From the NCBI GenBank assembly GCA_038314665.1, contig GCA_038314665.1_3677.1: a DNA stretch of 64,000 nucleotides; one strand, 5' to 3'. The notes beneath the pieces were generated by a model. That model did not search any database. It was not told the DNA's origin and was given only the letters and a program-made list of their open reading frames with translations. Within the stretch, counting starts at the first letter, position 1; each line of letters starts with the position of its first letter. Shown here one piece after another: positions 1-64,000 of this stretch. Source of the stretch: a phage. Both the position numbers and the translations under genes were made by a program.

Positions 1-10
1 AAAAAAATTA

Positions 11-38
11 TTGACACGCTGCAAAATTAAAGTAAACT
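11..38 (+). promoter_or_regulatory. sigma70-like promoter (TTGACA-N16-TAAACT)
   Basis: TTGACA at 11-16, TAAACT at 33-38, followed by GC hairpin 49-67 and RBS before the ATG at 87. Confidence 0.5.
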
Positions 39-86
39 AGACACAAAAGGCGGGAATGTTTCCCGCCAACACAAAGGAAAAAGATC

Positions 87-482
87 ATGAATAAGAACGT
101 ACGCCGCATCATGAACGAACTGGCAAACGATGAAAAAATTATTGATATGCATTTGGTCAACATTTGCCGCCGTTGTGTAACATATAACAACCGCGCCGCA
201 AAAGCGCGTGAGATGAACGCAAAAGGCACCTTAAAGCCCTTTCAGGTGGTTGTAAAATCTATAGCTAATGCAGCAGGCCAGGCGCATGACCACAACAACG
301 AGAGCACTAATATTGATCCGTCTTACGTAATGAAACGGATCCGGACTTGCAAGAATAAAGAGCAGGTGTATAACGTCATAGATTGGCTGGACTCCATGGG
401 CGATGTGGTTTATAATAGGTTTTCTGCAGCTATCGAGATCCAGCTTGACAGACTGGACGGGAAAGTACTGAAAACTTACTGA
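87..482 (+). CDS. hypothetical early protein (131 aa)
   Basis: ORF with upstream promoter and AAAGGAAAAAG RBS; no recognisable domain. Confidence 0.6.
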   Translation: MNKNVRRIMNELANDEKIIDMHLVNICRRCVTYNNRAAKAREMNAKGTLKPFQVVVKSIANAAGQAHDHNNESTNIDPSYVMKRIRTCKNKEQVYNVIDWLDSMGDVVYNRFSAAIEIQLDRLDGKVLKTY

Positions 483-530
483 GTTTATTTTTAGATGGCC
501 TTGACTCCAGGGCCATCAATAAAGTAAACT
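483..530 (+). repeat. recurrent 48-bp intergenic element, copy 1 (palindrome GATGGCC-N10-GGCCATC around TTGACT, then TAAACT)
   Basis: near-identical copies at 1102-1149 and 4816-4866, degenerate copy at 1437-1487; each starts right after a stop codon. Confidence 0.7.
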
Positions 531-561
531 AACCACAGTTGAGCGGAAAGGGGGCTTAAAG

Positions 562-681
562 ATGAGTACTACACGCCAGCACACAAAGGTAACTATTATC
601 GTTTGCATCATTGGTTACATCCTGGCGCAAATGTTGATGGGTAGCGCCAACGGTATCGCAAAATTTTTCTTAAACTTTTAA
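562..681 (+). CDS. small hydrophobic peptide (39 aa)
   Basis: ATG at 562 after AAGGGGG RBS; hydrophobic core IIVCIIGYILAQMLMG; below the ORF-track size cutoff. Confidence 0.35.
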   Translation: MSTTRQHTKVTIIVCIIGYILAQMLMGSANGIAKFFLNF

Positions 682-709
682 TTGACAAGCTAACTTAGAT
701 CAGTATACT
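682..709 (+). promoter_or_regulatory. sigma70-like promoter (TTGACA-N16-TATACT)
   Basis: TTGACA 682-687, TATACT 704-709, hairpin GGGAAAACTTCCC and RBS before ATG 760. Confidence 0.6.
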
Positions 710-759
710 AAACACATAAACGGGAAAACTTCCCAGAACACACAAAAGGAGAAAACACC

Positions 760-1101
760 ATGACTACTATGACCGCCGCAGAAAAAGCTATGCAGATCGC
801 CGCGCTGAAAAAACAGATCGCAGACCTTGAGAACAAGATCGATAACTTTGAAATCGACGAGGACAAGTACGACGAAAACTATGATGAATGGTTAGACGAG
901 ATCTACGGCGAAATTATGATCGGAAACATTTCTTTTCTTCCGTCGCGTATCCTCAAGGAGCTAGATCCTATCGCTTACCGCTGCGGATTTAGCGACTACA
1001 TCGACAGCCTGGATATTGAGGACGATGAAGAATACCAGGAATTGCAGACAGAGCTTGAAGAAGTGAAAGAAGAGCTTTCAGAGCTGGAAGAAAACGAGTA
1101 A
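760..1101 (+). CDS. hypothetical highly acidic early protein (113 aa)
   Basis: ORF with RBS AAAGGAGAAAAC; Asp/Glu-rich, coiled-coil-like N-terminus. Confidence 0.6.
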   Translation: MTTMTAAEKAMQIAALKKQIADLENKIDNFEIDEDKYDENYDEWLDEIYGEIMIGNISFLPSRILKELDPIAYRCGFSDYIDSLDIEDDEEYQELQTELEEVKEELSELEENE

Positions 1102-1149
1102 ATTTATTTTTAGATGGCCTTGACTCCAGGGCCATCAATAAAGTAAACT
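1102..1149 (+). repeat. recurrent 48-bp intergenic element, copy 2
   Basis: AATTTATTTTTAGATGGCCTTGACTCCAGGGCCATCAATAAAGTAAACT. Confidence 0.7.
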
Positions 1150-1190
1150 TTATACCGTTAACACTGAACTAATACAGAGGAGTTAAAACC

Positions 1191-1436
1191 ATGGCAGCAC
1201 TAATCACCAAATATTACGCCCCTACCAACACCAAAAGCGCCCGTATCATGGTAAAAGGCTTCGGACGTAAAAAGGTTTACACCTGGGATTATTCCCTAGA
1301 CATGGAAGACAACTACACCAACGCGATGACCGATTTTATTAATGAACTAAATAAGCAGATCTTGACAAATTATAAAGTGACAGATATTGCTTATATAGGT
1401 GAAGGCGGGATCTGTTTTGTAGGCATTGTGAAATAG
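1191..1436 (+). CDS. hypothetical protein (81 aa)
   Basis: ORF with GAGGAG RBS. Confidence 0.55.
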   Translation: MAALITKYYAPTNTKSARIMVKGFGRKKVYTWDYSLDMEDNYTNAMTDFINELNKQILTNYKVTDIAYIGEGGICFVGIVK

Positions 1437-1487
1437 TTATTTTTTCGGTGGCCCTGGCTGCAGGACCATCTATAAAGATAATTTACT
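1437..1487 (+). repeat. degenerate copy of the recurrent intergenic element
   Basis: TTATTTTTTCGGTGGCCCTGGCTGCAGGACCATCTATAAAGATAATTTACT; same position after a stop codon, palindrome altered. Confidence 0.45.
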
Positions 1488-1511
1488 AACACCATGAAAG
1501 GAGAAAGTAAC

Positions 1512-1865
1512 ATGATCAGCGGGGCTAGTTTTATTATTGGCGCTATTGCTACGGCTTTAATTGTAAACAAGATCCAGGATAAAAAGGAAAGAGGAAGTAC
1601 CGCCCTTGCAGAATATCCATTTTGGACATTCAACGATAACGAAGATTATATTATAAAGTATAAAAATAAAGAAGGTGACCAAGTAACACCGCGACCGATC
1701 CCGGCTTACAAGATGCAGGAAACACTATACCGCCTGGAAGCGGGTGGCGCAAAAATTGTAGACTTTTGGGGATACGATCACACAGATCAGGAAGCTATAA
1801 AGCGACGTATCAGGGCTATTCAGGCCAATATTGAAGTTAGCAAGGGGGGAATATATGAAGATTAA
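1512..1865 (+). CDS. hypothetical protein with N-terminal transmembrane segment (117 aa)
   Basis: start moved to the ATG at 1512, which has an AAAGGAGA RBS 7 nt upstream (ORF track starts at 1494); N-terminus ISGASFIIGAIATALIV. Confidence 0.5.
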   Translation: MISGASFIIGAIATALIVNKIQDKKERGSTALAEYPFWTFNDNEDYIIKYKNKEGDQVTPRPIPAYKMQETLYRLEAGGAKIVDFWGYDHTDQEAIKRRIRAIQANIEVSKGGIYED

Positions 1866-2052
1866 TTTTGAGAAAATTGTAAAGCGATCTCATGATTCCG
1901 AAGAGCTGCCGGAACGCCGCCAGCGTAACAATAAACTGAATAAGCCAAAAAGATTTGGGAAGATCTGGCGGAATCATTATGATCGTAAATTGCCGGGCCT
2001 CCTTTTGGAACGTGAACGGCAGGCGGAACGATACCGCCACAAAGGCAACTAA
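1855..2052 (+). CDS. hypothetical basic protein (65 aa)
   Basis: ATG at 1855 after GGGGGGAA; ORF track gives a TTG start at 1831; followed by a terminator. Confidence 0.4.
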   Translation: MKINFEKIVKRSHDSEELPERRQRNNKLNKPKRFGKIWRNHYDRKLPGLLLERERQAERYRHKGN

Positions 2053-2062
2053 CAACCACAAC

Positions 2063-2091
2063 GCCCCGCCATCGTGCGGGGCTTTTTATTT
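2063..2091 (+). terminator. rho-independent terminator
   Basis: GCCCCGCC-ATCGT-GCGGGGC hairpin followed by TTTTTATTT. Confidence 0.7.
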
Positions 2092-2212
2092 CTACCGTAC
2101 GAATAGCGCCCCTGGTTGGCCCCACAACGCCCTAAAAGCCCCCTACCCATGCAATCCCATTTCTTAACCTGAAAACATCGTCAAAGGCTGTTTTAAAGCG
2201 TTAAAAATATTG

Positions 2213-2240
2213 TTGACATCTAAAATATTCTAGATATACT
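2213..2240 (+). promoter_or_regulatory. sigma70-like promoter (TTGACA-N16-TATACT)
   Basis: hexamers at 2213-2218 and 2235-2240, upstream of the CDS at 2276. Confidence 0.6.
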
Positions 2241-2275
2241 AATCACATCAAAGCGAGAAGTAAGGAGTAAACGAC

Positions 2276-2536
2276 ATGCGTAAATTGAAAAATTTTGATA
2301 AAGTCGATGTTGTCCTAAATAGTTTTTACTACTGCAATAATAAAGCCGTTTGGTGGCGTGATAGTTCCACCGATAAGGTTAAGGCGCGCTTTCTCCAGGG
2401 GCACTGGCAAGGCCGCCCAGTGATTAAAATCATGGGGCAATTGGTAGCGTTTAAAAATTGCCGCCGTGTTGATGACGTTGAGGAGATTTTAAACATTTTG
2501 CGCCACAATAATTTAAAAAATAGTGTTGACAAGTAA
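2276..2536 (+). CDS. hypothetical protein (86 aa)
   Basis: ORF with AAGGAG RBS. Confidence 0.55.
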   Translation: MRKLKNFDKVDVVLNSFYYCNNKAVWWRDSSTDKVKARFLQGHWQGRPVIKIMGQLVAFKNCRRVDDVEEILNILRHNNLKNSVDK

Positions 2537-2553
2537 ATCTCAATAAGTATAAT
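2526..2553 (+). promoter_or_regulatory. sigma70-like promoter (TTGACA-N16-TATAAT)
   Basis: consensus hexamers; followed by hairpin GGCGGGAAAACTTCCCGCC (2564-2582) and RBS. Confidence 0.65.
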
Positions 2554-2610
2554 TAAACACACAGGCGGGAAAACTTCCCGCCACTAACAAAGAAAACAGG
2601 AGAAAATATC

Positions 2611-3234
2611 ATGACCACCGTTAACATTACCACAGGTTACAATTTATCTTTCGACGTGCTGACCGACGAACAAAAAGAAAAAGCCATTGAAATGGTCCGC
2701 GAAAGAGAAGAACACAGCGGGGATGACTTTTTTGCAGAAAGTGTAATTGAACACTACAAAGAACAAGTTTTTCCAGAGTACGGCCTTGAAGATACCGAAG
2801 TACGTTGGTCCGGCTTTTGGTGCCAGGGTGACGGCGCGTCAATCAGTGCTGAAAACGTGGATTTAGAAAAATTCTTGCGTAAAGTCAAGGCCCTGACCAA
2901 GTTCCGATCAATTCGTCACTTGTTCGGTACAATGCGCGATGGCGAACTATCAGCCAGTGTTGAACGTATCCCGTTTAGCCATTATCACCACGAAAACACA
3001 ATAGGAGGGTGCATCGATACTAATTGGCTAGACCTGACCACCAAGCAAGAGGACAAAGTTGAAGAGCTGGAAGAGCTGATCACCGAGACGGTACGGGAGC
3101 TATCCCGCAAGGTTTACGTAGACCTGGAGGAGGCCTATCTAGAACAGTTCACTACCGAAAACCTGATCGGCCTTATTGAGGCCAATGATTGGCGGTTTGA
3201 TGTGGATGAATATGGGGAGATGAGTTTTTCATAA
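2611..3234 (+). CDS. hypothetical acidic protein (207 aa)
   Basis: ORF with RBS ACAGGAGAAAA; acidic; no confident family assignment. Confidence 0.6.
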   Translation: MTTVNITTGYNLSFDVLTDEQKEKAIEMVREREEHSGDDFFAESVIEHYKEQVFPEYGLEDTEVRWSGFWCQGDGASISAENVDLEKFLRKVKALTKFRSIRHLFGTMRDGELSASVERIPFSHYHHENTIGGCIDTNWLDLTTKQEDKVEELEELITETVRELSRKVYVDLEEAYLEQFTTENLIGLIEANDWRFDVDEYGEMSFS

Positions 3235-3241
3235 ATAAAGT

Positions 3242-3269
3242 GTTGCAATAATCTAAAAACCTGCTATAT
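3242..3269 (+). promoter_or_regulatory. sigma70-like promoter (TTGCAA-N16-TATATT)
   Basis: followed by hairpin GGGGCAAACGTCTTGCCCC and RBS. Confidence 0.5.
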
Positions 3270-3323
3270 TAAAAACTCAAGGGGCAAACGTCTTGCCCCA
3301 CACAAAACAAAGAGGATAACATC

Positions 3324-3704
3324 ATGAAAAACACTACCAAGGCTATTGACACCGTTATGTTTAACCTGGTTACATTCCGTGAAGATATGAAAGATCTTCC
3401 GCGTGAAACAGTGTGCGACCATATCGAAAACTATCGCAAACTGATCAAAGAGTTGCCTTTAAAACGTGATCAATATGCGGCTAACGCCATGCTTAATGCC
3501 ATGATCAAAAAGATGATCCAGTGTGATTTAACTCTGGCCTATGACTATGCGGGTGGTCGTTTTGCAGTATACAATCAGCCCGTGCCCGGTATGGGCACCA
3601 CCGAAGAATTGCACGCGCTCAATCTAAAACAAGACGTGTGGGATAGTATGCCCCGCGTGGTGGTGTGGGCAGAAAGCGGAAAGATTTACGGCGATAATTT
3701 TTAA
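3324..3704 (+). CDS. hypothetical protein (126 aa)
   Basis: ORF with AAGAGGA RBS. Confidence 0.6.
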   Translation: MKNTTKAIDTVMFNLVTFREDMKDLPRETVCDHIENYRKLIKELPLKRDQYAANAMLNAMIKKMIQCDLTLAYDYAGGRFAVYNQPVPGMGTTEELHALNLKQDVWDSMPRVVVWAESGKIYGDNF

Positions 3705-3768
3705 TCAGGTAACAGGCGGCATATTTGCCGCCTTATTGTTAAACAGAACTGCAAAAGAGGTACATAGA

Positions 3769-4140
3769 ATGGAATTTATTATTTTGGCTGTATTGGTTGC
3801 CTTGTTTAACGCCTGGATCGCTGGCAAGATGGGCAGGTCCGCCTTTTTATGGTTTATTATATCTATTTTCCTGGGGGTGGTTGCAACTATTGTATTGGTT
3901 ATCCTTGCAATTGTTGACAAGGGGAATAATAGAAAGGGTAAAGTATTTTCAGACCTGTACGACGCTCAAACGTTTGTCAACGCCTATTATAGTGATCTTC
4001 CAGTCTCCCTACGCTGCAGCCTGGCACAACAGGTTTTTGATGAGGCTAAAACCAGAGATCAAGCCCATGAGATATGTTTAACTGAGGCGGATCGCCTATT
4101 TGAGAGGAATAGAAAATATGTGGGCCAACCGTTTAAATAA
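3769..4140 (+). CDS. small membrane protein, two predicted TM helices (123 aa)
   Basis: start taken at the ATG with AGAGG RBS (MEFIILAVLVALF...); ORF track begins at 3736. Confidence 0.5.
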   Translation: MEFIILAVLVALFNAWIAGKMGRSAFLWFIISIFLGVVATIVLVILAIVDKGNNRKGKVFSDLYDAQTFVNAYYSDLPVSLRCSLAQQVFDEAKTRDQAHEICLTEADRLFERNRKYVGQPFK

Positions 4141-4363
4141 TGCCACGTTAATTAATCCCTTTAGTGAAGATTTGAAGCCAGCCGCCTGGCGTGACGGATT
4201 CAATAACGAACGCTTTATTTTCAGGCCTGATCTTGAGGAATTTTATAACAATGGATCGAACAACAGCGGAGATAATTTTTCTTGTGGTGTGTGTCGTGAT
4301 AGGACTCCTGGGGGCCATTGTAAACCACGTCACTACTACCAGAAGGAAAGGGGGAGACGATGA
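4118..4363 (+). CDS. hypothetical Asn-rich protein (81 aa), frame uncertain
   Basis: ATG after GAGAGGAATAG; an alternative overlapping frame (4251-4376) encodes a TM peptide; cannot be resolved by eye. Confidence 0.3.
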   Translation: MWANRLNNATLINPFSEDLKPAAWRDGFNNERFIFRPDLEEFYNNGSNNSGDNFSCGVCRDRTPGGHCKPRHYYQKERGRR

Positions 4364-4479
4364 CAACCAAGGATAAGCCCAGCACCGATAAGGTGCGCCG
4401 GGTTATGGTATGGCTGGAGATCATCGCCCTTGAAATATTGTTAGGCGTAGGGATGTACTTTATCGCTGTAAGTAACTAA
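4360..4479 (+). CDS. small membrane peptide (39 aa)
   Basis: ATG after AGGAAAGGGGGAG; hydrophobic WLEIIALEILLGVGMYFIAV; followed by a terminator. Confidence 0.4.
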   Translation: MTTKDKPSTDKVRRVMVWLEIIALEILLGVGMYFIAVSN

Positions 4480-4484
4480 GAACG

Positions 4485-4512
4485 GCCCCCGATCATGGGG
4501 GCTTATCTTTTT
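4485..4512 (+). terminator. rho-independent terminator
   Basis: GCCCCCGATCATGGGGGC hairpin followed by TTATCTTTTT. Confidence 0.7.
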
Positions 4513-4614
4513 AAAAATTTTTCTTCCGTGGTGTTGCAATCCGGTCCGGAATGTGGATAATAACAATCAACGGGGAGCTAATCCCCACCACAAAAACCAG
4601 AAAGGAGAAACAAA

Positions 4615-4815
4615 ATGAGCAACAATATCCGCGTTATTAACTTCAAAAAAGAAGAAAAAATTGCCGTGCTGATTGACGGTCAAGAAATCTTCAAGGGCGA
4701 CTATGAAGATCATCAAACGGCGATTAGTATCACTCGCGTGATTGGTTACCATAATTTTTACCCCCAAGGCGCTGAGGCAGCGGTTAAACGAATCAAAGAG
4801 ATTGTAGGCCTGTAA
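4615..4815 (+). CDS. hypothetical protein (66 aa)
   Basis: ORF with AAAGGAGAAAC RBS. Confidence 0.55.
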   Translation: MSNNIRVINFKKEEKIAVLIDGQEIFKGDYEDHQTAISITRVIGYHNFYPQGAEAAVKRIKEIVGL

Positions 4816-4866
4816 AATTTATTTTTAGATGGCCTTGACTCCAGGGCCATCAATAAAGTAAATTTA
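4816..4866 (+). repeat. recurrent 48-bp intergenic element, copy 4
   Basis: AATTTATTTTTAGATGGCCTTGACTCCAGGGCCATCAATAAAGTAAAT. Confidence 0.7.
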
Positions 4867-4899
4867 AACCCTGTTAAAATACCACGCAGTTAACAAGGA

Positions 4900-5208
4900 G
4901 TGATAGACATGTTTATCCAGGCTAATAATCTTTATTTCTTTGATGGTCAGATCGTAGATGGTGTGGAAGTGGAGATCACCGGGTGCCCTGGCGGTCAGGC
5001 TATGACTTTTCGGAATAATGCCTTTAATGATTCTCATATCGTTATGAGAATGGAAGTTACGAAGCTGGATGACAAGAAAACACTTATTGACTATTCTGTG
5101 AAAGATCATCCAGACTACCACATGATCTATGGTGATTTGTGCATTGTTGACCGTGACAAGGTGAGCGGCATTGTGATCGCTATTGTGAACGATGTTTTCT
5201 CAAACTAA
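4900..5208 (+). CDS. hypothetical protein (102 aa)
   Basis: ORF with AAGGAG RBS. Confidence 0.55.
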   Translation: MIDMFIQANNLYFFDGQIVDGVEVEITGCPGGQAMTFRNNAFNDSHIVMRMEVTKLDDKKTLIDYSVKDHPDYHMIYGDLCIVDRDKVSGIVIAIVNDVFSN

Positions 5209-5225
5209 TTTCAACAGGTGATTTT

Positions 5226-5576
5226 ATGAAAGTTAAATTATATTACCTTAATGAGCTTAACCCCCTTGCCCAGGTCCACGCCCTAGCTAATACCTTGATT
5301 TGTGAGAAATCTGTATATTGTGTTGAGCTTAACGCCATGCGTGAACGTCTCAAAGGTGGTTACTTTAACATCCATGCTGCAATCAACGGCCTGAATATGG
5401 AATTTATCCGTTTACGTAACAGCCGCCGGAATCTGGCAAGAATGGAACAAGATCCGGCCCACCTTCGTAAGCTGGTTATTGAAAATCATCTGATGTTTAA
5501 TGCCGAGGGTGATTATTACCATTTTCACCGCAAACGCTGGTACCGTGGCGGCAATACAGGCAAGAATGCAAAATAA
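5226..5576 (+). CDS. hypothetical basic protein (116 aa)
   Basis: ORF 18 nt after the previous stop. Confidence 0.5.
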   Translation: MKVKLYYLNELNPLAQVHALANTLICEKSVYCVELNAMRERLKGGYFNIHAAINGLNMEFIRLRNSRRNLARMEQDPAHLRKLVIENHLMFNAEGDYYHFHRKRWYRGGNTGKNAK

Positions 5577-5613
5577 GGCCCCAGGCAGGGCCTACAGCGA
5601 CCTAAACACTAGC

Positions 5614-5645
5614 AGGCTATGCGATTGCATAGCCTTTATTGTTTT
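5614..5645 (+). terminator. rho-independent terminator
   Basis: AGGCTATGC-GATT-GCATAGCCT hairpin followed by TTATTGTTTT. Confidence 0.6.
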
Positions 5646-5777
5646 GACGTTACAACGGCCCTAAGGCGCTTAAAAAATTTTTAAAGAAGTACTTGCATCA
5701 TTCCCGACAATATGGATAATAAGAGTTGTCGAGGGGGAGGCCCCCAATCATTGACCAGATAGATAGGAGTTAAAATC

Positions 5778-6062
5778 ATGGCTATTGTTACCGCTGGCGA
5801 TGTAGTAGAAATGGAAGCAAAATACTTAAAAGCGGGTATGCATATCCTACGGAATGATCAAGAGTTATTATTAACGATGGTTGACTATAATCCCGGCCAG
5901 GATTATCCAAGCATCGACTACTTTTTTGAGTATGTTAATGAAGAGTTGAAAGAGGATGAGGCCTACTGCGGTGAGTTCTGCAACTTCTTTTGTCCTGATG
6001 AGGTTGTAAAGGTTATTTATCAACCTGGCGTAGCTTTCCCGCTGCACGCTATCAATAAATAA
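5778..6062 (+). CDS. hypothetical protein (94 aa)
   Basis: ORF with TAGGAG RBS; promoter-like TTGCAT...TATGGATAAT upstream. Confidence 0.55.
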   Translation: MAIVTAGDVVEMEAKYLKAGMHILRNDQELLLTMVDYNPGQDYPSIDYFFEYVNEELKEDEAYCGEFCNFFCPDEVVKVIYQPGVAFPLHAINK

Positions 6063-6126
6063 ACCTGGCGGGGCCGAAAAGGCCCCTACAGCATAAAATT
6101 ATGAAAGTAAAGAGAGGTAAATCATC

Positions 6127-6360
6127 ATGATGGAACAAATTAAACGCACCGAGGCTATTAATGGCAATGTGATCTATTTTGTTAGCAATAACGAGAAAGG
6201 CGTACCATATGCGGCGGTAATAGTACAGCCTGACGGTGATTATTGGTTTACTGTATACGGATCTTATTCTTTCGGGCGTCCGGTGCATGATAGAATTTTG
6301 AAAGTAGCGAACCCTACCGGGAAGAATATCACAGCAGAAAAATTTTTTGAAAATAGTTGA
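6127..6360 (+). CDS. hypothetical protein (77 aa)
   Basis: ORF with AGAGAGG RBS. Confidence 0.5.
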   Translation: MMEQIKRTEAINGNVIYFVSNNEKGVPYAAVIVQPDGDYWFTVYGSYSFGRPVHDRILKVANPTGKNITAEKFFENS

Positions 6361-6384
6361 CATGACCATATAAAACTGTAATAT
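6357..6384 (+). promoter_or_regulatory. sigma70-like promoter (TTGACA-N16-TAATAT)
   Basis: followed by hairpin GGGGCCCAAGCCCC and RBS before the ATG at 6436. Confidence 0.55.
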
Positions 6385-6435
6385 ATAAATCAAAGAGGGG
6401 CCCAAGCCCCACCAACCACAAAGAGGATAAAAATC

Positions 6436-6615
6436 ATGGCTATTATTGCAAAGACCGAGATCGTAGGCTTAGATTCTATTCTCCTCGCATATGAGGAAGC
6501 TATAGAAATGTATGTGGTTTCCTATGGTGAGTATATCCGTGAATATGAATCTATTGATCTAGCTTTTGAATGTTATATTCGCCAGGTTAATAAAGCGTAC
6601 GATGATTATCGTTAA
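6436..6615 (+). CDS. hypothetical protein (59 aa)
   Basis: ATG at 6436 with the same leader architecture (CACAAAGAGGATAAAAATC-ATG); below the ORF-track cutoff. Confidence 0.5.
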   Translation: MAIIAKTEIVGLDSILLAYEEAIEMYVVSYGEYIREYESIDLAFECYIRQVNKAYDDYR

Positions 6616-6707
6616 AATAGTTTGACAACAAACAACCATCTAACAAAGCATAATACATAAGGTGGTAGAATGATCCGCCACCCCGGAACAAAGAAGAGGT
6701 AAACACC

Positions 6708-6953
6708 ATGAAAAGCAATAAAGGTTATAACGGTTACAAAAACAAAACTCATTGGAATGTAAGCCTTTGGATTAATAACGATGAGTCATTGTACCGGTTG
6801 GCCCAAGGCTTTATTAACGCTAATGCTAATCGTAATGATGCGGCGCGGGATATGATGCTTTTTCTGGAGCTAACCGGACAAGATAAGACCCCGGACGGCT
6901 TCAAGTACAGCACTACGGCGATCCGTGCCGCGATGGTTGGAATGAAACACTAA
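6708..6953 (+). CDS. hypothetical protein (81 aa)
   Basis: ORF with promoter TTGACA...CATAAT, hairpin GGTGG...CCACC and RBS. Confidence 0.55.
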   Translation: MKSNKGYNGYKNKTHWNVSLWINNDESLYRLAQGFINANANRNDAARDMMLFLELTGQDKTPDGFKYSTTAIRAAMVGMKH

Positions 6954-7144
6954 AAGCACATAGCCGCCTTACCCTGGGGCTGTGGTAGCGGCCCCATGAA
7001 TAAGGTTACTAACAGAAGAGAATAAACACCATAAAACAGAAATTAATCGATGCAGTGATCTTGATTATTGCCCTGGGTATTGGCCTGATTGCAACCATGT
7101 CTAATATGATCTTGTCTTCCAACGGTATCGGGTGAGGTTGGCAA

Positions 7145-7360
7145 ATGATCACTAACAAAACGGGCAAAACAGAATTTTTACGCAACTTACAGATCGGCAA
7201 GCCTGAGATCTGGTACTGCACTAAAACACCGCGTGACGAAATGAAAGACTTCACCGCCACGCTGCAACGGGTAAAGATATCTATCACGCAGAAAAAGGCC
7301 TTACTAGTGGTGGAAGGGGAGATCCCCCAAACCGTTGTTATAGTTGAGCGTACAGCATAG
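7145..7360 (+). CDS. hypothetical protein (71 aa)
   Basis: ORF only; weak RBS. Confidence 0.4.
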   Translation: MITNKTGKTEFLRNLQIGKPEIWYCTKTPRDEMKDFTATLQRVKISITQKKALLVVEGEIPQTVVIVERTA

Positions 7361-7451
7361 TTTAATTTATACCGATACCCGAAAATTAACCAACAAATCA
7401 TAAACAGGCGGTTACCGCCGCCTTAAACGTAGCAGAAAGAGGATAGACACA

Positions 7452-7742
7452 ATGAAAAAGATGATCGCAGTGGTTGCCCTGGTTGTTGGACTTAGTGCGC
7501 CTGCAATGGCTAATGAGCTGGCAAAAGAGGTTAATCTAACGGATATTCATGCCGTCAATCGAATCGGGGTTACTTATCGCTTATGCCTTGCCACTAAAAC
7601 TTTTAATGACGGTACAACAGAGTACTACGGATTCGAGGGTATCCGGTGCGGTGAACTTGCTCGCGACCTTAAGGAAGATCCAGACCTGGAAGATTTGCCG
7701 ATGACGGTAAACGGTAAAGCTTACGTAAACCGCCAACAATAA
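7452..7742 (+). CDS. small secreted protein with Sec-type signal peptide (96 aa)
   Basis: MKKMIAVVALVVGLSAPAMA-NE signal peptide; RBS AGAAAGAGGA. Confidence 0.6.
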   Translation: MKKMIAVVALVVGLSAPAMANELAKEVNLTDIHAVNRIGVTYRLCLATKTFNDGTTEYYGFEGIRCGELARDLKEDPDLEDLPMTVNGKAYVNRQQ

Positions 7743-7758
7743 GTAAGGGCGATGTAAA

Positions 7759-7950
7759 ATGAATACTGAACAAGTTAGAAAGGTATTGGCGGTACTGCGT
7801 TATCATAATCATAAAAAGGTGATAGACGATCCTGATTATGTAGATTCCAGCCTGGAAGAAGACACGCTACAAGCTATAGGCCATATGCAAGAATTGCTTA
7901 AACGCATGACAGAGAAAAACCGACCGGACTACATAGGGGGTAAAATATGA
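7759..7950 (+). CDS. hypothetical protein (63 aa)
   Basis: ORF with RBS. Confidence 0.5.
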   Translation: MNTEQVRKVLAVLRYHNHKKVIDDPDYVDSSLEEDTLQAIGHMQELLKRMTEKNRPDYIGGKI

Positions 7951-8258
7951 TCGCTATTACGCCAACCGTTTTAGATTGGTATCGGCAACGCATAGCGCCT
8001 CCACTGGCTATCTTCAAAGATGCGGAAGCAAAACAACGCCGGATCTCAATACATGAGATCATCAACCTTAACGCTGGAGGCACACCATACCGCCCAGGAC
8101 CTGGCCGTGAGATGGACAATACATTGGCGATCCTGAAGATACGCCGTAAACGGTCCTCCCTTACGCTGGATTCATTACACACAATGCAGTCTCCGTTCCA
8201 GGTGACTGGGAAACGGATCGCCAGGTCCTGGACAAAGGCCAATGACCGGACCGTATAA
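7947..8258 (+). CDS. hypothetical protein (103 aa)
   Basis: ATGA start/stop overlap with the upstream ORF. Confidence 0.5.
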   Translation: MIAITPTVLDWYRQRIAPPLAIFKDAEAKQRRISIHEIINLNAGGTPYRPGPGREMDNTLAILKIRRKRSSLTLDSLHTMQSPFQVTGKRIARSWTKANDRTV

Positions 8259-8476
8259 ATAAAAAGTGTTTTGGTACTGATTTTGGGGTTGACTTGTTCG
8301 GCCCCTTTTGCTATTCTTATTAAACGGGCGGCACTTGGAAACAGGTGGAGACAATCACCGGGCCTGCCTGTCATATAAGAACTATAAAAACCGTTGACAT
8401 CTGCCATGGGGTGGGGTAACATTTATCTTGAAGGGGCAAAGGTGCCCACACAACAACCAGAAGAGAGGAAAACACT

Positions 8477-8749
8477 ATGTCAAGCTGGATTAATCAAGAA
8501 GTCGAATCACGTTTTAATGCTATTTGGGATCTCATCGAAAAAGAAGACGGCACATCAAGCCCCTACCTCAACAATTTGGAATTCCATTTTGTGGAAGCGA
8601 TGAACGCAGAACATGATCACGAAGGTGGTGCGGACGAGTTCGCTAAAGGGTATGGCTTCAACAATGCCAACGAAATGATCGAGGCGGTTGTACTCCAGGC
8701 TGAGGAAGATTATCAATTAAAAACGCTTGAATTCTGCCGCCGTAAGTAA
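8477..8749 (+). CDS. hypothetical acidic protein (90 aa)
   Basis: promoter TTGACA (8395) and RBS AGAGAGGAAAAC; preferred over the overlapping ORF 8394-8603. Confidence 0.55.
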   Translation: MSSWINQEVESRFNAIWDLIEKEDGTSSPYLNNLEFHFVEAMNAEHDHEGGADEFAKGYGFNNANEMIEAVVLQAEEDYQLKTLEFCRRK

Positions 8750-8809
8750 TAAGATAATGACACGGGCCGGGAGGCCCACTAATCAGAACCACACAAAGAG
8801 GTAAACATC

Positions 8810-9073
8810 ATGAAACGTCTTGATCAGCTTAAACTAGTTCAGTACATGGCCTACAAAGTTCTTGAAGTCCAAAAAGGTAGCAAAAAAGAGGTTTGCGAGA
8901 AAGCATATAAGATCTTTACCCGTAAAAAAGATGATTGGATGTTACGCCAGACTAAAAAAGCCGATATCCTGGGGTACCTGGAAGAAGAGATCCGACTTGA
9001 AGAGCAAGAAGAGATCCGCCGCAGTGAGGCAGATTATCAGGCAGCCTGGGAAAACTGGATGAGTAACAAATAA
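8810..9073 (+). CDS. hypothetical protein (87 aa)
   Basis: ORF with RBS AAAGAGGTAAAC and hairpin GGGCCGGGAGGCCC in the leader. Confidence 0.55.
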   Translation: MKRLDQLKLVQYMAYKVLEVQKGSKKEVCEKAYKIFTRKKDDWMLRQTKKADILGYLEEEIRLEEQEEIRRSEADYQAAWENWMSNK

Positions 9074-9140
9074 TACAACAAGTTGCACGATCAGGGGGCA
9101 ATAAAGCCCCTTGATCACATAAAAATTATGCTATCCTTGG

Positions 9141-9169
9141 TTGACAAGGATCGGCAGTTTTGCTATATT
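9141..9169 (+). promoter_or_regulatory. sigma70-like promoter (TTGACA-N17-TATATT)
   Basis: upstream of the CDS at 9219. Confidence 0.6.
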
Positions 9170-9218
9170 CTTTTTTGAAGGGAAGTTGTAAGAAAATTAA
9201 CTAAGAGGTAAAAACACC

Positions 9219-9638
9219 ATGAACATTAAATCTAATAATCCGGCATATAGCTTTGATAACGCTTTTTGTCACGGTCCGGCGGCGAAAGGATTCGAAATCG
9301 ATGGTAAACTAATTATTGTCAATGTTGACGGGGAAGAGGTTGCAGTATATCCGGTGGCAGACGTAAAAAGCCGTTTACAATGCCGCATTGATGTTACCGC
9401 CTATCAGCTTGATCCGGTCCGCATAGTTGCCCTGGTCCTGGAAGAAGAAATTAAAGCCATGCACCATAGCAACAGGTTTATTGGTGACGCTCAGGATAAT
9501 ATGAAGGTGTGCCGCCATAAAGTTAATGAAGTGCTTAAAGAGTACGGTTATAAAGATCTGATGATCAAACGTGAGGAAAAATTCCGCTACCGTAACGACC
9601 TGGCAAATCGAATCTATGAAATATACGAATCATTATAA
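9219..9638 (+). CDS. hypothetical protein (139 aa)
   Basis: ORF with AAGAGG RBS; last gene of the plus-strand early block. Confidence 0.6.
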   Translation: MNIKSNNPAYSFDNAFCHGPAAKGFEIDGKLIIVNVDGEEVAVYPVADVKSRLQCRIDVTAYQLDPVRIVALVLEEEIKAMHHSNRFIGDAQDNMKVCRHKVNEVLKEYGYKDLMIKREEKFRYRNDLANRIYEIYESL

Positions 9639-9656
9639 TTTCTTAACTAAACTATC

Positions 9657-9685
9657 AGGGGCTTTAAAAGGCCCCTTTCTTTTTG
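9657..9685 (+). terminator. rho-independent terminator
   Basis: GGGGC-TTTAAAAG-GCCCC hairpin followed by TTTCTTTTTG. Confidence 0.7.
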
Positions 9686-10292
9686 TCTGTATTTCTCCTA
9701 CCACAAACGGCCCCACCTGGCAAGTGGAATAATTGACTAGCCATCAATCCCACACACTGTACAAACATACATGTAAAATAACTATTGCATAATTTTTCAT
9801 TGTGTGGTAGCAGGGCCATTTTTACCCGTTTTCTCTCTCAAAATTGCACGTAATGCCGCTATTGCACAAAATTTAACCTGATGCATATCTTCAATAGCTT
9901 GTCAACAACTAAAAATCTTTATAAGTCATACACTTACACACTCACAAAAGCGTGTTCTACGTGAAAAATCGAGTATAACTATAGCCGCCAGATCTCAGAA
10001 TTTACGTACGTTCACCATTCTATAGTCTGCTAAGTATTTATTCCAACCATAGAATAATGGAATAGTCAATACCTGCATAAAATAATTATTCGTATAAACT
10101 GCATAACATAAATCAGCTTAGGTGTCAACATTTTTCGTAAACAGCCTGAAATTATCACGGTGAGTTATCATAAACAGAGAAATCTTTAGTCGTCTAATGT
10201 TTACTGTACATTACTATACTTACTGGAATCATTAGATGACTAAGAGAAAGATAAGAAATAATTAACAATACAATTATTTTATATGTAACAAT

Positions 10293-10483
10293 AAGGCAAC
10301 TATGCAAACGAATGGCATGGCGCGACGGAGTCGCGACATAATATAAAAGCAGTAACCATCACCCCCGTGATAGTTTGTCTGCAATCTATTAATCAGATCA
10401 TAGTTGCCTTGTATTTAGTTAATCATGACATAACAAGCAAGGCAACTATAGATCTGCTAATAGTTGCCCTGCTTTTATATTAT
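10293..10483. repeat. nested inverted-repeat / hairpin cluster
   Basis: GGCAACTAT and ATAGTTGCC alternate four times; 15-bp inverted repeat ATAATATAAAAGCAG / CTGCTTTTATATTAT; palindromes CGCGAC..GTCGCG and GTGACTAAAGGTCAC; flanked by 20-bp direct repeats ATGCAAACGAATGGCATGGC (10303) and ATGCAAACGAATGTCATGGC (10609). Confidence 0.6.
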
Positions 10484-10629
10484 GTCATAGAAACACCCGA
10501 AGGGGTGACTAAAGGTCACCTGGCATAGCCAGTGAAAGATTATTAACCTGCTAATTGTCAGCTTATTGGCTGTTAGCTTGTCAATTGTTAACTTGTTAAT
10601 TGTTATCATGCAAACGAATGTCATGGCTT

Positions 10630-10800
10630 ATCATTTTTGTGTAAACAGTCAATCATGTAAATGATAAGTATGTGAACAGTTATCCATGTAAACTATTAGA
10701 TATGTAAACTATCGGTTATGTAAACAGTAAGAGCGTGAACAGTAAAGGGAGTGAATAGTAATAGCGTGAATAGTGACAGCGTAAACAGTCAGGCATGTCA
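10630..10800. repeat. tandem degenerate short repeats (ATGTAAAC / GTGAACAGT / GTGAATAGT units)
   Basis: at least ten units, roughly 11-14 bp period, visible by eye; non-coding. Confidence 0.6.
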
Positions 10801-11363
10801 ATTATGTTTAATGTGCCCAGTATGTCAAAGGTGTCATGTTATGTCACTATTGTGTCAGACAAGTTTTTCTCCTCTTTGTCAAGTGCTGCATGAAAAATTT
10901 ACAATCTGGTATGGTAGCATTTTTGCGGCCCTGTTTACATTCAGTTGTGTATGTATAATCCTTGTTGTGCGGGCGTTTGGACGTCTAGATGGTTGGAAGT
11001 CTGCAGGTCAATATCTAATCTATCGGCTGTTAACTATATCCCACACAAATAGTAAGAAATATAATTGTTATATGCGTAAACAGTAACTCATGTTATCAAT
11101 CCCTGTATGTATCGCCAGTGGTGCGCATAATGGGTATTATGTTAAATTGCCCGTAATGATAACTATTCTCACAATGATAGGTATTCTCATTCAATCCCAC
11201 AAGATAGGTTGCAAATGTTGTGCCACTGTGTGAACGGCCTCACCTATTAATTTGCCACACTGCCCCGATATTTGAGAATTGTTATAAGAATGAGAAGTAT
11301 TCCCATTTCGTCCGCCTGGCAGCACTCCAGTCGCTACCGCTTATGACAGGGCAGAGCTAGACC

Positions 11364-11512
11364 CTCTTCAGATATTTCTGGCTGACTCTTCAGGTCTGTG
11401 TGGGAAAAGCCAATCTCTCCGGCGGCGGGGAGGGGGTCAATTAAAAAATTTATGTGGTGTATGAAGCGCTCTTCAGGTAAGGCATGTATTATGGGATGAA
11501 ACCCTCTTCAGG
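11364..11512. repeat. cluster of CTCTTCAGG motifs
   Basis: copies at 11364, 11386, 11469 and 11504, with further copies at 11894 and 12544; interleaved G-rich GGCGGGGAGGGGGT (11421) and CCCGGCGGGGCAGGGG (11566). Confidence 0.5.
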
Positions 11513-12253
11513 TGATGATATTTGTGGGTGTGATATTTGCTGGAAAGTCAGATATGACGGGACTCCCGGCGGGGCAGGGGTAGTACAGACAGGGAAAATA
11601 TGGGGATGTAGTTGGGGAAATTGATCAGACAGGTGGAGTATAGTATATGTTACAAGTATGTTAAATAGAGAGGTTTAATATCTGTAAGATTTGTGTGTAA
11701 AATCAAAGACTTAAGTGGTGTTGTGGTATTTTCTATAAATAATTCAAGTTTAATAGGGAATATTTGTCAGAAAGGCAGGTTCAGGTTATTTAAAGTGGTA
11801 TTTCAGATGCATGTTTACAGAAGCAGGTAACCCCCCTCCCCCTTCGGCTACCATTCACCTTTTCCTCTGACTGGTACTTAAACACTTATTCAGACTCTTC
11901 AGGTTATCACCCATATATCATATGGCAGTGACTGGTGTCCTCCGGCCCCTCTTTCGTCACCCGTCCGCTTCGCCATGCTAATGCCATAGCCAGTGGTTCG
12001 GTTGTTCACCCTGTTCACTCAGGTGTATCTCCATACCCCTTCAAACCGAAGAGAACAGAAAACCCGAATTACTCGGTAAAAGAAAAGAGAAGAACTTAAT
12101 TTTATCAGGATAGGCAAGAATGTCAAGGCATGACTGCTCACTAAACAAGCAAACAGTCATGTGTGGGAGGTAAGTGATTGTGGTGGTAGGAAATTTAGTT
12201 GAAAGATGTGTTATGGGTGCTCCCAGCACTTTAGCCGGGCAATTAATTGTGTG

Positions 12254-12469
12254 TCAGTCCAGTGGTTCATCCCCTACTTCACTGAAATCGATGTTCATGG
12301 TCTCCTCCCAACCATCAATCTCAGCACCAGAGTAGAGATCTTTAGGACTTACTCCCAAAGCCTCAGCAACAGAGTCCATATTTAACACCTCTGGCAGGTA
12401 TGATTCATCGAATTCAAGGTAAATCAGGCCACGAGTGTTGTCAGCTCCACCAAATATTTCTATCTTCAT
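12254..12469 (-). CDS. hypothetical small acidic protein (71 aa)
   Basis: last ORF of the minus-strand array; acidic C-terminus. Confidence 0.5.
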   Translation of the reverse strand: MKIEIFGGADNTRGLIYLEFDESYLPEVLNMDSVAEALGVSPKDLYSGAEIDGWEETMNIDFSEVGDEPLD

Positions 12470-12590
12470 GAAATCTCCTCTGGAAATGAGAGTGTGAACA
12501 GGGTTTTATACGTCCCAATGCACAGGAATTATGCACGTTTGCCTCTTCAGGCCATGCTTTAGCATGAGGAACCTGTGTGGGCTCGGTGCT

Positions 12591-12896
12591 TCATAGTCTA
12601 CCACCCCTGAACTCTTCGTGCTCAGGCATAATAGAGAACCAGATAACTACGATGTCTTCCCACGTTAGGTCATCAGCCTCAGGATCTACCTGGAGTGAAG
12701 ATGGAGAATCTTCAGAATCGAAGTTTTCCTCTTGCACTGGCTCAGTCAAGGGACATACAGTCACTCCTTTGGATGTCTCTTCAGATGCATGTGTGTTTAT
12801 CATGTTCCACCCGTGAGTATTCCGGCAACAGCCGCTATGGACATAATGATCATCAGGATCACCACAAAAACCTCTGACAATGTTCTCATTGTGCAC
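12591..12896 (-). CDS. hypothetical acidic protein (101 aa)
   Basis: ORF only; start uncertain. Confidence 0.3.
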   Translation of the reverse strand: MHNENIVRGFCGDPDDHYVHSGCCRNTHGWNMINTHASEETSKGVTVCPLTEPVQEENFDSEDSPSSLQVDPEADDLTWEDIVVIWFSIMPEHEEFRGGRL

Positions 12897-13162
12897 TCCA
12901 TATTCTTCAGACTATGTGTGGATACTATCACTGGAGCGGTAATGTGTCAACAGAAACGCCGCGAGGGTTTGGTTAAAATCCGAGCGTATGGTGATTTGGG
13001 TCAAAACGGACGTGCGTTCTCGCTACGCTCGAAATAGAGAGTTGTTTGTAGAAAGCTCTTAAACGCTCTGTAATGAGATTATCTGTCCAAGGTATGCAAT
13101 CGTGCACCAGATAAAGAAAAGGACGCCACAGAGCGTCCTAGGTGTCTTAAATTTGATATTTT

Positions 13163-13474
13163 CTATACCCATGAGGGCTTATCAAGGTTGGAGTAGCTGA
13201 AAGGTGTCAAAAGGTGACTGTCAAAATCCCTCAAACTATCCAAATCTTTTTCCTCGTCCTGACACCATCTGTGCCTACATTTATTGTTGTAGTGCATGGA
13301 ATGCATAGCGTTCTGCAACTTAACAGGCACAAGTGATTCAGGAGTAGATAGTATTGCAGGGTATGCCAGAACCACCTCAAACAGTGGAAACACATCGAAA
13401 CTAAAGTCTACCTCTGCAGAGGTTGATGGCATGTAGGAGTATTTAGCCGCCTTTGTAGACATAATCCACCTCAC
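13163..13474 (-). CDS. hypothetical protein (103 aa)
   Basis: ORF overlapping the upstream stop. Confidence 0.4.
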   Translation of the reverse strand: MRWIMSTKAAKYSYMPSTSAEVDFSFDVFPLFEVVLAYPAILSTPESLVPVKLQNAMHSMHYNNKCRHRWCQDEEKDLDSLRDFDSHLLTPFSYSNLDKPSWV

Positions 13475-13797
13475 ACAGGTTTGATAATACCTTTACCGAA
13501 TAATTCTTCGTATCTAATCTTATCCGGATCCCACTCCTGGATAATTTCGAAGACAATATCCAACCCAGGGATAATCACTTCTCCAGTGTCAAGTTTGGCA
13601 AGAACAAAACCAGAAGGCTGAATGGTTTCCCAGTTGCGACGATTGGAATAGAAGACCTCGAAAATATCACCGACCTTGATCTGTTGATCAAGATGTTCAA
13701 GATTCTCTTTCATATAGACGCAGCGGATTTTTCGTGCAGGCCATAGACCACCTGCATCACGTTCATTCAATTCTTTTACAGTGATCGGCATACCCAT
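13471..13797 (-). CDS. hypothetical protein (108 aa)
   Basis: ORF with RBS; no domain recognised. Confidence 0.5.
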   Translation of the reverse strand: MGMPITVKELNERDAGGLWPARKIRCVYMKENLEHLDQQIKVGDIFEVFYSNRRNWETIQPSGFVLAKLDTGEVIIPGLDIVFEIIQEWDPDKIRYEELFGKGIIKPV

Positions 13798-13850
13798 CTC
13801 AAGTCTCCTTCATAGATAGTAAAAAGAGGGGCCCAAGCCCCTCTTTGTCA

Positions 13851-14156
13851 TTATTCTACAGAGCGTTTGAACAGAATGTCTGCCTCAGACATGTGCTCAA
13901 CCTCTTCTTCGATTTTAGCTCGACGTTTTTCCGCCTCATAGCGAATATCGAACTCGGTAGCCACCAGAGATTTGATGAATTTAGGAGAATACAGATGATC
14001 CTGCTTCTCAACGAGAATGATATCCTTAATGGCATCTTTCAGATCTTTAATCTGAAGTTGGAGTTCCACCAGTTCTTCGATTGTTTTGCGAAGGCGATCA
14101 CGCTCTGCAGTGTCAGAAGGAAGAGAGGTGAACAGTTCAACTTTAGATTTAGCCAT
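13851..14156 (-). CDS. hypothetical coiled-coil protein (101 aa)
   Basis: AAGGAGA RBS; heptad-like EELVELQLQIKDLKDAIKD. Confidence 0.55.
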   Translation of the reverse strand: MAKSKVELFTSLPSDTAERDRLRKTIEELVELQLQIKDLKDAIKDIILVEKQDHLYSPKFIKSLVATEFDIRYEAEKRRAKIEEEVEHMSEADILFKRSVE

Positions 14157-14184
14157 AGTAAGAGTCTCCTTATGTTGTTTTAAA

Positions 14185-14436
14185 TTAACGTTCTACAAAA
14201 ATACCGTTCAGTTCAATAACCAGGAATTTCTGGTCTTCACTATCGTCTCGTGCCAGCACCTCACAGACGTATCGGTCATCTCCATCATCATCGCAGTCAA
14301 ATACAAGACTGAGGACTTTATCATGATAAACCTTCGCCACTACCGCCTCGTAAGTATTGCCGATTGTGAATCCAAGATAATCTCCAATGCATTTGACAAC
14401 AACATGATCGCCAGCATTCAAGTCAATCTTCGTCAT
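14185..14436 (-). CDS. hypothetical acidic protein (83 aa)
   Basis: start taken at the internal ATG (MTKIDLNAG...) which has an AAGGAGCG RBS; ORF track extends to 14502. Confidence 0.5.
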   Translation of the reverse strand: MTKIDLNAGDHVVVKCIGDYLGFTIGNTYEAVVAKVYHDKVLSLVFDCDDDGDDRYVCEVLARDDSEDQKFLVIELNGIFVER

Positions 14437-14591
14437 TACTGCGCTCCTTGGGTAATAATACTGTATGTAAAACTTTAACCAGAGATGTGAATAACGCCCC
14501 AAAACACACCGATAGCGCTAAAACAGACAAGGCCATCATTAAAGCTTCAGTAAAATCAGTCACTCCTCACCTCTTGTTAGTCACTATACTG

Positions 14592-14855
14592 TCATTTATC
14601 CTTGCCGTCAAGAACTTTTTTAAATCTTTCAGGGATATCGCCTGTTCTTAGATAGCTCATGACCTCACAAGGTTCCCACTTGAATTTCTTACAAAGCAGG
14701 GCGGCTGAGATTGTTTCATTGCGAAAAGAAAGGATATTAATATCCCATTCTGAGAACCCCAACTTCCGAAGGGTAGCTACAGAAATCCTCACCGCAACCC
14801 AGCAGCAAAAACATGCAACAAACGCCACTGCTATAACCCACATCAGGATGTTCAT
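14592..14855 (-). CDS. small membrane protein (87 aa)
   Basis: N-terminal TM helix ILMWVIAVAFVACFCCWVAV. Confidence 0.5.
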   Translation of the reverse strand: MNILMWVIAVAFVACFCCWVAVRISVATLRKLGFSEWDINILSFRNETISAALLCKKFKWEPCEVMSYLRTGDIPERFKKVLDGKDK

Positions 14856-14944
14856 ACAAGCACCTCACTGAAATACAAGACACAGTGTTAAGGTTACAGA
14901 CCAGCAAATAATTAACAGTGCCGTTGCAACCTTGGCAAGATTTA

Positions 14945-15232
14945 TCATAGTGCCTCTAAGATTTCATATCCTTCGGGTCGGAATACAAGCCACTCCGTGG
15001 ATCCGTTTGGTCGATACGCTTTATACAGAACAACCTGATCTCGGCACATGCACATAGCTACATAGTTTTCATCCACACCTGCAGCCTGCATTGCAGCTTC
15101 TTCTCCGGCAACTGCTTTGCTTACAACCTCCTTAGTAGGCAGGTGTGCGATCAGCTCGTCACCATCATTAATTCCAAAATGGCTGAGTTCTCCATTGGTA
15201 TCTTTAATCTTAATCTTAACCAGATCTTTCAT
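14945..15232 (-). CDS. hypothetical small acidic protein (95 aa)
   Basis: overlapping stop/start with neighbours. Confidence 0.55.
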   Translation of the reverse strand: MKDLVKIKIKDTNGELSHFGINDGDELIAHLPTKEVVSKAVAGEEAAMQAAGVDENYVAMCMCRDQVVLYKAYRPNGSTEWLVFRPEGYEILEAL

Positions 15233-15561
15233 TAGTCTTCCTCCAGGTTCAAAGGCCCTAAGATTTCATATGCCAGATTAGAAGTTACCAAAGGATCTTC
15301 TGCATCTTTAGTATTGTACCACCCATGAATAACCAGGGTCCCACTTTGTTTCATGTCCAACTGGAACTCTTCTGCCGTTTCCTCATCCAGCTCCAAGATT
15401 TCCATAAGGTATTTGATGTTAGGAAGGTATGCAGCTGTTACAGTTCCCTCCACCAAACCTTCGGGCCAACCTACATCCGGATGACAAGTAGGAACCAAGT
15501 TGGTCAGCTTAATGGTGTACGCTTTTTCTGCACGAGCTTTCAGTAACTGGTCAATCTTCAT
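15232..15561 (-). CDS. hypothetical small acidic protein (109 aa)
   Basis: translationally coupled ORF. Confidence 0.55.
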   Translation of the reverse strand: MKIDQLLKARAEKAYTIKLTNLVPTCHPDVGWPEGLVEGTVTAAYLPNIKYLMEILELDEETAEEFQLDMKQSGTLVIHGWYNTKDAEDPLVTSNLAYEILGPLNLEED

Positions 15562-15911
15562 TATTCGTCCTCCTCTTCGGTGCCTGCTTCCAGTAATAAG
15601 TTAAGAATATCTTCTGCACAAGGCTCATAAAACTCTTGGCCTTCATTATCGATGATTTTGTAGTCATCTCCACGAATAATCAGGGGATCACTCTCAAAAT
15701 TATCAAGACCTTTAACAACGACAACACGATCGATTGCCATCATTGTAAGAACTTTATCGACATCTTCCTCTGCTACACCGTACTGCAGCAGAATGTCTTT
15801 GGTAGGAGGAACAGCATCCACCACAACACCGTTACCAAAACCTTCCGGAAGATTAGCTAAAATATCTTCCGGAACCACATTAACATCAAAACCAGTAATT
15901 TCTACTTTCAT
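15561..15911 (-). CDS. hypothetical small acidic protein (116 aa), C-terminal EEEDE tail
   Basis: translationally coupled ORF. Confidence 0.55.
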   Translation of the reverse strand: MKVEITGFDVNVVPEDILANLPEGFGNGVVVDAVPPTKDILLQYGVAEEDVDKVLTMMAIDRVVVVKGLDNFESDPLIIRGDDYKIIDNEGQEFYEPCAEDILNLLLEAGTEEEDE

Positions 15912-16172
15912 TTACAGCACCTCTTCGTCAACTACTTCATAAAAATGGCCTGGGATTGCAATAGCGTTCTCACCTTCACCTACAAACACAGTTCCGTCAA
16001 GAATCAACATCATAAGAATTTCTGGAATATCCTCTTCCGGAACGTTGCCAAAACCTTTAATCAGCTTGTAGGTTGGAAGATTTACCTCTAAGATGTCACC
16101 ATCTTTAGAGCGGAAATCAACACCATCCTGAATCTCTGCCATTTCAAGGTTTTTCAGTTTAATCTTCATCAA
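15912..16172 (-). CDS. hypothetical small acidic protein (86 aa)
   Basis: ORF with RBS. Confidence 0.55.
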   Translation of the reverse strand: MMKIKLKNLEMAEIQDGVDFRSKDGDILEVNLPTYKLIKGFGNVPEEDIPEILMMLILDGTVFVGEGENAIAIPGHFYEVVDEEVL

Positions 16173-16248
16173 TCAGTCTCCTGTCTTGTTAAGATGAAGG
16201 TATTATTTCACACAGGGTTGGTGTTGTCAACACCTGTGTGCAAGAAAA

Positions 16249-16644
16249 TTACTGAAACAGTGCGGATAAATTACCTTCTGGTGGGAACTTATCTGCCAAA
16301 AACGGTGTTAGCACAGTAGCCTTCTGAAGATCTGGGGTCCACTCGTTGTTCAGAACATCCCAGTAGTACGCAATGTTGCTGTGTGGGTGCCGCATTACGA
16401 ACTTTTTCCCTTCGTAATCATCTGAAACCTCTACAGAAGAAATAACAACAGAATCTTCAAGGGTTTCTTCATAGAAAGATCCGCCTTCAAATTTCCAACG
16501 AGATGCAAGAGCTCCTGCCTTGAACGCTGCAGATAAAGGACTGTCGGCAAGAACATACATTTCTTGCACTCTGTCGCTGCGATCTTTGCTTCTTACGTTG
16601 TATACAGTATCTGAGCTATACTCGACACGGTATAGGCTTATCAT
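16249..16644 (-). CDS. hypothetical protein, paralog family B (131 aa)
   Basis: shares FVMRHPHS..YYW....WTP with the ORF at 18457-18855. Confidence 0.55.
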   Translation of the reverse strand: MISLYRVEYSSDTVYNVRSKDRSDRVQEMYVLADSPLSAAFKAGALASRWKFEGGSFYEETLEDSVVISSVEVSDDYEGKKFVMRHPHSNIAYYWDVLNNEWTPDLQKATVLTPFLADKFPPEGNLSALFQ

Positions 16645-16976
16645 TACCGCACCTCCTCAATAACTTCCACATCTGAACCAACAACAAATGCAAAAGGACA
16701 GGTTTCATGAAAGACATCCGGATCGCCGCCAAGCTTGCTAACAATTTCTCCACCATTAATAAACACAAGCTCACCAATATTCATCAGATTGCTGAAATAG
16801 TATCCATAATGATTAAAGAATGCAGCGGGGTCAGGTAGACTAGTGGCCTCAAGTTCTACATCGGTTGAGATTACTTTCTTATCATAACCTCTCGCCTTCT
16901 GAGATGCAAGATCTGCAGAATCTTCAGGCGACCGGAGATGCACAGGAATTGTTTCACCAATAAAGCGTACTTTCAT
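16644..16976 (-). CDS. hypothetical protein (110 aa)
   Basis: start taken at the ATG (MKVRFIG...) 4 nt after the upstream stop; ORF track uses a TTG at 17003. Confidence 0.5.
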   Translation of the reverse strand: MKVRFIGETIPVHLRSPEDSADLASQKARGYDKKVISTDVELEATSLPDPAAFFNHYGYYFSNLMNIGELVFINGGEIVSKLGGDPDVFHETCPFAFVVGSDVEVIEEVR

Positions 16977-16980
16977 ATTA

Positions 16981-17244
16981 TCACCCAACAACCATAGCTT
17001 CAAAAGGGGTCATGAACGAATAAACGGCATCATCATCTGCTTCAGGGAATGCTCCCAAAGACTTCATGTCTGAGCCCTTGACAAATACAAGGTTTTGATC
17101 AAAAGCTTCTTGGGGGTCAATCCGATACATATTTCGTAGAATATCACCTACCTCTTCATCAAGAGGTGAGTATGCTGTGCACGTTTTTCCGATCAAGCTT
17201 TGAGAATCAGGGTATCCACCTGAAGTTTTAAAATAAACAATCAT
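16981..17244 (-). CDS. hypothetical small acidic protein (87 aa)
   Basis: ORF only. Confidence 0.5.
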   Translation of the reverse strand: MIVYFKTSGGYPDSQSLIGKTCTAYSPLDEEVGDILRNMYRIDPQEAFDQNLVFVKGSDMKSLGAFPEADDDAVYSFMTPFEAMVVG

Positions 17245-17338
17245 ATAGTATCACCTCTGGTAAGAGATTGGGATTCCTTTCCCACAAATAATTACAAACT
17301 TCTCTTTTTATTGAGGAAGCATGCTAATCCAAGCAGGA

Positions 17339-17608
17339 TTACTCTTCTACAATCTCATACACATCAGGGGTTACAATCAACTCTTCTCCGTTACCCGGTG
17401 CAACAAACACCACCATGCCTTCAGGTGTGTGCTTTTTAGCCATCTCGATAACATCTTCTCGCAGAGCTGGTTCCATCAGATCAAAACCTTCACCCAAGGC
17501 ATCACGAACTACCTTCATGTAGTCTACTGGTTGTGCTTCAACGATCATGCCTTCAACCAGTCCACAGTTTTTGTCTGCCAGCTCGGTTTTGAATAATTTA
17601 ATTTTCAT
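17339..17608 (-). CDS. hypothetical small acidic protein (89 aa)
   Basis: ORF with GGAGACC RBS; C-terminal EIVEE. Confidence 0.55.
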   Translation of the reverse strand: MKIKLFKTELADKNCGLVEGMIVEAQPVDYMKVVRDALGEGFDLMEPALREDVIEMAKKHTPEGMVVFVAPGNGEELIVTPDVYEIVEE

Positions 17609-17745
17609 TTAGAGGTCTCCTCAATTATTTGATATTAATAGCCGTAACCTAACACATTAACTACAACTGCGATTGCAAACATAATTTCAAAGCATGCAAT
17701 CTCTACACTTGGGACTAATTTCTTAATCACGCCCATTGTAGCACC

Positions 17746-18063
17746 TCATTCTCCAAAGTCAATCTTTACTTTTCCTTTCCCTTTACCTTTCTTTCCACCG
17801 CATTTAGCCAGTTGACGTGCTGCAACATCTACCATACGGTCAGTTGCCTCGTAAGCATCACTGCCTTTAGCCTTGGCAATAACTTCTTTTCCAGAATTGT
17901 CAAAAATGAACGCCATAACTTCCTGGTGATCATTTTCAACTTTTACACTCACACGTGCATAGTTGGCAGAGGGGTGCAAACGCTCCAGCTTGGACATTTT
18001 GTGGGAAATGAAAGACACCATACCTTCAGTGATTTCTACGTTGCCAGTGATTTCAATTTGCAT
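17746..18063 (-). CDS. hpf: ribosome hibernation promoting factor / RaiA (YfiA) family homolog with Lys/Gly-rich C-terminal tail (105 aa)
   Basis: MQIEITGNVEITEGM...KLERL...ARVSVKVE...AKAKGSDAYEATDRMVDVAARQLAK matches the HPF/YhbH pattern MQLNITGxNVEITEAL..F..KLE..V.LKVEK...A.G.DMYAAID.L.DKL.RQL.K, recalled from memory. Confidence 0.7.
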   Translation of the reverse strand: MQIEITGNVEITEGMVSFISHKMSKLERLHPSANYARVSVKVENDHQEVMAFIFDNSGKEVIAKAKGSDAYEATDRMVDVAARQLAKCGGKKGKGKGKVKIDFGE

Positions 18064-18148
18064 AACGTGCTCCTTTTAAGGAAGAGAGTAACAACCATCT
18101 CTCTTTGAAAACAATAATACTACAGCTGAAGCATTGTGTCAACAGTTT

Positions 18149-18439
18149 TTACAGATTGTTGTCGATAGTATTTAAAATATCTACAGCAAGATCTGCCATT
18201 TTTCGAACATACTCTGCAAACTCAACAGGATCCTTGATCAAAGAATTCACAGGGTCGTACCCTAGAGCGTTCAAAATGGCTGCAGCATCTACAACCTTTT
18301 CATCGTTTGCAGAGATCTCTCCGTCAAACTTATATGTCCATTTTGAGTCAATCTTGGCAGGGCATGGTTTGTCTATGCTTGTTACACCATCGTCTTTAAC
18401 CTCTCCTGCGTTATCAATATTCAGAACTAAATCCATCAT
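18149..18439 (-). CDS. hypothetical acidic protein (96 aa)
   Basis: ORF with RBS. Confidence 0.5.
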   Translation of the reverse strand: MMDLVLNIDNAGEVKDDGVTSIDKPCPAKIDSKWTYKFDGEISANDEKVVDAAAILNALGYDPVNSLIKDPVEFAEYVRKMADLAVDILNTIDNNL

Positions 18440-18456
18440 AGTGGAACCTCACTGTT

Positions 18457-18855
18457 TCAGTTTAGCTTTTCTTCAACAACCCCATAGCTCGGGGCAGAGT
18501 CAAGAGCTTTTTGGTTTAAAAGTGGTGTAGCAGAATCTGCAAACGGTGTCCAAGTTTTTGTTCTGGCATTCCAATAATGCTTCACTCTGGAATCTGGATG
18601 CACTATAACAAAAACTTTTTCACTTGTCAACACATTAATCTCTTCTACACCCTTGCTGATAATTTCTCCGTCATAGCCCCCAGTCTGGTATCCTTCGTAC
18701 CAGGTTCTTGCATAGGCATAGCCAGCCTGCCAGCATGCAGCCTCCTCCGAGGTGGAGACTACGTAGAAGTGTTTCTCAAATTCTGGGATACGCCCTTGCT
18801 TTACGCTCCAAGCTCCGCGAATTTTCATTGTAACTTTGAACAGTTTATTTTTCAC
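18457..18855 (-). CDS. hypothetical protein, paralog family B (132 aa)
   Basis: FVIVHPDSRVKHYWNARTKTWTP aligns with the ORF at 16249-16644. Confidence 0.55.
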   Translation of the reverse strand: MKNKLFKVTMKIRGAWSVKQGRIPEFEKHFYVVSTSEEAACWQAGYAYARTWYEGYQTGGYDGEIISKGVEEINVLTSEKVFVIVHPDSRVKHYWNARTKTWTPFADSATPLLNQKALDSAPSYGVVEEKLN

Positions 18856-18867
18856 AACGGTTACCCA

Positions 18868-19122
18868 TCACAGCTCTACAATATCTGCATCTGACCCTGC
18901 CCCAAAGGCATAATATGAGTCCTCTCCGAAATAATACTCCGGGGCACCAGCCGCGATCAGGTCTGATCCCAAGATGAACACCACATTGTGGCCTACATAG
19001 CTGTGATTTTGCCGCACAGGATCATCCCACGGCAACCCTTCGAAGTATACAGCAGGTACTACCTTTCCTTTCAGGAAGGATTGTCCCAAGTAGACATTAG
19101 AATCAAGAATTTTAACCTTCAT
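18868..19122 (-). CDS. hypothetical protein, paralog family A (84 aa)
   Basis: MKVKILD...Y.GQ..L.GKV...DLIAAGA shared with the ORFs at 19112 and 22765. Confidence 0.55.
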   Translation of the reverse strand: MKVKILDSNVYLGQSFLKGKVVPAVYFEGLPWDDPVRQNHSYVGHNVVFILGSDLIAAGAPEYYFGEDSYYAFGAGSDADIVEL

Positions 19123-19339
19123 GATCGTCCTCCACTATCTCTACATCCTCACCTAGGGCAAAGTTGTAGGTCCACTGACTGTCAAAGCATTCCTGAGATG
19201 CACCAGCGGCAATAAGATCTGCCCCTTTTATTTTTAAAAGGTCAGGGTAATCTTCGTTAGGGACAGCAGTAAACACTTTCCCTACTAAAGGCTCCTGACC
19301 AATATAGAAGCTTGAATCTAAAACTTTAACTTTCATCAA
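19112..19339 (-). CDS. hypothetical protein, paralog family A (75 aa)
   Basis: MMKVKVLDSSFYIGQEPLVGKV...GADLIAAGA; overlaps the downstream start. Confidence 0.55.
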   Translation of the reverse strand: MMKVKVLDSSFYIGQEPLVGKVFTAVPNEDYPDLLKIKGADLIAAGASQECFDSQWTYNFALGEDVEIVEDDHEG

Positions 19340-19623
19340 CGGTCTCCATCAGGTGGTTGTGGGACGTAAACACTGTTACGAATATCGTCCGCAGTATAGT
19401 AATAAGTGTCTCCAACCCTATCTCTGGCTGCAATGTACTCTGCTATACCAATAAGTGCCATTGATTTGGTGGCGTATCTTCCCAACTCGTTAGCTCCCCA
19501 ATAGAATTTAGACCAATAGGGAATAAGACCGAACAAATATACCTTTTGACGAACTTCCCAGTAAGTGCCTTTCCCGACAAGTTTAAACTCGACTTCACCA
19601 CTGTTAATCTTTTTCATTATCAA
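19336..19623 (-). CDS. hypothetical protein (95 aa)
   Basis: ATGA-coupled ORF. Confidence 0.5.
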   Translation of the reverse strand: MIMKKINSGEVEFKLVGKGTYWEVRQKVYLFGLIPYWSKFYWGANELGRYATKSMALIGIAEYIAARDRVGDTYYYTADDIRNSVYVPQPPDGDR

Positions 19624-19916
19624 TCTCCCTCCACCGTGGTCGGATTGTCAGTAAGAAATTGAGCATTAGCTGGAGGCACACCTGACATTTTCCACACAAC
19701 CATAAGTTTGTAACCAGGCACTCTATTAAGTGCAGATCGAGTAGAGTTTGTGCACGTATACTTTCGCTTTCCAAACCCGTTCTCCATCATAATCCAGTAC
19801 CCAGTATCTTTGTCACCAGGTATTGGTAGACCACCTTCATCAACCCACTGAATGGACCACGGCACGATGGCTACAGCTTTATATTTAAACTTTTTAAACC
19901 ACTCAAAAAGTTTCAT
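19620..19916 (-). CDS. hypothetical protein (98 aa)
   Basis: ATGA-coupled ORF. Confidence 0.5.
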   Translation of the reverse strand: MKLFEWFKKFKYKAVAIVPWSIQWVDEGGLPIPGDKDTGYWIMMENGFGKRKYTCTNSTRSALNRVPGYKLMVVWKMSGVPPANAQFLTDNPTTVEGD

Positions 19917-20011
19917 AATTCAGCCTCGCATAGACATAATCACTATAAACAGGCAAACAATGAATCCGAATGCCACGCCACCCATAAACGTTAATATTGA
20001 TGCAATCATAG

Positions 20012-20197
20012 TCAATCAGCCTCGCTTGGCAACTCTTCTACCTTAACATGCCGAAAAGTGTTACCGTAATGGTTGATCCATGACATCAGCTCGCTTTCTT
20101 GCTCTTTCTCTGGGATGCACTCTCGAATGCTGACAAGTTTTAAGAAAACCCAATCACAATCTGCACCCATTCTACCAGATAGACAATAGTGCTTCAT
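20012..20197 (-). CDS. hypothetical protein (61 aa)
   Basis: ORF only. Confidence 0.4.
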   Translation of the reverse strand: MKHYCLSGRMGADCDWVFLKLVSIRECIPEKEQESELMSWINHYGNTFRHVKVEELPSEAD

Positions 20198-20215
20198 AAA
20201 ACCCTCTACCTTGGT

Positions 20216-20416
20216 TTAGAATACTGCCTCTTTTAATGATCCAAGGAGCAGTAGGTGTGAAATCTGATCCACATTCATGGTAGATTCAATCTCCTCTTTT
20301 TTGAAAGGTTCTCTGCAAAACAGTACTACATTTGGGTTTTCGCTACGCACTATATAATACAGATCGTTCAAATCATTCTCATAGTAGGTATTAAATTTAA
20401 GAATTTTGTCACTCAT
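20216..20416 (-). CDS. hypothetical protein (66 aa)
   Basis: ORF only. Confidence 0.45.
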   Translation of the reverse strand: MSDKILKFNTYYENDLNDLYYIVRSENPNVVLFCREPFKKEEIESTMNVDQISHLLLLGSLKEAVF

Positions 20417-20700
20417 TTTTTGGTCCTCTTCTTAGATTTTTGGGAAGAAACGCTTTCTGCAATACGAGACAAACGTTCTTCTGAAGCCTTACCTATCCCA
20501 GGTTTTTTGAGTGGATTATCTTTATGACCACAATCCAGCTGGATATTGGATACCTCTCCAACTTTGTAAGTCAATTCTAGCAAAAGGTTGTCGTCCTTGT
20601 CAAATGTTTTTACGATAAATTTTTTATCGTCCTCCTGAACTTCATACCTGGTACCTGCAGTATACAGCATGGTGCCATCAGCATAGGATATCCAGATCAT
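20413..20700 (-). CDS. hypothetical protein with basic C-terminal tail (95 aa)
   Basis: coupled ORF. Confidence 0.5.
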   Translation of the reverse strand: MIWISYADGTMLYTAGTRYEVQEDDKKFIVKTFDKDDNLLLELTYKVGEVSNIQLDCGHKDNPLKKPGIGKASEERLSRIAESVSSQKSKKRTKK

Positions 20701-21044
20701 TGATCCTCCTTCTGCTGCAACAGCATTAACTCTTTGTTAGAGATCTTTACTGCTGTTTTTATTGTTCCATCTTCACGGAACCACGACCAGAACTCTACAG
20801 TGTCACCACTGTCAAGCAAAGCATGCCCATGGTAAAAATCTTTGTCCTTAGACAGTTTCTCATCTATATCTGCATCAACACATTCGTGATCCATAGCGTT
20901 TTGCCTGAACGCATCGGTTATGCCAATGCACGCCTTGCTCTCAAGACTGGTATATCCGATATCTTTTAATTCAGTTTCCCAAGTCCAGTACCCTATAAAA
21001 GCCACAACAGCTACCCACATTAATATCGATTTAATCTTTGGCAT
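20697..21044 (-). CDS. membrane-anchored or secreted protein (115 aa)
   Basis: N-terminal hydrophobic segment ILMWVAVVAFIGYWTW. Confidence 0.5.
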   Translation of the reverse strand: MPKIKSILMWVAVVAFIGYWTWETELKDIGYTSLESKACIGITDAFRQNAMDHECVDADIDEKLSKDKDFYHGHALLDSGDTVEFWSWFREDGTIKTAVKISNKELMLLQQKEDQ

Positions 21045-21104
21045 TCTCTCTACCTCTTTCTTAGTTTATTTAGTTATGGCACATCCTCTGTGCCTTATTG
21101 CACA

Positions 21105-21566
21105 CTACTTAAACAACAGTTCAAGATAGTGCAAAATTAACAGAAGTTGAATTACGCCCAGCACAACGGCAAGTATGTTAATCTTAGAATCAAAAAACTT
21201 CTTAACTTTTACCCTAAAAGGTTCCTTAATGTCCTTTACGATCCTATCTATAGATGACCTCATATCTCTGATTACCATCCTGAACATTAAAGACGGATGC
21301 TCACTCTCTGTAACGGAATCGAAAACATACTCTCTTCGGTCATAAGGGCCGCCAGCTCTGCGTATTAACCTCTCCACAGATACCTCGAACGTCACACCTG
21401 TAACGTAATCATCTATAACAAGTAGTGACGGATCTTTACTGTCAAGAGGTATCAAAGTTATCTTTCCAGATTTTGTTAAAATTTCTCCTTTTTCAAGCAA
21501 GGTGTACCAATGCTCTCTGCCAAGGCTGTTGAGGCACGTTTTTACATATTTAACAAACATCGTCAC
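21105..21566 (-). CDS. hypothetical protein with C-terminal TM anchor (153 aa)
   Basis: C-terminus ILAVVLGVIQLLLILHYL. Confidence 0.5.
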   Translation of the reverse strand: MTMFVKYVKTCLNSLGREHWYTLLEKGEILTKSGKITLIPLDSKDPSLLVIDDYVTGVTFEVSVERLIRRAGGPYDRREYVFDSVTESEHPSLMFRMVIRDMRSSIDRIVKDIKEPFRVKVKKFFDSKINILAVVLGVIQLLLILHYLELLFK

Positions 21567-21766
21567 CCCTCATCGCACGTCTGATATAACCACTCTATAA
21601 AATCTTGATACCATTCACCCTCTGAGCGCTCCGTAGGCCAATAATCTTCACCCTCTCGTGCATTAAAATCTGAGTATTCAACTTTCCACTCCTTTACCAG
21701 CTCGTGGAGAAGGTTTTCAGCCTGCTCTAAAGATTTATTTTTTACCATTGCTGTCTCCTTTTTCAA
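21563..21766 (-). CDS. hypothetical acidic protein (67 aa)
   Basis: coupled ORF. Confidence 0.45.
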   Translation of the reverse strand: MKKETAMVKNKSLEQAENLLHELVKEWKVEYSDFNAREGEDYWPTERSEGEWYQDFIEWLYQTCDEG

Positions 21767-21967
21767 GATAGTTATACATCAGAACTGCACCACCTAAGAT
21801 GGCTACCAGTAACAATACCCCGGATAGCATTTCAATAAACATGGCTTGAAACACTGGAAGATCTCCCTAAATTAATGCACCATTTTAAATACATGCTCTT
21901 TTCCCATAAAGGTGCCTGGCTAAGATCTGCGTAGAACGCAATCTCTTTAAGAACAGTATAAACAGTT

Positions 21968-22204
21968 TTAGGTGCGGTCTCCATCCCTGCTCTCCTTTTT
22001 CTCCTTACGGGTATTCTTGTAGTAATCAACTAGGCACATTATTACGATGAAGATAACAACAGGCCAAAAAGGTGCAGCAGTGATGATGGTGATAAAATCA
22101 TCAAACTTCACCCTTCGTCTGGACACGATGCATACACCTGTCAAGAATACTGCCGTTATAACGGCTATTACCAGGTAACCTATTAGCGCAACATCTATAC
22201 TCAT
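21968..22204 (-). CDS. small membrane protein, two TM helices (78 aa)
   Basis: hydrophobic segments IGYLVIAVITAVFLTGVCIV and FWPVVIFIVIMCLV. Confidence 0.45.
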   Translation of the reverse strand: MSIDVALIGYLVIAVITAVFLTGVCIVSRRRVKFDDFITIITAAPFWPVVIFIVIMCLVDYYKNTRKEKKESRDGDRT

Positions 22205-22234
22205 TAGTCCTCCCTTTGTAGGTTAAATTATATA

Positions 22235-22768
22235 CTACAGATGGTTGCTGATGGTGTCAAGAAAATTATCTCGTTCTTTCTCGGAGTTTTCACGGGTGTA
22301 GTTGAAAAACATATCTAGAATAACCTTATTGATATATTCCAGCTCCTCTGTGTTCAGGTATTTAGCAGGATCTACAATGACATCCCAAGTCTCATACAGA
22401 CCACACTCATGATACCCCCAACGCTGCTCAATTGTCAAACTGATCGGCAAAGCTTTACCGTCACAAACAACCTTCCATCTGCAAATGCTGGTATCTGGGC
22501 GTACCTGTGCACGGTATACCTGCACAAAATCCAATTTGAATTTGAGATACTCGTCATACAATTTAAGTACAAAGCTCTCGATTTGTGGAGACACTTTTGC
22601 AGAAAACTGTGCGTATTTGTACTTGCACTGGATAATCTTTCTGCGTTTCGCAGTTAAATTTTTTGCAGCCAGTTGTTCTTCAGTATATCTCCATCTACGA
22701 TCAACAAACGCAACAGGGTCTTTGTCCCCATAGAGATCTTCCCAGTTAATAAGAAGCATACCTGTCAC
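22235..22768 (-). CDS. hypothetical protein (177 aa)
   Basis: ORF; no domain recognised. Confidence 0.55.
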   Translation of the reverse strand: MTGMLLINWEDLYGDKDPVAFVDRRWRYTEEQLAAKNLTAKRRKIIQCKYKYAQFSAKVSPQIESFVLKLYDEYLKFKLDFVQVYRAQVRPDTSICRWKVVCDGKALPISLTIEQRWGYHECGLYETWDVIVDPAKYLNTEELEYINKVILDMFFNYTRENSEKERDNFLDTISNHL

Positions 22769-22998
22769 TCCTCCACAACTTCAAGGCCTTTGCCGCCTCG
22801 TTCTGGTAGATTACTTAAAGATAGGTAATATGTATAGTCAGGAGAGATCCTGCCAGACTCTGCACCTGCGGCTAGTAAATCCTTTCCCTTAACCAGGACA
22901 ACATTCTCGTTTGCAGATAGCCGTTTTGCTTCCACAATTTTACCAACGCAGTCAACCAAGGAAGGGTACCCTAAATCTGTAAGAAATTTAACTTTCAT
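22765..22998 (-). CDS. hypothetical protein, paralog family A (77 aa)
   Basis: start taken at the ATG (MKVKFLTDLGY...) preceded by an AGGAGG RBS; ...GKDLLAAGA...EVVEE. Confidence 0.55.
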   Translation of the reverse strand: MKVKFLTDLGYPSLVDCVGKIVEAKRLSANENVVLVKGKDLLAAGAESGRISPDYTYYLSLSNLPERGGKGLEVVEE

Positions 22999-23037
22999 GC
23001 TACCTCCTGCTTCTACCGTCCCTGGCAAGATAAATTA

Positions 23038-23436
23038 TTACTGAACAGAGCGTGGGGCTGGGAAGGATAACTCTTCTAAGGAGAAGATTTCATTTCCTAC
23101 CACCCAAGTTGCTGGATCATCTGGATCAACAGGTTTAATAATCATTACCTCATCCGCCTCGCACACACGTTTCCCACCTGTAGTGTGGTCAGCCACCAGC
23201 ATGCGCGGTTCTTCAGAAATGCACAGGTAGCCTCCTCGGCCCACTGTTCCTTCCACGGGATCCTGCCCTTTGACCACAATGAATACCTTCTCTCCTGTGG
23301 AGATATTACTTTTCACACTAACAGTTTGACCAACTTTAGATGTACCGATCTTGGTGGCTTCAAACATTAAATCCCGAATTACTGTTGCATAGCTGCCGGA
23401 CACTTTCTTACCTTCTTTAGTAATCTCAATCTTCAT
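23038..23436 (-). CDS. hypothetical protein (132 aa)
   Basis: ORF with AAGGAG RBS. Confidence 0.55.
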   Translation of the reverse strand: MKIEITKEGKKVSGSYATVIRDLMFEATKIGTSKVGQTVSVKSNISTGEKVFIVVKGQDPVEGTVGRGGYLCISEEPRMLVADHTTGGKRVCEADEVMIIKPVDPDDPATWVVGNEIFSLEELSFPAPRSVQ

Positions 23437-23708
23437 AATCTAGGCTCCTTAAATGAATCTATGTAATCAATTAAATCCCAAGCATCGCGATGGGCTGTCA
23501 GAGGGTATACTTCTCCGAGGGGGATCATAGCAATAAGTCTATCAAAAACCCAGTCTGGACGCAACATTTTATGGTGATATTCCCACTCACCTTCCACAGA
23601 TTTTTTCTGAGTGATCAGGATCTCTGTGTAGTGTTTCGCCTGTCTTGAGTAGATTGAAAATGACTTGTACATAAATGACCCCCTCTTGTTGAAAACAACA
23701 ATACACAA
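23433..23708 (-). CDS. hypothetical protein (91 aa)
   Basis: coupled ORF. Confidence 0.5.
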   Translation of the reverse strand: MCIVVFNKRGSFMYKSFSIYSRQAKHYTEILITQKKSVEGEWEYHHKMLRPDWVFDRLIAMIPLGEVYPLTAHRDAWDLIDYIDSFKEPRL

Positions 23709-24023
23709 CTACCAAGTTACTGTCAAGTAGGCAACCGTATTATTTTTCTCTGGGGAGATGCCAACAACATCTACCTGCAGACCTCCTGCCCTTAAATCTC
23801 CAACAATGTGCGGGAAGTAATCTGAGAGATGCGAGGGTAGATTTATCGAAAATCCGCACCCCAGAAAGCCTGCTAACGCTTTATTTTGTATCTCCCCTAC
23901 AATCGCATCATAAATGGAGTTAAGCTCGTCAGGGAGCGTTACAGGGCGTTTTAGCGCTAGCTGGTGTAATTTGTCCTTAGCACTCATTTTCATTTCAGGT
24001 CTACCTCTGGGGGTGCCAACCAC
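23709..24023 (-). CDS. hypothetical protein (104 aa)
   Basis: ORF only. Confidence 0.45.
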   Translation of the reverse strand: MVGTPRGRPEMKMSAKDKLHQLALKRPVTLPDELNSIYDAIVGEIQNKALAGFLGCGFSINLPSHLSDYFPHIVGDLRAGGLQVDVVGISPEKNNTVAYLTVTW

Positions 24024-24523
24024 ATAAACGGCGGCAAGTCTAAACGGTTTTTCTTATCCCACACAAAATATGCATATGCTTGCCCGTCAGTTCTGCCGTT
24101 TGATTGAAATGATGGACGCTTAGATATTGTGATCACAGTAGTAGGTGCATTATCAAGCCACCATTCAAATCTGGCTTTGCTTTCCAGAAAATTAAGACGC
24201 AAAAGCATAATAACTACGTCAGCATCTTTCAACGCCTTGTCTACAAACTCACGAGCCAGGCTGTATGGTGGGTTGGTGATAATACAGTCAACATGGTTGT
24301 ATTCTGTATTCAGATAGTCAACACCTTCTTGTATTTCTCCCCATGCAGATCCTAACGGCATACGGGAGTAGAACACACCTGAGGCACTATTCCTGCAAGG
24401 CTCTAAGTAGGTCCAGTCTTCTGGGAACGGAATAAGGTCATACAGCCCTTCTGCACACCACTCCGGTGTCACATACTCATCGTAGGCGTTACGTTGTTCA
24501 TCAGGTTTTCTAGCACAAGTCAT
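23990..24523 (-). CDS. DNA N6-adenine (or N4-cytosine) methyltransferase, small NPPY type (177 aa)
   Basis: catalytic motif IV ITNPPY. Confidence 0.65.
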   Translation of the reverse strand: MTCARKPDEQRNAYDEYVTPEWCAEGLYDLIPFPEDWTYLEPCRNSASGVFYSRMPLGSAWGEIQEGVDYLNTEYNHVDCIITNPPYSLAREFVDKALKDADVVIMLLRLNFLESKARFEWWLDNAPTTVITISKRPSFQSNGRTDGQAYAYFVWDKKNRLDLPPFMWLAPPEVDLK

Positions 24524-24574
24524 GCAAATCTCCAGATCATAAAAGCCCTCCGAAGAGGGCTTTAGAATTAATGT

Positions 24575-25624
24575 TTAAGCTTCTTCGACAATTCCTGCAC
24601 CCAGGATTTTTTCATTGAGCTCTTTTGCTGTTTTAATAATATTGTCCACCAGACGCTTGCGAGTCTTATCTTTCACCTTAACCTCTTCACCGCCGTTCAG
24701 AGTAGTCTTCAATTGAGACAGAATATCCTGAAGTTCGACGACAGAGAATCGCTGCAGATCTTCTAAAGTAATTTCACCCAGGGCGATCCGGACGGTCTCG
24801 CCACTTTCCATCTGCAGATTCAGGAACACAGTGTGAACATCGCCTTTCATACCATTTGCTTTTGCAGACTCAACAGCATGAACCAGCTCGTCCAGAGATG
24901 TGCATTGGTGAATCTCTGGCAGGCCTGCTTCGCCTAGCACACCTTCTTCATCACTTTTTGCCAAAAGCTTTTTCGGTTTCTGTCCATTCTGAATGCGATG
25001 AATGTTTTCATCGTCCAGAATGATAGCACCAGTTCTAGATGCCAGCTCTTCTCCATCTAACCACACTTCACCGCCAGCTGTGATGGATGCTATCTCATCT
25101 TCTGTTAACACCCCACCGTAGTATTTTTCGATCAGGCGTTCAAAACGTTTCTTCCAGTAGTTGATCTGGGTATTCATGTTCACACCGTTACCATAGGTGC
25201 CACCTTGGTAGTAGTGGAACATAAACTCTGTGTCCGGAGCAACAGTGCGCTCTTTGCAACCCAGCCATAAGATTGTTCCAGCAGAGCAGCACATCCCTTC
25301 AGCATGTGCAACAACGCTTGCCTGAGACTCACGGAATGCCTGCAGATAAGCCATTGCAATGTGCACGCAACCCCCAGGGCTATTGATGATCACTCGAATG
25401 CTTTCTTCCGGCTGAGCCATACGGATCGTCTGCAGACGAGACATATGATCTTGTAAGTCTTCCAAATCGTCGATATAAAGAACGTGGTCAACAACTGGTG
25501 TTGGGTAGCTGTATGTTTCCATAATACCACCTGGCATACCAAACATTTTATTACTCATAGGTTCGAAACCGTTCTGTTTTTCTTTCATGCCGTGTACCAT
25601 GGTGCTGCGAGGTGTTAAATTCAT
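24575..25624 (-). CDS. ClpP-family (S14-like) serine peptidase with ~150-aa C-terminal extension (349 aa)
   Basis: RVIINSPGG and GMCCSAG resemble ClpP INSPGG and the catalytic Ser motif. Confidence 0.65.
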   Translation of the reverse strand: MNLTPRSTMVHGMKEKQNGFEPMSNKMFGMPGGIMETYSYPTPVVDHVLYIDDLEDLQDHMSRLQTIRMAQPEESIRVIINSPGGCVHIAMAYLQAFRESQASVVAHAEGMCCSAGTILWLGCKERTVAPDTEFMFHYYQGGTYGNGVNMNTQINYWKKRFERLIEKYYGGVLTEDEIASITAGGEVWLDGEELASRTGAIILDDENIHRIQNGQKPKKLLAKSDEEGVLGEAGLPEIHQCTSLDELVHAVESAKANGMKGDVHTVFLNLQMESGETVRIALGEITLEDLQRFSVVELQDILSQLKTTLNGGEEVKVKDKTRKRLVDNIIKTAKELNEKILGAGIVEEA

Positions 25625-25683
25625 GAGAAATCCTTAATATTGGAAGTTGAAAGCTATTTATTAAACCTGATTCACATTTACCT

Positions 25684-25995
25684 TTATTTAGCAATCACTA
25701 TAGAATACTTACGATTGTCAGAAGCATCACAACTCAATGATTGCCAGTCTACCACATACCACGTATCATTGTCAACAATTACTTTATCGCCTGTTCTGTA
25801 GCAGGTGCTGCTTTCAATAATCCGAGACTCGATAAAGAATCTGTGTCGGCGCTCACGTAGCAACGCTAAGTTGATTATATTACCACCACTGTCCTTGATC
25901 CATACATTCTTGGATCCTTTATATGCCAGAATTGTCTCGCCGTTATAGACAAACAGGCAGTATATTTTATTCAGTTTCTCTTGTACTGTAGCCAT
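25684..25995 (-). CDS. hypothetical protein (103 aa)
   Basis: ORF only. Confidence 0.5.
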   Translation of the reverse strand: MATVQEKLNKIYCLFVYNGETILAYKGSKNVWIKDSGGNIINLALLRERRHRFFIESRIIESSTCYRTGDKVIVDNDTWYVVDWQSLSCDASDNRKYSIVIAK

Positions 25996-26093
25996 ACTAT
26001 CTCCTTCTCCTTGTCCGATAATAATATCTAAAGCTTACCTGTTTGTCAACAAATGTTTTAGATATCTAAGGGTGGAATAACCACCCTTCTGTG

Positions 26094-26882
26094 TTACTCG
26101 GAAACAGGGGTCCAAATATGATTTGCACGATCCTCAATAAGATTGAGTGCAATCTGACGACCCAATCCGGAACGAACGACATCGTCTGGACTATCAAAGC
26201 TGATCATTCCAACCTCAGGATCTGGATGACGAGTAAAGAAATCCGTCACCCATGCAAGTCCAGATTTACCAGGGATGTCACGTTGGCTATTATCGCCCAT
26301 GATTACAAGGGTGGCCTGATCAGAGATCCTTGTGATAATTGACAACATTTCTTCAGGGTTAGTTTGCTGTGCCTCGTCAATCAGGACAAAGCACCGCTCA
26401 TCGAAACTACGACCACGAATGCTTTCAACCTCACAAATCTCGATACGGCTGTTCTGACCATCTCCCAGCATTGCGGCAAAAGCACCTTTGCCAACACGAC
26501 GACAAATAGTGTCCATCATGCTTCGAAGATAAGGCCACAGTTTCTGCATTGCATTACCGGGTTTAAATCCTGAAGTCTTTCCTGTCTGAACGTAAGGACG
26601 TGCAACAATGATCTTATCAATCTCGTTCTTACGCAGAAGATCACCTGCATATGCAGATGCCATGAATGTCTTACCGGATCCAAACACACCGTTTACAATA
26701 ATAATCTTACGTGACCCTAGATAATCAAGATACTTTTGCTGCTTCTTATTCATTGGTCGGAGAGCTGGAGCGGTGTGCTCTCGTTCGTCAGCAAATTTCT
26801 CAGCAGCCTTACGCAGGCGATCAGATTTGCGAGCCTCTCTAGCTTCATCACGCATGCGTTTTGTTTCTTTAGCTCGACCCAT
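26094..26882 (-). CDS. phoH: PhoH-like ATPase (262 aa)
   Basis: P-loop GVFGSGKT and Walker B LIDEAQ in a PhoH-like arrangement. Confidence 0.7.
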   Translation of the reverse strand: MGRAKETKRMRDEAREARKSDRLRKAAEKFADEREHTAPALRPMNKKQQKYLDYLGSRKIIIVNGVFGSGKTFMASAYAGDLLRKNEIDKIIVARPYVQTGKTSGFKPGNAMQKLWPYLRSMMDTICRRVGKGAFAAMLGDGQNSRIEICEVESIRGRSFDERCFVLIDEAQQTNPEEMLSIITRISDQATLVIMGDNSQRDIPGKSGLAWVTDFFTRHPDPEVGMISFDSPDDVVRSGLGRQIALNLIEDRANHIWTPVSE

Positions 26883-26920
26883 GTTGGGACTCCTTTCAGA
26901 TTGAGATGTGCCAAGTACTT

Positions 26921-27271
26921 TTACTGCAACAGTTTTTCAATAGCCGCCTCCATGCTGCTTGCAACAGCCTGAACTCGGATATTCATCTCTTCTTGGTGGA
27001 TCAGCTCCTTAAGCTCTTTAATGGTAAATTCTTTAGAGAAACCTTCCACCATAATCTTGTGTAAGGCTTCTTGCGTGCCTACTTGCAAGAACTTTTCCAG
27101 TTTGTTGGCAGAGGCTTCTAAATCAGCCCGAATACGAGGGTCATCTGTGCGATTCAGCATTAGGCGTAAGCCATCAAGATTAGTAGAAATAGCGTCTGCA
27201 TGTTGAGTAACTAACCGTGGCAAAATGAGATCTACAAACTTATTAGCCAAATCGATACGTTCTTGTGTCAC
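26921..27271 (-). CDS. hypothetical protein (116 aa), GTG start
   Basis: GTG start overlaps the stop of a small upstream ORF (GTGA). Confidence 0.5.
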   Translation of the reverse strand: MTQERIDLANKFVDLILPRLVTQHADAISTNLDGLRLMLNRTDDPRIRADLEASANKLEKFLQVGTQEALHKIMVEGFSKEFTIKELKELIHQEEMNIRVQAVASSMEAAIEKLLQ

Positions 27272-27381
27272 TGTTGCACCCCCTCTTCATCCTCATGATA
27301 TTTCTTTTCACGCTTGTGTTTTTTCTTAAGCTCAAGCGCAATTTCTTTTTTGTACGCCTTCTTCAAGGCTTTTTTAGCCAT
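27268..27381 (-). CDS. small highly basic protein (37 aa)
   Basis: strong RBS GGAGGTG; Lys-rich; coupled to the downstream gene; below the ORF-track cutoff. Confidence 0.4.
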   Translation of the reverse strand: MAKKALKKAYKKEIALELKKKHKREKKYHEDEEGVQQ

Positions 27382-27445
27382 TTGGCACCTCCTCCGCTTT
27401 CATTTTACGATAATTATACCTATCTAAACAAAACTTTGTCAACAA

Positions 27446-27919
27446 CTAGTCTACCTGAACCCAACCGCCTGGTACTTTTTTAAACATTCTTTGGTTATCA
27501 CTGCCTCGGAACGGTTTCTTGGTTGGTAAATCTTTTACATACTTACCGTCAATGATGATATCAGCCAGTTTAAGAACATCACTAGAGATATGGTCAAATG
27601 TGAACCCAGTATATACAAGAATAGTTTTCTTGTCACCAAATTTTTCCTTAATTTTCTCCATCAAGCTAATAATATCTGGCTCATTATAGTATGCTAAGGG
27701 TTCTCCCCCCAGCAGAGAGATACCGCACACAGATGGGTTATCTAAATCTGACAAGATTTTTTGTAAATCTTCTTCAGTGAACTCTCTCCCCTTATCTTTT
27801 GACCAAAATGCCTGATTAAAGCAACCAGGGCAAGCGTGTGGGCACCCAGATACCCACAAGGCAGTTCTAATACCTGGCCCTTCGGTGTAAGATATTTCTG
27901 CGTATCCGACAATATTCAT
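27446..27919 (-). CDS. nrdG: anaerobic ribonucleotide reductase activating protein (radical SAM), 157 aa
   Basis: CPHACPGC cluster; start taken at MNIVGY (ATGA overlap with the small upstream ORF). Confidence 0.8.
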   Translation of the reverse strand: MNIVGYAEISYTEGPGIRTALWVSGCPHACPGCFNQAFWSKDKGREFTEEDLQKILSDLDNPSVCGISLLGGEPLAYYNEPDIISLMEKIKEKFGDKKTILVYTGFTFDHISSDVLKLADIIIDGKYVKDLPTKKPFRGSDNQRMFKKVPGGWVQVD

Positions 27920-28032
27920 AGATACTCCGCATCGCATTCAGGGCAATGCCAAATAAAATCGTCCAGTGCCTTGCACCAACGAAGATTGCAACGACAACCG
28001 CACTTGCAAATTTTATAAATACCTGTAGACAT
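27916..28032 (-). CDS. small Cys-rich putative zinc-ribbon protein (38 aa)
   Basis: strong RBS AGGAGG; KICKCGCRC...HCPEC; coupled to nrdG. Confidence 0.4.
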   Translation of the reverse strand: MSTGIYKICKCGCRCNLRWCKALDDFIWHCPECDAEYL

Positions 28033-28093
28033 ACTGTACCTCCTAACTCGCTGTGCCAACAATATGCCACATCCTTGTGGATTTTGTCAAGTA

Positions 28094-29356
28094 TCAGCAA
28101 CCACAACTTCCGTAGTGCTTAACCCGTTCTATAACTTCCGCTTGCTTACCTTTATTGTAAGGACGGGAGTTTGGACTAGACAGGTACCCGGATACACGTC
28201 TGATCACACTGATCGTTCCCTCTTCATGGTTTCCACACTCTGGGCATACAAAGCCTTTAGCTGTTGCACTAAACTCACCAGAGAAACCACACTTGAGACA
28301 TTTATCCACAGGTTGGTTAATACCAAAATACATAATGTGTTTATACCCGAAGTCAACAAGAGCCTCTAAAGCATCTAAATTGTTTTTCAGATTTGGTGTC
28401 TCTACGTATCCGATGTTGCCGCCAGAGGAGATCATAGCAAAACCCTCCTCATACTCCCACTTATCAAAAGGAGAACTATTGATCCACACTGGCTGATGGA
28501 AACTGTTGGTGAGATATTCATGCTCGTGCTTCAACACTTCAGGATATTCACGATCCAGACAGGTTGCAGCTTTATAGCATAGACTCTCAGAAGGGGTGCC
28601 GTACAAGCTAAACGCTAGTCTACTTTCCTTCTTGTATCGCTCACAAGCATCTCTCATGTGCTGGAGTATTCCAAGAGCTAAAGCCTTGTCACCCTCCCTG
28701 CCCAAAATCTGACAGGTTTCATACACACCAATATACCCAATACTGATGGAAGCGTACCCGTCATAGAAGAGTTTATCAATACTCTCTTCAGGATCCAGGC
28801 GAGCAAGAGCGCCTTCACACCACATGATAGGGTTCTGCCCTGCTTTGGTGCCTTTCAGACGGTTAACCCTTACAAGGTGAGCTTCATATGCCAAATCCAG
28901 ATACTCGTCAAGAACGGCAAAGAAATCAACACCTTCCGTCTTAGCTTTTGCCGCAATCATTGGCAGGTTAAGACTAACAACACCCAAGTTGAATCTGCCG
29001 AGGTATTTCTCCTCACCTGTTTCCAAGTCATTGTATTTGCTAAGAAAACTCCGGCAACCCATGCTCGTTACTTTGCCATCTGTCGAGCCTGTCACTTTAC
29101 GATTTAGTGGAACAGAAACAAAGTCAGGATAAATCCTCTCTGCAGAGCATTCCAGAGCTAATCGTTTCAAATCATAGTTAGGATCTCCAGGGTTCATGTT
29201 GACACCCTCTTCTAGGAAGAACAGCACTTTAGGGAACACAGGTGTGATACGTTCTTCACCAAGACCCATTTTGTGGACTTTCAAGTAGTTTTTGGTAATC
29301 ATTCTACCAAAGACTGAGGTATCCAGTCCTAAACTTAATGTGATGAATGGAGTCTG
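28094..29356 (-). CDS. nrdD: anaerobic ribonucleoside-triphosphate reductase, exon 2 (C-terminal part)
   Basis: TPFITLSLGLDTS...EGVNMNPGDPNYDL and C-terminal CxxC..CPEC zinc ribbon plus RVSGY Gly-radical region; exon start inferred from frame, preceding G and alignment to NrdD. Confidence 0.75.
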   Translation of the reverse strand, partial: QTPFITLSLGLDTSVFGRMITKNYLKVHKMGLGEERITPVFPKVLFFLEEGVNMNPGDPNYDLKRLALECSAERIYPDFVSVPLNRKVTGSTDGKVTSMGCRSFLSKYNDLETGEEKYLGRFNLGVVSLNLPMIAAKAKTEGVDFFAVLDEYLDLAYEAHLVRVNRLKGTKAGQNPIMWCEGALARLDPEESIDKLFYDGYASISIGYIGVYETCQILGREGDKALALGILQHMRDACERYKKESRLAFSLYGTPSESLCYKAATCLDREYPEVLKHEHEYLTNSFHQPVWINSSPFDKWEYEEGFAMISSGGNIGYVETPNLKNNLDALEALVDFGYKHIMYFGINQPVDKCLKCGFSGEFSATAKGFVCPECGNHEEGTISVIRRVSGYLSSPNSRPYNKGKQAEVIERVKHYGSCGC

Positions 29357-30154
29357 CTGTCTCCTCCCCTGTGTTTCCACAGGGCCAGACTATCTCTTAC
29401 TCTACTTCAATAAGATAATAACCCTTTATTGTGAGATGCTTACCTTCGGCATTTCCTTCGATAGCCCTATGAACGTTACCTACGTTCAAATTTAAGGCTT
29501 TTGCACAGGCATAGAGTGAAGGATATTCACCCACCAAGGTTTTCCCTTTGTATGCCTGTACTTTCCTATAGCACTTACCTGGACAAAGTCCTGTTCGGAA
29601 AGCATGTCTCTTATTATCTTCCGGCAAAACCCACTCTAGGTTAGACGGATGATCATTCAATGTATTGCCATCTTTATGATTCACTTCCCAGTTTTCAGGG
29701 TCTTCTGGGACATCTGGCAAACAATACAAGGCAACAATCCTTGAGGTTTGGATTCGAATCTTTTTACCTTTGTGGTTGAAAGAGTACATATAACGGCGTT
29801 TAACATGCTTGTTACCTTTTCCATAACCTCCCCACAATATTGGGTGTAGCATTCCACGTTTTCCGTATACGTTTCCGACCTCATCAATCACATAGTTTGA
29901 TTCTTCACCATTAAGAATGATCTTTTTCATAGAGCCTCTCCATTTCGAAGTTAGTATTTCAACTAACCCCTACACTACTTGGTTCAGAAATGTTTGTCAA
30001 GCATCTCTGCCTTTCGTTAGTCGTTACAACCGTTCCAACTCCTGTAAGAACTAGTCACGGGATTGGCATAGCTTTCGCCTTAGCGTTCCCCGTTAGCCGG
30101 ATTTACCGACCCCTCTTATGAGGTTAGGAGAGTTTTACAACGGCCAGTTTGTTA
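29357..30154 (-). other. group I self-splicing intron (IA-like) in nrdD, carrying an HNH homing endonuclease ORF
   Basis: 5' exon ends in U then UAA; guide GCCGUUG complementary to exon end CAACGGU; R-like GTTGTAACGACTAACGAAAG (30011-30030); S-like AAGAGATAGTCTGG (29385-29398); GNRA hairpin CCCTGTG-GAAA-CACAGGG. Confidence 0.75.
29397..29930 (-). CDS. intron-encoded HNH homing endonuclease (177 aa)
   Basis: HNH motif EVNHKDGNTLNDHPSNLEWVLPEDNKRHA; sits between the two halves of nrdD. Confidence 0.75.
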   Translation of the reverse strand: MKKIILNGEESNYVIDEVGNVYGKRGMLHPILWGGYGKGNKHVKRRYMYSFNHKGKKIRIQTSRIVALYCLPDVPEDPENWEVNHKDGNTLNDHPSNLEWVLPEDNKRHAFRTGLCPGKCYRKVQAYKGKTLVGEYPSLYACAKALNLNVGNVHRAIEGNAEGKHLTIKGYYLIEVE

Positions 30155-31015
30155 ACCGTTGACAGAGGTTAACGTATTGATTTGATAGAGCAACGTCTGC
30201 ATGCTGTCAAACACGTCTTTATCTGTCATTTGCATTGCAACAGTCTCAGCATCTGGCAACCAGTGCTCCTGGCAAAATTTAAGATTCTTCTCATAGGTCG
30301 CCTCAGCATACTGTGCCAGATAATGATCAATATGGCTCATAGTCTGACCTCCATATTGAGCACTAGCTACTGCACTAGAGATTTGGCTAAGGATTGTTGT
30401 TGCAACCCCTATTGACTTCGGCTTACTGACATGGGCGTTGCCAATGTTGAATCCGTTTTCCAACATATCTGGATAATTTACCAAACAACAGTTTGTTAAC
30501 GGACTGATCAAGTAGTCAAGATCATGCACATGGATGAAGCCTTTATTGTGCTCTTCTGAGACACGGTCTGGCAGGATCTGTGTTGATGCAAGGTGTTTGC
30601 TAAGGATGCCTGCAAGCAGGTCACGATGAGTGTGTACATGATTGGTAGGCTTATTTGCGTTTTCTTTTGTAAATTCATCACAAGTGCGATCCAAGAAGCC
30701 ACTAATATCTGCAAGCAGTTTTCCACCTGCCTCTCTGTTATTATCTCTTGTCTGCCTATACTGGATGTATTCTCTGGCTGCACATTTTAAACCCATATCC
30801 ATAAGAGCGTCTTCAACAAGGATATGGATATTTTTTACAGAGATCGTGCACTGGTCGGTTGGTAGATTGTTAGCAACAACTTCATTAACCGCGCAGGCGA
30901 TCCGGTAAGCTTCTTCTTCAGTATGTCCAGACTCAAGTAAGGCGGACTCTGCCGCCTTGATCACCTTAATTCCGTTATAGACCTCTTCTCTACCGTCCCG
31001 TTTTACAACTTTCAC
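30155..31015 (-). CDS. nrdD: anaerobic ribonucleoside-triphosphate reductase, exon 1 (ATP-cone N-terminal part)
   Basis: VVKRDGREEVYNGIKV ATP-cone start; ORF ends at the UAA that begins the intron. Confidence 0.75.
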
Positions 31016-31290
31016 TTTTTCTCTCCAAAATCATTCTTAACAAAAGAGATGAAATCGTCGGCACCACCTACATGGACACTATCAAGATCGCTTTCTAAGA
31101 AGATCTGCGGTAACGTTCTTGGGACGATTGGACTACACTTCTCAATAAGCTCTTCTTTTGTGTATCCCTCTCCAAGTGTCTTATATACAAAAGGCAGACC
31201 TTTACTGACTGCAAATTCTTTTGCTCTTACACAATGTGGGCAGTTATCTTTACCGTAAATAATAAAGAAAAAAGATTTTTCACAGCTCAT
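31012..31290 (-). CDS. glutaredoxin / NrdH-like redoxin (92 aa)
   Basis: CPHC active site in a thioredoxin-fold context, adjacent to nrdB. Confidence 0.7.
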   Translation of the reverse strand: MSCEKSFFFIIYGKDNCPHCVRAKEFAVSKGLPFVYKTLGEGYTKEELIEKCSPIVPRTLPQIFLESDLDSVHVGGADDFISFVKNDFGEKK

Positions 31291-31293
31291 ATA

Positions 31294-32382
31294 TTAAAAC
31301 TCCCAAATTTCTTCTTCAGCGTCGTTAACAGTTGTGTTGACTCGGTAGTCGGTGTTCGACATTTCCTGGTTAGCCGTCTGTTGCAATGAAGGTTTCATCC
31401 ACACCTGCATAAACGGTAGCGGGTCCTTTGTTGGCGGCACAAAATCTTTGTCGATGTCGTAGTAATCATAAATCGGTGAGCAGTTATAGTCAACCCATTC
31501 TTTAAGCAACGGTGAGTTAAGACCTATAATCGCTCTTCCTTCGCTGAAAATATAGTCACTCCAACCGTACTCCTTGGTTCGTACTTCATCAAGAATCTCT
31601 TTTAACTCTCCCTTTATCTCAAGGAAGCTTTTCTCCCATGCTGGATCATTAAGCAGGATATCAATGATGGCAAAATCACCTTTCGAATGCAGCATTTCGT
31701 CAAGCATGATTTTTTGAACAAGCTGCGCCACCTGAACAAAAATACCCTGTTCAGCTACTGCGAAAGTGCATGCAAAACTTGCAATAAACTCAATACTCTC
31801 TAGAGCTAAAAGTGCAAAAAGCGCTCTAAGAATGCATTTCCGCACAGTATCTTCTTCAACACTAGAAGGATCCAGTCGATATTTTGCACCAATAATCTCA
31901 AGCTCTTGCATGTATTTGACAATAACTCCAGATCTGCTCAGTACGTTCTGGTTTTCCTGAATCTCTTCTATAATCTCCCGAGCATTAGGAAGGCATTGTC
32001 TAACAATCTCTGAGTAGGTTAGTGCGTGAAGAACTTCAATCTCTGACTGTTTCATCAATAGAGTGAAAAGCTCACTATTAGTGATGAATGGTGAAAAGAG
32101 GCAGATGATCGATCTTGCCGCAACGCTATCAGCCTCCCATTGCCACATCAAGGTCTGCACCATCACGTCATAAGTTGACTTGGAGCATGTTACAAAATCT
32201 GAAATAGATTGCGACAAATCCACTTCATCCTCTGCCCAGTCTTGTTCTTTTTGTTTTTTGTACAGTTCGAACAGTTGTGGATATTTTTTGTTAATAGAGT
32301 CGTACATACCCATTTGCTGTCCTAAAAACAGCGGATAGTCACCAGTTTTATGAGCAGTGTTCTCAGCATTAAATACAGCCAT
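31294..32382 (-). CDS. nrdB: ribonucleotide reductase class Ia beta subunit (362 aa)
   Basis: di-iron/tyrosyl radical region SFACTFAVAEQG...DEMLH resembling NrdB. Confidence 0.85.
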   Translation of the reverse strand: MAVFNAENTAHKTGDYPLFLGQQMGMYDSINKKYPQLFELYKKQKEQDWAEDEVDLSQSISDFVTCSKSTYDVMVQTLMWQWEADSVAARSIICLFSPFITNSELFTLLMKQSEIEVLHALTYSEIVRQCLPNAREIIEEIQENQNVLSRSGVIVKYMQELEIIGAKYRLDPSSVEEDTVRKCILRALFALLALESIEFIASFACTFAVAEQGIFVQVAQLVQKIMLDEMLHSKGDFAIIDILLNDPAWEKSFLEIKGELKEILDEVRTKEYGWSDYIFSEGRAIIGLNSPLLKEWVDYNCSPIYDYYDIDKDFVPPTKDPLPFMQVWMKPSLQQTANQEMSNTDYRVNTTVNDAEEEIWEF

Positions 32383-32421
32383 TATTCTACCTCTAAGACA
32401 GGGGCCGAAGCCCCTTTAAAA

Positions 32422-34737
32422 TTACAGTGCACAGCTTTCGCAATACGGATCTTCAACTGAACTATCTGCAATCAAAGGATAGTTCTTTCTGGTTTCATCT
32501 TCAGCCTGTTTCTTGGCATGAAGTTCCTCTGCCAAGGAGTCACCAGCACCAACCCTGGAGTTTAAATAATACCATGTCTTCATCCCGAATTTAGTGGCAC
32601 GGATAAGGTACCCTAGCTGCTCCTTCATTGAAATTTTACCATCTTTCAACTTGGTGTAGTCTATGTATAAATCCGCGCTGATTGCCTGGCCTGTGAATTT
32701 TTGAATCACAGCATACATATCGATCATGTCGTTAGTATCAACGTCCCAAGCCGAAGTGTAATACTCTTTCAGCTCATCGTATTCAGGAACGATAAACAGC
32801 ACCTGCCCTTGTGGCGATTTTTTAAAGATAATGTGCTCACGGACAGGATAAACACCGTTAGTGGTGTTTGTTGCCAGCGAAGAGCTTTCATTAGGCATAT
32901 ATGCTTCAAGAACGCTATTACGTAGCCCACCATTTTCAATGATTTCTTTACGTAACCCTTCCCAATCCTGTTTAAGAGAAGGATCTTTCACCACGCTATC
33001 GACCTCTTTGTTATAGGTGTCGATTGGTAACCAACCTTCTGGATATTTTGTTTTATGCATCCACTCGCAGACACCACGCTCTTTTGCCAACCGTAAACTT
33101 GCCTTATGCAAGCTGTAGCTGTGAAGTTCTGCAAGATCGTGAACAAGCTGTTTACTTTCAGGAGATCCGTAAGTAACCTTGTGGCTGGCAATAAAATGTG
33201 CAACATTGGTAAGGCCAACCCCGATGGATCTGCGTTTTTTAACAGTACTCTCCATATTTTCATATGGATATGTCATGATTTCCATAACATTGTCAATCAT
33301 AAGCACCGTATAGTATGCAACATCCTCATACTCCTCTGGGGTAACCCTTCCAGCTACAAGAGATGACAGGAAGCACAATGCAACCTCACCATCATCAACA
33401 TCGTACTTGAAGATATTACGCATATCTGAATAGCCTTTTGTCGGGAGGGCTATTTCTGCACACAGGTTACTTGAATAGATCACATCTTTAAAAGGTGTAT
33501 GTCTATTCATCTCATCTGTCCAGTATACGTACAGCCTTCCCACTTCGGTACGCTGTGTGATCAGCTCAACAGCAAGATCTCTAGCTCGGATCCATGTTTT
33601 AGGAATACTGTCATCTTTAGCGATACGATCAACCTCTGCATCAAACTCCTCCATAGACATGGTGAAGATACCTTCATGCAGTTGAGGCGCGTGCTTATAA
33701 GAAACAAGCATCCAATCTAAATTCTTAGCCACACGGTTGATAAACGACCTGTTAATACCTATAGAGTAATCCATGGTGTTGATTCTTTTTGAAGCAACAG
33801 TCATAGGGTTTCTCAAACGGATTAGCTCATCAATCTGCGGGTCTAGTGCAAGGAATGATACTGTTGCAGAACCGCCACGTGATTGTTGTCTGTTCTCCTT
33901 AACCCCAGCATCAATACCTCGATAATATGGAATCTTACCCATGTGTTTAATAGTGTTACCACGAACACCATCGCCTGCAGATCTTGACGATAAATAGTAG
34001 CCGATACCTGCTTGGTTAACCGTCATTGTGTACGCAACTTCACGTGCCACACCAATAGATTTTGCTGTATCGTCAGCTTTTATTACACAACAAGATGCAT
34101 ACCCTGTCTTACCTGTGCGCAGCCCGTTTAAGTACGGTGTCGGAGCATTGATCTTTAAGTCGGACAGATAATTGTATAATTTTACAACATCGTTGATACG
34201 ACGTTCTTTCGGCATATTCTTCATGACAGCCATTGCTATCCCCATAAACATCATCTGGGGAGATTCAAACAGGGTGTCTTTAAGAGTATCCTTGATCCCG
34301 TATTTGTCGCGAAACTGTTTAAGGACTGCATAGCCGTAACCGAGATCTTTACTGTGGTCAATAACAGCGCCTAAAGTATTTAGCTCGGTAAAGCTATAAC
34401 CCATATCCTCCCAATACCCTTTCTCAACCATGGTATTGTAAAATGATGGTAATGAAGGGATCTTTGTAAACCCTCCAAAAGCCTCCTTATAAATCTGACC
34501 AATAAGAACACGACCAGCCATACGGGAATGTGCTTCGTCTTTACGGCTAACACAGGAGTCTATGATAGCTTGGTTAACTTCTTTGGTCGTACATCCATCA
34601 TACAGTCGTTTGTATGCATCCAGTGCAATGTGTGACCAATTGCCGTTACCGTCGTCACCGAAAATAGCTGCCTTATTTAAACGTTCTGGATCGAATGCCA
34701 CTTCACATCCGTTGCTTTTAATTACCTTGGTGATCAA
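32422..34737 (-). CDS. nrdA: ribonucleotide reductase class Ia alpha subunit (771 aa)
   Basis: ATP-cone N-terminus and active-site region SNLCAEIALPT. Confidence 0.9.
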   Translation of the reverse strand: MITKVIKSNGCEVAFDPERLNKAAIFGDDGNGNWSHIALDAYKRLYDGCTTKEVNQAIIDSCVSRKDEAHSRMAGRVLIGQIYKEAFGGFTKIPSLPSFYNTMVEKGYWEDMGYSFTELNTLGAVIDHSKDLGYGYAVLKQFRDKYGIKDTLKDTLFESPQMMFMGIAMAVMKNMPKERRINDVVKLYNYLSDLKINAPTPYLNGLRTGKTGYASCCVIKADDTAKSIGVAREVAYTMTVNQAGIGYYLSSRSAGDGVRGNTIKHMGKIPYYRGIDAGVKENRQQSRGGSATVSFLALDPQIDELIRLRNPMTVASKRINTMDYSIGINRSFINRVAKNLDWMLVSYKHAPQLHEGIFTMSMEEFDAEVDRIAKDDSIPKTWIRARDLAVELITQRTEVGRLYVYWTDEMNRHTPFKDVIYSSNLCAEIALPTKGYSDMRNIFKYDVDDGEVALCFLSSLVAGRVTPEEYEDVAYYTVLMIDNVMEIMTYPYENMESTVKKRRSIGVGLTNVAHFIASHKVTYGSPESKQLVHDLAELHSYSLHKASLRLAKERGVCEWMHKTKYPEGWLPIDTYNKEVDSVVKDPSLKQDWEGLRKEIIENGGLRNSVLEAYMPNESSSLATNTTNGVYPVREHIIFKKSPQGQVLFIVPEYDELKEYYTSAWDVDTNDMIDMYAVIQKFTGQAISADLYIDYTKLKDGKISMKEQLGYLIRATKFGMKTWYYLNSRVGAGDSLAEELHAKKQAEDETRKNYPLIADSSVEDPYCESCAL

Positions 34738-34985
34738 TTTGCTTCCTCCACTTCATTAACGTATTTATCAAGGCAGGTATCAGTATCTTGCTGGATAAAG
34801 GTATCCTCTTCTACAGAGATATTTATAATTTTACCTGTATACTCGTCATAATAAACATCATCATACATTTTAATATCGTTTGTCAGACCGTTGAACCAAA
34901 GCCAACCAACATACTCTGCCCGACTTGCAAAACCAAGATCCTTCCACTTGGAGCTATGACTCATCTTCACCACCTTAGCTTTCAA
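34734..34985 (-). CDS. hypothetical protein (83 aa)
   Basis: coupled ORF. Confidence 0.5.
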   Translation of the reverse strand: MKAKVVKMSHSSKWKDLGFASRAEYVGWLWFNGLTNDIKMYDDVYYDEYTGKIINISVEEDTFIQQDTDTCLDKYVNEVEEAN

Positions 34986-35475
34986 TACCGAATAATTTTT
35001 CTAGGCGATGCAGATCTTCAAAATTGAAAGGTTCATCAACAATATGAATATCTTCAGCCTTTTCAGATTGTTTTGTATACTTTCTTACATTAACACGATC
35101 TTCTACTGGGATATCATACGGAAGATCTTGAACAAGCATTGCCTCACCAGGTGCTTTATCTACATCTAAAATATCTACACCGTTATACATTTGTGGGTAT
35201 CTAAAGTCTGCACGCATGACACCAGCAAATACATCTGCCTTTCGATAATGGGTTGGCTTATTTTTGCATCGAACGTTTTTTCCACGGAGAACATCAATAT
35301 TTTTTAAATCAAAGCCTACGGCGAAGAGTGCAGCTCTGAGACCGTTTCGTGTGCGAACGTTAAACCCAGGTACGGTAGATAGGAAATCTAAAGTAACTGA
35401 AATAAATGTCTTTTTAGGAATCATAACATTACTCATATCTGTCTCCATTTCTGGCTCACCAACAAAGTGAGCCAT
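34975..35475 (-). CDS. hypothetical protein (166 aa)
   Basis: ORF; no domain recognised. Confidence 0.5.
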   Translation of the reverse strand: MAHFVGEPEMETDMSNVMIPKKTFISVTLDFLSTVPGFNVRTRNGLRAALFAVGFDLKNIDVLRGKNVRCKNKPTHYRKADVFAGVMRADFRYPQMYNGVDILDVDKAPGEAMLVQDLPYDIPVEDRVNVRKYTKQSEKAEDIHIVDEPFNFEDLHRLEKLFGIES

Positions 35476-35534
35476 TATTATAGATTATCTGATAATATTA
35501 GTCAACACAAAAGTTACCTATCGCTGTGATAGGA

Positions 35535-36518
35535 TTAACCTTTCACGAAGTGGTTATTAAGCAGTTGTCTGTGCTGAACCCACCCACAAAAGTTGGCAGA
35601 CCAGAATTTACCATCACGGTCTTGATGGGTTACACCTTCCTGCCAAACACAGCTGTCTTGTGTGATTTCACATGAAGATAGATAGTAGTTTAAACGTTCC
35701 ATTGCGTTATCGTGATCCATAGGTGTTGCCTGGTGCTCGTAAGGGCTTGCATGAATACGATCCCCACCAATCAATTTTTTAGCCACACTATCTGCCTTTT
35801 CAAACGTGCTGTCAATATTTCGATAAGATACTTGTGCACAGCAACTAGCACTAATAGACAGAGCTTCTTTAGTATCGAGAATACAGAGCTTTCCTTCTGT
35901 GTCACGTACAGCGTAGTTAAACTCTCCGTCCAAATAAACGTGCTCTACATATGGTGTGTGCCATTGACCAGGTTTAAGGATTTCAGGAGTGCTATTCACA
36001 AGAGCCTCCCACATGCAATTAGCCAACATCTGAATAGTAGGGTCAGCATCGTGCCAGCAACGGAGATGGAAGAAATTATTCCACTCTGTGCTTGTTACAA
36101 CTGTTTTCATGCGCTGAAACGGCTCCACTAAGCGGTTACATACTTGCTTATGGTAACCAGCAAGGGCGAACTTCTCTGCATGCCAAGCGGCGTTTTTTGC
36201 AGCTTCTTTCCAAAACTCTTCAGGAGTTAGCTCCATGTCGGTGTACTCTACACGGATCTTTTGATCGTGTTCCCCGCCATCTTCCATCCCCCGCTTATTT
36301 ACACCGAAGCGGGCTGGCATTGCCGGATTCTCCACAATCTGTTGCAGCATCTTGCCGACAGGCACTGCACGGGAAGACATGGCGTTTCGGCTGAACACTC
36401 GGTGCGTCATAAGCTCTGAGTGAATAATTCGAGGATACTCTAGCTCAAAAGTGGTGATACGCTTACCTTTCTCGGAAATGCTGTCAGCAATGATCTTTGC
36501 AGTGCACAGTTTTAGCAT
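35535..36518 (-). CDS. thyX: ThyX-like flavin-dependent thymidylate synthase (327 aa), motif variant
   Basis: THR-X7-S (MTHRVFSRNAMSSR) resembles the ThyX signature RHR-X7-S but with Thr for the first Arg. Confidence 0.55.
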   Translation of the reverse strand: MLKLCTAKIIADSISEKGKRITTFELEYPRIIHSELMTHRVFSRNAMSSRAVPVGKMLQQIVENPAMPARFGVNKRGMEDGGEHDQKIRVEYTDMELTPEEFWKEAAKNAAWHAEKFALAGYHKQVCNRLVEPFQRMKTVVTSTEWNNFFHLRCWHDADPTIQMLANCMWEALVNSTPEILKPGQWHTPYVEHVYLDGEFNYAVRDTEGKLCILDTKEALSISASCCAQVSYRNIDSTFEKADSVAKKLIGGDRIHASPYEHQATPMDHDNAMERLNYYLSSCEITQDSCVWQEGVTHQDRDGKFWSANFCGWVQHRQLLNNHFVKG

Positions 36519-36718
36519 TATTTAGCTCTCCTTGTTTTAATTTTGGAAATTTCGTCTGGGCTTATGTTAGCCTTAAATGCAAGGTATCTGTTAAACATAT
36601 CAGAGCACATGTCTTGGGTGATCCTGGAGGCATACACTAGCTTGCCTCCCAGATCATATACCTCCAGCCAGTCACCGTATCTGACTACAGGATCGCCACC
36701 TTTAGAACATCTGCCCAT
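36518..36718 (-). CDS. hypothetical protein (66 aa)
   Basis: coupled ORF. Confidence 0.4.
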   Translation of the reverse strand: MGRCSKGGDPVVRYGDWLEVYDLGGKLVYASRITQDMCSDMFNRYLAFKANISPDEISKIKTRRAK

Positions 36719-36719
36719 T

Positions 36720-37313
36720 TCAAATACCTTCTAAAAACTTCCCTATTTTATACCAGCTATTAGCGGTATAGTCAACACTGACCTTTAACTCCTCGAATTG
36801 CTCATAAGGTGTGTCTTTTAGGATTTTAATAACTTCAGGTCGTGAAGCGAATTGGTTCAGGTATTCATGCCTGTCGTCAATTATAACATCTACAGCCACA
36901 TTACCTTTGAAATGTGTGGCGTAGAAGCCGTGACCCTGGGTGTGATCATCCAGATCCATAAAATCACTGGTCCAACGCTTTAAGAACCTTGATTTAGATG
37001 CCAGGTGACCTTTCTTGCATACCGAGATAAATGCGAGCTTGTGACCGCGAGCCACCAAATCTTTCATAACCTCAATAGCCCCCTCTTCAGGCTTAAGAAA
37101 GTCGTAGAGGAACGGATCACTCCAGAAATCAAAAGGTCCTATGATGTTTTCTTTGGGGCGATCAGGCCAATACTTTGATAGATCGTAATACATCAGCCCA
37201 TTAGAAGGTTTAACAACTGTCTTACTGGCTGGACCATACAAACGCTCCAACCACTCCCACCATGCTGTTCCTGAATCTACCAGTGTCAAATCTACATCAA
37301 TTCCGATTAACAT
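36720..37313 (-). CDS. HAD-superfamily phosphatase, likely 5'-deoxynucleotidase (197 aa)
   Basis: HAD motif I IGIDVDLT and motif IV VIIDDR. Confidence 0.6.
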   Translation of the reverse strand: MLIGIDVDLTLVDSGTAWWEWLERLYGPASKTVVKPSNGLMYYDLSKYWPDRPKENIIGPFDFWSDPFLYDFLKPEEGAIEVMKDLVARGHKLAFISVCKKGHLASKSRFLKRWTSDFMDLDDHTQGHGFYATHFKGNVAVDVIIDDRHEYLNQFASRPEVIKILKDTPYEQFEELKVSVDYTANSWYKIGKFLEGI

Positions 37314-37924
37314 TCTTCTTGGGCCTCTTTAGCATCAATATACTTGCACACAATCTCCGATGCACATTCCCAAGGTGCACCTTCAGGATTTACAACATCG
37401 AACTCAATCCCTTTTATTCCGTTCTTTTCCAGACTTAGATAGGTTCTGGAATCATTTCCCCAGTCATATCCGACACGGTGAATACGGAACAACAACAGAT
37501 CTCCACCTGTGCTGTATGCGTACTCACTAAGGCACGCCAGCTCCTCTTTAAATCCACCATCGGAGTAAACAACAACCCCTTTACCTTTAGGGAAATCTTT
37601 CTTCAATGATGTGACTGCGGCCTTACCGAAAGCATCTTCACCAAAGATAGGTTTAATCAGATTTTCACTACAATGGATCATCCACTCTCGCGGAGAAACA
37701 TGCTTGCCGTCTATCATTAAGAAAGGGCAAGGCTCTTCTTTGTAGTGGCGGTCATAAAGTGCATTCCAGAGTTGAGGAGTTACACCAGCTGCCTTAATTG
37801 CCACGCTGAAGAGCATCTCCTTAACCTCACGATGGTGTGAGTTAGGAATAGCTTCCAACAAGAGATCTGCAATGTGATCCTTACCACTGCTGGGTGGGGC
37901 GTTAAGAACAATAATATCCATCAA
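37307..37924 (-). CDS. deoxynucleoside monophosphate kinase (205 aa)
   Basis: IVLNAPPSSGKDHIADL resembles the T4 gp1 dNMP kinase N-terminus IFLSGVKRSGKDTTADF. Confidence 0.65.
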   Translation of the reverse strand: MMDIIVLNAPPSSGKDHIADLLLEAIPNSHHREVKEMLFSVAIKAAGVTPQLWNALYDRHYKEEPCPFLMIDGKHVSPREWMIHCSENLIKPIFGEDAFGKAAVTSLKKDFPKGKGVVVYSDGGFKEELACLSEYAYSTGGDLLLFRIHRVGYDWGNDSRTYLSLEKNGIKGIEFDVVNPEGAPWECASEIVCKYIDAKEAQEEC

Positions 37925-38124
37925 AAACCTCCGTGGTATTCTTCAACTGCATCAATAATACTTTTACACTTATCTACTAGCTCGTTAGCCACTACAGCAT
38001 CGTCTTCCCAAACAGCTTCCTCAATCTGATCAAGCAATGATCGCATCTTACCCATCATTTCTGGGATAAAGTTTTCTGAAAATCTGTCTGGAATTGTTAA
38101 CTTTAGTGTCATTGCGGTCTCCAA
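37921..38124 (-). CDS. hypothetical protein (67 aa)
   Basis: coupled ORF. Confidence 0.4.
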   Translation of the reverse strand: METAMTLKLTIPDRFSENFIPEMMGKMRSLLDQIEEAVWEDDAVVANELVDKCKSIIDAVEEYHGGF

Positions 38125-38139
38125 TCATACTATGCGTTA

Positions 38140-38598
38140 TTAGAAGTTTGTTTTTACACGTCCCTTTTCATCAACTTCGTTGTTAGCTAAAAGCGTTACA
38201 AAGTCTGTGAAACGGACATGAAGAACTCTTTTCTTATCAAGGTATCCTAAAGCCACCCCTGAAAAATTTAGCATCAAGGGGGCTAAAGAAGCTCTAGCAC
38301 TGAAATGCTGTTGTTCTACTCTTCCAACACCCTTAGTGTAGGATGGGTTAAGATTGTAAGTTCTGAATCCCAGTTTTGTTGGAGCTTTAGAATTAAAAAC
38401 AACTTTATAGCGTTTCTTACTCAACTTATGCTCCAGGATAAGAATTCCCTTATCACCTTTGATAAGTTGAAAATCTGTAAAGTGCTCTTTTAAGACGAAA
38501 GGTAGTGCCAGTCCCATAGCCTGGCCTCTTTGTACCGCTGTCTCACCAAAAGCTTTTGCATCAGTAAGTTCTTTGGTCAAGTCTATGCTTTTGATCAT
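38140..38598 (-). CDS. hypothetical protein (152 aa)
   Basis: ORF; no domain recognised. Confidence 0.5.
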   Translation of the reverse strand: MIKSIDLTKELTDAKAFGETAVQRGQAMGLALPFVLKEHFTDFQLIKGDKGILILEHKLSKKRYKVVFNSKAPTKLGFRTYNLNPSYTKGVGRVEQQHFSARASLAPLMLNFSGVALGYLDKKRVLHVRFTDFVTLLANNEVDEKGRVKTNF

Positions 38599-39409
38599 AC
38601 CGGGTCTCCAAAATGTATTGTAGTTCTTTCTTGCCTATACTCTTCATTCCAGCAGTCTTACCTGCTTCTTCTTGAAAAGAAGAATAGCATTCAGCAAACA
38701 CTCTGTCAACACCGTCAACTAAAGATTTTATGAAATATGTAGATTCTTCAGATTTTGGATCATCATCGCCCAATACTTTTCCAGCGTTATACCCAACACG
38801 TCTTACACAGAAGTCGTAGTCATCCGGTGTGCTAAAAGAAAATAACTTATTCTCTCCAATCTCTACAGGATCCCTATTGCACGCCTTTTTCTCCCAAATT
38901 TGGAAAACACATGGCACGTCATAAGGTTTGCCATTAAGTAAAAACGAGTTCTTAGGGCACCTTTCGCTGTGGACAAGGTGCATAGACATGTCCAGTTTGT
39001 TTGCAAAAAATATTTTTTCAAATGTCCGTGGCAAGATGAAGGCTATAGCCCCGCCAAGCTCTAGCAACGATGCACAATGGTTAAAGAATTTGCAAGCTAA
39101 AGATGAATTCTTACCAAATGGTGGGTTACCTATGAAGACATCTGCCTTGGGATGAACCTCCAAGAAGTTTGCCTGAATGCATGGTATTGGTCCTTCAAAT
39201 TCAGGATCTGGTACTAGATCGTACGACAGTATCTCTGAAAATAGTTTTGAAAAAGAACCCCTTCCAGCAGAAGGCTCAACGTATGCACAATTCCCATACT
39301 TGTCTTTTACTCTACCAACAAGATATTCTGCATACTCAGGGTTTGTGTAGTATTTGTCGTTAGACTCTTTCTTGCTCAAAGTGCCTCCAAAAGGAAAAGG
39401 GAGGCGCAA
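38561..39409 (-). CDS. DNA N6-adenine methyltransferase, gamma-class-like (282 aa)
   Basis: motif I EPSAGRGSF and motif IV IGNPPFG; N-terminal YYTNPEY. Confidence 0.65.
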   Translation of the reverse strand: MRLPFPFGGTLSKKESNDKYYTNPEYAEYLVGRVKDKYGNCAYVEPSAGRGSFSKLFSEILSYDLVPDPEFEGPIPCIQANFLEVHPKADVFIGNPPFGKNSSLACKFFNHCASLLELGGAIAFILPRTFEKIFFANKLDMSMHLVHSERCPKNSFLLNGKPYDVPCVFQIWEKKACNRDPVEIGENKLFSFSTPDDYDFCVRRVGYNAGKVLGDDDPKSEESTYFIKSLVDGVDRVFAECYSSFQEEAGKTAGMKSIGKKELQYILETRYDQKHRLDQRTY

Positions 39410-39424
39410 GCCTCCCTCTCCTTG

Positions 39425-40408
39425 TTAGATTATCTGAATCAGGGTGTTTTTCATCTCTTCTCTGGTACGGATGTTGTTACGATCACGAACAACAGATCCA
39501 CAACCTTCACAGCGGTATGTTTTAAATGCACTCAGCTGAGTATATGCCAAAGCTTCTTCCTCGTGAAGGTGTTCTCCACCACAGCGTGGGCAACGAACCT
39601 TTGGCTCCTCGTCCTGGTAGTACAATGACATGTTTGGGTGCTGCTTAGCAAACGGGCGAGCCAGCAAATACAGTCCTTCCAGAGACAGGATATCACCAAC
39701 ATTATACTCCCGCATCTGTTTAAATGCCTCAATATCACCATGGACACACTTGATCCACATTTCAAATGTGTGATCAATCAGTTTCTGTCGGGCCAGTTGG
39801 AAGTATTTGCATGCATACTCCAAAGTGTTTGCATTCAAACGGAATGCCTTTTTGATCATTTTAAGGGTGTCAACCTCTTTGTAGGGGCTTGTTGGAGGCA
39901 ACCCGTGAAATGCAAATCGTTGGTTGGCCCACCCGCAGTCAAAACCTGAATTGTGGGCTACTGCGACATCGCATTTATCCAGATAATACCACAAATCCTG
40001 AATCAATTCGAGATCATTGTGAATATCCTCATCCCACATTTTGTAATCGGGAAGAGCGCAGTCAACCACACTAGGGCTGTCTAACCACTTACCTGCGAAA
40101 GTCAGCATATAAGGCATAACTTCAATACCACAGGTTTGAATGTTGGTCTTATAGTGCCCAAAAAACCAGCCGTTTGTTGGGGATGTCTCTGTATCATACA
40201 CCCAAACTTTAGCGCCTTTGTGCTCTTCAAGGAAGCGCTCCGTTGCTTCTCCTACAATCTCTGACATATTCTCTTGTGCACGTTTAAGCTGTAGTCGGAT
40301 CCAGCTCTCACGTGACTCACGGCCTAAAAATTCACGAGCAATTTGTCTATTAGTGTATCCCTGTTGCTTTAGTGTTAAAATTTGCTCAAGAGTTAACTTT
40401 GTCATCAT
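39425..40408 (-). CDS. DEDD-type 3'-5' exonuclease with N-terminal HTH and C-terminal zinc ribbon (327 aa)
   Basis: Exo I VYDTET, Exo II AHNSGFD; CPRCGG...CEGCG. Confidence 0.55.
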   Translation of the reverse strand: MMTKLTLEQILTLKQQGYTNRQIAREFLGRESRESWIRLQLKRAQENMSEIVGEATERFLEEHKGAKVWVYDTETSPTNGWFFGHYKTNIQTCGIEVMPYMLTFAGKWLDSPSVVDCALPDYKMWDEDIHNDLELIQDLWYYLDKCDVAVAHNSGFDCGWANQRFAFHGLPPTSPYKEVDTLKMIKKAFRLNANTLEYACKYFQLARQKLIDHTFEMWIKCVHGDIEAFKQMREYNVGDILSLEGLYLLARPFAKQHPNMSLYYQDEEPKVRCPRCGGEHLHEEEALAYTQLSAFKTYRCEGCGSVVRDRNNIRTREEMKNTLIQII

Positions 40409-40420
40409 CGTTAAGATTCC

Positions 40421-40642
40421 TTAGTAAAACTGAAGAATGTCTTTTAAAGCGAAGTCACGATATTCGCCCTTGTCTACATCGAAGGCACGCATCAACCACT
40501 GCTCTTCTTTATGATACTCTGTAGAGCCAAACCATAAATTAGGCTCAGTAACGCAGCGATCTGCAACAACACCTTTCCAGTTACGGTATTTCATCCTGAT
40601 CAGGACTGAGTCGCAAGGATTGAATACCTTTTTCATCCCCAT
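40421..40642 (-). CDS. hypothetical protein (73 aa)
   Basis: ORF only. Confidence 0.45.
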   Translation of the reverse strand: MGMKKVFNPCDSVLIRMKYRNWKGVVADRCVTEPNLWFGSTEYHKEEQWLMRAFDVDKGEYRDFALKDILQFY

Positions 40643-41060
40643 AGAAATCTCTCTCCTCAGTTTTCTTTATAAACTCCTGCATGTAGAACTCAATAGCCTC
40701 ATGCTTGGTGCACTCCGGATTAATGACAAGATTGAGATCTGATTCTGCTCGTGCAATAATCGTAGCTTTAGAGCATCTCCTCAAGAACTTTGTCATATCA
40801 TCTCTGTAGTTTTTGTGGAGCGGGAAGTCGCTGTAGTCTTTCTCCAAATAGTCAGCCATCCGGCGCAACGCCTCTGATAAACTGCAATCTGTATACTCGT
40901 TACAGTATTTCATCCAGTATTTAAGCACATACCCCTCAAAGGTATTAGTGCACTGAGACAAAACACCCCTGCAACGACCAGTCAGATGATCATGATCTAA
41001 ACAAGGCTTACGAAGTGGCTCGCACAAGATCGGATCAAGACCATCCTGCTCATCTGACAA
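40581..41060 (-). CDS. endonuclease VII-like recombination junction resolvase (159 aa)
   Basis: LDHDHLTGRCRGVLSQCTNTFEG resembles T4 gp49 HLDHDHELNGPKAGKVRGLLCNLCNAAEG. Confidence 0.65.
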   Translation of the reverse strand: MSDEQDGLDPILCEPLRKPCLDHDHLTGRCRGVLSQCTNTFEGYVLKYWMKYCNEYTDCSLSEALRRMADYLEKDYSDFPLHKNYRDDMTKFLRRCSKATIIARAESDLNLVINPECTKHEAIEFYMQEFIKKTEERDFYGDEKGIQSLRLSPDQDEIP

Positions 41061-41137
41061 TTCTTTTCGAAAGTTGGCTATGTCCTTAGAATCTTTTAAC
41101 CACCCGTTATGAACTGGGGCTTTGACAGCTTTCTTTC

Positions 41138-41767
41138 TTATTTTACGCTTTGCGATAATCCCTCCAGATGAGCCCTACCTATCCAATAAGCATCTGCGAG
41201 ATCGGCCTTACCTTGTACCAAATTGATCCCGTCTAGGAACCCAGGTTCAGATACTTCGCAGGCCTTAACCATCAACTTTTTATCCATTGTAACAGGTTTC
41301 TTCACAGTATGCTCTTTACCTGTCTTTTTGTCAAGCTTTTTCTTCTCCTCAAAAGCAAGTTCTTCAGGAAGATGACTACGAGCAAACTTTTTGGCAGTTG
41401 TTGGTGTCACTGTGTGGACCTTAAACAGGCCGTCATTTGCACAATCAGCTAAGGCATCCCAAAGCATAATTTCAAGACCGTAAAACAACCCGGCCAGTTC
41501 ACGTGTGGCATCCCCGCGTGATCCAAAGGAAAGCCCTTCCATAACCACGGTGTCAACTCCGTGCGTGTGGATATAATATCTGACCTGTTTGCAGATCCAG
41601 TCAATACGCTCAGCAGCTGTTGCAAAAGAAACCGTCCCTGGTTTCTTTTCTTTTGCAGATGAGCTTTGAGTTCGTAACACAACCTTATGAACAGGCTTTC
41701 CATCGTCCCATACAACGCAGGCTGTGTGGGTAAGAGACTGATCTATAGACAGCAGTCTTTCTCTCAT
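41138..41767 (-). CDS. RuvC-like Holliday junction resolvase-fold nuclease (209 aa)
   Basis: LLSIDQSLTHTACVV and LADAYWI resemble RuvC catalytic regions. Confidence 0.5.
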   Translation of the reverse strand: MRERLLSIDQSLTHTACVVWDDGKPVHKVVLRTQSSSAKEKKPGTVSFATAAERIDWICKQVRYYIHTHGVDTVVMEGLSFGSRGDATRELAGLFYGLEIMLWDALADCANDGLFKVHTVTPTTAKKFARSHLPEELAFEEKKKLDKKTGKEHTVKKPVTMDKKLMVKACEVSEPGFLDGINLVQGKADLADAYWIGRAHLEGLSQSVK

Positions 41768-42090
41768 ACTGTTTCCTCTTCATCTGGGGAATAAGCTTTG
41801 TCTTTGAACAGCACAAGAGAGCAAAGCTTAACGTCTGTTTCCACGCTGGTAAACATGCATAGCCGCTCGCCCTCAATCAGCTCACAATCCTCTTTTAACA
41901 CAGCAGACCATACACGATCATCTGCGTAATCATCAGTATACAAGATGTATGCAATAGTGTCATCTTCATACAACCGCCACATACCTGTGGCAACAATAAA
42001 TGTATTTTTTGTTTTAAGGGCTCCTGTTGTATGATCATCCTCAAAAACAGCTTCCATAATTGCACTATCTACAGAATTTTTAGTCATCAA
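41764..42090 (-). CDS. hypothetical acidic protein (108 aa)
   Basis: coupled ORF. Confidence 0.5.
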   Translation of the reverse strand: MMTKNSVDSAIMEAVFEDDHTTGALKTKNTFIVATGMWRLYEDDTIAYILYTDDYADDRVWSAVLKEDCELIEGERLCMFTSVETDVKLCSLVLFKDKAYSPDEEETV

Positions 42091-43226
42091 ATTGCTCCAA
42101 CATTTCTAAGAACGTTAACAAGTTTTGTTTGATCATTGAATGTTCTCTTCATATACAAACAGTCAAAAATTATACTCATCCATTGACCTACGGAAATTCT
42201 ACGATCAATACCATTGAAATCAGTATACTTAACAACACCTTTCGGGAACCACTTCTTGTACTGATCAATAATAGCCACCCACATCTCCTTTGGAGTGCTG
42301 CACTGAGACAGTAGGTAGAATGCTGAGGCATCCCCGAACTTACCCTTACCGATAAGTCCTTGATACGGCTTGATATTGTCAGCAGAGTCACCACACAGCA
42401 TTTGGTATCCAAAGAACAGCATTCCGTAACCACCAACCTCTCCATTAGGCTTCATGAAGATGTTCCCCATACCGTTATCGATCAGCATAGGGGTTTCCCT
42501 TACAAAATCTCCCTTATCGTTTCGCATGGGATCGAACACAAGCCCCGGTAGTGTTCTTTGGTCCTTATCAATAGAGATAATAAACTTGTTGAACTTACCT
42601 GTTTTTTGGTAGTGGTTCCAACCTTCAAATTGCTGGATAGCTAACCAGTCGTCAGCCTCGATACCATTGATCACTTGAGCATTATACTGCTTTTGGAGAT
42701 ACTGTCTTGCATCTTCAAGCAGCAGTGGTCGAAGAGTATTGTTACGGTTAGCTTTGTATCTTTCCGGCATTGGAAGATCCAGTCTGAAGTTACCTGTGCC
42801 TCCCAACACCCCGACACATCGCTCTTCCGGAATACCAAGATAGTTAAGAACTGCATTTGCCTTACATTTTATTGTGTGCAAGCAGTTCTCTACAGGGTCA
42901 GGTGTTTGGATATCCAAGACATCAAAATCTTCACGTGTCCACGGAATAAACTCCTTACCAGACTTTTTACATGCGGCTTCACGGTTGGTATTCTCAGCTT
43001 TTAACCAACCACCAACGGTGTTCTTCTGCCTCCCCCAGAACTCTGTTCGTGTTTTAAACATCTTCTTACGTCCGGAGGCTTTGTGTGTTACCTCAATTGT
43101 CCTTTTTTCACAACTTGCCGCAGCTTGATATGCAACCTGGTCGAAGTCATAATAAACTATAGCGTCAGGTTCGAGAAGATCAGCAAGACAATCTACAGAT
43201 TCAATAAGTGGATATTCTCTACTCAA
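42087..43226 (-). CDS. 5'-3' exonuclease / flap endonuclease (379 aa)
   Basis: IEADDWLA and CGDSADNI resemble FEN/T4 RNase H-type motifs. Confidence 0.65.
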   Translation of the reverse strand: MSREYPLIESVDCLADLLEPDAIVYYDFDQVAYQAAASCEKRTIEVTHKASGRKKMFKTRTEFWGRQKNTVGGWLKAENTNREAACKKSGKEFIPWTREDFDVLDIQTPDPVENCLHTIKCKANAVLNYLGIPEERCVGVLGGTGNFRLDLPMPERYKANRNNTLRPLLLEDARQYLQKQYNAQVINGIEADDWLAIQQFEGWNHYQKTGKFNKFIISIDKDQRTLPGLVFDPMRNDKGDFVRETPMLIDNGMGNIFMKPNGEVGGYGMLFFGYQMLCGDSADNIKPYQGLIGKGKFGDASAFYLLSQCSTPKEMWVAIIDQYKKWFPKGVVKYTDFNGIDRRISVGQWMSIIFDCLYMKRTFNDQTKLVNVLRNVGAI

Positions 43227-43527
43227 AGCCCCTCCTGTTAGTTATTCTGCAAGATGGTTGGATGCTGTAATGAAATGCATCATCACTCTCTGCAATAAGT
43301 GACTCAACATCCCAATACTTTTCAAAAAGGAACGGATTAGACCCCCAGTGGTGGGTTATTTTCATCAAGGAGTCTGGTATCATATAACCACAGATCTTAA
43401 TTACATCGCCCGGTTGAATTGTGTTTTCATGAAGGTTTTTTGCCTTCTTCAGAATCATACCTTTGTGATTCTCATTTGCATACAACTGGACAATATCTTT
43501 ATCTTCAACAATAAAAATTTTAAGCAT
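43219..43527 (-). CDS. hypothetical protein (102 aa)
   Basis: coupled ORF. Confidence 0.5.
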   Translation of the reverse strand: MLKIFIVEDKDIVQLYANENHKGMILKKAKNLHENTIQPGDVIKICGYMIPDSLMKITHHWGSNPFLFEKYWDVESLIAESDDAFHYSIQPSCRITNRRGFE

Positions 43528-43586
43528 ACCTAGTTCTCCTAGTTAATAAATAGTTAACTGATAATATCAGATCAGAGACTCATTTG

Positions 43587-43880
43587 TCAAGACTTTTTAG
43601 TCTTTCTTGGAGAGCTTTTTGTTGATCTTTTTCTTTTGTGGTAAATTCCAAGTGCAGCATTTTCTTGGGCACACGTTTTAACGGTTTTTAGATCAGAGCT
43701 TTCAGCTTTAGGTAGATTAAGCTCCCACCAACCCAACCAGTAAAGCTCTGATTCCGACAGCTGCTCAGATTCAGACTTCCGATACAAGGCTTGCATACCT
43801 CTGATGATATCGTCCAAAGGTGTATCGAATACAAAAGCTGTCTTATCAAATTTCTCTTTTACAGGTTTCTTAGCCATCAA
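43587..43880 (-). CDS. hypothetical protein with basic C-terminal tail (97 aa)
   Basis: ORF only. Confidence 0.45.
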   Translation of the reverse strand: MMAKKPVKEKFDKTAFVFDTPLDDIIRGMQALYRKSESEQLSESELYWLGWWELNLPKAESSDLKTVKTCAQENAALGIYHKRKRSTKSSPRKTKKS

Positions 43881-44334
43881 GGTAACCCTCTATCCACGAA
43901 AAGTCAGTCTTCCATTCTGGGACTTTACTAAGCTCACGCCACTCTGCAAAGCAGTCTCGGTAATACGCCTCTGCCATACCCTTGGTGATCTTATTCACCT
44001 TAGCCAACTGATTAACTGCCTGAGCATACTTTCCACGGATATTTGCTAACCCAGGATGCACCGATGTGTGACAATCTGGGCACAACGCTATCAGTCCGAC
44101 AAGCCGGATCACTCCCTCTTCGAAAGTGTAAAGTTCATGACACTCCACCGGATGTTTGCTGCCTTTACCTCCGCACACCTCACAAGTGTAGTTGGCTTCT
44201 CTGTAGCACTTCTTACGGATCTTATCCCACTCACTCTTCTTCACAGCGTTTCGTAGGTTATTATACCAAGCGGTTTCTGGGATCAGTTGCACAATAAGCC
44301 TGCGTTCAGACTTCATTAAACGTCCGTCTTCCAC
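43870..44334 (-). CDS. putative HNH-like zinc-finger nuclease (154 aa)
   Basis: CEVCGG...HPVECHE...LCPDCHTSVH. Confidence 0.4.
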   Translation of the reverse strand: MEDGRLMKSERRLIVQLIPETAWYNNLRNAVKKSEWDKIRKKCYREANYTCEVCGGKGSKHPVECHELYTFEEGVIRLVGLIALCPDCHTSVHPGLANIRGKYAQAVNQLAKVNKITKGMAEAYYRDCFAEWRELSKVPEWKTDFSWIEGYLDG

Positions 44335-44343
44335 GTATTCTCC

Positions 44344-44550
44344 TCATTCAAAGAAATGGGTGCGAGGACAAGATCCAGCCTCGCCTTGTTTCACAAGCTC
44401 GTAGAGCTCACCTTGACTTGTCTCATAAAGGCAAATACGTTTACCATTGTCCCGATATACATCGACAAGATACGCTGTCTCACCTGCAAACACGACACCA
44501 CAGGCCAGACATGCTGCCATGAACAAAATTGCCAACAGAAAATCTTTCAT
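44344..44550 (-). CDS. small membrane or lipoprotein-like protein next to the endolysin (68 aa)
   Basis: N-terminal hydrophobic LLAILFMAACLACGVVFAG. Confidence 0.45.
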   Translation of the reverse strand: MKDFLLAILFMAACLACGVVFAGETAYLVDVYRDNGKRICLYETSQGELYELVKQGEAGSCPRTHFFE

Positions 44551-44613
44551 GGTTAAACCCTCCTAAACGTTTTATGAGGCAACAATACCACGTCCATGTG
44601 GTTATGTCAATGA

Positions 44614-45084
44614 TCAATCAAGGACAACACCGCCTGCCTTTTTAAACACCTCGATCAACTTCTCGATCTTCTGTTCATGCTGACCATATCCAGCACCAGG
44701 TAACGAAGCCCAGCGGGAACGGCATTTATGGATAGCCTCGTGGATACGCCCTTCGTCAATGTCGGAGAGAGCCTTGCACTCACGGATCAGTTGCAACGCA
44801 ATCTTGTCCTGACTGGCAGGGCCAAAATCTGGCAATCCTAACTGTTCCATGTAGTGTTTAGCAAACTTCTCCAAAACCTGGTAACGCCCAGCAGCGGATG
44901 AGGTAAGTTTAGCATTTAGCTTAACGTACACACCTGGATGCTTGCTGTAATCGCTAAACAGCTTGCCACCAACTATGACATCATAGCCCCGATCCTTGGT
45001 GGGTTGTCTACCATTATCTGTACCTTCTGAATATGCGATCATATCCAAGAAAGCTTTTTGTTGAACATTTTTATCAAGTTTCAT
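44614..45084 (-). CDS. endolysin, lambda R-type lytic transglycosylase (156 aa)
   Basis: QQKAFLDMIAYSEGTDNGRQPTKDRGYDVIVGG closely matches lambda R NQRKAFLDMLAWSEGTDNGRQKTRNHGYDVIVGG. Confidence 0.9.
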   Translation of the reverse strand: MKLDKNVQQKAFLDMIAYSEGTDNGRQPTKDRGYDVIVGGKLFSDYSKHPGVYVKLNAKLTSSAAGRYQVLEKFAKHYMEQLGLPDFGPASQDKIALQLIRECKALSDIDEGRIHEAIHKCRSRWASLPGAGYGQHEQKIEKLIEVFKKAGGVVLD

Positions 45085-45208
45085 TTTTCATACTCTCCAG
45101 TTTACTCATAACTAACCAGATCAACAACACTACGCAGTGTGGTTATGTAGGTGCCAATTGAAAAACCATCATTCGATTGGCTACCGTTACCTACTAAACC
45201 TTCCTACA

Positions 45209-46492
45209 TCATTCCAGAACCTCCCAAGTGTCTGGGTTAACATTTCGGACGCAGATACCGACAGGGAATTGGTAGTTGTTGTCTTCTGTCCTTGATTGAT
45301 ATTTGAAGGTGACAAACTTGCCGATCATTTCCTGCATCCTGTCATAGCTACGCTCCTCGTGCGTGCCTTTCATCTTCATTTTAACAATAACACCTTCCTT
45401 GTCAACACAGATAAGAACACCTTCGTCATTCTTATCTTTCTCAACGTCAATAACTTTCACCTCTGCGTCGTTGAACTTTTTCCATTTCAATGCTTCAGAT
45501 GTTCGCTGACCGTACTCGTATTTACCGCAGAAATTACGCATGATAGTACCTTCATATCCTTCGGACATGAATATACCAACAGAGTCTTCGCAATGATCAA
45601 CTGTGTACGCAAGCTCTGCGTCAACAACCTTGATATGATCAAGCATCAGAGTGGTAACGGTATCCTCTGCATCCATAAGATCCTTGCAGCGTCCAGACTC
45701 TGTTTCTGGATCCCACCACACCTTGTCGCTAGGAATATCAAAAATGTGATACTCCAGATCGTAGCTACAGTACCCACCGTAACGCAAATCATCACGAACA
45801 GGCTCAACATCGACAGGAATATCTACCTTGTTGAAGTTTTTATATGTTGATAAGCCTGCCTTAATTGCGGCATGACGGCGTTTTTTATCTGCCTCATAGT
45901 CTTTATCGATCTCGGCCTGAATCTCTTCTTGTGTGCGCCACCGTTTAGCAAGAGATACTATTTTCTGCAAAGGAAGACCATGAATGTATAGTTCCCCATC
46001 AAGTTGTTTAATCCCAGTGGTAGAATGGAAAGAACGAAGTTGCTCTAAAAGCTTTCCTTGAATAGGGTAGGACTTATTACCACGGGAAATAAATTTAGGC
46101 TCACCATTTTGGAAAACAACAAGCAGACGAAGGCCATCTAACTTACGCAAGATCCAGCAAGGTAATTTAAGTGCCTTGCCACGCTTCAGGTAGTCATGCA
46201 CCAGCATGGGTAAAAGGTCAACACCCTGCTCGCAATCTTCCATGTTTTCAACATACCCCAGACGGACTTGTTTTTCCCACTTACTGATCGCTTCCAGCTC
46301 GGCCTGTTGCTCAGCTGTAGTTTCATTGGCACGACCAACGTTCTTAGGTGTGCAGATCGTCTCTTTGTATTGCAGTTTACCATCAAGCTTGCCAAACTCT
46401 ACGATAACCTTATCACCATCCGTGAATACTTTCCACTGTTGGTAGCTGCCATCTTTATTCAGTGCGTACAGTGTTGTTTTGATCTGATGCAT
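45209..46492 (-). CDS. ATP-dependent DNA ligase (427 aa)
   Basis: nucleotidyltransferase motif I KLDGLR. Confidence 0.65.
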   Translation of the reverse strand: MHQIKTTLYALNKDGSYQQWKVFTDGDKVIVEFGKLDGKLQYKETICTPKNVGRANETTAEQQAELEAISKWEKQVRLGYVENMEDCEQGVDLLPMLVHDYLKRGKALKLPCWILRKLDGLRLLVVFQNGEPKFISRGNKSYPIQGKLLEQLRSFHSTTGIKQLDGELYIHGLPLQKIVSLAKRWRTQEEIQAEIDKDYEADKKRRHAAIKAGLSTYKNFNKVDIPVDVEPVRDDLRYGGYCSYDLEYHIFDIPSDKVWWDPETESGRCKDLMDAEDTVTTLMLDHIKVVDAELAYTVDHCEDSVGIFMSEGYEGTIMRNFCGKYEYGQRTSEALKWKKFNDAEVKVIDVEKDKNDEGVLICVDKEGVIVKMKMKGTHEERSYDRMQEMIGKFVTFKYQSRTEDNNYQFPVGICVRNVNPDTWEVLE

Positions 46493-46761
46493 TACTCGGC
46501 CTCTTCCTTAAAAATTTTAAACATCTCTTCTTTACTCATTACCAACCAGTCTCCCATAAAGTCAACTAGCCAATCTCCCTGGTACAAGACAAGGTTACCA
46601 AAAGGCTCGACAAGCTCACACATGCGACGAAGATCTCTGGTCCGAACAGGTGACGATGTAAACACACCTGTATCAATCCACCGTTGCAGATCAGATACTG
46701 ATGAAGAGCTTCCGTCAAACTGGTGGGCTTCTACAGGTTTAGCAAGATTAAATAACGGCAT
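46492..46761 (-). CDS. hypothetical protein (89 aa)
   Basis: coupled ORF. Confidence 0.45.
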   Translation of the reverse strand: MPLFNLAKPVEAHQFDGSSSSVSDLQRWIDTGVFTSSPVRTRDLRRMCELVEPFGNLVLYQGDWLVDFMGDWLVMSKEEMFKIFKEEAE

Positions 46762-47056
46762 TGCAGTCCTCCTTCTGTAGTAGGTCTTTTATAGGATAAA
46801 CAAGTAAGTGTGGATCGGAATAACGTATAGTCCTATTCTGCCACACTATGAACTTTATTACAACCAAATTTACAATATCTTTATCACCATGTAGCCCAAC
46901 ACACACATTTGTCCATATTTTGTGGTTGAAGATCTTGCTATCGATGTAGATTTTAGTGTCAAACTTATCTTCCATTCTACCAATAAGTTTGATCAGCTCC
47001 TTCATCTGGTCGCCAAACACAGCATCTTTTTCAAGATCTCTGGAATGCTTGTACAT
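46748..47056 (-). CDS. hypothetical protein (102 aa)
   Basis: ORF only. Confidence 0.45.
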   Translation of the reverse strand: MYKHSRDLEKDAVFGDQMKELIKLIGRMEDKFDTKIYIDSKIFNHKIWTNVCVGLHGDKDIVNLVVIKFIVWQNRTIRYSDPHLLVYPIKDLLQKEDCNAVI

Positions 47057-47118
47057 AACTAACTACCTCACTGCATACTTTCCATAATAAGTAAAGCCGG
47101 GTAATCCCGGCTATGTTG

Positions 47119-47832
47119 TTAAATATACTCTGTTACATCCTTGAAGCTCGAAGGCTTCATAATCTTACCTTTACTGTCAAGGAATATAATAACTTTATTG
47201 CCGTTGTAGAACTCCTCTTTAGCAACGAAACCTTCGTAGCGACCACCAAAACGACGCTCAAGATCTTTAATCTCCAACTCGATGAGTTGTTCAGCAGGCA
47301 TATCTGCACTGGCACCGTGTGAATGCCGTAGATGGTTGATCCGTGCAAACTTACTGTCATTAGATTTTAGAACCTTCCGCATCATCCCACACACATCCCC
47401 GCTAAGCTGGAACAGCAAAGCTGTTGACAACTCTGCTAAGCGGTAAGCTGACGCTCTTTGCTTGGATGTGTTTTTCGCAGCGATCAGTGTATCATAGAAC
47501 TCACCGATCTTGAACTTAAGACCTCGTGGATTATCAAACAGGTTTGACCACTTTTCGTGATTGTCATTAACAAGATAAGCTGCATAACTTGTGACAACGT
47601 GAAGATCGCAGGCCTCTTTTAGCAGGTGATCTCCACCATCACCTTTCTCCAGCTCTTCCAAAACCTCATTGAACTCTTCCTCAATGAAGCTAAGCTGTAA
47701 TTCGAATGGTGTGTATGATTTCTTCACTTTAGCTGCCACACGGTTCCAGTTTTCCACCCAGTTGGCAGACCAAAGGTAGTTTTCAGGCTGAGACAGTTTT
47801 TCCAGGTTGTCGATCAGTTTAGTATTTAGCAT
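47119..47832 (-). CDS. putative MazG-like NTP pyrophosphohydrolase (237 aa)
   Basis: EExxE-type helix FIEEEFNEVLEELEKGD; weak assignment. Confidence 0.4.
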   Translation of the reverse strand: MLNTKLIDNLEKLSQPENYLWSANWVENWNRVAAKVKKSYTPFELQLSFIEEEFNEVLEELEKGDGGDHLLKEACDLHVVTSYAAYLVNDNHEKWSNLFDNPRGLKFKIGEFYDTLIAAKNTSKQRASAYRLAELSTALLFQLSGDVCGMMRKVLKSNDSKFARINHLRHSHGASADMPAEQLIELEIKDLERRFGGRYEGFVAKEEFYNGNKVIIFLDSKGKIMKPSSFKDVTEYI

Positions 47833-47846
47833 TAAAAGGTCACCTC

Positions 47847-48608
47847 TTACAGTTCCATAAAGTTTTCTACAGTTTCAATAAATTCTTTATCAGAGAAAGC
47901 GTCAACAGCACCGTTAAACCATACAGGGATCCCGCGATCCTCATATTGATAAAGGTCGCTACGTGAAATGCCACTTCCATCTGCACTCTGCGAATCATAC
48001 TTGTTTACAATCAGCAGTTTTGTGCCTTTACAAGTAGCAGGAAACAATTCCCAGTTAAAATTAATAACTGTGTTAGAACAACCTACCAGGATCACCATAT
48101 CATTGCTGGTAAGAGATGTCAACAGGTCATACATGTCTGTATACTTAGGAGCAACCTCACCGAAGAACACTACATTGGGCTTAACCCAGGTATACTTGCC
48201 TGTATCTACCTCAGTGTATCCGATATTTTTAATTACATCATTACCTTCAGCATCTTCGTAGGTGATTTCAGGCAAATACCCGTGGACATGTAAAATATCT
48301 TCATGTTTTACACCAGCACGCTCCAGCAAATCATCTACATTGGTAGTAAGGTTGATTACACGACCAGACCAGCGGGAATACCACTCAGCGATCCGAAGAT
48401 GTGCAAGGTTAGGATCAACACTGCCAAGAGCTACACGACGTGCATTGTAAAAGTCATGCACCTTATAGTAGTTCTTGGCAAAGGTGTGGATATTGCACAC
48501 CTCATCGATGCTGAAATTCTCCCACATTGCAGTGCTACCAGATCGGAAAGTGGGAATACCAGATTCAGCGCTCAAACCAGCACCGGAGATAATAATCAGT
48601 CGTCGCAT
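47847..48608 (-). CDS. Sir2-family NAD-dependent deacylase / ADP-ribosyltransferase-like protein (253 aa)
   Basis: Sir2 motif ISGAGLSAESGIPTFRS. Confidence 0.65.
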   Translation of the reverse strand: MRRLIIISGAGLSAESGIPTFRSGSTAMWENFSIDEVCNIHTFAKNYYKVHDFYNARRVALGSVDPNLAHLRIAEWYSRWSGRVINLTTNVDDLLERAGVKHEDILHVHGYLPEITYEDAEGNDVIKNIGYTEVDTGKYTWVKPNVVFFGEVAPKYTDMYDLLTSLTSNDMVILVGCSNTVINFNWELFPATCKGTKLLIVNKYDSQSADGSGISRSDLYQYEDRGIPVWFNGAVDAFSDKEFIETVENFMEL

Positions 48609-48616
48609 AAGTGTCC

Positions 48617-48967
48617 TCAGTAGATGTTTTGTTTAATCTCTATTCCAAACTTCTTGAATGAGTCAGCAGCAAGCATAAATTTACGAGCTGCCGATGGATT
48701 AGAAGTATGCACGAAAATAATCACGTTGTCAATAAGTGGTGGCTTTCCGAATACAAGTTTCTCCTCTAGCGCAGAGAAGCAGTCGTACCCTTCAAACACT
48801 TCACCTAGATCATTGTCAAAATACCACTCAGATACGCGTCTGTAGAGCTTTCTCTTATCATTAAGAAAATCCATAAACTCAGAAGAATTCTTTAGCCACA
48901 GAGCGTCTGGGAGTCCATAATCTGACGGATCTCTAAAATCATCAAGCCACACAATCCACTTCTTCAT
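48617..48967 (-). CDS. hypothetical protein (116 aa)
   Basis: coupled ORF. Confidence 0.45.
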   Translation of the reverse strand: MKKWIVWLDDFRDPSDYGLPDALWLKNSSEFMDFLNDKRKLYRRVSEWYFDNDLGEVFEGYDCFSALEEKLVFGKPPLIDNVIIFVHTSNPSAARKFMLAADSFKKFGIEIKQNIY

Positions 48968-49899
48968 TGCATATAGTCCTCGTTGTGGAAATAGTAGTCC
49001 AGTATCTCACGACGCTCCTGCTCTAATAAGCAATTCCACACATCTTCTGTATAGTTGCTACGAATAAATTTTACCATACCGTAAAACTCTTCGTCAACAC
49101 GTTTAAAGATATCATCATCCCAAATCTTCCAAGCTTTACCCCTCATTACGGCCTTCCGTGCCAGATAGTATGGAGACTTGATCTTCAGCTGCAGATCATA
49201 AGGGTAGTAAGGCTTACGAATCATATACCCTTCACCTCTTGTTTCTGCAGCTAATTCTTTTGCATAGCTGAACGGAATTTCACGCACAGTGTGAGGACGT
49301 TTTGCACCAAGGTATTTGGCAATCCCATCTAAAGCTGCTTCTGGTAGCATTATTCCAGAATCATTATATCTGCAACCTATCAAATATGCGCCATGATCTT
49401 CCTGAACAATATGCGGATCTGAAGGGTGGCAAATTTCAAACATGAATGTCATGTTTTCATTGCCCATAACCTTCTTGATAAGATCTAAATTACCACATTG
49501 CTCCCTGATGGTTTCTTTTGCGAGGTTACAATATGGGGAATCAAGAGACCCGGTTGTTGAGAACAACAGTTCACCTTTATGAGATGATACCACACCGAGG
49601 AATCCGTTCTTTTTCTCTACCGCAGTAACAAGTTTACTGTCCGGTAGGTTGGTGGAGTTTTCTCCTAAGTTGAATACTTTTGTGAAAGGCCATGCCACAA
49701 CATTCCCCTCATTGCCAACAACAATACCTCGGCACTCCAGTAAACGCGGAGACAAATGCCACAGATTGTTGTAGAATACTTTTCTGGCATATTTATAGAT
49801 CTTTAATCCAAGATCTGGATAATACCGACTGGTTACAAGACCTTTGTCTACTAGGTCATCTGCATTAAAATACTTCATCATACGTTCCTCATTTGTCAT
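48964..49899 (-). CDS. RNA ligase, T4 Rnl1-like (311 aa)
   Basis: LLECRGIVV and EKKNGFLGVV resemble T4 RnlA ALECRGIMF and the KEDGSL adenylation motif. Confidence 0.6.
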   Translation of the reverse strand: MTNEERMMKYFNADDLVDKGLVTSRYYPDLGLKIYKYARKVFYNNLWHLSPRLLECRGIVVGNEGNVVAWPFTKVFNLGENSTNLPDSKLVTAVEKKNGFLGVVSSHKGELLFSTTGSLDSPYCNLAKETIREQCGNLDLIKKVMGNENMTFMFEICHPSDPHIVQEDHGAYLIGCRYNDSGIMLPEAALDGIAKYLGAKRPHTVREIPFSYAKELAAETRGEGYMIRKPYYPYDLQLKIKSPYYLARKAVMRGKAWKIWDDDIFKRVDEEFYGMVKFIRSNYTEDVWNCLLEQERREILDYYFHNEDYMQ

Positions 49900-49999
49900 T
49901 TTGTCAGTCTATCTTGCCACACAAATAACCTAGTGTCAACACTTGAAATTAACAAAACAGTTAGGTATACTATCATTAAAATTAAAACGGAGGATTGCT

Positions 50000-50410
50000 A
50001 TGTCTAAAATGCTATATATCGTGCGTGGTCTGCCAGGGTCTGGCAAATCAACACTGGCAAATGCGCTATCTTTAGAAGGCCTGTATCCACATTTTGAGAA
50101 CGACATGTTCTGGTATGACGATGACGGCAATTACAACTGGGATGCAAGTAAAGTAACACTCGCAGCAAAATGGTGCAAAGATAACGTAGAAGATATGATG
50201 CGTATGGGATACGACCGTATCGTGGTAAGTAATACGTTTACAAAAGAAAAACATGTGCAGGAATATGTTGACATGGCAATCAGTCATGGGTATAGTTATA
50301 CCGTGATCGTGGTTGAAAACCGCCACGGTAATAAAAGCATTCATGATGTTCCAGACAAGATTGTGGATCGTATGGAACGCCAGCTTAAAAACTGCATTAA
50401 ACTTAAATGA
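50000..50410 (+). CDS. polynucleotide 5'-kinase domain protein (136 aa)
   Basis: start taken at the ATG with GGAGG RBS; P-loop GLPGSGKST as in the T4 Pnk kinase domain GCPGSGKST. Confidence 0.65.
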   Translation: MSKMLYIVRGLPGSGKSTLANALSLEGLYPHFENDMFWYDDDGNYNWDASKVTLAAKWCKDNVEDMMRMGYDRIVVSNTFTKEKHVQEYVDMAISHGYSYTVIVVENRHGNKSIHDVPDKIVDRMERQLKNCIKLK

Positions 50411-50417
50411 GGAATGT

Positions 50418-50972
50418 ATGAAATACTTTGTAACAAGCGATACGCACTTTCTCCACCAGCGGGTCATGGAGTTTGAGTCATGTCAAAAACACAGATCTCA
50501 GTATGATCACAATCTTGATAGTATGAATGCTGGAATCATCACCGAGTGGAACTCTGTTGTGTCACCTGCAGACACTGTGTTCCACCTGGGAGATATTGCG
50601 TGCACTAATGATAAGAATATCAACAACTTACTTCCAGATATTCTAAATATGTTGAACGGACATATTATTCTTGTTCGTGGCAACCATGACACAAGAACGA
50701 CTGTCAGAATTATGAAAGAGTTCGGTCATGAGGTTGTAGATTATTACGAGCTTCGCCACAACAAGAATTTGATCTGTATGAGCCATTACCAGTTTGCAAA
50801 GTGGAACAGAAAGCCTCACGGATCAGTCCAACTGTTCGGTCATGCTCACGGAACCACACAACAGTTGTTTGGCAGGCAGCTTGATGTCGGTTGGGATGTG
50901 TGGGGGAGACTCTTACCATTAGAAGAGGCATACCGTATTGCAATGAGTTTTGATATTGACAGCAGGGAGTAA
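50418..50972 (+). CDS. calcineurin-like metallophosphoesterase (184 aa)
   Basis: start taken at the ATG after AGGAA; DxH...GD...GNHD metallophosphatase motifs. Confidence 0.6.
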   Translation: MKYFVTSDTHFLHQRVMEFESCQKHRSQYDHNLDSMNAGIITEWNSVVSPADTVFHLGDIACTNDKNINNLLPDILNMLNGHIILVRGNHDTRTTVRIMKEFGHEVVDYYELRHNKNLICMSHYQFAKWNRKPHGSVQLFGHAHGTTQQLFGRQLDVGWDVWGRLLPLEEAYRIAMSFDIDSRE

Positions 50973-51019
50973 TCCCTGCTATTTTAAAGAAAATTGCCAC
51001 ACAAGGAGAATCAGGAGAT

Positions 51020-51370
51020 ATGAAAGATGGGGATAAGCTGCTATATCTTAAAGTCCCCCTTGAAATACTATCTATGTCAAAAGTTTTGAATGACACAACT
51101 GGGGAGGTTGTTGTTCTTGACTTGTATGACAAGATTGTATACTGCTACCTGCACAACTGGTATAAGCTTGGAGGAAATTCACACTTCACACCAAGCACAA
51201 GGAAAATTGCAGCAGATGTTGGGATAAAGAAAACAAAAGCAGCAGCGTGCGTTAAAACTTTAGAATGTGCAGGAGTTGTTGAAACATCCACACAAGGGAG
51301 AGGTAAAAGATGCACATTTTCCAAAGTTTTGCCACCAGAAGAAGTTATTCGAATGTCAACAACTGGTTAG
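51020..51370 (+). CDS. putative DNA-binding protein (116 aa)
   Basis: helix-turn-helix-like STRKIAADVGIKKTKAAACV; lies just upstream of the iteron array. Confidence 0.45.
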   Translation: MKDGDKLLYLKVPLEILSMSKVLNDTTGEVVVLDLYDKIVYCYLHNWYKLGGNSHFTPSTRKIAADVGIKKTKAAACVKTLECAGVVETSTQGRGKRCTFSKVLPPEEVIRMSTTG

Positions 51371-51444
51371 ACCAGTAAAAACTTAAATATCTGTACTATA
51401 AGTATTTGTATGTTTTATGTTCACCATGGAACAGAAACTATTAA

Positions 51445-51526
51445 CTGTCCGTGATACGGACACTACTGCCCGTCACGCGGACACATCTGTCCGTAATACG
51501 GACACTAACTGTCCGTGATACGGACA
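51445..51526. repeat. four tandem 21-bp palindromic iterons (CTGTCCGT-N3-ACGGACAC)
   Basis: units at 51445, 51466, 51487 and 51508, followed by an AT-rich palindromic stretch to about 51660. Confidence 0.7.
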
Positions 51527-52030
51527 CATAAAGAATATAACTAAAATAACTAAATAATAAAAAATAAAAGATCTAGTACTTATGGTACTAAGTACATATA
51601 CTTAACTTATGTAGAATATACTAGATCCTAAGTACCATGTTTTAAATTTATTACTTTCTATAGGTAGTGTCGGCCCTTCATTGGCACTCGCCTACGAGGG
51701 GCGAGATGCCGGGCCTCCATAGTGCACACAATAACAGAAGTGCATACATGCAGGTCTGTTAACATGTGTGGGAGCGAAGCGATAGCGCAGGCCAAAGGCC
51801 GAGCACTAATGTGGACCACCGACGAAAGCTTGCCAGCGCCGTAAGGAGTCGGTTGAGAGCCTCCAGCGCGAGTTTGGATAAAGTTTATGTGTGGAAACGG
51901 ACAATGAGGCCCCTAAATCGCTCCACAGCCATATAAACTATACCAAGTAAGGCAATCGCACCAGTTTGATAGAAAAGCTCGTTACAAAGCGATACAGTGA
52001 GTTTTTCTATAACTTGAAGAGGAGGCAGCT

Positions 52031-52609
52031 ATGAGTCCACGCAAAGATGACCGTGAAAAGATTGCAAAACGTTATCAGAATGAAGAGCAGATGGAGAAAA
52101 CTTTCAAGTGGAAGCCAGGTTTCCAGCGTAATCATTCTAACGCTCGTGATCGTAAGCATCCGGATAAGTGGTTAACACCGCCAAATGATGGCATGCAGGT
52201 TGGTGATGAGAAGGAGCTGTCACCTGGAAAAGATGGCAACTACATTCGCACTAAGGAAGCAGGTCCAAAGGATGACAGCTATCTTGTAGATAAGGTTCTT
52301 GATGGTATTGATGTAGATGTTGACACTGCACGAAACCTTTTTCTTGGTTGGTATCGTACAGGGTTTTTCGACATCAAGGCTATTCGTCGTGTTTGCGATA
52401 TTAAAAAGTCTGCCTATGATGATGACTCTCTACATCGCACTCTGAGACAATACTCAGAGAGATACGGTCATCCAGTTATCACTCTTGACGATATTAACGA
52501 AGTGATGTATCATGCAGAGGTTGTTGCAGGTAGATTCGGTGATGCATATTTCAGTATTCTTTCTGCAAAAGATGAGGTAATGTTAAATAAGATTTACCAT
52601 GAACGCTGA
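52031..52609 (+). CDS. hypothetical protein (192 aa)
   Basis: ORF with GAGGAGG RBS. Confidence 0.55.
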   Translation: MSPRKDDREKIAKRYQNEEQMEKTFKWKPGFQRNHSNARDRKHPDKWLTPPNDGMQVGDEKELSPGKDGNYIRTKEAGPKDDSYLVDKVLDGIDVDVDTARNLFLGWYRTGFFDIKAIRRVCDIKKSAYDDDSLHRTLRQYSERYGHPVITLDDINEVMYHAEVVAGRFGDAYFSILSAKDEVMLNKIYHER

Positions 52610-52619
52610 GGAGTGCTTA

Positions 52620-52808
52620 ATGAACAACCCGGTAGCAAAGAACTGTAATAAGTTCAACAAGTCTGCAATTCACACTGACAGGAAAAAGAGCTGGTCTCCT
52701 GACATTGACGAGGAGCTTGAGAGTTACTTTGAATACCTGGTCACTAATGCAGATGAGGTTGCGATTAAAGAATACGCAGACAGGAAGGATAAGGCCGGAA
52801 TCTGTTGA
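52620..52808 (+). CDS. hypothetical protein (62 aa)
   Basis: start taken at the ATG after GAGGAGTG. Confidence 0.4.
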   Translation: MNNPVAKNCNKFNKSAIHTDRKKSWSPDIDEELESYFEYLVTNADEVAIKEYADRKDKAGIC

Positions 52809-52884
52809 CAAAAATAGTGTTACCTGATAAGATCTGCAATATGATGTGATGCAATTTTAACTTACGAGGTCTACAGGTAATGCT

Positions 52885-53127
52885 ATGTTTAAGGTTAAGC
52901 TCGTTTTTCGTTCCATGAATGAGGATTATTTAGAAGATGAAGGTGAATTTCGTGCACTGGATGATGCAATAGATTTTGCCAACGACTTAGCTTGTATGAA
53001 TACAGGTTATGGGCTATGCTGTTGGGATGGTGGTGTTCAGATCGGTGATAGCAAGATCTTCTACTTCTACCCTGAGCCTGATAACAAACAAATTAAGTAT
53101 GTTTTATTTATTTGTGCTTTACAATGA
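52885..53127 (+). CDS. hypothetical acidic protein (80 aa)
   Basis: ORF with RBS. Confidence 0.5.
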   Translation: MFKVKLVFRSMNEDYLEDEGEFRALDDAIDFANDLACMNTGYGLCCWDGGVQIGDSKIFYFYPEPDNKQIKYVLFICALQ

Positions 53128-53416
53128 GGTTGTTTTCGTGTATCATGATGAATATCCAATTTAAAGATGAATTTGATGGCTTTATCTCCGGATGCTTTGA
53201 AACAGGGTTCGGAGAAGACTGAGTTCCCCTTAGAGGGCTTGATAGTGCACCACACTTAAAATGGTAGGGGCAGCCAGCACATGACGATGTGACCCCAGCC
53301 AACCTGTAACAAGGTCGAGCCGAAGCGCGGGTAATAGGCCTCTGGTAACCCACTTGTTGGGTCTTGCTGGTCCAGGACGCTGGACAAGTCGCAGGGAATA
53401 CCACCCTGCGGCGAAC

Positions 53417-53445
53417 TTGACAATCAGTATTTGCTATGATAAAAT
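53417..53445 (+). promoter_or_regulatory. sigma70-like promoter (TTGACA-N17-TAAAAT) with palindrome TATCACGTGATA downstream
   Basis: upstream of the CDS at 53474. Confidence 0.55.
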
Positions 53446-53473
53446 CCACCTATCACGTGATAATGGAGGAAAC

Positions 53474-53812
53474 ATGGCGGATACAACTAAAAAGCGTCGC
53501 CGTAGAGGCAGACCTCTGAAAGAGGAGTCCAACGCCATTCAGCTAGAGAAGAACATCCTTGATATGAAGGAATCTTTTATAGCGATGGTTCCAGAAGCTC
53601 ACAAAGTTTTAAGAGAGCTGATGTTGGACCCGAAAACCAAACAAAATATTCGTCAAAGCATTGCAGAGTATGTTCTTGATAAGGCAGACCGAATGCAGGA
53701 AGAATATGATGAGATGTTTGGTGAAGAGGAAGAGGTGGTAGTAGAAGAGGCTGAAAAACCAGCACCTTTTATGCCATTTACCACAGAAATACAGCCTGTT
53801 AGCAATAGCTAA
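53474..53812 (+). CDS. hypothetical protein with N-terminal basic patch KKRRRRGRP (112 aa)
   Basis: ATG after GGAGGAAAC; ORF track extends upstream to 53354. Confidence 0.5.
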   Translation: MADTTKKRRRRGRPLKEESNAIQLEKNILDMKESFIAMVPEAHKVLRELMLDPKTKQNIRQSIAEYVLDKADRMQEEYDEMFGEEEEVVVEEAEKPAPFMPFTTEIQPVSNS

Positions 53813-53821
53813 AATATTTTC

Positions 53822-53850
53822 TTGACAAACTTTGCTTAACAGTGTAATAT
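53822..53850 (+). promoter_or_regulatory. sigma70-like promoter (TTGACA-N17-TAATAT) for the tRNA cluster
   Basis: about 60 nt upstream of the first tRNA. Confidence 0.6.
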
Positions 53851-53908
53851 TGTAAACATGGTCTCCCACCTTTTCTGGCGGCTAAGGTGTAAAAGAAAGC
53901 CACCCAGT

Positions 53909-53983
53909 GCCCTGTTAGCTTAGTGGATAAAGCAGCGGCCTTCTAAGCCGTTGACACTGGTTCGAGTCCAGTACGGGGTGCCA
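53909..53983 (+). tRNA. tRNA-Arg (anticodon TCT)
   Basis: manual cloverleaf: acceptor GCCCTGT/ACGGGGT, anticodon loop CTTCTAA, T-loop TTCGAGT, encoded CCA. Confidence 0.75.
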
Positions 53984-54113
53984 AGTTCTTTTTAATGTAG
54001 CTTACTTTAGCAGAGTAAATCTTCGGCAAGTGGCGGTAACCACTTTACCGATACCTCATAGTTAGTGGTGAGAACACTAGCTATTTTAAAAAGAATTTAA
54101 ATATTAGTATTTA

Positions 54114-54201
54114 GGTGAGTTAATTCCGTAGGGGTAGCGGGGCAGACTGTAAATCTGTTATCATTGCGATTCGGGTGGTTCGACTCCATCACTCACCACC
54201 A
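54114..54201 (+). tRNA. tRNA-Tyr (anticodon GTA)
   Basis: acceptor GGTGAGT/ACTCACC, anticodon loop CTGTAAA, long variable arm, CCA. Confidence 0.8.
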
Positions 54202-54315
54202 AATTTATATTTTTAAATGCATAAATCATACAGATAATGGCATTGATATTTATCGTCGTTTATACTAGTCACTAACTGCTCGAAAATCAGTGTCATTATC
54301 AGTATAATTTATAAA

Positions 54316-54406
54316 GGAGGGTAGGGAGCAATGGTGCTCAAGCGGTCTTGAAAACCGTCCCATTGAGGATGACTCGATGATGGTTCGATTCCATTACTCT
54401 CCGCCA
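54316..54406 (+). tRNA. tRNA-Ser (anticodon TGA)
   Basis: acceptor GGAGGGT/ACTCTCC, anticodon loop CTTGAAA, long variable arm, CCA. Confidence 0.75.
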
Positions 54407-54504
54407 CATTGTTGACCTTGTAATTAAGCGAAAGCCGGAAGCAGAACCGGATTATCAAATGTTACAGTCGTCATCGCCGACTAGCAACATGGTCAACATA
54501 CTGA

Positions 54505-54603
54505 GCTAGGTAAGCCCTTTGGCAAGGGCGAGGATTTTTAATCCTGAAAATAGACGAGGTAGTCGTTGAATACATAGGTGGTTCGATTCCACCGCCTAGC
54601 ACC
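54505..54603 (+). tRNA. atypical tRNA-like gene (99 nt), anticodon possibly TTT
   Basis: acceptor GCTAGGT/GCCTAGC and T-arm GGTGG-TTCGATT-CCACC are clear; loop TTTTTAA on a short stem; about 30 nt between anticodon arm and T-arm. Confidence 0.4.
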
Positions 54604-54608
54604 TTTTT

Positions 54609-54684
54609 GCTGATGTAGCACAATTGGCAGTGCAATTGATTTGTAATCAATAGGTTGCAGGTTCAAGTCCTGCCATCAGCACCA
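54609..54684 (+). tRNA. tRNA-Thr (anticodon TGT)
   Basis: acceptor GCTGATG/CATCAGC, anticodon loop TTTGTAA, T-loop TTCAAGT, CCA. Confidence 0.8.
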
Positions 54685-54685
54685 A

Positions 54686-54760
54686 GGCCCTGTAGCTGGA
54701 AGGTTCAAGCAAGCGACTCATAATCGCCAGACGGTGGTTCAATTCCACCCAGGGCCACCA
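54686..54760 (+). tRNA. tRNA-Met (anticodon CAT; elongator Met or Ile2 type)
   Basis: acceptor GGCCCTG/CAGGGCC, anticodon loop CTCATAA, CCA. Confidence 0.7.
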
Positions 54761-54771
54761 AATGGTAAATA

Positions 54772-54848
54772 CTCCGCGTAGCTCAGCTTGGTAGAGCGCC
54801 TGATTTGGGATCAGGAGGTCGAGTGTTCGAATCACTCCGTGGAGACCA
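54772..54848 (+). tRNA. tRNA-Pro (anticodon TGG)
   Basis: acceptor CTCCGCG/CGTGGAG with C1-G72, anticodon loop TTTGGGA, T-loop TTCGAAT, CCA. Confidence 0.8.
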
Positions 54849-54894
54849 CTTTCAGTTATACTTTAAACATATACACACAAAAGGAACCTTTAAA

Positions 54895-55164
54895 ATGTAT
54901 ACACTTAAAATTGTAGAGCGTGTAAATCCAACAAATACTGTAGATTTTCGTGACGATTTCAATCCTCTGGCTGTAAATCTTCGAGAGTCATATCATGAAC
55001 TCAGCTGCGATGCAGTGGTGGTCTTTTTTGAAGACAACTCTGAAGGGGCGGTAGCTTGTGTTGTTGATAGTGAGCAGAAGTTTTATATTTACAGAGATGT
55101 AGATGCATACTTGATGAATGAAAATGCAGTTACTGTTAGAATCATCCACCGAGTGCCTCGATAA
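54895..55164 (+). CDS. hypothetical protein (89 aa)
   Basis: ATG after AAAAGGAACC; followed by a strong terminator. Confidence 0.5.
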   Translation: MYTLKIVERVNPTNTVDFRDDFNPLAVNLRESYHELSCDAVVVFFEDNSEGAVACVVDSEQKFYIYRDVDAYLMNENAVTVRIIHRVPR

Positions 55165-55216
55165 GTATTAGTCTCCTTTTAGTTAGTTTCGATCTATTTA
55201 GGTTACTAAATTTTAA

Positions 55217-55252
55217 CCCGCCCCGTTAGCTGTATAGCTGCGGGGTTTTTTC
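55217..55252 (+). terminator. rho-independent terminator
   Basis: CCCGCCCCG...CGGGG hairpin followed by TTTTTT. Confidence 0.75.
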
Positions 55253-55269
55253 GTTTCTGGAGCCTTAAA

Positions 55270-55668
55270 ATGATTTCAGGTTTAACATGGCTTAGTAGGT
55301 ATAGAGGGATCATAAAAGGTTTAGTTTTTGCAGCGGCTATAGGTACAGCTTATCTTGGGGCCGTGTATTGGTTTAACTCTAAGCTTAATGATGCCTACCA
55401 AGAGGGTGTGTCAGCAACAGAGTTAAAGTGGGAACGGATCCTTGATCAGCAACAAAAGCAGGCCGACAAAATTAAAATGGGCCACGCAGAGGAGGTTAAA
55501 AACCTTGAAAAATCTCTTTCTGATCTGCAGGATAAATTAAATATAGCTGAGAGGGCAGGTAGAGAAAAGCAGATTATCTACCTCCAATCATCTGAAGGTA
55601 AGAAGTCAACACTTCCTGATCAGCTTATAGATATTTATAATGAGAGTATCAATCAGGAGGATCGATGA
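55270..55668 (+). CDS. i-spanin (Rz-like), 132 aa
   Basis: N-terminal TM helix followed by a coiled-coil periplasmic domain; immediately upstream of a lipoprotein ORF. Confidence 0.65.
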   Translation: MISGLTWLSRYRGIIKGLVFAAAIGTAYLGAVYWFNSKLNDAYQEGVSATELKWERILDQQQKQADKIKMGHAEEVKNLEKSLSDLQDKLNIAERAGREKQIIYLQSSEGKKSTLPDQLIDIYNESINQEDR

Positions 55669-55952
55669 GAGTTGCTACACTGTTTATTGTGTGCTTGTTA
55701 TTATGTGGGTGTGCAACCAGCGTTGAGAGAGAATACAGGATTGACACTCCAGATGTAGGAAGGTTGATTGTTAAACCCCCAGAAGGTGCCATGAAACCAC
55801 CTGCTAGAGCTATGCCTTTGAAGAAAGGTGCGCCAGATGCGGTGAATTCTGGCATTATGAGGGATAATAATCTGTCTTGTAGCAATGATAGAGCTAAATT
55901 GATCATTTTGCAAGACTATATTAGAACACTGTTTCCAAAGGAGAGAGGTTAA
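55665..55952 (+). CDS. o-spanin (Rz1-like outer-membrane lipoprotein), 95 aa
   Basis: lipoprotein signal FIVCLLLCGC, Pro-rich mature part; ATGA overlap with the i-spanin. Confidence 0.65.
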   Translation: MRVATLFIVCLLLCGCATSVEREYRIDTPDVGRLIVKPPEGAMKPPARAMPLKKGAPDAVNSGIMRDNNLSCSNDRAKLIILQDYIRTLFPKERG

Positions 55953-56377
55953 TGTCTAAGATTTACGGACCGTGTTCTGAAAAGCAGAAGATGATCCTAG
56001 AAAACGATGCAGATATTTTGGTAATCGGAGGTGCCGCAGGGTCTGGCAAGTCGTTCCTCTTGCAGTTGATGCCACTTAAAATTATTGATGACCCCCACAG
56101 CTCTGTGGTTATGTTCCGAAGAACAACCCCACAGTTGGAAGGTGAGGGTGGACTATGGCCTAAAGCAGTAGCTATTTATAGTGATCTGCCTGAAAACATT
56201 AAGCCAAAGTTCAGAGAGAAGGATCATAAGTTCATTTTTCCACGGTTTGATCCGAACACTGGTAAGTGGGATAGAAGCAAAAAGGGGGCTGTTGTAAAAT
56301 ACTGCCACATGGAGTATGTACAAGATAAGCTTAACCACCAGGGGCTTGAGTACACCATGGTTTGCTTCGATGAGGGT
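55952..56377 (+). CDS. terL: terminase large subunit, exon 1 (ATPase N-terminal part)
   Basis: Walker A GGAAGSGKS and Walker B MVCFDE; ORF ends at the UAA that begins the intron. Confidence 0.8.
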
Positions 56378-56696
56378 TAATTTGTAGCTCTCGTAAAACC
56401 TCCCTAATTGCGGGGAAATCTTTATTATTGACACCACCAACCTGTTATGGTAACATAATAGAGGCTTCGAAGAGAGATCGAAGGTATGGTAACAGTGTGT
56501 TAATTTAGATAATCCGCAGCGAAGCATCCGATAGGATGAACGTTCAACGACTAGTCGAAAGACGTAGAATCAAGCGATTCGAAACGGGAGGGTAAGCGGT
56601 TGTTGTCGCTTATAAGATATAGTCTGGTCTGCATGGAGACATGCAGCTGCCTGAAAATGGCGGGGCAAGACTAGCGACCTTGCCCGAACATAAACG
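56378..56696 (+). other. group I self-splicing intron (IA-like, no ORF) in the terminase large-subunit gene
   Basis: P-like AATTGCGGGGAAA 56406-56418, Q-like AATCCGCAGC 56511-56520, R-like GTTCAACGACTAGTCGAAAG 56542-56561, S-like AAGATATAGTCTGG 56614-56627; guide GCTCTC 56387-56392; ends in G. Confidence 0.8.
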
Positions 56697-57818
56697 ACAC
56701 AATTCGAATGGGAGCAGATAGACTATCTGATGTCTCGTCTGCGATCTCAGTCAAAGTATCCATCAAGGATGGTTATCAGCTGTAACCCCGATTCAGAACA
56801 CATGCTTGCCAAACTGGTTAGATGGTGGTTGGACGATGAAGGGTATCCAGATCCGGAGAAGTGCGGTAAGAAAAGATATTTTATCCGACGCGACGGTGAA
56901 TTTATTTGGGGAGACTCTAAGGAAGAGTTGATAGAGAAATACACCACGGTTAACGGACTGGGTGTAGAGATCAAGCCAAGACCGTTGTCATTCTCGTTCA
57001 TAGGCGCAACAATATTCGATAATCCTGTCTGTTTGAGAGACAACCCAGAATACCTTGCTTTCCTCGAAGGTCTACCAGAGCTGGAAAAAGCTCAGCTTCT
57101 CCATGGTAACTGGTTTGCAAAGCCTGAGGGTGCAAACTATTTTCAAAGATCTTTCCTTCGTGATGCCGATAGAGTACCCCTTGGATCAGTATCTTGCAGG
57201 GCATGGGATAAGGCAGGAACCGAGAGAACTTCTGGCAATAAATTTCCTGACTTTACTGCCAGTATTAAGGTAAGTAAAGATAGCGACGGCTTTTATTACC
57301 TGTCAGGGGATTATTGTCCTGAAAACGTGGATGACGGGAGGTATTCCACAGGTCTGGAAGGCAAGTTCTGTAAAAAGGCTGGTGAACGAGATGTGATCAT
57401 CAGGAAACAGGCGCAGTTTGATGGTGATGATTGCATAATCGTATTCTCTGTGGACCCTGGTCAGGCAGGTAAGAGTGAGTTCTTAACCTCATCCAGATCC
57501 TTGCTCGCAGAAGGGTTCAGGGTTGAAGAAGACCCAATGCCTTCCAACAAGTCTAAACTGACAAGGTTCTCACCTTTTGCCAATCTTGCCCAACAAGGGA
57601 TGGTGAGGATTGTAAAATCCAGTTTCCATCCTGATACTCTGGAAGCATTTCTGACCGAACTTGAAAAATTCAACGGGGAAAGATCAACATTTAACAGAAA
57701 AGACGACTGGGCTGACTGTGTAGCTTCTGCAATTAATTTCCTGGAGAAAGAGGAGGTAGCACTTCCTTGTGTGATTCCATCAATCTCATCACCTTCTATG
57801 TTCAAGCGTTTTATCTAA
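56697..57818 (+). CDS. terL: terminase large subunit, exon 2 (ATPase coupling motif plus nuclease domain)
   Basis: ISCNP coupling-type motif and nuclease-domain-sized C-terminus; exon 2 start inferred from frame, preceding G and continuity after Walker B. Confidence 0.75.
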   Translation, partial: TQFEWEQIDYLMSRLRSQSKYPSRMVISCNPDSEHMLAKLVRWWLDDEGYPDPEKCGKKRYFIRRDGEFIWGDSKEELIEKYTTVNGLGVEIKPRPLSFSFIGATIFDNPVCLRDNPEYLAFLEGLPELEKAQLLHGNWFAKPEGANYFQRSFLRDADRVPLGSVSCRAWDKAGTERTSGNKFPDFTASIKVSKDSDGFYYLSGDYCPENVDDGRYSTGLEGKFCKKAGERDVIIRKQAQFDGDDCIIVFSVDPGQAGKSEFLTSSRSLLAEGFRVEEDPMPSNKSKLTRFSPFANLAQQGMVRIVKSSFHPDTLEAFLTELEKFNGERSTFNRKDDWADCVASAINFLEKEEVALPCVIPSISSPSMFKRFI

Positions 57819-57920
57819 GTGTTGCCAATCTTAATTAGATGTGGTAGAATAGATTAATCGGAGATACTAGCCCTCTAACACGAGGGCTATTTTGTTATAC
57901 TGTTTTGAGGGGTAAAGCTT

Positions 57921-59477
57921 GTGTCCAAAAAGAACCGCAGGAAACACAACGCCACAGCCAAAACTGTGAATAAATCTGGGAACGCAGGCGCACCAACTCA
58001 TAATGTTCGTATGAGTGAGATCGGTTCTGGCGCACTTTCCCAAATTATGGCAGAATCGCAATCTATGATGGTTGAGGAATTGCGTTGGCCTCAGCTGATT
58101 GCTACAGTGGAGACTATGAAATGTGATTCCACAGTTGCTACTGCCTTAGATACAAAATATGTTTTCATCACGAAAGCATTTAATGATTTTAAGATCCTTT
58201 ATAATGTTAAAAGTGAAGACTCTAAGAAAGCTGCCGAGCTTATAGAGTATTCTTTGCGTAATTTGGCAAACCAACAAACCCTTCGGGATATTGCAAGAAG
58301 CGCAGCTACCTTTAACGAGTATGGTTTTTCACTGTTTGAGAAAGTATACCGCAGAGAGAAAGAAGGTAAATATGCCGGGATGCTTCTTATTGATAAAATT
58401 GCATTCCGACCTCAGGCCAGTCTGTCCAGATCAGAGCCGTTTGTCTTTGACAAGAATAGTAGAACACTGACAGGTATTTATCAGTCACCTAATGCATTTC
58501 TAAACACTCAGAATGCACGCTGGGCTGGACCTCTTGCTGCAATGCCTTCAAAAGGCTTTAATGAGCCTGAAATTTTCATCCCTGCTAAAAAGCTTATGCT
58601 CATGACCCTGTCAGGAACAGAATCTAACCCTGCAGGTGTGTCACCTATGATAGGTTGCTACAGATCTTTCCGTGAGAAAGTTCTGATTGAAAACCTTGAG
58701 GTTGTTGGCTGTTCCAAAGACCTTGGTGGTGTGCTTGAGCTGAAAATTCCTTCCAATATTTTGAACAAGGCCAGCATTGACCCGAATTCAATGGAAGGGA
58801 GAATGGTTGCAGATCTTATGCTTGACGCAGCAAACGCCCATAGTGGTGAGCAAAGTTTCTTTATACTTCCGTCTGATAGAGATAAGTCTGGTAAAGAGCT
58901 TTACTCCATGACCCTGAAGGGGGTTGACGGTATGGGTAAGCAGTATTCCACTAAAGATTTGATTGATGCCCGTAAGAAGGCGATTCTTGACCGTTTCGGT
59001 GCTGGCTTTATTAACCTCGGTAACGATAACGTTGGATCCTTCTCTCTGTCTGAGTCAAAACAGTCTATCCATGGTCATTTTGTTCAGCGTGATATAGATA
59101 TTATCACTGAAGCCTTCAATAAAGATCTTATTCCACAGCTTCTGGCATTGAATGGTATCATCCTTGAAGATGATGATATGCCTAAACTGAAACCTGGTCT
59201 GATTGAAGAGGTGGACATGGAGAGCTTCTCCAAGTTTGTCCAGAGGATCGGTGCTGTAGGTTACTTGCCAAAAACTCCTGCAGTAATTAATAAGATTCTT
59301 GAAGTAGGTGGGTTTGATGAAAGATTTGACGAGGACATGGATCAGGAAGAGCTGATGAAGCTCTTGGGCCAGGACATTAGTAGAGCTGGTGATGGAATGG
59401 CTGCAGGATCCACTGGTAACGGCACTTCTAAGATGTCATCAACCAGAGATAATTCCATATCCAACATGGAAAATTAA
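57921..59477 (+). CDS. putative portal protein (518 aa), GTG start
   Basis: size and position directly downstream of terL; no motif confirmed by eye. Confidence 0.5.
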   Translation: MSKKNRRKHNATAKTVNKSGNAGAPTHNVRMSEIGSGALSQIMAESQSMMVEELRWPQLIATVETMKCDSTVATALDTKYVFITKAFNDFKILYNVKSEDSKKAAELIEYSLRNLANQQTLRDIARSAATFNEYGFSLFEKVYRREKEGKYAGMLLIDKIAFRPQASLSRSEPFVFDKNSRTLTGIYQSPNAFLNTQNARWAGPLAAMPSKGFNEPEIFIPAKKLMLMTLSGTESNPAGVSPMIGCYRSFREKVLIENLEVVGCSKDLGGVLELKIPSNILNKASIDPNSMEGRMVADLMLDAANAHSGEQSFFILPSDRDKSGKELYSMTLKGVDGMGKQYSTKDLIDARKKAILDRFGAGFINLGNDNVGSFSLSESKQSIHGHFVQRDIDIITEAFNKDLIPQLLALNGIILEDDDMPKLKPGLIEEVDMESFSKFVQRIGAVGYLPKTPAVINKILEVGGFDERFDEDMDQEELMKLLGQDISRAGDGMAAGSTGNGTSKMSSTRDNSISNMEN

Positions 59478-59544
59478 AAATTATCAACACAGGGGGTTGC
59501 AAAACCTCCTTTGGCGTGATAAAATAATCCACATGGGGAATAAG

Positions 59545-59964
59545 ATGCCACAGGAAGAAATGATTTCCTACGAAATCATCTACGAGCCTGACACTAAAGA
59601 TGCTCACGGTGAGTGGATGAGTAAAGACACCATCAAAAAGGCTAAAGATAACTGGGACGCAGCATACGCCGCAGGACTAGTTTCTGAAAACCTTTTTCAC
59701 TTGACCTCTACAGATGCTTTCACTATTGAAAAGACGTGGATTCAAGAAGAGTTTGATGTTGTAGTAATTGGCACTGAGCAGGTCATCAAGGCTGGCTCTT
59801 GGGTTGCTAAAGTTAAATACAATAATCCTGAATTATGGGAAGCTAAGAAGGCTGGTATTGTTGGTGGCCTAAGCATTCAGGCAACTGGTAATGTTGATGA
59901 AGAGACTGGTGAAATTACCAACGTAAACTTCGGGATCAGTGTTGTAGAAGAGGGCAATGAATAA
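59545..59964 (+). CDS. putative head maturation protease-like protein (about 139 aa)
   Basis: motif YEIIYEPDTKDAHGEWM resembles XkdF/S78-type prohead proteases; start uncertain (in-frame ATGs at 59533, 59545, 59560). Confidence 0.35.
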   Translation: MPQEEMISYEIIYEPDTKDAHGEWMSKDTIKKAKDNWDAAYAAGLVSENLFHLTSTDAFTIEKTWIQEEFDVVVIGTEQVIKAGSWVAKVKYNNPELWEAKKAGIVGGLSIQATGNVDEETGEITNVNFGISVVEEGNE

Positions 59965-60941
59965 TGTCTGAAAAAACGATTACTATTAAAGAGAAGGGGA
60001 TTGCCCTGTGCCATAAGGCTCAAGGCTATAGCGCTAACAACAGACCTGTATCCCTTCTGATGAAGAGTGATCTTCGGCCTGAGCAATTAACAGAGGATAT
60101 TGTTAAGGCACTTCGCCAAGTTACTGTGGAGCTTAGTTTTGAAGAATACCTGCGTCGTTTCTTCGATATGTGGTATGATGATGCTAAAGCACTTGCACAC
60201 ATGCTTGGCTTTGAGATTGAAGAAGAGGCTTGGGCTAAAGAGCATCCTGATTGGGAATGGGCGCAAGCTGACGCAGAGTCTTGTATTGCATGGCTGGAAG
60301 AGCGTTGTGATAACGTGACCATTCATAAAGCTGCAAAAGAAGGCAAGCAGCTTAGTGTGGTAGATCAATACAGTCTGTTAAAAACACAACAGATTTTTGA
60401 ACAAGTAACCGCTGATCTCTTCGATAAAGAAGGGAACCTGATTAAGGCGGTACAGGAACCTGCTGAGGTGGATAAAACTACCGAGGCGGATGATATTGAA
60501 AAATCCGCAAATACCGAGGAGAATCCGGTGGACGTAACCAAAACCAAAGAGTACCTGGACCTGCTGAAGCAAGTAGAAGAGCTGAAAGCGACCCAGAGTA
60601 AAGCTGAAGAAATTATTAAGGCCCAGGTTGAAGTTGAAAAAGCTAAAATGCTGACTAAGGCTCAAGCTTTAAGCTTTGTTGGTGAAGAAGATCATGCAAC
60701 CTTGGTTGACTTCATGCTGGAAAAAGCTAACGAACCTATCGTAGCTATGCTGGAGAAAGCTCAAGCAAAAATTGAAGAGCTGGAAGCAGAGGTGCATAAA
60801 ACTAAAGAAGAGTTTGCCACCACTGAACATGGTAATGATGGCGAACCTGTTGTGGATGATATTGCAAAATCCGCAGAAGAAATTCTTGCTGAAAACGTTG
60901 CAAAAGCACTTGCTCGTGCACGTGCAGAATCTAACAAATAA
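59964..60941 (+). CDS. putative scaffolding protein (325 aa)
   Basis: acidic, long predicted coiled-coil; located between the portal and capsid genes. Confidence 0.5.
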   Translation: MSEKTITIKEKGIALCHKAQGYSANNRPVSLLMKSDLRPEQLTEDIVKALRQVTVELSFEEYLRRFFDMWYDDAKALAHMLGFEIEEEAWAKEHPDWEWAQADAESCIAWLEERCDNVTIHKAAKEGKQLSVVDQYSLLKTQQIFEQVTADLFDKEGNLIKAVQEPAEVDKTTEADDIEKSANTEENPVDVTKTKEYLDLLKQVEELKATQSKAEEIIKAQVEVEKAKMLTKAQALSFVGEEDHATLVDFMLEKANEPIVAMLEKAQAKIEELEAEVHKTKEEFATTEHGNDGEPVVDDIAKSAEEILAENVAKALARARAESNK

Positions 60942-60961
60942 GACATTAACGGGGGAAATAA

Positions 60962-61351
60962 ATGATTACCGCTCAATATTCTGATATCGTGCTCGGCAAA
61001 GTTGATTCTAGCGATGCTGGCTACAATTTTAAAGAGATGGAAATTACACTGACAGAGCACCATCATGCTGGCACGGTTGTGACCAAAGATGGTAGCATTG
61101 CCAATCAGGACGGTTCAGACGCCTATGGCGTTCTGGTGGATCGTGCTTTAATTCCGGACGCTGCTGGTAAAGTACATATCGCTGAACCTCTTGGCACAAA
61201 GAAATATAAACTGGTTGTTGCTGTGCGTGGTGTTACTTTTGCCAAGGATAAATTGCTGGCAACTGGTGGTGCTAAAGCAGAACAGGCTGTGTTAGACAAG
61301 CTTGAGGCTCTGGGTAACAAGGTTCAGGTCCAGACTCTTGGTGAAGAGTAA
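60962..61351 (+). CDS. putative head decoration or accessory head protein (129 aa)
   Basis: immediately upstream of the major capsid gene, as in lambda D-E order; no sequence match confirmed. Confidence 0.4.
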   Translation: MITAQYSDIVLGKVDSSDAGYNFKEMEITLTEHHHAGTVVTKDGSIANQDGSDAYGVLVDRALIPDAAGKVHIAEPLGTKKYKLVVAVRGVTFAKDKLLATGGAKAEQAVLDKLEALGNKVQVQTLGEE

Positions 61352-61399
61352 GCCCTAAATTGTTCGGGAAAATATTTAAGTTTTACTTTGGAGAAATAA

Positions 61400-62410
61400 A
61401 TGATTACTCGTAAAGATGAATTTGGCATTGTTGATTTAGGTGCTACTCTGGACCTTGTTCCGCGTCAATTCCGACTGATTACTGGTATGGATCTGTTCGA
61501 AACCCGTCTCGGCACCTCAACGATTGCTCAGATCGAGCGTGTTGATGAAGTTGTAACCGACATTCCGGCACGCCGTCGTGGTGGTGAGCGTAACTACGTT
61601 GGTAATGAACGTGCTCAGGTTAAAAACCTGAACATCCCGTTCTTCCCTCTGGACAAAGGCATCACCGCCGCAGATGTTCAGAACTTCCGTCGTTACTTCA
61701 CCCCTGATGCTCCGAAAACTGTTCAGGACGTAGTAACCCGCGTTGTTCGTCGTATCCGTGTTTCCCATGAAGCACTGCGTGAGAAAGCGCTGTTCCAGGC
61801 TATTCTTGGTAAATCCTATGCACCTGGTGACGCTACCTGCCAGTATGATTACTACACTCTGTGGGGCGTAGAGCAGAAATCTGTAGAAATCGATCCTGCA
61901 AAAGCAGATCAGGACCCGATGGAAGTTCTGGAAGACGCTCGTCTGCATATCGCCCTGCAAGCTGGTGACAACGCTGCTGGCTACCGTATCGTGGCTCTGT
62001 GCTCTCCTGAGTTCTTCAGTGCAGTCACTCACCACCCGCTGGTAGAGCTGGCATACACCTACTACGGCTCTGCTCAGGAACCTCTGCGTCGTCGTCTGGG
62101 TGCTGGCGGTCAGGACAGCGTTTATCGTGTGTTCGAACATAAAGGTATCACCTTTATCGAAGATATCTCTGGCAATATTCCTAAGAAAGAAGCTCGCATT
62201 CTGCCGATGGGTATTGATCAGATGTTCCAGCTGCACTTTGCTCCGGCAGATGATGTTAACGAAGCAAATACCCCGGCACAGGAACTGTATATGTGGTATA
62301 AACACTCTGCATACCTGCGTGAAGAGAAGATTGAATCTGAAACTTCTATGCTGGCAGTTAACACCCGTCCAGAGCTGGTTGTTAAAGCAACTCTGAAAGG
62401 TGGTGAATAA
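61400..62410 (+). CDS. putative major capsid protein (336 aa)
   Basis: size and position in the head module, strong RBS GGAGAAATAA, strong terminator immediately downstream. Confidence 0.6.
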   Translation: MITRKDEFGIVDLGATLDLVPRQFRLITGMDLFETRLGTSTIAQIERVDEVVTDIPARRRGGERNYVGNERAQVKNLNIPFFPLDKGITAADVQNFRRYFTPDAPKTVQDVVTRVVRRIRVSHEALREKALFQAILGKSYAPGDATCQYDYYTLWGVEQKSVEIDPAKADQDPMEVLEDARLHIALQAGDNAAGYRIVALCSPEFFSAVTHHPLVELAYTYYGSAQEPLRRRLGAGGQDSVYRVFEHKGITFIEDISGNIPKKEARILPMGIDQMFQLHFAPADDVNEANTPAQELYMWYKHSAYLREEKIESETSMLAVNTRPELVVKATLKGGE

Positions 62411-62434
62411 TCACTGAGGTGATTCATCCCATAT

Positions 62435-62467
62435 GGGGAGGGGGTTCTCCCCCTCCCCTTTTTATTT
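62435..62467 (+). terminator. rho-independent terminator
   Basis: GGGGAGGGGG-TTCT-CCCCCTCCCC hairpin followed by TTTTTATTT. Confidence 0.8.
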
Positions 62468-62491
62468 ATTAGGGTTTAACAGGAGTGCCCC

Positions 62492-63316
62492 GTGAAGAGA
62501 GCCGTATATCCAGTTGAGTATGATCCTCTATTAAGAGTTTTCAACAATCAGTTAAGTTTTTATCAATTTTTAGCACAATATAATCCAGAAATCAATGTTG
62601 GTTTATCAGCCCTTCTGCCACCAACAGAATTCGTTATTGGCAGTGTTCACTATCCATGTAGAACGATTGTAGACTTCTTCGAGAAGATTGCAAAACATAC
62701 AGGTCTGCCAATTGATACTGGTATTTCAACTATCCGTATGGGTGTTATTCTTCTGTTCTTCACAGAAAACCTTGATGAAAGCACTTTAACACTTCAAAGT
62801 GGTGATGTCAACATTACACTTACCCCTTCAGTGTTTAAAGAGGTAGATGCTGCTTTCAAGGTTTCCGTGGCAGAGGGCCATCTATGGGACCCTGCAGGAA
62901 TGCCTAAAAAAGTGACCATAAACGATGAGCAATGCAACATTGTTTATGAAGAAGATACCCAAACTTTCACCATTGAGTGGCCTAAGAAACGTTCTCAGGT
63001 TATAAATCTGGGTTTGACTTCTACAGTAGCACCTGAACCAGAACCTGAGCCTGAACCAGAGCCTGAGCCGCCTGGAGAGGGTGACGGTGAAGGTCCTGCA
63101 GCAGATCCACAAGATGTGGCTGTAGCCTCTTTCGCATCTGCAGCTGTTGAGAATAAGGATGAAATCCTTAAACAGGCCGCAGCTCTTAACAACGAAGATG
63201 ACAAAAGTGGTTCAAAAGATGCACTCCAAACCTTCGCTAAAGAGTACGGTGTTACCTTAAGTAAGGCAAAAACTTTCCAAAATATGATGAAAGATTTTGA
63301 GGCTGCACTGGCATAA
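62492..63316 (+). CDS. hypothetical head-associated protein with (Pro-Glu)7 linker (274 aa), GTG start
   Basis: PEPEPEPEPEPEPP encoded by a tandem hexanucleotide repeat at 63032-63070. Confidence 0.5.
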   Translation: MKRAVYPVEYDPLLRVFNNQLSFYQFLAQYNPEINVGLSALLPPTEFVIGSVHYPCRTIVDFFEKIAKHTGLPIDTGISTIRMGVILLFFTENLDESTLTLQSGDVNITLTPSVFKEVDAAFKVSVAEGHLWDPAGMPKKVTINDEQCNIVYEEDTQTFTIEWPKKRSQVINLGLTSTVAPEPEPEPEPEPEPPGEGDGEGPAADPQDVAVASFASAAVENKDEILKQAAALNNEDDKSGSKDALQTFAKEYGVTLSKAKTFQNMMKDFEAALA

Positions 63317-63325
63317 TTTTGTTAA

Positions 63326-63360
63326 GGCCCCTTCCAAATCAGGAATGGGGCTTTATTTTT
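63326..63360 (+). terminator. rho-independent terminator
   Basis: GCCCCTTCC...GGAATGGGGC hairpin followed by TTTATTTTT. Confidence 0.6.
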
Positions 63361-63375
63361 ACGAGGTATTTTCAA

Positions 63376-63996
63376 ATGGCATGGTATGAAGATGAAGAGA
63401 TTATCCCGTCCCCGCCTAACCATGATGGTGTAGTCGATACCCCAGCAGAGCCACCAAAAGAAGATCCTGTACCTCCGGAACCTGATCCAGACCAACCTCT
63501 TATTAATATTATGAGGTTGTTGCTTGGCAATGTTGATGAGGAAACCCTCCCTGATGAGGTAATTAAAACATTCCTTGACATGGAGAAGTTAAAACTAAAT
63601 TATCCGGCAGATCCTGATAAGCTTCCCCTACTTAAGTACAATGTGCTTGTGCAGCTTGTGCGGTGGCTGATGATGCAGGAAGTGTCCAGCGGTAATGCAA
63701 GTATAACTTCCCGTCTGGAAAAAATAGGTGATGAGACCATAGAGATTCGTGGTGGATCTTCCTACGCCCAATGGAAAGATTTCCTTGATTGGCTGCTGGC
63801 ACACCCAGACTATGTAGATTCTGAGCTAGATGCTTACAGCAGAATGATTATCATTGGTGGTGTTCGTGTAGATGAAGGAATTCGGGTTAAATTTAATGAA
63901 AACAGCAACGGGCCGTTCGATGTCCAGGGTATTACACCTATCAGTGGTCTAAATAACCAACCTCCTCGCCACCCAAGACGCAAACGCAGTTTTTAA
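63376..63996 (+). CDS. hypothetical structural-module protein (206 aa)
   Basis: start taken at the ATG downstream of the terminator; ORF track extends to 63319. Confidence 0.5.
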   Translation: MAWYEDEEIIPSPPNHDGVVDTPAEPPKEDPVPPEPDPDQPLINIMRLLLGNVDEETLPDEVIKTFLDMEKLKLNYPADPDKLPLLKYNVLVQLVRWLMMQEVSSGNASITSRLEKIGDETIEIRGGSSYAQWKDFLDWLLAHPDYVDSELDAYSRMIIIGGVRVDEGIRVKFNENSNGPFDVQGITPISGLNNQPPRHPRRKRSF

Positions 63997-64000
63997 AAAT

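Follow-up and report, generated by a model that had tools for sequence, protein, structure and literature searches.

Promoter-early stem-loops (PeSLs) have been described in the T4-like phages RB49/phi1, T4/PST and KVP40/nt-1 (Arbiol et al. 2010, PMC2839356; Comeau et al. 2014, PMC4122927). A PeSL cassette combines a sigma70 promoter close to the consensus, preceded by an A-rich region, with a G(n)-loop-C(n) stem-loop, a Shine-Dalgarno (SD) sequence and a start codon. Many copies of the cassette are found where small ORFans are densely clustered, and the cassettes are linked to indels between close relatives. All of these features are shared by a set of early-gene leaders in an rV5-like coliphage (Vequintavirus) that is approximately 97% identical to several isolates. 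The leaders were analysed in a 64,000-nucleotide stretch of the phage DNA (GCA_038314665.1, contig GCA_038314665.1_3677.1; in the following the window). A direct reading of the RB49 cassettes shows that they share the UP element, the A/C leader and the SD sequence with these leaders.

Anatomy of the early-gene cassettes

In the cassettes designated class A, a sigma70-type promoter is followed after 8-12 nt by a GC hairpin, an A/C linker, an SD sequence and the ATG. Between positions 1 and 9.2 kb, the complete layout precedes nine early genes, and one degenerate copy is present; all features listed below are on the plus strand. The first-pass annotation had assigned a shared leader to more than ten early genes. 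The layout was recognized correctly, and the count has to be lowered to nine plus one. An automatic scan found eight hairpins 8-12 nt after a promoter-like -10 element, which is far above the chance expectation of 0.33 such pairs for the whole region (Poisson P ~3e-9) or 0.68 for intergenic DNA only (Poisson P ~7e-7). A scan of both strands detected no class-A layout in the remaining 54 kb of the window.

Cassette 1 (11..89) contains the -35 element TTGACA (11-16), the -10 element TAAACT (33-38) and an 8-bp hairpin with the loop tgt (49-67), followed by the A/C linker, the SD sequence and the ATG at 87; its leader folds with -14.6 kcal/mol (z -4.3). In cassette 2 (682..762), the -35 element (682-687) and TATACT (704-709) precede the hairpin GGGAAaacTTCCC (722-734) and the ATG at 760 (z -2.1). 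The promoter of cassette 3 (2526..2613), TTGACA-16-TATAAT at 2526-2553, matches the consensus in 12 of 12 positions; its hairpin GGCGGGAAAACTTCCCGCC occupies 2564-2582, the ATG is at 2611 and the leader has a z-score of -5.4. Cassette 4 (3243..3326; TTGCAA-16-TATATT with an extended -10 TG, ACACAAAACAAAGAGG, ATG 3324) contains the hairpin GGGGCAAACGTCTTGCCCC (3281-3299), which is the exact reverse complement of the hairpin of its relatives. Cassette 5 (4534..4617) comprises TTGCAA-16-GATAAT, a hairpin at 4572-4586 and the ATG at 4615. Cassette 6 (5693..5780; TTGCAT-16-GATAAT, hairpin GGGGGaggCCCCC at 5733-5745, ATG 5778) has a leader of lower A/C purity than the other cassettes and a whole-leader z-score of -0.3. 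Cassette 7 (6357..6438) comprises TTGACA-16-TAATAT, a hairpin at 6397-6410, ACCAACCACAAAGAGG and the ATG at 6436, and cassette 9 (8394..8479) TTGACA-17-TAACAT, a hairpin at 8434-8447 and the ATG at 8477. The promoter of cassette 10 (8727..8812; TTGAAT-17-TAAGAT, hairpin GGGCCGGGAGGCCC at 8764-8777, CACACAAAGAGG, ATG 8810) overlaps the 3' end of the upstream gene. The hairpins of cassettes 3, 4 and 10 had been named as examples beforehand and were found at these places. Degenerate is cassette 8 (6622..6710), in which TTGACA (6622-6627) and CATAAT (6649-6654) are separated by 21 nt instead of the 16-17 nt of all other spacers, and which contains an imperfect stem (6661-6682) 5' of the ATG at 6708.

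The transcript start was predicted to lie 7 nt after the -10 element. The class-A hairpins begin at approximately +2 to +7, mostly at +5, and thus just 3' of the predicted start, which agrees with their earlier assignment to the transcript 5' end. The predicted fold of the leaders comprises 4-6 unpaired nucleotides and a single hairpin, and is then open through to the ATG; the z-scores range from -1.5 to -5.4 in nine of the ten class-A leaders. The distance between the -10 element and the hairpin has a standard deviation of 1.7 nt, compared to 3.9 nt for the distance from the hairpin to the ATG and 58 nt for that from the stop codon to the hairpin (values for the window). This spacing stays tight although the linker sequences differ; it could in part result from common descent of the cassettes. 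The 12 nt 3' of the hairpins consist of A and C to 88% (P ~4e-17). The A/C linker is strand-asymmetric and is therefore an RNA-level signature. The ribosome-binding region had been described as uniform with the motif ACACAAAGAGG. This does not hold, because it is the composition that is conserved: the linker is followed by AAAGAGG, AAAGGAG or AGAGAGG without a single fixed 11-mer, and the exact sequence ACAAAGAGG occurs in three leaders only. A comparison of G.T with A.C mismatches in the stems (3-6 against 6) yielded no strand bias, and thus gives no sign of RNA-level selection on the stem itself.

Hairpins within promoters, promoter-less hairpins and terminators

Four early genes use another, repeated promoter element of 51 nt (class B), in which the hairpin is located within the promoter. 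In copy 1 (481..531; gene at 562), with -35 TTGACT and -10 TAAACT, a 10-bp palindrome (494-517) encloses the -35 element. Copies 2 (1100..1150) and 4 (4815..4865) precede the genes at 1191 and 4909. The diverged copy 3 (1434..1484, 73% identity; gene at 1512) has retained the palindrome and lost the -35 element.

Five intergenic hairpins of the early region are promoter-less. Four genes (3769, 6127, 7031 and 7452) have a hairpin and a ribosome-binding site without a recognizable promoter. The respective hairpins are located at 3714..3733 (36 nt 5' of the ATG, with a weak T tail TATTGTT), 6070..6086 (GGGGCCgaaaaGGCCCC, no T tail), 6975..6996 (no T tail, 5' of a small gene) and 7406..7423; the latter is inverted in phage YP-6 and replaced by another stem in Phapecoctavirus. 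An 11-bp hairpin without a T tail (9089..9116) follows the stop codon at 9073 and lies 5' of a hairpin-less promoter (9141-9169; ATG 9219). This gene and the gene at 2276 have a promoter and no leader hairpin; the latter possesses TTGACA-16-TATACT and an unstructured leader with an MFE of 0 (2213..2278). Promoter or not, every intergenic spacer of at least 60 nt (1-9.7 kb) contains at least one GC hairpin.

The genuine terminators of the early region (2063..2082, 4484-4503, 5614-5635, 8285-8305 and 9657-9676) all carry T runs. At three of the four promoters directly behind such a terminator the leader hairpin is kept: 4484-4503, 5614-5635 and 8285-8305 precede cassettes 5, 6 and 9 (promoters at 4534, 5693 and 8394), respectively; 2063-2082 precedes the hairpin-less promoter at 2213. 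In none of 95 unique leaders is the hairpin followed by a T tract, and the downstream sequence is depleted of T; canonical termination is therefore not to be expected. Elsewhere in IMG/VR, a T tail follows the 19-nt leader hairpin at 78 of 116 occurrences.

Variation and breakpoints among relatives

The downstream-hairpin layout is also present in Phapecoctavirus, Justusliebigvirus, a Serratia vequintavirine and a jumbo Asteriusvirus. The start of the hairpin is 8-14 nt past the -10 element (mode 10) in Vequintavirus, Phapecoctavirus, Justusliebigvirus, ChuuTotoro and the jumbo phage PBECO4. Certrevirus CR3 and the T4-like RB49 display the classical PeSL arrangement with the hairpin within the promoter; the 5'-end position is therefore not universal to the element. 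Orthologous genes of other genera have a different hairpin in the same position. At least 14 different inner stems were found, with loops of 3-8 nt and no loop consensus, and the loops vary freely between genomes that are 90-97% identical. At two loci, the hairpin is exactly flipped between close relatives. It follows that structure and not sequence is retained. However, Murica, Gotham and V18 have a weakened hairpin, or none, 5' of the 6436 orthologues, and the constraint is therefore not absolute. One stem family, GCGGGAA-N3-TTCCCGC, was found repeatedly across genera; a search of Rfam yielded no match for the leader hairpins.

The indel breakpoints with respect to relatives fall within the cassettes. 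For example, the pair 2528/3233 joins -35 to -35, and the pair 6705-6722/7011-7014 joins SD to SD. In Gotham, an extra gene is flanked by a duplicated leader (8778-8813), and a cassette has been swapped upstream of one and the same gene. V18 shows gene conversion between cassettes.

Function of the hairpin and comparison with known systems

The explanation that we favour, with about an even chance of being correct, is that the hairpin of these PeSL-type cassettes serves as an end-cap and insulator for RNA, in a generic manner and independently of its sequence. Each small ORFan gene comes with its own four-part expression cassette: a strong promoter for host sigma70, with an A-rich element upstream; a G(n)-loop-C(n) hairpin that is self-contained and starts 8-12 nt past the -10 element; a nearly pure A/C linker, which can pair neither with itself nor with the C-rich 3' arm; and a purine-rich SD sequence at optimal spacing to the ATG. 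Lying at about +2 to +7, the hairpin would be transcribed ahead of any other structured element in the mRNA of its gene, and read-through RNA that originates in the preceding gene would carry it as well. The hairpin would impede 5'-end-dependent attack on the primary transcript (RppH, RNase E 5' sensor), in line with the mRNA stabilization that the first-pass annotation had put forward; for the upstream cistron, it would act as a 3' exonuclease barrier or attenuator. The open A/C leader would keep the ribosome-binding site accessible and allow for high translation. As a secondary effect on the DNA level, the repeated cassettes may be recombination points that shuffle ORFans. RNase E is slowed by base-paired 5' ends (review PMC3997798). 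The rV5 protein gp11 has been reported to be a homologue of Srd, and T4 Srd activates RNase E on host mRNA.

A hairpin inside the promoter, as in CR3, RB49 and class B, cannot be 5'-terminal on the mRNA of that gene. Together with the hairpins in all spacers, this suggests that the conserved role may concern upstream transcripts or DNA. It is possible, if rather doubtful, that the hairpin acts only on transcripts arriving from upstream, as the PeSL authors proposed, and that its presence in the own leader is incidental. It would then be a terminator or attenuator that keeps transcription from building up over successive strong promoters, or would do no more than block 3' exonucleases. The annotators of Alma and Murica labelled such hairpins terminators, and one PeSL stem-loop reduced lacZ expression about as strongly as rrnB T1 (Arbiol et al., PMC2839356). 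However, the T-rich tail is missing in all leaders, canonical T-tract terminators exist in this phage where needed, hairpins remain right behind three of them, and the tight coupling is to the -10 element and not to the upstream stop codon. An effect chiefly on DNA, with the repeated palindromes as sites of recombination or template switching by which ORFan cassettes are moved within phage genomes and from one to another, and with a secondary role in RNA, is unlikely. The breakpoints, the events in Gotham and V18, the two flips, the absence of a G.U-over-A.C bias in the stems, the PeSL mini-circles reported for RB49 and phi1 and the occurrence of the cassette type in unrelated phage groups, jumbo phage included, would agree with it. 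Yet most breakpoints lie at -35 or SD-proximal repeats and spare the hairpin, and recombination requires sequence identity, but no part of the cassette is more diverse than the stems. Moreover, selection on the transcript is indicated by the strand asymmetry of the A/C leader and by the constant spacing between the -10 element and the hairpin.

The first-pass annotation had also considered a common binding site for a phage regulator. A shared site of this kind, phage or host, such as that of an N/boxB-like antiterminator or a translational repressor, would suit the uniform position in many early leaders and the recurrent stem family. The diversity of stems, the variable loops and the two inversions argue against a sequence-specific site, Rfam offers no match, and in unrelated viral contigs the recurrent 19-mer is commonly the stem of a terminator; this proposal is thus highly improbable. 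The same grade applies to the idea that the hairpins stop minus-strand transcription which enters the early region out of the convergent gene block. In Vequintavirus, the sequence 5' of the hairpin is rich in A and corresponds to a T-rich minus-strand tail (mean of 4.2 T in 8 nt; at least five T in 16 of 42), and six hairpins were flagged as minus-strand terminators by a scan. However, this T-richness is the mere complement of the A/C-rich leader, and despite the same layout a T-rich antisense tail is confined to 0-1 leaders per genus in Phapecoctavirus, Justusliebigvirus, Asteriusvirus and Certrevirus.

The end-cap reading has precedents in the 5'-terminal stabilizing stem-loops of the E. coli ompA and papA 5' UTRs and of the T7 gene 10 leader. 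Emory, Bouvet and Belasco, cited in PMC3997798, reportedly described such stem-loops of E. coli mRNAs in 1992, and are said to have found about four unpaired 5' nucleotides to be the upper edge for protection; RppH requires only 2-3 free nucleotides. With a stable hairpin a few nucleotides from the predicted 5' end, an open leader and a strong ribosome-binding site, the geometry fits a protective stem-loop of this type. In contrast to these systems, the start is a predicted one, and with a start 7 nt past the -10 element the approximately 4 unpaired nucleotides lie at the edge of the reported protective range; furthermore, the same hairpin type also occurs without promoters. Polycistronic mRNAs contain intercistronic stabilizer hairpins and REP-like 3' barriers. 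The intercistronic GC hairpins that lack a T tract, including the five promoter-less ones, resemble these, but form no repeated sequence family of the REP kind, and most are at a fixed distance to a promoter. Protection of 3' ends is a general principle (PMC3997798). Rho-independent terminators share the GC-rich stem, the G-rich 5' arm and the short loop, and the identical 19-mer is a T-tailed, terminator-like hairpin in other viral contigs; the leaders differ by the lack of a sense-strand T tract in 95 of 95 cases and by the location of the hairpin 3' of the promoter. The PeSLs were described in Straboviridae; the hosts of the present elements are Vequintavirinae, Stephanstirmvirinae and Asteriusvirus. 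In RB49, the stem-loop is mostly located between the -35 and -10 elements or around the latter, whereas here it lies, without a T tract, consistently 8-12 nt downstream of the -10 element and thus inside the transcript. The layout corresponds to the published PeSL cassettes of T4-like phages, in a positional variant.

Layout of the early leaders

The window belongs to an rV5-like coliphage of the genus Vequintavirus. Positions 1-9300 match 300 phage records, and their identity to phages EI-SP-GF, Pr121LW, LL12, and Murica amounts to 96-97.6%. Among the matches of this early region are 22 records labelled "Campylobacter phage", of which the two listed (MG065690 and MG065644) are ~97% identical; for a region of an E. 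coli phage, these host labels look doubtful. About 27 small genes are encoded on the plus strand within 1-9638, followed by an ORF-poor stretch (9.7-12.5 kb), a block of minus-strand genes (12.5-51 kb), and further plus-strand genes. A Pfam scan of ten early proteins, in which an RNA-binding regulator was sought, yielded no family above the cut-off. In the ORF-poor stretch 9700-12500, promoter-like sites occur on either strand, along with short tandem repeats at 10571-10605, 10686-10789, and 11155-11189. The Gotham record is linearised beside its counterpart, with a terminal "repeat_region". The stretch could represent an end of the genome or an origin region. A hydrophobic gene of 34 codons (7031-7135) begins with ATA in the window phage. 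Since its orthologues in the relatives checked (Murica, Gotham, FFH2, V18) have an ATG behind the same SD, its start codon has been lost or weakened.

Reading and scanning of the upstream regions bore out the shared layout noticed in the first-pass annotation, which consists of promoter, GC hairpin, A/C-rich linker, SD, and ATG (class-A cassette). The layout is repeated, but less often than the "more than ten" times claimed: nine complete cassettes precede the ATGs at 87, 760, 2611, 3324, 4615, 5778, 6436, 8477, and 8810, and a tenth copy, before 6708, is degenerate (21-nt spacer, imperfect stem). In the complete cassettes, a -35 of the form TTGACA, TTGCAA, or TTGAAT is followed after 16-17 nt by the -10. 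The hexamers TTGACA/TTGCAA and TATAAT-like score 9-12 out of 12 and have A-rich runs upstream; PhagePromoter annotations in the Gotham record coincide with these promoters. The hairpins have a stem of 5-8 bp, a loop of 3-5 nt, and energies of -6 to -15 kcal/mol. Their G-rich arm is almost always the 5' one (183 G versus 39 C in the 5' arms). The gap of 19-32 nt between hairpin and ATG contains AAAGAGG, AAGGAG, or AGAGAGG. The ribosome-binding motif, which had been described as conserved, is kept in composition, whereas the exact ACAAAGAGG occurs in only three leaders.

An automatic scan detected eight hairpins that begin 8-12 nt past a promoter-like -10. The number expected by chance is 0.33 for the whole region (P ~3e-9) and 0.68 if only intergenic sequence is considered (P ~7e-7). 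No promoter-hairpin pair was found on either strand of the other 54 kb of the window. Despite differing linker sequences, the distance from -10 to hairpin is 10.2 ± 1.7 nt; the corresponding values are 26.7 ± 3.9 nt from hairpin to ATG and 70 ± 58 nt from stop codon to hairpin. The 12 nt located 3' of the hairpins are 88% A+C (52% expected, P ~4e-17). The predicted transcription start, the seventh or eighth nucleotide after the -10, is a purine in nine of ten cases and leaves 2-6 free nt, mostly four, before the hairpin. A search of the literature for usable transcription-start or RNA-seq data on Vequintavirus and Phapecoctavirus found none. For a start 7 nt after the -10, the predicted leader fold comprises 4-6 free nt and a single hairpin and is open up to the ATG, with z-scores of -1.5 to -5.4 in 9/10 leaders. 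The leader families were also recovered independently by a repeat finder. Leader hairpins are mentioned neither in the rV5 genome paper, where sigma70-like promoters and terminators are listed, nor in a Certrevirus paper on the shared early promoter.

Hairpins are also found outside these cassettes. In the intergenic ARRANGEMENTS of the early region, each spacer of at least 60 nt holds at least one GC hairpin, and only about three quarters of these spacers contain a promoter. In five spacers (3714, 6070, 6975, 7406, 9089), the GC hairpin is accompanied by neither a T tract nor a recognisable promoter, and promoters with hairpin-less leaders are located at 2213 and 9141. Five hairpins followed by T runs represent ordinary terminators. 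A second promoter class (class-B) has its stem-loop around the -35. It is a 51-nt repeat with four copies at 481-531, 1100-1150, 1434-1484, and 4815-4865, one of them at 73% identity, which serve the genes 562, 1191, 1512, and 4909. Each consists of a T-rich run, the 10-bp palindrome GATGGCCTTGactcCAGGGCCATC enclosing the -35 TTGACT, and the -10 TAAACT. The Murica record annotates this element as a terminator. A further case of terminator/promoter overlap is seen at 8285-8317, where a T-tract terminator hairpin (8285-8305) contains TTGACT, with TATTCT 17 nt downstream completing a promoter-like pair.

Variation of the hairpin and probable exchange of cassettes

The comparison covered homologous early regions from six genomes of Vequintavirus and from less closely related phages. 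The same order of parts is present at nearly every small early gene of Phapecoctavirus Ro121lw, Justusliebigvirus alia and KKP_3264, Serratia phage ChuuTotoro, and PBECO4, and in these distant phages the hairpin begins 8-14 nt past the -10, with a mode of 10. In the Certrevirus phage CR3, the hairpin lies within the promoter and the leaders are hairpin-free and fully unstructured. The T4-like phage RB49, whose sequence was examined directly, resembles CR3 in both respects.

The class-A hairpins at 13 loci come in ~60 different forms. They have at least 14 distinct inner stems, of which most show perfect pairing; the underlying stem table was anchored on the loop and selected for paired hairpins, and thus illustrates diversity rather than testing significance. 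Loop lengths range from 3 to 8 nt with no loop consensus, and loops vary even among genomes of 90-97% identity (GGGA to AAAA, GCTAA to AACA to ACA, AAGG to AAAG). For two hairpins, 3281-3299 and 7406-7423, the orthologues in close relatives are the exact reverse complement (GGGGCAAacgtcTTGCCCC versus GGGGCAAgacgtTTGCCCC), owing to small inversions that flip the loop between the inverted arms. In other genera, orthologous genes have a different stem at the same position. It is the structure of the hairpin that is kept rather than its sequence. This constraint is not absolute, because Gotham has lost the hairpin ahead of its 6436 orthologue, and Murica and V18 have a weakened one. The deposited V18 sequence has a run of ~17 G in place of the orthologue of hairpin 5733-5745; this run is a hypervariable homopolymer or, alternatively, an artefact of assembly.

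Because stems vary, loops change freely, and hairpins flip, a site recognised by a sequence-specific regulator is disfavoured, and the earlier proposal of a common regulator binding site is not supported. A boxB/N-like hairpin likewise does not fit, as no stem or loop sequence is common to all sites. For 95 leaders aligned with MAFFT, RNAalifold returned no consensus structure, since stem and loop lengths differ and the arms fall out of register; the stems were therefore tabulated. An Rfam 15 scan of 1-13 kb gave no match except for two sub-threshold chance hits.

Blast comparison with six close relatives located breakpoints at four places in the cassettes. The gene 2611-3234, absent in YP-6, is bounded by breakpoints at 2528/3233, which extend from one -35 to the next. 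The gene 6708-6953, absent in Gotham and V18, is missing between SD-proximal repeats (6705-6722/7011-7014). A further breakpoint (6362) lies in a -35, and at 8778-8813 the leader is duplicated on either side of an extra gene in Gotham. The deletion 5201-5566 is not at a cassette. Gotham possesses a different, hairpin-less cassette before its 8810 orthologue, V18 carries a 760-type hairpin in the 2611 cassette, and the Vequintavirus YP-6 contains Phapecoctavirus-type cassettes at 8673-8997. These breakpoints, swapped cassettes, and YP-6 cassettes agree with the shuffling proposed for the promoter-early stem-loop (PeSL) cassettes of T4-like phages. The 348-kb jumbo phage PBECO4 (Asteriusvirus) contains the same promoter-hairpin-RBS cassette at 3889-8707, with related stems GCGGGAA-N3-TTCCCGC. 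The PBECO4 and YP-6 cassettes suggest that ORFans have been exchanged across phage families along with their expression signals.

Function of the leader hairpin

On the sense strand, a T-rich tail (at least 5 T within 8 nt 3' of the hairpin) is lacking in all 95 unique class-A leaders. In Vequintavirus, the mean is 0.45 T and none of the 42 leaders reaches five, compared with 5-7 T behind genuine terminators of this region. A Rho-independent terminator does not fit because no U tract directly follows the GC stem on the transcribed strand. As judged from sequence, class-A hairpins do not appear to be canonical terminators, and terminator or attenuator activity of the stem-loop finds no support there. 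An antisense T-rich tail occurs only in Vequintavirus (16/42 leaders), where it is complementary to the A-rich sequence preceding the hairpin; an antisense-terminator role was discarded, as it fits this genus alone and not the others. The 19-mer GGCGGGAA-N3-TTCCCGCC is present in 115 IMG/VR contigs, where 78/116 copies have a T-rich tail and only 3 of the 116 lie in a promoter-leader context. The genome records of Alma and Murica annotate the leader hairpins as terminators. Such labels lead to wrong operon maps, as these hairpins follow promoters and lack T tracts.

With a probability that we put at about even, the hairpin is a generic RNA end-cap and insulator. On the transcript of its own gene it would act at the 5' end, and on read-through RNA it would serve as a 3' barrier or attenuator. 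The main rival, an attenuator acting purely on upstream transcription, appears rather unlikely. Three of the four promoters directly behind canonical terminators (4534, 5693, 8394) keep their leader hairpin, although upstream attenuation would be redundant there, and the distance of the hairpin is tightest to the -10 and far looser to the upstream stop codon. The A/C-only linker is strand-asymmetric, which argues for selection on RNA; the stems alone cannot separate RNA- from DNA-level selection, because a count of G.T versus A.C mismatches, a test of plus-strand RNA against DNA-level selection, revealed no strand bias. The attenuator is favoured by hairpins that lack promoters, by class-B elements, CR3, and RB49, in which the hairpin cannot belong to the gene's own mRNA, and by the strong fall in downstream lacZ expression caused by one PeSL stem-loop (Arbiol et al.). 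For a start 7 nt after the -10, ~4 nt would be left unpaired in class-A transcripts. It is because of these hairpins without or inside promoters, the lacZ effect, and the ~4 unpaired nt that the end-cap and insulator explanation includes a role beyond the 5' end. A limit of ~4 unpaired nt for protection was reportedly observed by Emory and co-workers in 1992.

Base-paired 5' ends are poor substrates of RNase E, and the pyrophosphohydrolase prefers single-stranded 5' ends (PMC3997798). The rV5 paper reports a homologue of Srd, which in T4 stimulates RNase E against host mRNA; it is therefore plausible that the phage has reason to shield its own messages. The first-pass interpretation, which also named protection against 5'-end-dependent decay, is in part supported, and the underlying observation is confirmed. 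A bolder proposal, which we deem unlikely, is that the hairpin marks early mRNAs as "self" and exempts them from Srd-boosted 5'-end-dependent decay, with the cassettes travelling with ORFans between the unrelated families of rV5-like, phi92-like, 121Q-like jumbo, and T4-like phages.

Should each early mRNA be stabilised or insulated by its hairpin, this would help to explain the high and independent expression of dozens of tiny takeover genes minutes after infection, and perhaps also the escape of phage messages from mRNA decay that the phage itself induces. In practical terms, the cassettes are compact natural parts (~80 nt) that combine a strong promoter, a 5' hairpin, and an open RBS.

Comparison with known systems

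RNase III sites were rejected because, by established knowledge, the stems are far too short, and N4-type hairpin promoters because ordinary sigma70 hexamers are present with the hairpin downstream of them. A rut/Rho site in the A/C linker was dismissed, as only ~12-25 nt are available ahead of the RBS. In the ompA-type 5'-terminal stem-loop, the hairpin begins at most about 2-4 unpaired nt from the 5' end; here the distance from the predicted start is 2-6 nt, mostly 4.

The closest known kind is the PeSL, which comprises a sigma70-like promoter, a polyG/polyC stem-loop at variable position, and an SD with start codon (Arbiol 2010, PMC2839356). PeSLs cluster in ORFan-rich hyperplastic regions, and their authors propose attenuated upstream transcription and modular shuffling. 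Class-A cassettes share with them the near-consensus sigma70-type promoter with AT-rich upstream region, the adjacent stable stem-loop, often polyG followed by polyC, and the SD and start codon at the 3' end of the motif. Copies are similarly crowded among small ORFans (10 class-A and 4 class-B in 9.2 kb, none in the other 54 kb), and indels or replacements between close relatives are bounded by cassettes. The cassette design, partly with the same stems, occurs in at least four phage lineages including jumbo phages, with indel junctions within cassettes, and thereby extends the idea of a mobile regulatory cassette beyond T4-like phages.

A search of the available literature found no description of a downstream-placed leader hairpin for Vequintavirinae or Stephanstirmvirinae. 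In PeSLs, the stem-loop is most often located in the promoter spacer or overlaps the -10, and rare copies that follow the -10 are mentioned (Arbiol 2010). Placement within the promoter is found only in the four class-B elements and in relatives such as CR3, whereas the class-A stem-loop begins 8-12 nt after the -10. Class-A cassettes thus differ from PeSLs in the consistent downstream placement of the stem-loop, in the phage lineages concerned, and in the lack of a T tract; they are PeSL-like cassettes in which the stem-loop has shifted to a place within the transcribed leader.

Follow-up and report, generated by a model that had tools for sequence, protein, structure and literature searches.

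An intercistronic RNA hairpin repeated among the early genes of an rV5-like phage, most likely a signal for RNA processing or stability and not a promoter

The window analyzed here, a 64-kb stretch of DNA from a Vequintavirus (an rV5-like myovirus infecting E. coli), contains four copies of a 49-base element, all on the plus strand and between early genes. The element combines promoter-like hexamers with an inverted repeat, which raises the question of whether it acts as a promoter or in the mRNA. The initial annotation described three near-identical copies and one degenerate copy adjoining stop codons, and exact, 46-nt and profile matches confirmed this arrangement. The 24-nt core GATGGCCTTGACTCCAGGGCCATC, whose expected count in shuffled sequences is 0, occurs exactly on the plus strand at positions 494-517, 1113-1136 and 4828-4851 (copies c1, c2 and c4, respectively). 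A 46-nt string was found with 0 mismatches at 485-530 and 1104-1149 and with a single mismatch, TAAATT for TAAACT, at 4819-4864; the diverged copy, c3, was matched at 1434-1484 with 73% identity. A search of the whole 64 kb using nhmmer and a covariance model with filters off detected no fifth copy. The element is limited to the genus Vequintavirus, c1, c2 and c4 being 96-100% identical across approximately 120 genomes, and none of the E. coli chromosome sequences was similar to it. Our search for transcriptomes or mapped RNA ends of Vequintavirus members yielded none.

In mRNA, the element forms a two-part hairpin of approximately 20 bp, in which a G+C-rich upper stem of 10 bp, topped by a tetraloop, is separated by an asymmetric 2x3 internal loop from an A+U lower stem of 7-10 bp. 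Single-sequence folding gave this two-helix hairpin with z of about -6 in the canonical copies c1, c2 and c4, and RNAalifold, applied to 39 distinct copies from 15 genomes, independently predicted the same 20 pairs. The inverted repeat GATGGCC/GGCCATC noted initially is present; however, its extent was undercounted at 7 bp, as the inner stem comprises 10 bp including U.G pairs. The palindrome built on it was likewise incomplete, because the A+T flanks TTTATTTT and AAAGTAAA are the two strands of a second helix and the whole is a 20-bp RNA hairpin. The hexamer TTGACT lies in the top of the upper stem and the loop, and TAAACT lies in the 3' strand of the lower stem.

All four stop codons touch or overlap the first paired base of the adjoining hairpin. 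In c1 (482-530, plus strand), where the TGA at 480-482 overlaps that base, the lower stem (482-491/521-530) and upper stem (494-503/508-517) enclose an internal loop of 492-493 (UA) and 518-520 (AAU), and the tetraloop (504-507) is ACUC; the fold has a dG of -26 kcal/mol and a z of -5.8, and the covariance model scores it at 84 bits. Copy c2 (1101-1149, plus strand; TAA at 1099-1101) is also a full hairpin, with stems 1101-1110/1140-1149 and 1113-1122/1127-1136, internal loop 1111-1112 and 1137-1139, and loop 1123-1126 (dG -22.5, z -6.0, 84.8 bits), as is c4 (4816-4864, plus strand; TAA at 4813-4815), with stems 4816-4825/4855-4864 and 4828-4837/4842-4851, internal loop 4826-4827 and 4852-4854, and loop 4838-4841 (dG -23.6, z -6.1, 82.2 bits). 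The C-to-U change in the 3' strand of c4 (TAAATT) is offset by an A in place of G in the 5' strand. The diverged c3 (1435-1483, plus strand; TAG at 1434-1436) has stems 1435-1444/1474-1483 and 1447-1456/1461-1470, internal loop 1445-1446 (UC) and 1471-1473 (UAU), and loop 1457-1460 (GCUG). Its upper stem contains one C.A mismatch, in this window only, and its fold has a dG of -17.9 and a z of -2.9 (70.4 bits), with orthologues ranging from -20 to -29 kcal/mol.

Conservation across the 39 copies followed the pairing. Standard pairs made up 98.5% of 780 pair cells, and sliding the 3' partner by 1-3 columns as a control lowered the paired cells to 35-56%. Double changes occurred at four lower-stem pairs (A-U/U-A swaps, A-U to G.U to G-C, U-A to C-G, and G-C to A-U), and four upper-stem pairs varied by wobble-compatible changes only. 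The independent covariation events are few, approximately eight, much of the covariation either separating c3 from the other copies or being inherited; the outermost two lower-stem pairs were unpaired in 11 of 78 cells. Sequence variation was concentrated in unpaired places. Loop positions 3-4 are free to vary (ACUC, ACGC, ACUU, ACAC and ACAU; in c3, GCUG, GUAG, GUAA, GUUG and GUGG), and the internal loop was 2x3 in every copy except one 2x4 variant. In an 83%-identical relative, L004, the loop and the internal loop of c1 each have a 1-nt insertion, with a fold still at -22.6, and the hairpins are 86-92% identical, compared with 51-82% for the adjacent spacers. The sense strand folded better than the antisense strand in all 39 copies (mean -23.5 versus -14.2 kcal/mol) because the U.G pairs are invariant or recurrent; the constraint is therefore on RNA and not on duplex DNA.

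The sequence TTGACT-18 nt-TAAACT described initially is present, and TAAACT recurs in the window's first promoter (TTGACA-16 nt-TAAACT, 11-38). We consider it unlikely, however, that the element is a sigma-70 promoter of this form, with a T-rich upstream region, serving the downstream gene and possibly regulated through the palindrome, the hairpin being incidental or an operator. The hexamers and their spacing pass a consensus scan at 9/12, the same AAAGTAAACT is found in the first promoter, each long intergenic gap of the region holds either a clear promoter or the element, and the record of phage Gotham carries PhagePromoter software predictions on c2, c3 and c4. A score of 9/12, however, is no better than that of many chance hits within genes (26 sites in the scan versus 16.8 expected), whereas the region's clear promoters reach 10-12/12, have a 16-nt spacer and carry a 5' stem-loop just downstream, all of which the element lacks. 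In all 15 genomes, c3 has CTGGCT or CTGGTA at the place of the -35 box and keeps the hairpin, while its arms, with G.T at 2 of 10 positions, are not a DNA dyad. The insertions in both unpaired regions of c1 in L004 bring the spacer to 20 nt without disrupting the hairpin. Moreover, covariation links the "-10" bases to positions 35-40 nt upstream, a relation that would be meaningless for a promoter, the spacers holding the would-be +1 and leader are the poorly conserved ones (51-82%), and the element is absent from the promoter list that the rV5 authors compiled by MEME and visual inspection. These results argue against the proposed promoter with an operator over its -35 box. The related suggestion that one regulator governs several early genes is weakened, since the factor acting in trans is probably a housekeeping nuclease of the host rather than a dedicated regulator.

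On the best reading, the element acts in cis as an RNA structure within the polycistronic early transcripts of rV5-like phages and is not primarily a DNA signal; of the two possibilities offered initially, the RNA hairpin processing site is thus the favored one, given the conserved, covarying sense-strand structure and its T7-like architecture. Judged from the sequence, there is about an even chance that it is a host RNase III processing or 3'-stabilizing signal in early mRNA. The copies would be transcribed within operons by read-through from the sigma-70 promoters that the consensus scan placed at 11-38, 682-709 and 4534-4561; a terminator scan showed no terminator-like sites ahead of any copy in its operon. 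Host RNase III would bind the hairpin and cut it once, in the 3' strand of the internal loop just past the invariant U at 520, 1139, 1473 and 4854. This cut would leave a protective 3' hairpin at the end of the upstream cistron and free the downstream cistron with a short, A-rich, unstructured leader carrying the ribosome-binding site, so that neighboring early genes would be uncoupled in stability and translation. Such an element is useful to know, yet it is an ordinary kind of device.

RNase III substrates are reported to span about two helical turns, with at least 11 bp from cut to loop and an irrelevant loop sequence; a distal box with U-A then U.G lies beside the loop, A-U or U-A is required at proximal-box position 2, and internal loops lead to single cleavage and protective 3' hairpins (PMC1540722). 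We assigned the box positions from the text of that paper and not from its figure. In the canonical copies, U27-A34 and U26.G35 are at the place of the distal box, and A20-U41 is at that of proximal-box position 2; at positions 1 and 3 the element has U-A and G-C versus G-C and A-U in the minimal-substrate consensus. By these rules c3, in which the distal box has no U.G pair and proximal-box position 2 is G.U, would be a poorer RNase III substrate, although its conservation is good.

As a by-product, the near-identical copies serve as substrates for homologous recombination and are probably homogenized by gene conversion, and recombining copies can delete, and presumably also insert, the intervening gene cassette. 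The segment of 619 bp that runs from c1 to the equivalent point of c2 (485-1103, plus strand), which contains a 39-aa ORF (562-681), the promoter at 682-709 and a 113-aa ORF (760-1101), is precisely absent from three sampled genomes, those of phages phiWec189 and ECP32 and one IMG/VR contig. These genomes have a single hybrid copy with the left flank of c1 and the right flank of c2, and in genomes L006 and L013, rare loop variants are common to the copies inside one genome. Alternatively, recognition of a specific sequence, and not gene conversion, could explain why c1, c2 and c4 are nearly identical.

The structural evidence fits an uncleaved RNA equally well, and we regard this as a possible though less probable alternative. 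The uncut hairpin would block 3'-to-5' exonucleases once cleavage had occurred downstream, or the scanning of RNase E, or the loading of Rho within the long untranslated gaps (75-93 nt), and in the way of a REP-type intercistronic stabilizer it would give upstream and downstream cistrons differing half-lives. Its place right after stop codons and its lack of a U tract suit a stabilizer, and c3 has kept the structure while losing the distal-box U.G pair; however, a barrier needs neither an asymmetric internal loop of fixed size (2x3, with one 2x4 among 39) nor a weak A+U lower stem and an invariant U at the 3' edge of the loop, features that, with the T7 register, are the needs of a single-cut RNase III signal. 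It is improbable that the element is instead bound by a phage RNA-binding protein, as a translational operator or phage endoribonuclease target placing the four downstream genes under one regulator. The identity of c1, c2 and c4 across genomes exceeds the needs of structure, and many neighboring early genes have no assigned function; however, the loop nucleotides vary freely, c3 differs at 27% of positions with the fold kept, the start codons are 25-44 nt downstream of the hairpin, which does not occlude the ribosome-binding sites, and gene conversion explains the identity, given the rare variants shared within genomes and the recombinational deletion. That deletion, the concerted evolution of the copies and the setting among small, genus-restricted, variable early genes would also fit repeats with no role in expression that persist solely by shuffling gene cassettes, in the manner of the PeSLs of T4-like phages described below. 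We find this very improbable, since recombination needs identity and not pairing, leaving the compensatory changes and the G.U-specific strand bias unexplained, and c3 at 73% is too different for efficient recombination with the others although it keeps the fold. A weak intrinsic terminator or attenuator is also very improbable: the record of phage Murica labels c3 and c4 "terminator" and a few U residues follow the lower stem in c2, c3 and c4, but no copy passes a terminator scan of both strands, which the true terminators of the region (2063-2082, 3714-3733 and 4484-4503) do pass. AAUAAAG, and no U tract, follows the G+C stem, the full hairpin has an A+U-rich base, AACCACAG comes after c1, and the element is absent from the rV5 authors' terminator list.

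The early RNase III signals of phage T7 (R0.3, R0.5, R1, R1.1 and R1.3), whose cut coordinates (3138, 5887, 1468 and others) we take to be those of Dunn and Studier (1983), are, like the element, intercistronic hairpins at or next to the upstream stop codon, present as several sequence-related copies in one early region. Both have a G+C-rich upper stem with U.G pairs, a loop without fixed sequence, an asymmetric internal loop and a short A+U-rich lower stem. In T7, upper stems of 9-10 bp with loops of 4-5 nt stand on internal loops and lower stems of 5-6 bp that begin at the upstream stop codon; the internal loop of R1 (UA/AAU) is identical to that of the element, and R1.1 has the distal-box U-A/U.G and the proximal-box position 2 A-U in equivalent places. 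When run unfiltered on 7.8 kb of T7, the covariance model of the element placed R1, R1.1 and R0.3, in register, as the top three of four hits, each non-significant (E 1.2-4.9) and telling only by its coincidence with a known site. A T7 gp1.1-family gene (PF08200, E 9.5e-11) lies in the operon of c2 and c3. A conserved two-part hairpin built like the T7 RNase III sites is therefore more likely a processing or stability signal than a promoter, and cleavage at the element is predicted from this shared architecture. However, sequence homology between the element and the T7 sites is not detectable, and its phage, a 136-kb myovirus without a phage RNA polymerase, belongs to an unrelated lineage. The lower stem of the element is longer (7-10 bp), its internal loop is smaller than those of R1.1 and R0.5, it departs from the consensus at proximal-box positions 1 and 3, and its copies are far closer to one another than the T7 sites are among themselves.

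Two other systems resemble the element in part. Repeated imperfect palindromes of the REP/BIME type (e.g., in malE-malF) follow stop codons in operons without a U tract, and such intercistronic hairpins shield upstream mRNA from 3' exonucleases. The element, too, is an imperfectly palindromic repeat past stop codons with no U tract; unlike REP, it has a conserved internal loop, a T7-like register and no similarity to the E. coli chromosome. The promoter-early stem-loops (PeSLs) of T4-like phages (Arbiol et al. 2010; Comeau et al. 2014, PMC4122927) are also repeated intergenic motifs of 50-60 bp that combine a stem-loop with sigma-70-like hexamers, are set between small variable early genes and bound insertions and deletions. 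PeSLs, however, consist of a short terminator-like stem-loop followed by a near-consensus N17 promoter and number dozens per genome, whereas the element, in four copies only, has its hexamers within a long two-part hairpin at an 18-nt spacing, conservation of the promoter part fails in c3, and it is RNA pairing on which selection was detected.

The first 6 kb of the window shares 90-97% identity with more than 110 complete rV5-like coliphage genomes (genus Vequintavirus, approximately 136 kb), and 97% identity with Pr121LW. In this region, a 49-nt intergenic element is set in a series of small + strand genes, with copies at 482-530 (c1), 1101-1149 (c2), 1435-1483 (c3) and 4816-4864 (c4). The three near-identical copies recorded in the initial annotation (c1, c2 and c4; hereafter the canonical copies) were recovered: a 24-nt core is present in three exact copies and a 46-nt string in three copies with no more than a single mismatch, where none is expected by chance. 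The degenerate fourth copy was also found (1434-1484, 73% identical; c3), and no fifth was detected in the 64 kb by a profile HMM or by a covariance model run without filters. As had been noted, each copy directly adjoins the stop codon of the preceding ORF, and all four lie between that stop codon and the next ribosome-binding site, with a promoter upstream and no terminator-like site between; we infer that the copies are co-transcribed within a polycistronic message. Each + strand gene here is preceded by a strong sigma-70 promoter, is tightly coupled to the preceding gene, or follows the element. Minus-strand ORFs of 29-49 aa that overlap the copies were dismissed as mechanical ORFs.

RNA folding yielded a long hairpin consisting of a 10-bp upper stem (GAUGGCCUUG/CAGGGCCAUC, containing one U.G pair) capped by a tetraloop, an asymmetric internal loop formed by UA (2 nt, 5' side) and AAU (3 nt, 3' side), and a lower stem (UUUAUUUU/AAAGUAAA) that contains a U.G pair and can extend to 10 bp. 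The helix thus spans approximately two turns (10 plus 7-10 bp, stacked across the 2x3 internal loop). The free energies of the canonical copies range from -22 to -26 kcal/mol (z of approximately -6), and the asymmetric internal loop has a constant size in all copies. The 7-bp inverted repeat reported earlier is present, but the folded RNA is a much longer hairpin around it, in which TTGACT provides the three topmost upper-stem pairs and loop bases 1-3, and TAAACT belongs to the 3' strand of the lower stem.

The region was taken from 14 relatives with 83-97% identity; 55 copies were extracted, 41 of them distinct, and the 39 indel-free copies were aligned. RNAalifold returned exactly the two-helix structure from this alignment, with standard pairs in 98.5% of the 780 pair cells compared with 35-56% when the 3' partners were slid by 1-3 columns; of the two readings in the initial annotation, the RNA hairpin is the one supported. 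None of 500 shuffles reached the observed pairing or covariation score. Both-sided changes occur at four lower-stem pairs: at columns 11:51 and 12:50, the canonical copies carry U-A/A-U where c3 carries A-U/U-A; the c3 orthologues show an A-U, G.U, G-C series at 11:51 and a change from U-A to C-G at 9:53; and 8:54 has G-C in c1, with A-U in c4 and one c1 orthologue. Changes at four upper-stem pairs are solely between Watson-Crick and wobble pairs. These change counts include inherited changes, and the independent events are estimated at approximately eight. The two outermost pairs are loosely kept (unpaired in 11 of 78 cells), leaving a firm lower stem of 7-8 bp. In the most distant relative (L004, 83% identical), c1 carries 1 nt inserted in the loop and another in the internal loop and folds at -22.6 kcal/mol. 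The c1 copy of the phage Gotham (L005, 5199-5258) has a 5-nt deletion (GGGCC) in the 3' arm that destroys the upper stem (dG -9.8), reflecting either the dispensability of c1 in at least one deposited genome or an assembly error.

Folding was strongly biased towards the sense strand. The mean free energy was -23.5 kcal/mol for the sense strand and -14.2 kcal/mol for the antisense strand, the sense strand folding better in all 39 copies, and the c3 orthologues typically gave -27 versus -9 kcal/mol. U.G or G.U pairs account for one of the 10 arm positions in each canonical copy and for two in c3; the symmetry is missing from the antisense strand and from the DNA duplex, since several pairs are U.G. 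This bias counts against a DNA operator or cruciform and favours an mRNA signal. Very probably, the element is maintained by selection as an RNA structure of the sense strand with some post-transcriptional function.

The initial annotation had also offered a promoter with an operator palindrome over its -35 box. The operator fares poorly, since the U.G and G.U positions break the dyad, the symmetry differs between the two strands, and the antisense strand folds approximately 9 kcal/mol worse on average. The promoter motif itself (TTGACT-18 nt-TAAACT) is present, with hexamers scoring 9/12 in c1, c2 and c4, and it has AAAGTAAACT in common with the promoter that comes first in the window (TTGACA-16 nt-TAAACT, 11-38); in the Gotham record, c2-c4 are called promoters by software. 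However, a score of 9/12 is no better than that of many intragenic matches (the scan found 26 sites against 16.8 expected), and the obvious promoters of the region, unlike the element, all score 10-12/12 with a 16-nt spacer, most having a 5' stem-loop within approximately 10 nt downstream. In all 15 genomes, c3 has CTGGCT or CTGGTA in place of the -35 hexamer and folds equally well or better; the insertions in c1 of L004 widen the -35/-10 spacer to 20 nt and leave the hairpin intact; and the putative -10 hexamer covaries with the distant upstream strand. The spacers immediately downstream, where a transcript would start, are poorly kept in L004 (51-82% identity versus 86-92% for the hairpins). 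The element may have weak promoter activity, but this would account for none of the conservation pattern. Nor does the element fit an intrinsic (Rho-independent) terminator, as which c3 and c4 are annotated in the Murica record: the G+C stem is followed by AAUAAAG and no U tract, and a scan that detects the real terminators of the region made no call at any copy on either strand. The element is missing from the promoter and terminator tables of the rV5 genome paper, and its sites are annotated inconsistently in approximately 120 deposited genomes, as a promoter, a terminator or nothing.

The element was found in approximately 121 phage records, Vequintavirus in every case, 17 of which carry Campylobacter phage labels. 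These 17 (MG0656xx, stated host C. jejuni) are 94-97% identical to this phage over the region, and their naming probably reflects contamination or mislabelling. Pattern scans of IMG/VR and metagenome collections placed the element on Vequintavirus contigs only, the remaining matches being due to chance, and a search for a host origin gave no match in 5,426 complete E. coli genomes. Rfam at permissive thresholds returned nothing relevant for 1-7000; the top overlap with the element was the rhtB sRNA (23 bits versus a gathering score of 55, E = 2). The genes preceding c1 and following c4 are restricted to Vequintavirus, and homologues of the gene that separates c2 from c3 occur in unrelated phages without synteny, so that a deep comparative series could not be assembled. 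The sole neighbour with a known function is ORF 1855-2052, a member of the T7 gene 1.1 family (PF08200, E 9.5e-11, exceeding the curated cutoff; the same family is given in the Murica record); this ORF lies in one operon with c2 and c3. A literature search found no paper describing the element, which is best filed as a new, unverified example of a known signal type.

Several other structured features were observed in the window. In the early region, almost all clear sigma-70 promoters have a short G+C stem-loop no more than approximately 10 nt downstream (49-67, 721-735, 2564-2582, 3281-3299, 4570-4588, 6397-6410 and 8431-8447). These stem-loops (for example, GGCGGGAAUGUUUCCCGCC; repeat families D5, D6 and D16) have ACACA-rich flanks followed by a ribosome-binding site and look like 5'-terminal stabilising hairpins; they obtain terminator scores on the minus strand and might also stop antisense transcription. 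A second long hairpin of the same design as the element, although non-homologous, occupies 6961-7011 (dG -25.3, no U tract). Two U.G pairs lie in its 10-bp upper stem, which an internal loop separates from a 6-bp lower stem, and the hairpin lies 8 nt past the stop codon of ORF 6708-6953. The cassette of this ORF and hairpin occurs in only approximately 30 records, and the ORF is also present in phi92-like, Phapecoctavirus and jumbo phages. Three IMG/VR contigs related to Pseudomonas syringae phages carry intergenic hairpins of approximately 18 bp just 5' of a ribosome-binding site (L018 5744-5763, L023 6521-6540 and L025 2408-2427; dG -26 to -28, z of approximately -5), which have the apical stem CUGGCCUUGA...CAGGGCCAG in common with the element and a U.G pair at the same place; considering the size of the collection, this likeness may be due to chance or convergence. 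The stretch at approximately 9800-11400 is repeat-rich, lacks convincing ORFs and is probably the 'non-coding' box of the rV5 map. It resembles an iteron-type replication origin and contains at least six GT(A/G)AACAGT-type units 15-16 and 31 nt apart (10640-11115), long 18/18 inverted repeats (10335-10352 and 10469-10486) and, at 10393-10488, hairpins of -28 to -31 kcal/mol. Farther along, three tandem-like copies of TAACTGTCCGTGATACGGACAC at 51442-51527 each form a small hairpin (GTCCGT..ACGGAC; local fold -30 kcal/mol), and a six-tRNA-gene cluster (Arg-tct, Ser-tga, Thr-tgt, Met-cat, Pro-tgg) occupies 53909-54848, with an additional tRNA call at 54505-54603 that has a 4-base anticodon.

Comparison among genomes pointed to recombination between copies. 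The 619 bp from c1 to c2, comprising two ORFs and a promoter, are precisely absent from phiWec189, ECP32 and one IMG/VR contig, each of which retains a single hybrid copy with the left flank of c1 and the right flank of c2. In two relatives (L006 and L013), rare loop variants are common to the copies of one genome, a pattern in the sequences that indicates gene conversion, which would explain the near-identity of c1, c2 and c4. The element marks a recombination joint that accounts for a presence/absence polymorphism of two early genes in Vequintavirus.

The early intergenic hairpins of T7 are built on the same plan as the element, with 9-10 bp upper stems that include U.G pairs, 4-5-nt loops, an internal loop, and 5-6-bp lower stems starting from the stop codon upstream. 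In R1, the centroid fold shows a UA/AAU internal loop identical to that of the element. Unfiltered, the covariance model of the element gave four matches at E up to 10 in 7.8 kb of T7, and the top three were the R1, R1.1 and R0.3 hairpins, in register. Each match is singly insignificant (E 1.2-4.9), but that three of the five known T7 sites should be hit is not. We take these T7 hairpins to be RNase III sites following Dunn and Studier (1983), with cuts presumably after the U in AAU/A for R1 and in UAU/G for R1.1 and R0.5 (slashes mark the cuts). RNase III sites were not among the features shown for two T7 records, and we found no open paper listing their coordinates.

According to Pertzev and Nicholson (PMC1540722), an RNase III substrate spans approximately two helical turns (~20 bp) and requires at least 11 bp from the cut to a loop of irrelevant sequence; the distal box is U-A then U.G, and position 2 of the proximal box must be A-U or U-A, G-C being an antideterminant. 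Internal loops confine cutting to one strand, leaving protective 3' hairpins (PMC1540722; PMC3867540). With the positions reconstructed from the wording of PMC1540722, U-A and U.G adjoin the loop-closing pair (distal box) of the canonical copies and A-U is the second pair above their internal loop (proximal-box position 2), both as in R1.1; the middle box of these copies is G-C and C-G, and they deviate from the consensus at proximal-box positions 1 and 3. Two important positions differ in c3, which lacks the U.G distal-box pair and has G.U at proximal-box position 2. Our literature search found no Vequintavirus transcriptome, RNA-end mapping or rnc host-dependence data.

As a specific mechanism, we propose single-cut processing by host RNase III, a proposal to which we assign an even chance. 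The hairpin would form in early mRNA produced by read-through, and host RNase III is predicted to make a single cut following the invariant U, the last internal-loop base on the 3' side; the message upstream would then retain a 3' hairpin, and the downstream cistron would receive a free A-rich leader. The main rival, in which the hairpin acts uncleaved as a stabiliser or barrier, seems unlikely to us. More doubtful still is a three-in-one module combining a weak sigma-70 promoter on DNA, an RNase III site that, on read-through RNA, defines the 3' end of the message before it, and a recombination joint for early-gene cassettes. If true, such a module would be the Vequintavirus counterpart of the T4 PeSLs, with promoter and RNA signal on the same nucleotides. 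The PeSLs of T4-like phages (PMC4122927) are alike in consequence, namely repeat-bounded indels in variable gene regions, but differ in anatomy: a PeSL combines a stem-loop with a distinct near-consensus early promoter downstream and occurs at many intergenic sites, whereas the element has its hexamers inside the hairpin, a weak consensus match and only four copies. The 49-nt module is also a candidate for use in phage engineering, as an insulator or a processing part. If processing by host RNase III is confirmed, a large myovirus without its own RNA polymerase would dissect its early operons by the strategy of T7. To our knowledge, the RNase III hairpins of this design characterised to date come mainly from T7-like phages and lambda.

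Follow-up and report, generated by a model that had tools for sequence, protein, structure and literature searches.

The gene-free gap of a Vequintavirus genome as the probable site of its genome ends and candidate packaging DNA

Why two gene blocks transcribed toward each other should be separated by some 2.5 kb without a gene is the question raised by positions 9690 to 12250 of a phage DNA window (the whole stretch analyzed here, 64,000 nucleotides). The plus-strand genes stop at 9638 and the minus-strand genes begin at 12254, which bears out the convergence described in an earlier, sequence-only reading of this DNA. The region is matched at 85 to 97% identity by 122 phage records, every one of them rV5-like, with no match outside the genus; the best place spans at least 80% of the 2,561 bp in 95 of the 122 (99 with a more sensitive mode). 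It is syntenic with the gap between gp158 and gp159 of rV5 (ORFs 163 and 164), homologues of gp159 and gp158 flank it, and the rV5 paper draws that gap as “non-coding” (Kropinski et al. 2013, PMC3606486). Nucleotide identity to the rV5 box is 88 to 91% over the whole 2.56 kb, varying with the BLAST mode, and the box is flanked by the same genes, with transcription units that converge in the same way. On this homology, the region is the already known “non-coding box” of the E. coli phages related to rV5 (Vequintavirus), a known feature that the sequence-only reading had missed. The window is the genome of a Vequintavirus (rV5-like myovirus), apparently assembled across its own ends. The rV5 paper labels the box only as being without ORFs and places neither genome ends nor repeat systems there (PMC3606486), and our literature search found no transcriptomic or packaging study of the Vequintavirus terminal non-coding region.

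The absence of genes that had been read from the sequence holds up: conserved ORFs and third-position bias are both lacking, as is any Pfam or PHROG match. The longest ORF (10751-11086; 111 aa, GTG start) is intact in only 2 of 17 related genomes, none of the region's ORFs of at least 30 aa displays third-codon-position bias, and neither the ten longest ORFs (PHROG) nor the eight longest (Pfam) has a family match. The numbers of variable columns at the three codon positions are 5/5/43 (9219-9638) and 6/3/21 (12254-12469) for the flanking genes and 46/34/47 (9700-10290) and 24/30/30 (10858-11316) for the non-coding DNA. Depositors disagree on this region: rV5, FV3, and typing phage 4 annotate nothing, and others annotate unrelated mini-ORFs. 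Intact genes here in related genomes, which the sequence-only reading had named as evidence against itself, were looked for, and the relatives carry the same gene-free region.

Relatives with defined ends indicate what the region does. The independently sequenced records of Gotham, HdK5, YN3, and ECP2309 start at the equivalent of 11316 and end at that of 10858, with the same sequence at both record ends and fixed boundaries. In Gotham, the repeat_region features at 1-459 and 136567-137025 match 10858-11316 at 93.9% identity. Because these four relatives start and end there, we assign 10858-11316 as a 459-bp direct terminal repeat (DTR; Table 1), which gives substance, by homology, to the “packaging signal or genome terminus” among the roles first suggested. 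In the packaged DNA of close relatives, the same homology makes the equivalent of 11316 the first base and that of 10858 the last, with the repeat at both ends, and we infer from them that the window's own phage has its ends at these two positions. In virion orientation (the minus strand of the window), its genome would start at 11316 (GGCGGACGAAATGG...) and end at 10858 (...GAAAAACTTGTC).

Published DTR sizes for the Vequintavirus phages Gotham, HdK5, and EdH4 are 458/459 bp (PMC7471380, PMC6563267), and the repeat of these phages aligns to 10858-11316 at 94 to 95% identity with identical end bases. Unlike their genomes, the window holds the DTR once and internally, because the assembly collapsed and rotated. 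These two papers give the repeat length only and leave the flanking non-coding DNA undiscussed. In conflict with the DTR ends, one Vequintavirus paper infers headful packaging with partial permutation from PhageTerm (PMC13211470). HdK5, YN3, and ECP2309 come from Germany and China, and their records start or end on identical bases.

Table 1. Sequence features in and beside the gene-free region (window coordinates)
Feature	Positions	Strand	Remark
Intrinsic terminator of plus-strand operon (AGGGGCTTTAAAAGGCCCCT, then T-run)	9657-9676	+	
AT-rich conserved spacer	9700-10290	.	Gap-free in 17-genome alignment; no codon-position bias
20-bp direct repeat ATGCAAACGAATGKCATGGC, copy 1	10302-10321	+	
Nested inverted-repeat cluster, 152-nt hairpin or cruciform	10335-10486	.	
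Cassette of three small terminator-like hairpins	10487-10538	-	Subset of vequintaviruses only
Short tandem TTGTYAA / 15-bp repeats	10571-10605	+	Variable among genomes
20-bp direct repeat, copy 2	10608-10627	+	
Iteron-like array, then RTGTCA units up to DTR edge	10638-10857	+	
DTR, 459 bp (by homology)	10858-11316	-	Gotham repeat_region match; HdK5, YN3, ECP2309 ends
Sigma-70-like promoter TTGTCA, 18-nt spacer, TACAAT	10876-10905	+	DTR right end
18-bp tandem repeat, 1.9 copies	11155-11189	+	Within DTR; repeat_region in naswa and Alma
About 12 conserved bases outside DTR start (TGGCAGCACTCC), then hypervariable indel patch	11317-11360	.	
Four CTCTTCAG(G) motifs (CCTGAAGAG in virion orientation)	11364-11512	-	
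G-rich tract with GGGGAGGGGG	11420-11437	+	Length variable
Second G-rich tract	11565-11581		
Most conserved block of region	11830-12206	.	
C-tract	11831-11842		Inside block 11830-12206
CTCTTCAGG copy	11895		Inside block 11830-12206
Terminator-like hairpin	12064-12076	-	Inside block 11830-12206
Strong sigma-70-like promoter pointing toward DTR	12099-12126	-	Inside block 11830-12206
Hairpin with 14-bp stem	12129-12161	-	Inside block 11830-12206

In the 17-genome alignment, conservation shifts abruptly at each edge of the DTR. Within the DTR there are no gaps and column conservation is 94 to 99%, and indel-rich repeat arrays lie directly outside both edges: GTAAACAGT units on one side and, past the variable patch, a CTCTTCAGG cluster on the other. 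A cut-site island, TGCYA/GRCGGAC (the slash marks the boundary), straddles the DTR start. The cut-site islands are invariant in three genera (Vequintavirus, Mydovirus, and Seunavirus) amid otherwise unalignable DNA, as are both hexamer islands of the DTR promoter, the spacer of which is variable.

In the Mydovirus KPP-1, a 514-bp DTR defined by read coverage and PhageTerm is situated in the corresponding gap, which is likewise gene-poor and lies between converging genes. The right boundary of the Mydovirus DTR comes from a single study. The KPP-1 authors report T7-type packaging (PhageTerm), and the KP12 record is linearized at the same start base. PVP-SE1 (Seunavirus) has an ORF-free gap of 2.27 kb in the same place. 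The 1.4 kb preceding the DTR start contain 5, 3, and 4 copies of CCTGAAG in the three genera, compared with about 0.07 expected, and the clusters of KPP-1 and PVP-SE1 have the same relative place and orientation. A scan of IMG/VR viral contigs with the left-terminus pattern returned only two contigs, and the flanking 71-aa protein, used as a probe for more distant relatives, is genus restricted.

Overall, we consider it probable that the region is the Vequintavirus genome-end region, a T7-type concatemer junction with candidate packaging DNA and an operon end-point. Replication would produce head-to-tail concatemers in which each junction has a single copy of the repeat. Terminase would recognize sequences in the non-coding flanks and cut at two conserved boundaries, of which TGCYA/GRCGGAC marks the start and TTGTAAATTT...CTTGACA...TTGTC/ the end, and the repeat would be duplicated in the course of processing. 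The best candidate binding sites for terminase or an accessory protein are the arrays directly outside each cut, namely, the CCTGAAGAG cluster, which precedes the DTR start by 48 to 196 bp, and the GTAAACAGT array, which lies downstream of the DTR end, although for each array this is a role that we infer. The invariant block at 11830-12206, the promoter of which points to the junction, may be another control element, and the region may also be a buffer where two terminal operons, each transcribed toward the ends, stop. The conserved cut-site islands and flanking motif clusters are found in the three genera, and terminase signals there are candidates.

In T7, arrays of short repeats reportedly abut the outer side of the repeat boundaries, and a promoter near the right end is said to point into the junction. 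The T7 concatemer junction is also alike in its short exact terminal repeat, and its recognition and cutting signals lie within the junction, as the candidate signals do here. Of the T7 signals, PacB is recognized in concatemeric DNA by the small terminase subunit, and PacC is the site at which the large one cuts (PMC9860248). The two junctions differ in that they have no sequence similarity and in that the phage here is a myovirus, its genome measuring 137 kb. Its non-coding flanks are far larger (about 1.0 to 1.2 kb per side), and its promoters are predicted to be of the host sigma-70 type.

The motifs beyond the DTR start are fewer than had been counted. Six CTCTTCAGG motifs are reached by loose counting only: four exact copies lie in the region (11386, 11469, 11504, and 11895), and the remaining ones are a variant, CTCTTCAGA, at 11364 and an exact copy just outside the region at 12543. 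Even so, the motif is enriched, with 8 copies in the 64-kb window, all on the plus strand, compared with 0.68 expected, and three of them (11386, 11469, and 11504) are near-invariant across the 17 genomes. The G-rich and C-rich tracts are present as described, GGGGAGGGGG at 11427 and its complement at 11832. Long-range pairing between them was considered and rejected, since the G tract varies while the C tract is constant.

Among the rival readings, the one that survives best is that the region serves mainly to stop transcription and to insulate the converging operons from each other, with repeats that have no role of their own; intrinsic hairpins would act together with Rho, the latter terminating the C-rich RNA made from the minus strand of 11317-11600. 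The “transcription termination zone” first listed is supported in part: the operons converge, the terminator at 9657-9676 is canonical (its site is also annotated as a terminator in Murica, Gotham, and HdK5), and there are further hairpins, with 6 terminator-like ones in all, compared with 3.2 expected. Some CCTGAAG copies of KPP-1 and PVP-SE1 lie in the loops of terminator hairpins (GGAGCC-TGAAGNG-GCTCC, then a T-run), and the rV5 authors expected a bidirectional terminator here and found none (PMC3606486). However, 2.5 kb is more than termination needs, and a stop zone leaves unexplained the 377 bp of block 11830-12206, which have at least 95% identity in 118 of 118 matching records (at least 99% in 58), as well as the change of conservation exactly at the DTR edges and the conservation of the cut-site islands across genera. 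As an account of the main role, this reading is plausible but somewhat improbable; it is compatible with the genome-end explanation and does not replace it.

On the other side of the DTR, the tandem units are as described: nine GTAAACAGT-type units, GT[AG]AA[CT][AT][AG]T, are spaced 15 to 16 bp apart at 10641-10789, at 30 times the density in the rest of the window. Their copy number is hypervariable, with 3 to 9 units between near-identical phages (at least 90% identical), and the array segment ranges from 133 to 237 bp across genomes. This 3-fold variation indicates that the precise array is not required.

The inverted-repeat cluster next to this array is also real, with a perfect 18-nt pair (10335-10352/10469-10486) and a z-score of -9.8 when folded as single-stranded DNA. 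The 20-bp direct repeats said to bound it do exist, but this description is approximate, since the second copy is about 120 bp past the cluster. Within the cluster are 12-bp CAAGGCAACTAT-type boxes at 10400 (-), 10438 (+), and 10460 (-), and a further copy with one base different is found just upstream at 10293 (+). A 33-bp insertion is present at the cluster apex in rV5 and A147. FV3 retains one copy of the 20-bp repeat and lacks everything between the two; because FV3 is a viable phage, the cluster is dispensable. We considered 10322-10607 as a mobile (MITE-like) element and rejected it: it is single copy in the window, and no further copies were found in phages or in 5,426 E. coli genomes except for a 52-bp sub-fragment, and a deletion between the two 20-bp copies accounts for the FV3 allele equally well. 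The sub-fragment, which is the hairpin cassette, matches three small E. coli plasmid-like elements and is 92% identical to a non-coding patch of such elements of 13.7 kb, which bear a capsid gene and of which NZ_CP035869 is an example.

These repeats are central to a second rival, in which the region is mainly a replication origin: an initiator would bind the GTAAACAGT iterons, the DNA at 9700-10290 would melt, the large hairpin would be a priming or assembly site, and the DTR would merely adjoin. The earlier suggestion of a second origin has support that is only circumstantial, from the iterons, the AT-rich DNA, and the GC-skew turn. The nine iterons adjoin DNA of 35% G+C, cumulative GC skew peaks in the region, and the block at 9700-10290 keeps its exact length of 591 bp in 12 of 12 matches listed, of 120 records. 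The GTAAACTGT motif is also found in the junction regions of KPP-1 and PVP-SE1. T7 origins lie in non-coding DNA that holds promoters and is AT-rich. The rV5 replisome is T7-like, with a primase-helicase and a family A polymerase (PMC3606486). Tandem short repeats beside AT-rich DNA likewise characterize lambda ori, P1 oriR, and plasmid origins. In contrast to those origins, copy number here is not conserved, a spacing of 15 to 16 bp is out of phase with the helical turn, and an adjacent initiator gene is lacking; conserved phased iterons, an AT-rich element, and a cognate initiator, which define an iteron-type origin, do not occur together. The hairpin cluster is, moreover, deleted in FV3, and the skew turn coincides with the change in transcription direction, the explanation given by the rV5 authors (PMC3606486). 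We therefore regard an origin as the main role as unlikely.

In a third rival, at least one non-coding RNA is made from the region. One candidate would run from the conserved DTR promoter (start at about 10912, plus strand) and another from the promoter at 12126-12099 (start at about 12091, minus strand) through the invariant block. This reading draws on two sigma-70-like promoters in conserved DNA, the DTR one with hexamers invariant in three genera, and on the fact that the most conserved part, 11830-12206, is not coding. Against it, an E-value-mode Rfam scan of 9000-13000 returned nothing at E below 0.1 in the region; the best Rfam 15 matches score 22.5 bits, compared with gathering scores of 41 to 45, and both are outside the region core. 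ARAGORN, run on the whole window, found no tRNA in the region. The fold z-scores of the candidate transcripts are -1.8 and -1.2 (covariation being limited by sparse sequence variation), no 150-nt window on either strand falls below about -2.5 outside the inverted-repeat cluster, and the G and C tracts do not covary. A minus-strand promoter-array-terminator RNA (10828 to 10490), considered as either a repeat-RNA decoy or an element of antitoxin-like kind, was rejected, its parts being gained and lost independently among genomes. With Rfam blank and no structure signal outside the inverted-repeat cluster, non-coding RNAs seem quite unlikely, and the roles proposed at the outset are upheld for the terminus, in part for termination, only circumstantially for an origin, and not for RNA. 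Finally, that these are decayed former genes (pseudogenes) with no present function, as the scattered mini-ORFs annotated here by some depositors might suggest, is highly improbable, given conservation at least equal to that of the neighboring genes, long gap-free stretches, the lack of both codon-position signal and family match, and the same gene-free gap in three genera.

The basic fact, a terminal repeat in a known non-coding box, is not new, and the region is largely an ordinary genome-end and packaging region. A bolder proposal, which we offer tentatively and consider unlikely in its full form, is that the conserved parts of the flanks jointly make up an undescribed packaging and end-duplication apparatus of a large group of DTR myoviruses (Vequintavirinae), unrelated in sequence to that of T7. 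Its parts would be the CCTGAAGAG cluster upstream of the left cut, the islands TGCYA/GRCGGAC and TTGTAAATTT-N-CTTGACA, the near-invariant 377-bp block with its junction-aimed promoter, and, past the right cut, the variable array of iterons. Processing may depend on transcription into the junction, and small plasmid-like elements of E. coli that bear a capsid gene and have patches of junction DNA in common with the phage may exploit the apparatus.

For correct orientation and annotation, the genome of this phage should start at GGCGGACG, with the 459-bp repeat appended at the right end, and knowing the ends keeps gene-calling programs from placing spurious mini-ORFs in the gap, as has happened in several GenBank records. 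The comparative map also supplies experimental targets: the cut-site islands and the motif clusters, together with the invariant block and the hairpin cluster that is dispensable. Vequintaviruses are frequent candidates for therapy and biocontrol, and their ends and packaging signals matter for engineering and also bear on the judgement of transduction risk and on packaging-competent vectors.

The 2.56-kb region matched 122 phage records at 85 to 97% identity, all of them rV5-like myoviruses of the genus Vequintavirus, and searches with the region, sensitive blastn included, gave no matches beyond that genus. Its unannotated counterpart in the rV5 reference (104017 to 106567) lies between gp159 (ORF 164) and gp158 (ORF 163). 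Because the rV5 genome paper already draws a grey box there, labelled “non-coding,” and states that it “contained no ORFs” (PMC3606486), the gene-free gap is a published feature of rV5-like phages. About 19 of the matches are “UNVERIFIED Campylobacter phage” records (GenBank MG0656xx, e.g., L017 and L019), 92 to 96% identical to the region and classified as Vequintavirus; probably, either their host labels are wrong or the preparations were contaminated.

The sequence-only reading had described two converging gene blocks with no credible ORF between them, and both points hold. Convergent transcription was confirmed, and just 2 of the 17 aligned relatives preserve the longest ORF (111 aa, GTG start, 10751 to 11086). 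Those few ORFs that most genomes keep intact sit in near-invariant DNA, and each of them lacks third-codon-position bias in the 17-genome alignment, which comprised 2 IMG/VR contigs, 14 GenBank phages, and the window itself. Counts of variable columns at the three codon positions were 46/34/47, 24/30/30, 18/14/17, and 7/12/5 in the unbiased non-coding blocks, compared with strongly biased counts in the flanking-gene controls (5/5/43 at 9219 to 9638 and 6/3/21 at 12254 to 12469). PHROGs had no matches for the region's ten longest ORFs and Pfam had none for its eight longest, and depositors' gene calls within the gap contradict one another. Decay of former genes is excluded as an origin of the gap.

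Vequintaviruses have short direct terminal repeats; that of Gotham measures 459 bp (PMC7471380), and those of EdH4 and HdK5 measure 458 bp (PMC6563267). Both copies annotated in the Gotham record (1 to 459 and 136567 to 137025) align to window 11316 to 10858, in minus orientation, at 93.9% identity. The records of HdK5, YN3, and ECP2309, from different laboratories and countries, open with the repeat and finish on the right at the base matching window 10858. In virion orientation, which is the minus strand of the window, the genome starts with GGCGGACGAAATGG (window 11316 downward) and ends with GAGGAGAAAAACTTGTC (window 10858). Since the relatives' ends map to 11316 and 10858 and the window holds a single copy of the repeat, the window is a rotated assembly with its two terminal repeats collapsed into one. 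On this sequence evidence, the region is a concatemer junction, and transcription of both terminal operons runs toward the genome ends. “Genome terminus or packaging signal,” one of several roles suggested earlier, was right: packaged-DNA ends of relatives match the two repeat boundaries, and homology indicates that the DNA packaged here ends there as well. A contrary report inferred headful packaging from PhageTerm for one Vequintavirus (PMC13211470).

Features of the junction, of related genomes, and of the rest of the window (window coordinates unless stated)
Feature	Position	Remark
Right-end unique DNA	12250 to 11317	Virion orientation
Terminal repeat	11316 to 10858	Virion orientation
Left-end unique DNA	10857 to 9690	Virion orientation
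AT-rich non-coding block	9700-10290	
20-bp direct repeats	10302 and 10608	
Inverted-repeat (hairpin) cluster	10335-10486	
52-bp cassette	10487-10538	
Cassette match	10646-10697 of L025 (NZ_CP035869.1)	92% identity
Iteron segment	10638-10857	GTAAACAGT-type array
Mosaic segment	11769-11830	
Invariant block	11830-12206	
Sigma-70-like promoter	12126 to 12099	Minus strand
Intrinsic terminator	62435-62458	
tRNA call	54505-54603	Within tRNA cluster 53909-54848
Island TGCYA|GRCGGAC	Spans repeat start	Three genera
Islands TTGTAAATTT and CTTGACA..GAG	Repeat end	Three genera
Conserved block	Inside repeat	Three genera
PVP-SE1 repeat (predicted)	~2048-2561 of L022; ~117218-117731 of NC_016071	~514 bp

Among the 17 genomes, the terminal repeat aligns without gaps, with 94 to 99% column conservation. 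Beyond its right boundary (window ≤10857), conservation is abruptly lost in an indel-rich zone, and the iteron segment varies from 133 to 237 bp and from 3 to 9 units; beyond its left boundary, about 12 conserved bases precede a hypervariable patch (11329 to 11360), with variability again near 11434. Binding arrays that tolerate change would be consistent with this hypervariability right at the edges of the repeat, as would ends prone to recombination. Both outer flanks are conserved and nearly indel-free, and overall identity of the region is about that of neighboring genes. The AT-rich block measures exactly 591 bp in each of the 12 matches listed of 120 matching records, despite 3 to 13% substitutions, a length constraint for which no ORF, RNA-structure signal, or repeat accounts. 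The best-conserved part is the invariant block, where every one of the 118 matching records reaches 95% identity or more and 58 reach at least 99%. Directly adjoining it, a segment of about 60 bp is a small mosaic replacement, with an allele shared by the window, A147, and MiataMamis that differs from the other 14 genomes.

The inverted-repeat cluster reported from the sequence is present (z-score of -9.8 when folded as single-stranded DNA), and the tandem units are real, with nine GTAAACAGT-type units at 15- to 16-bp spacing, 30-fold denser than elsewhere in the window. The count of six CTCTTCAGG motifs was loose, as the region has four exact copies and reaching six takes in a variant and a further exact copy a little beyond the region; the window has eight, all on the plus strand, versus 0.68 expected. 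In FV3 (JQ031132) the 20-bp repeat ATGCAAACGAATGKCATGGC occurs once, and the 286 bp that separate the window copies (10322 to 10607) are absent, the entire cluster being gone through a clean deletion or as an ancestral empty site. The large hairpin cluster is therefore dispensable; its apex carries a 33-bp insertion in rV5 and A147.

The 52-bp cassette, which forms three small hairpins and which only some vequintaviruses have, resembles non-coding DNA of 13.6- to 13.7-kb circular E. coli “plasmids” with genes for major capsid, tape-measure, and baseplate proteins and no annotated terminase or portal. In L025, one such element, a 24-bp patch (8896 to 8919) is 96% identical to the terminal repeat at 11267 to 11290. 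These elements could be satellites borrowing helper-phage signals, or the cassette could be merely a common terminator module. Elsewhere in the window, a perfect intrinsic terminator (GGGGAGGGGG-TTCT-CCCCCTCCCC, then a T-run) uses the same G-rich and C-rich words found 400 bp apart in the region, and ARAGORN called a 99-nt tRNA with a four-base anticodon (atcc) and unassigned identity.

A replication origin is possible, but as an explanation it is weakened because iteron number varies, the hairpin cluster is dispensable, and no initiator gene adjoins the region; the skew turn is accounted for by transcription direction, whose switch in rV5 accompanies the GC-skew change at 104425 to 105475 (PMC3606486). 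A transcription termination zone is real but insufficient, as it cannot account for the conservation pattern; a bidirectional terminator was expected between rV5 genes 163 and 164, and the authors found none (PMC3606486). Non-coding RNAs are possible and could start at two conserved promoters, but neither Rfam nor folding supports them.

Packaging at the concatemer junction would follow the T7 scheme, in which PacB in the concatemer is recognised by the small terminase subunit and PacC is cut by the large subunit (PMC9860248). The conserved boundary islands would be the likely cleavage contexts, and candidates for recognition or control elements are the arrays flanking each cut on its outer side, together with the invariant block. 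In T7, short-repeat arrays abut the terminal repeat on its outer sides, and junction processing is influenced by a promoter near the right end. The sigma-70-like promoter in the invariant block is strong and aimed at the junction.

Two-fold coverage and PhageTerm defined a 514-bp terminal repeat in KPP-1 (Mydovirus), for which T7-type packaging was reported (PMC9862379). That repeat occupies the equivalent converging, gene-poor gap, and the repeat's first base is also where the KP12 record is linearised. PVP-SE1 (Seunavirus) has an unannotated 2.27-kb ORF-free gap at the equivalent convergence point, with about 69% identity to the junction of KPP-1, and KPP-1 homology together with the conserved boundary islands predicts a terminal repeat inside it. 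Between Vequintavirus and these two genera the DNA is barely alignable, and collinear islands persist. The opposite strand of the two end islands reads as sigma-70-like promoter hexamers (-10 TACAAT and -35 TTGTCA), with an 18-nt spacer that is not conserved. CCTGAAG(AG) clusters lie in one orientation upstream of the repeat start in all three genera (5, 3, and 4 CCTGAAG copies per 1.4 kb versus about 0.07 expected), and some copies in KPP-1 and PVP-SE1 form the loop of terminator hairpins. The genome terminus is already a known feature of Vequintavirus, and what is new here is a finer map of its conserved and dispensable parts.
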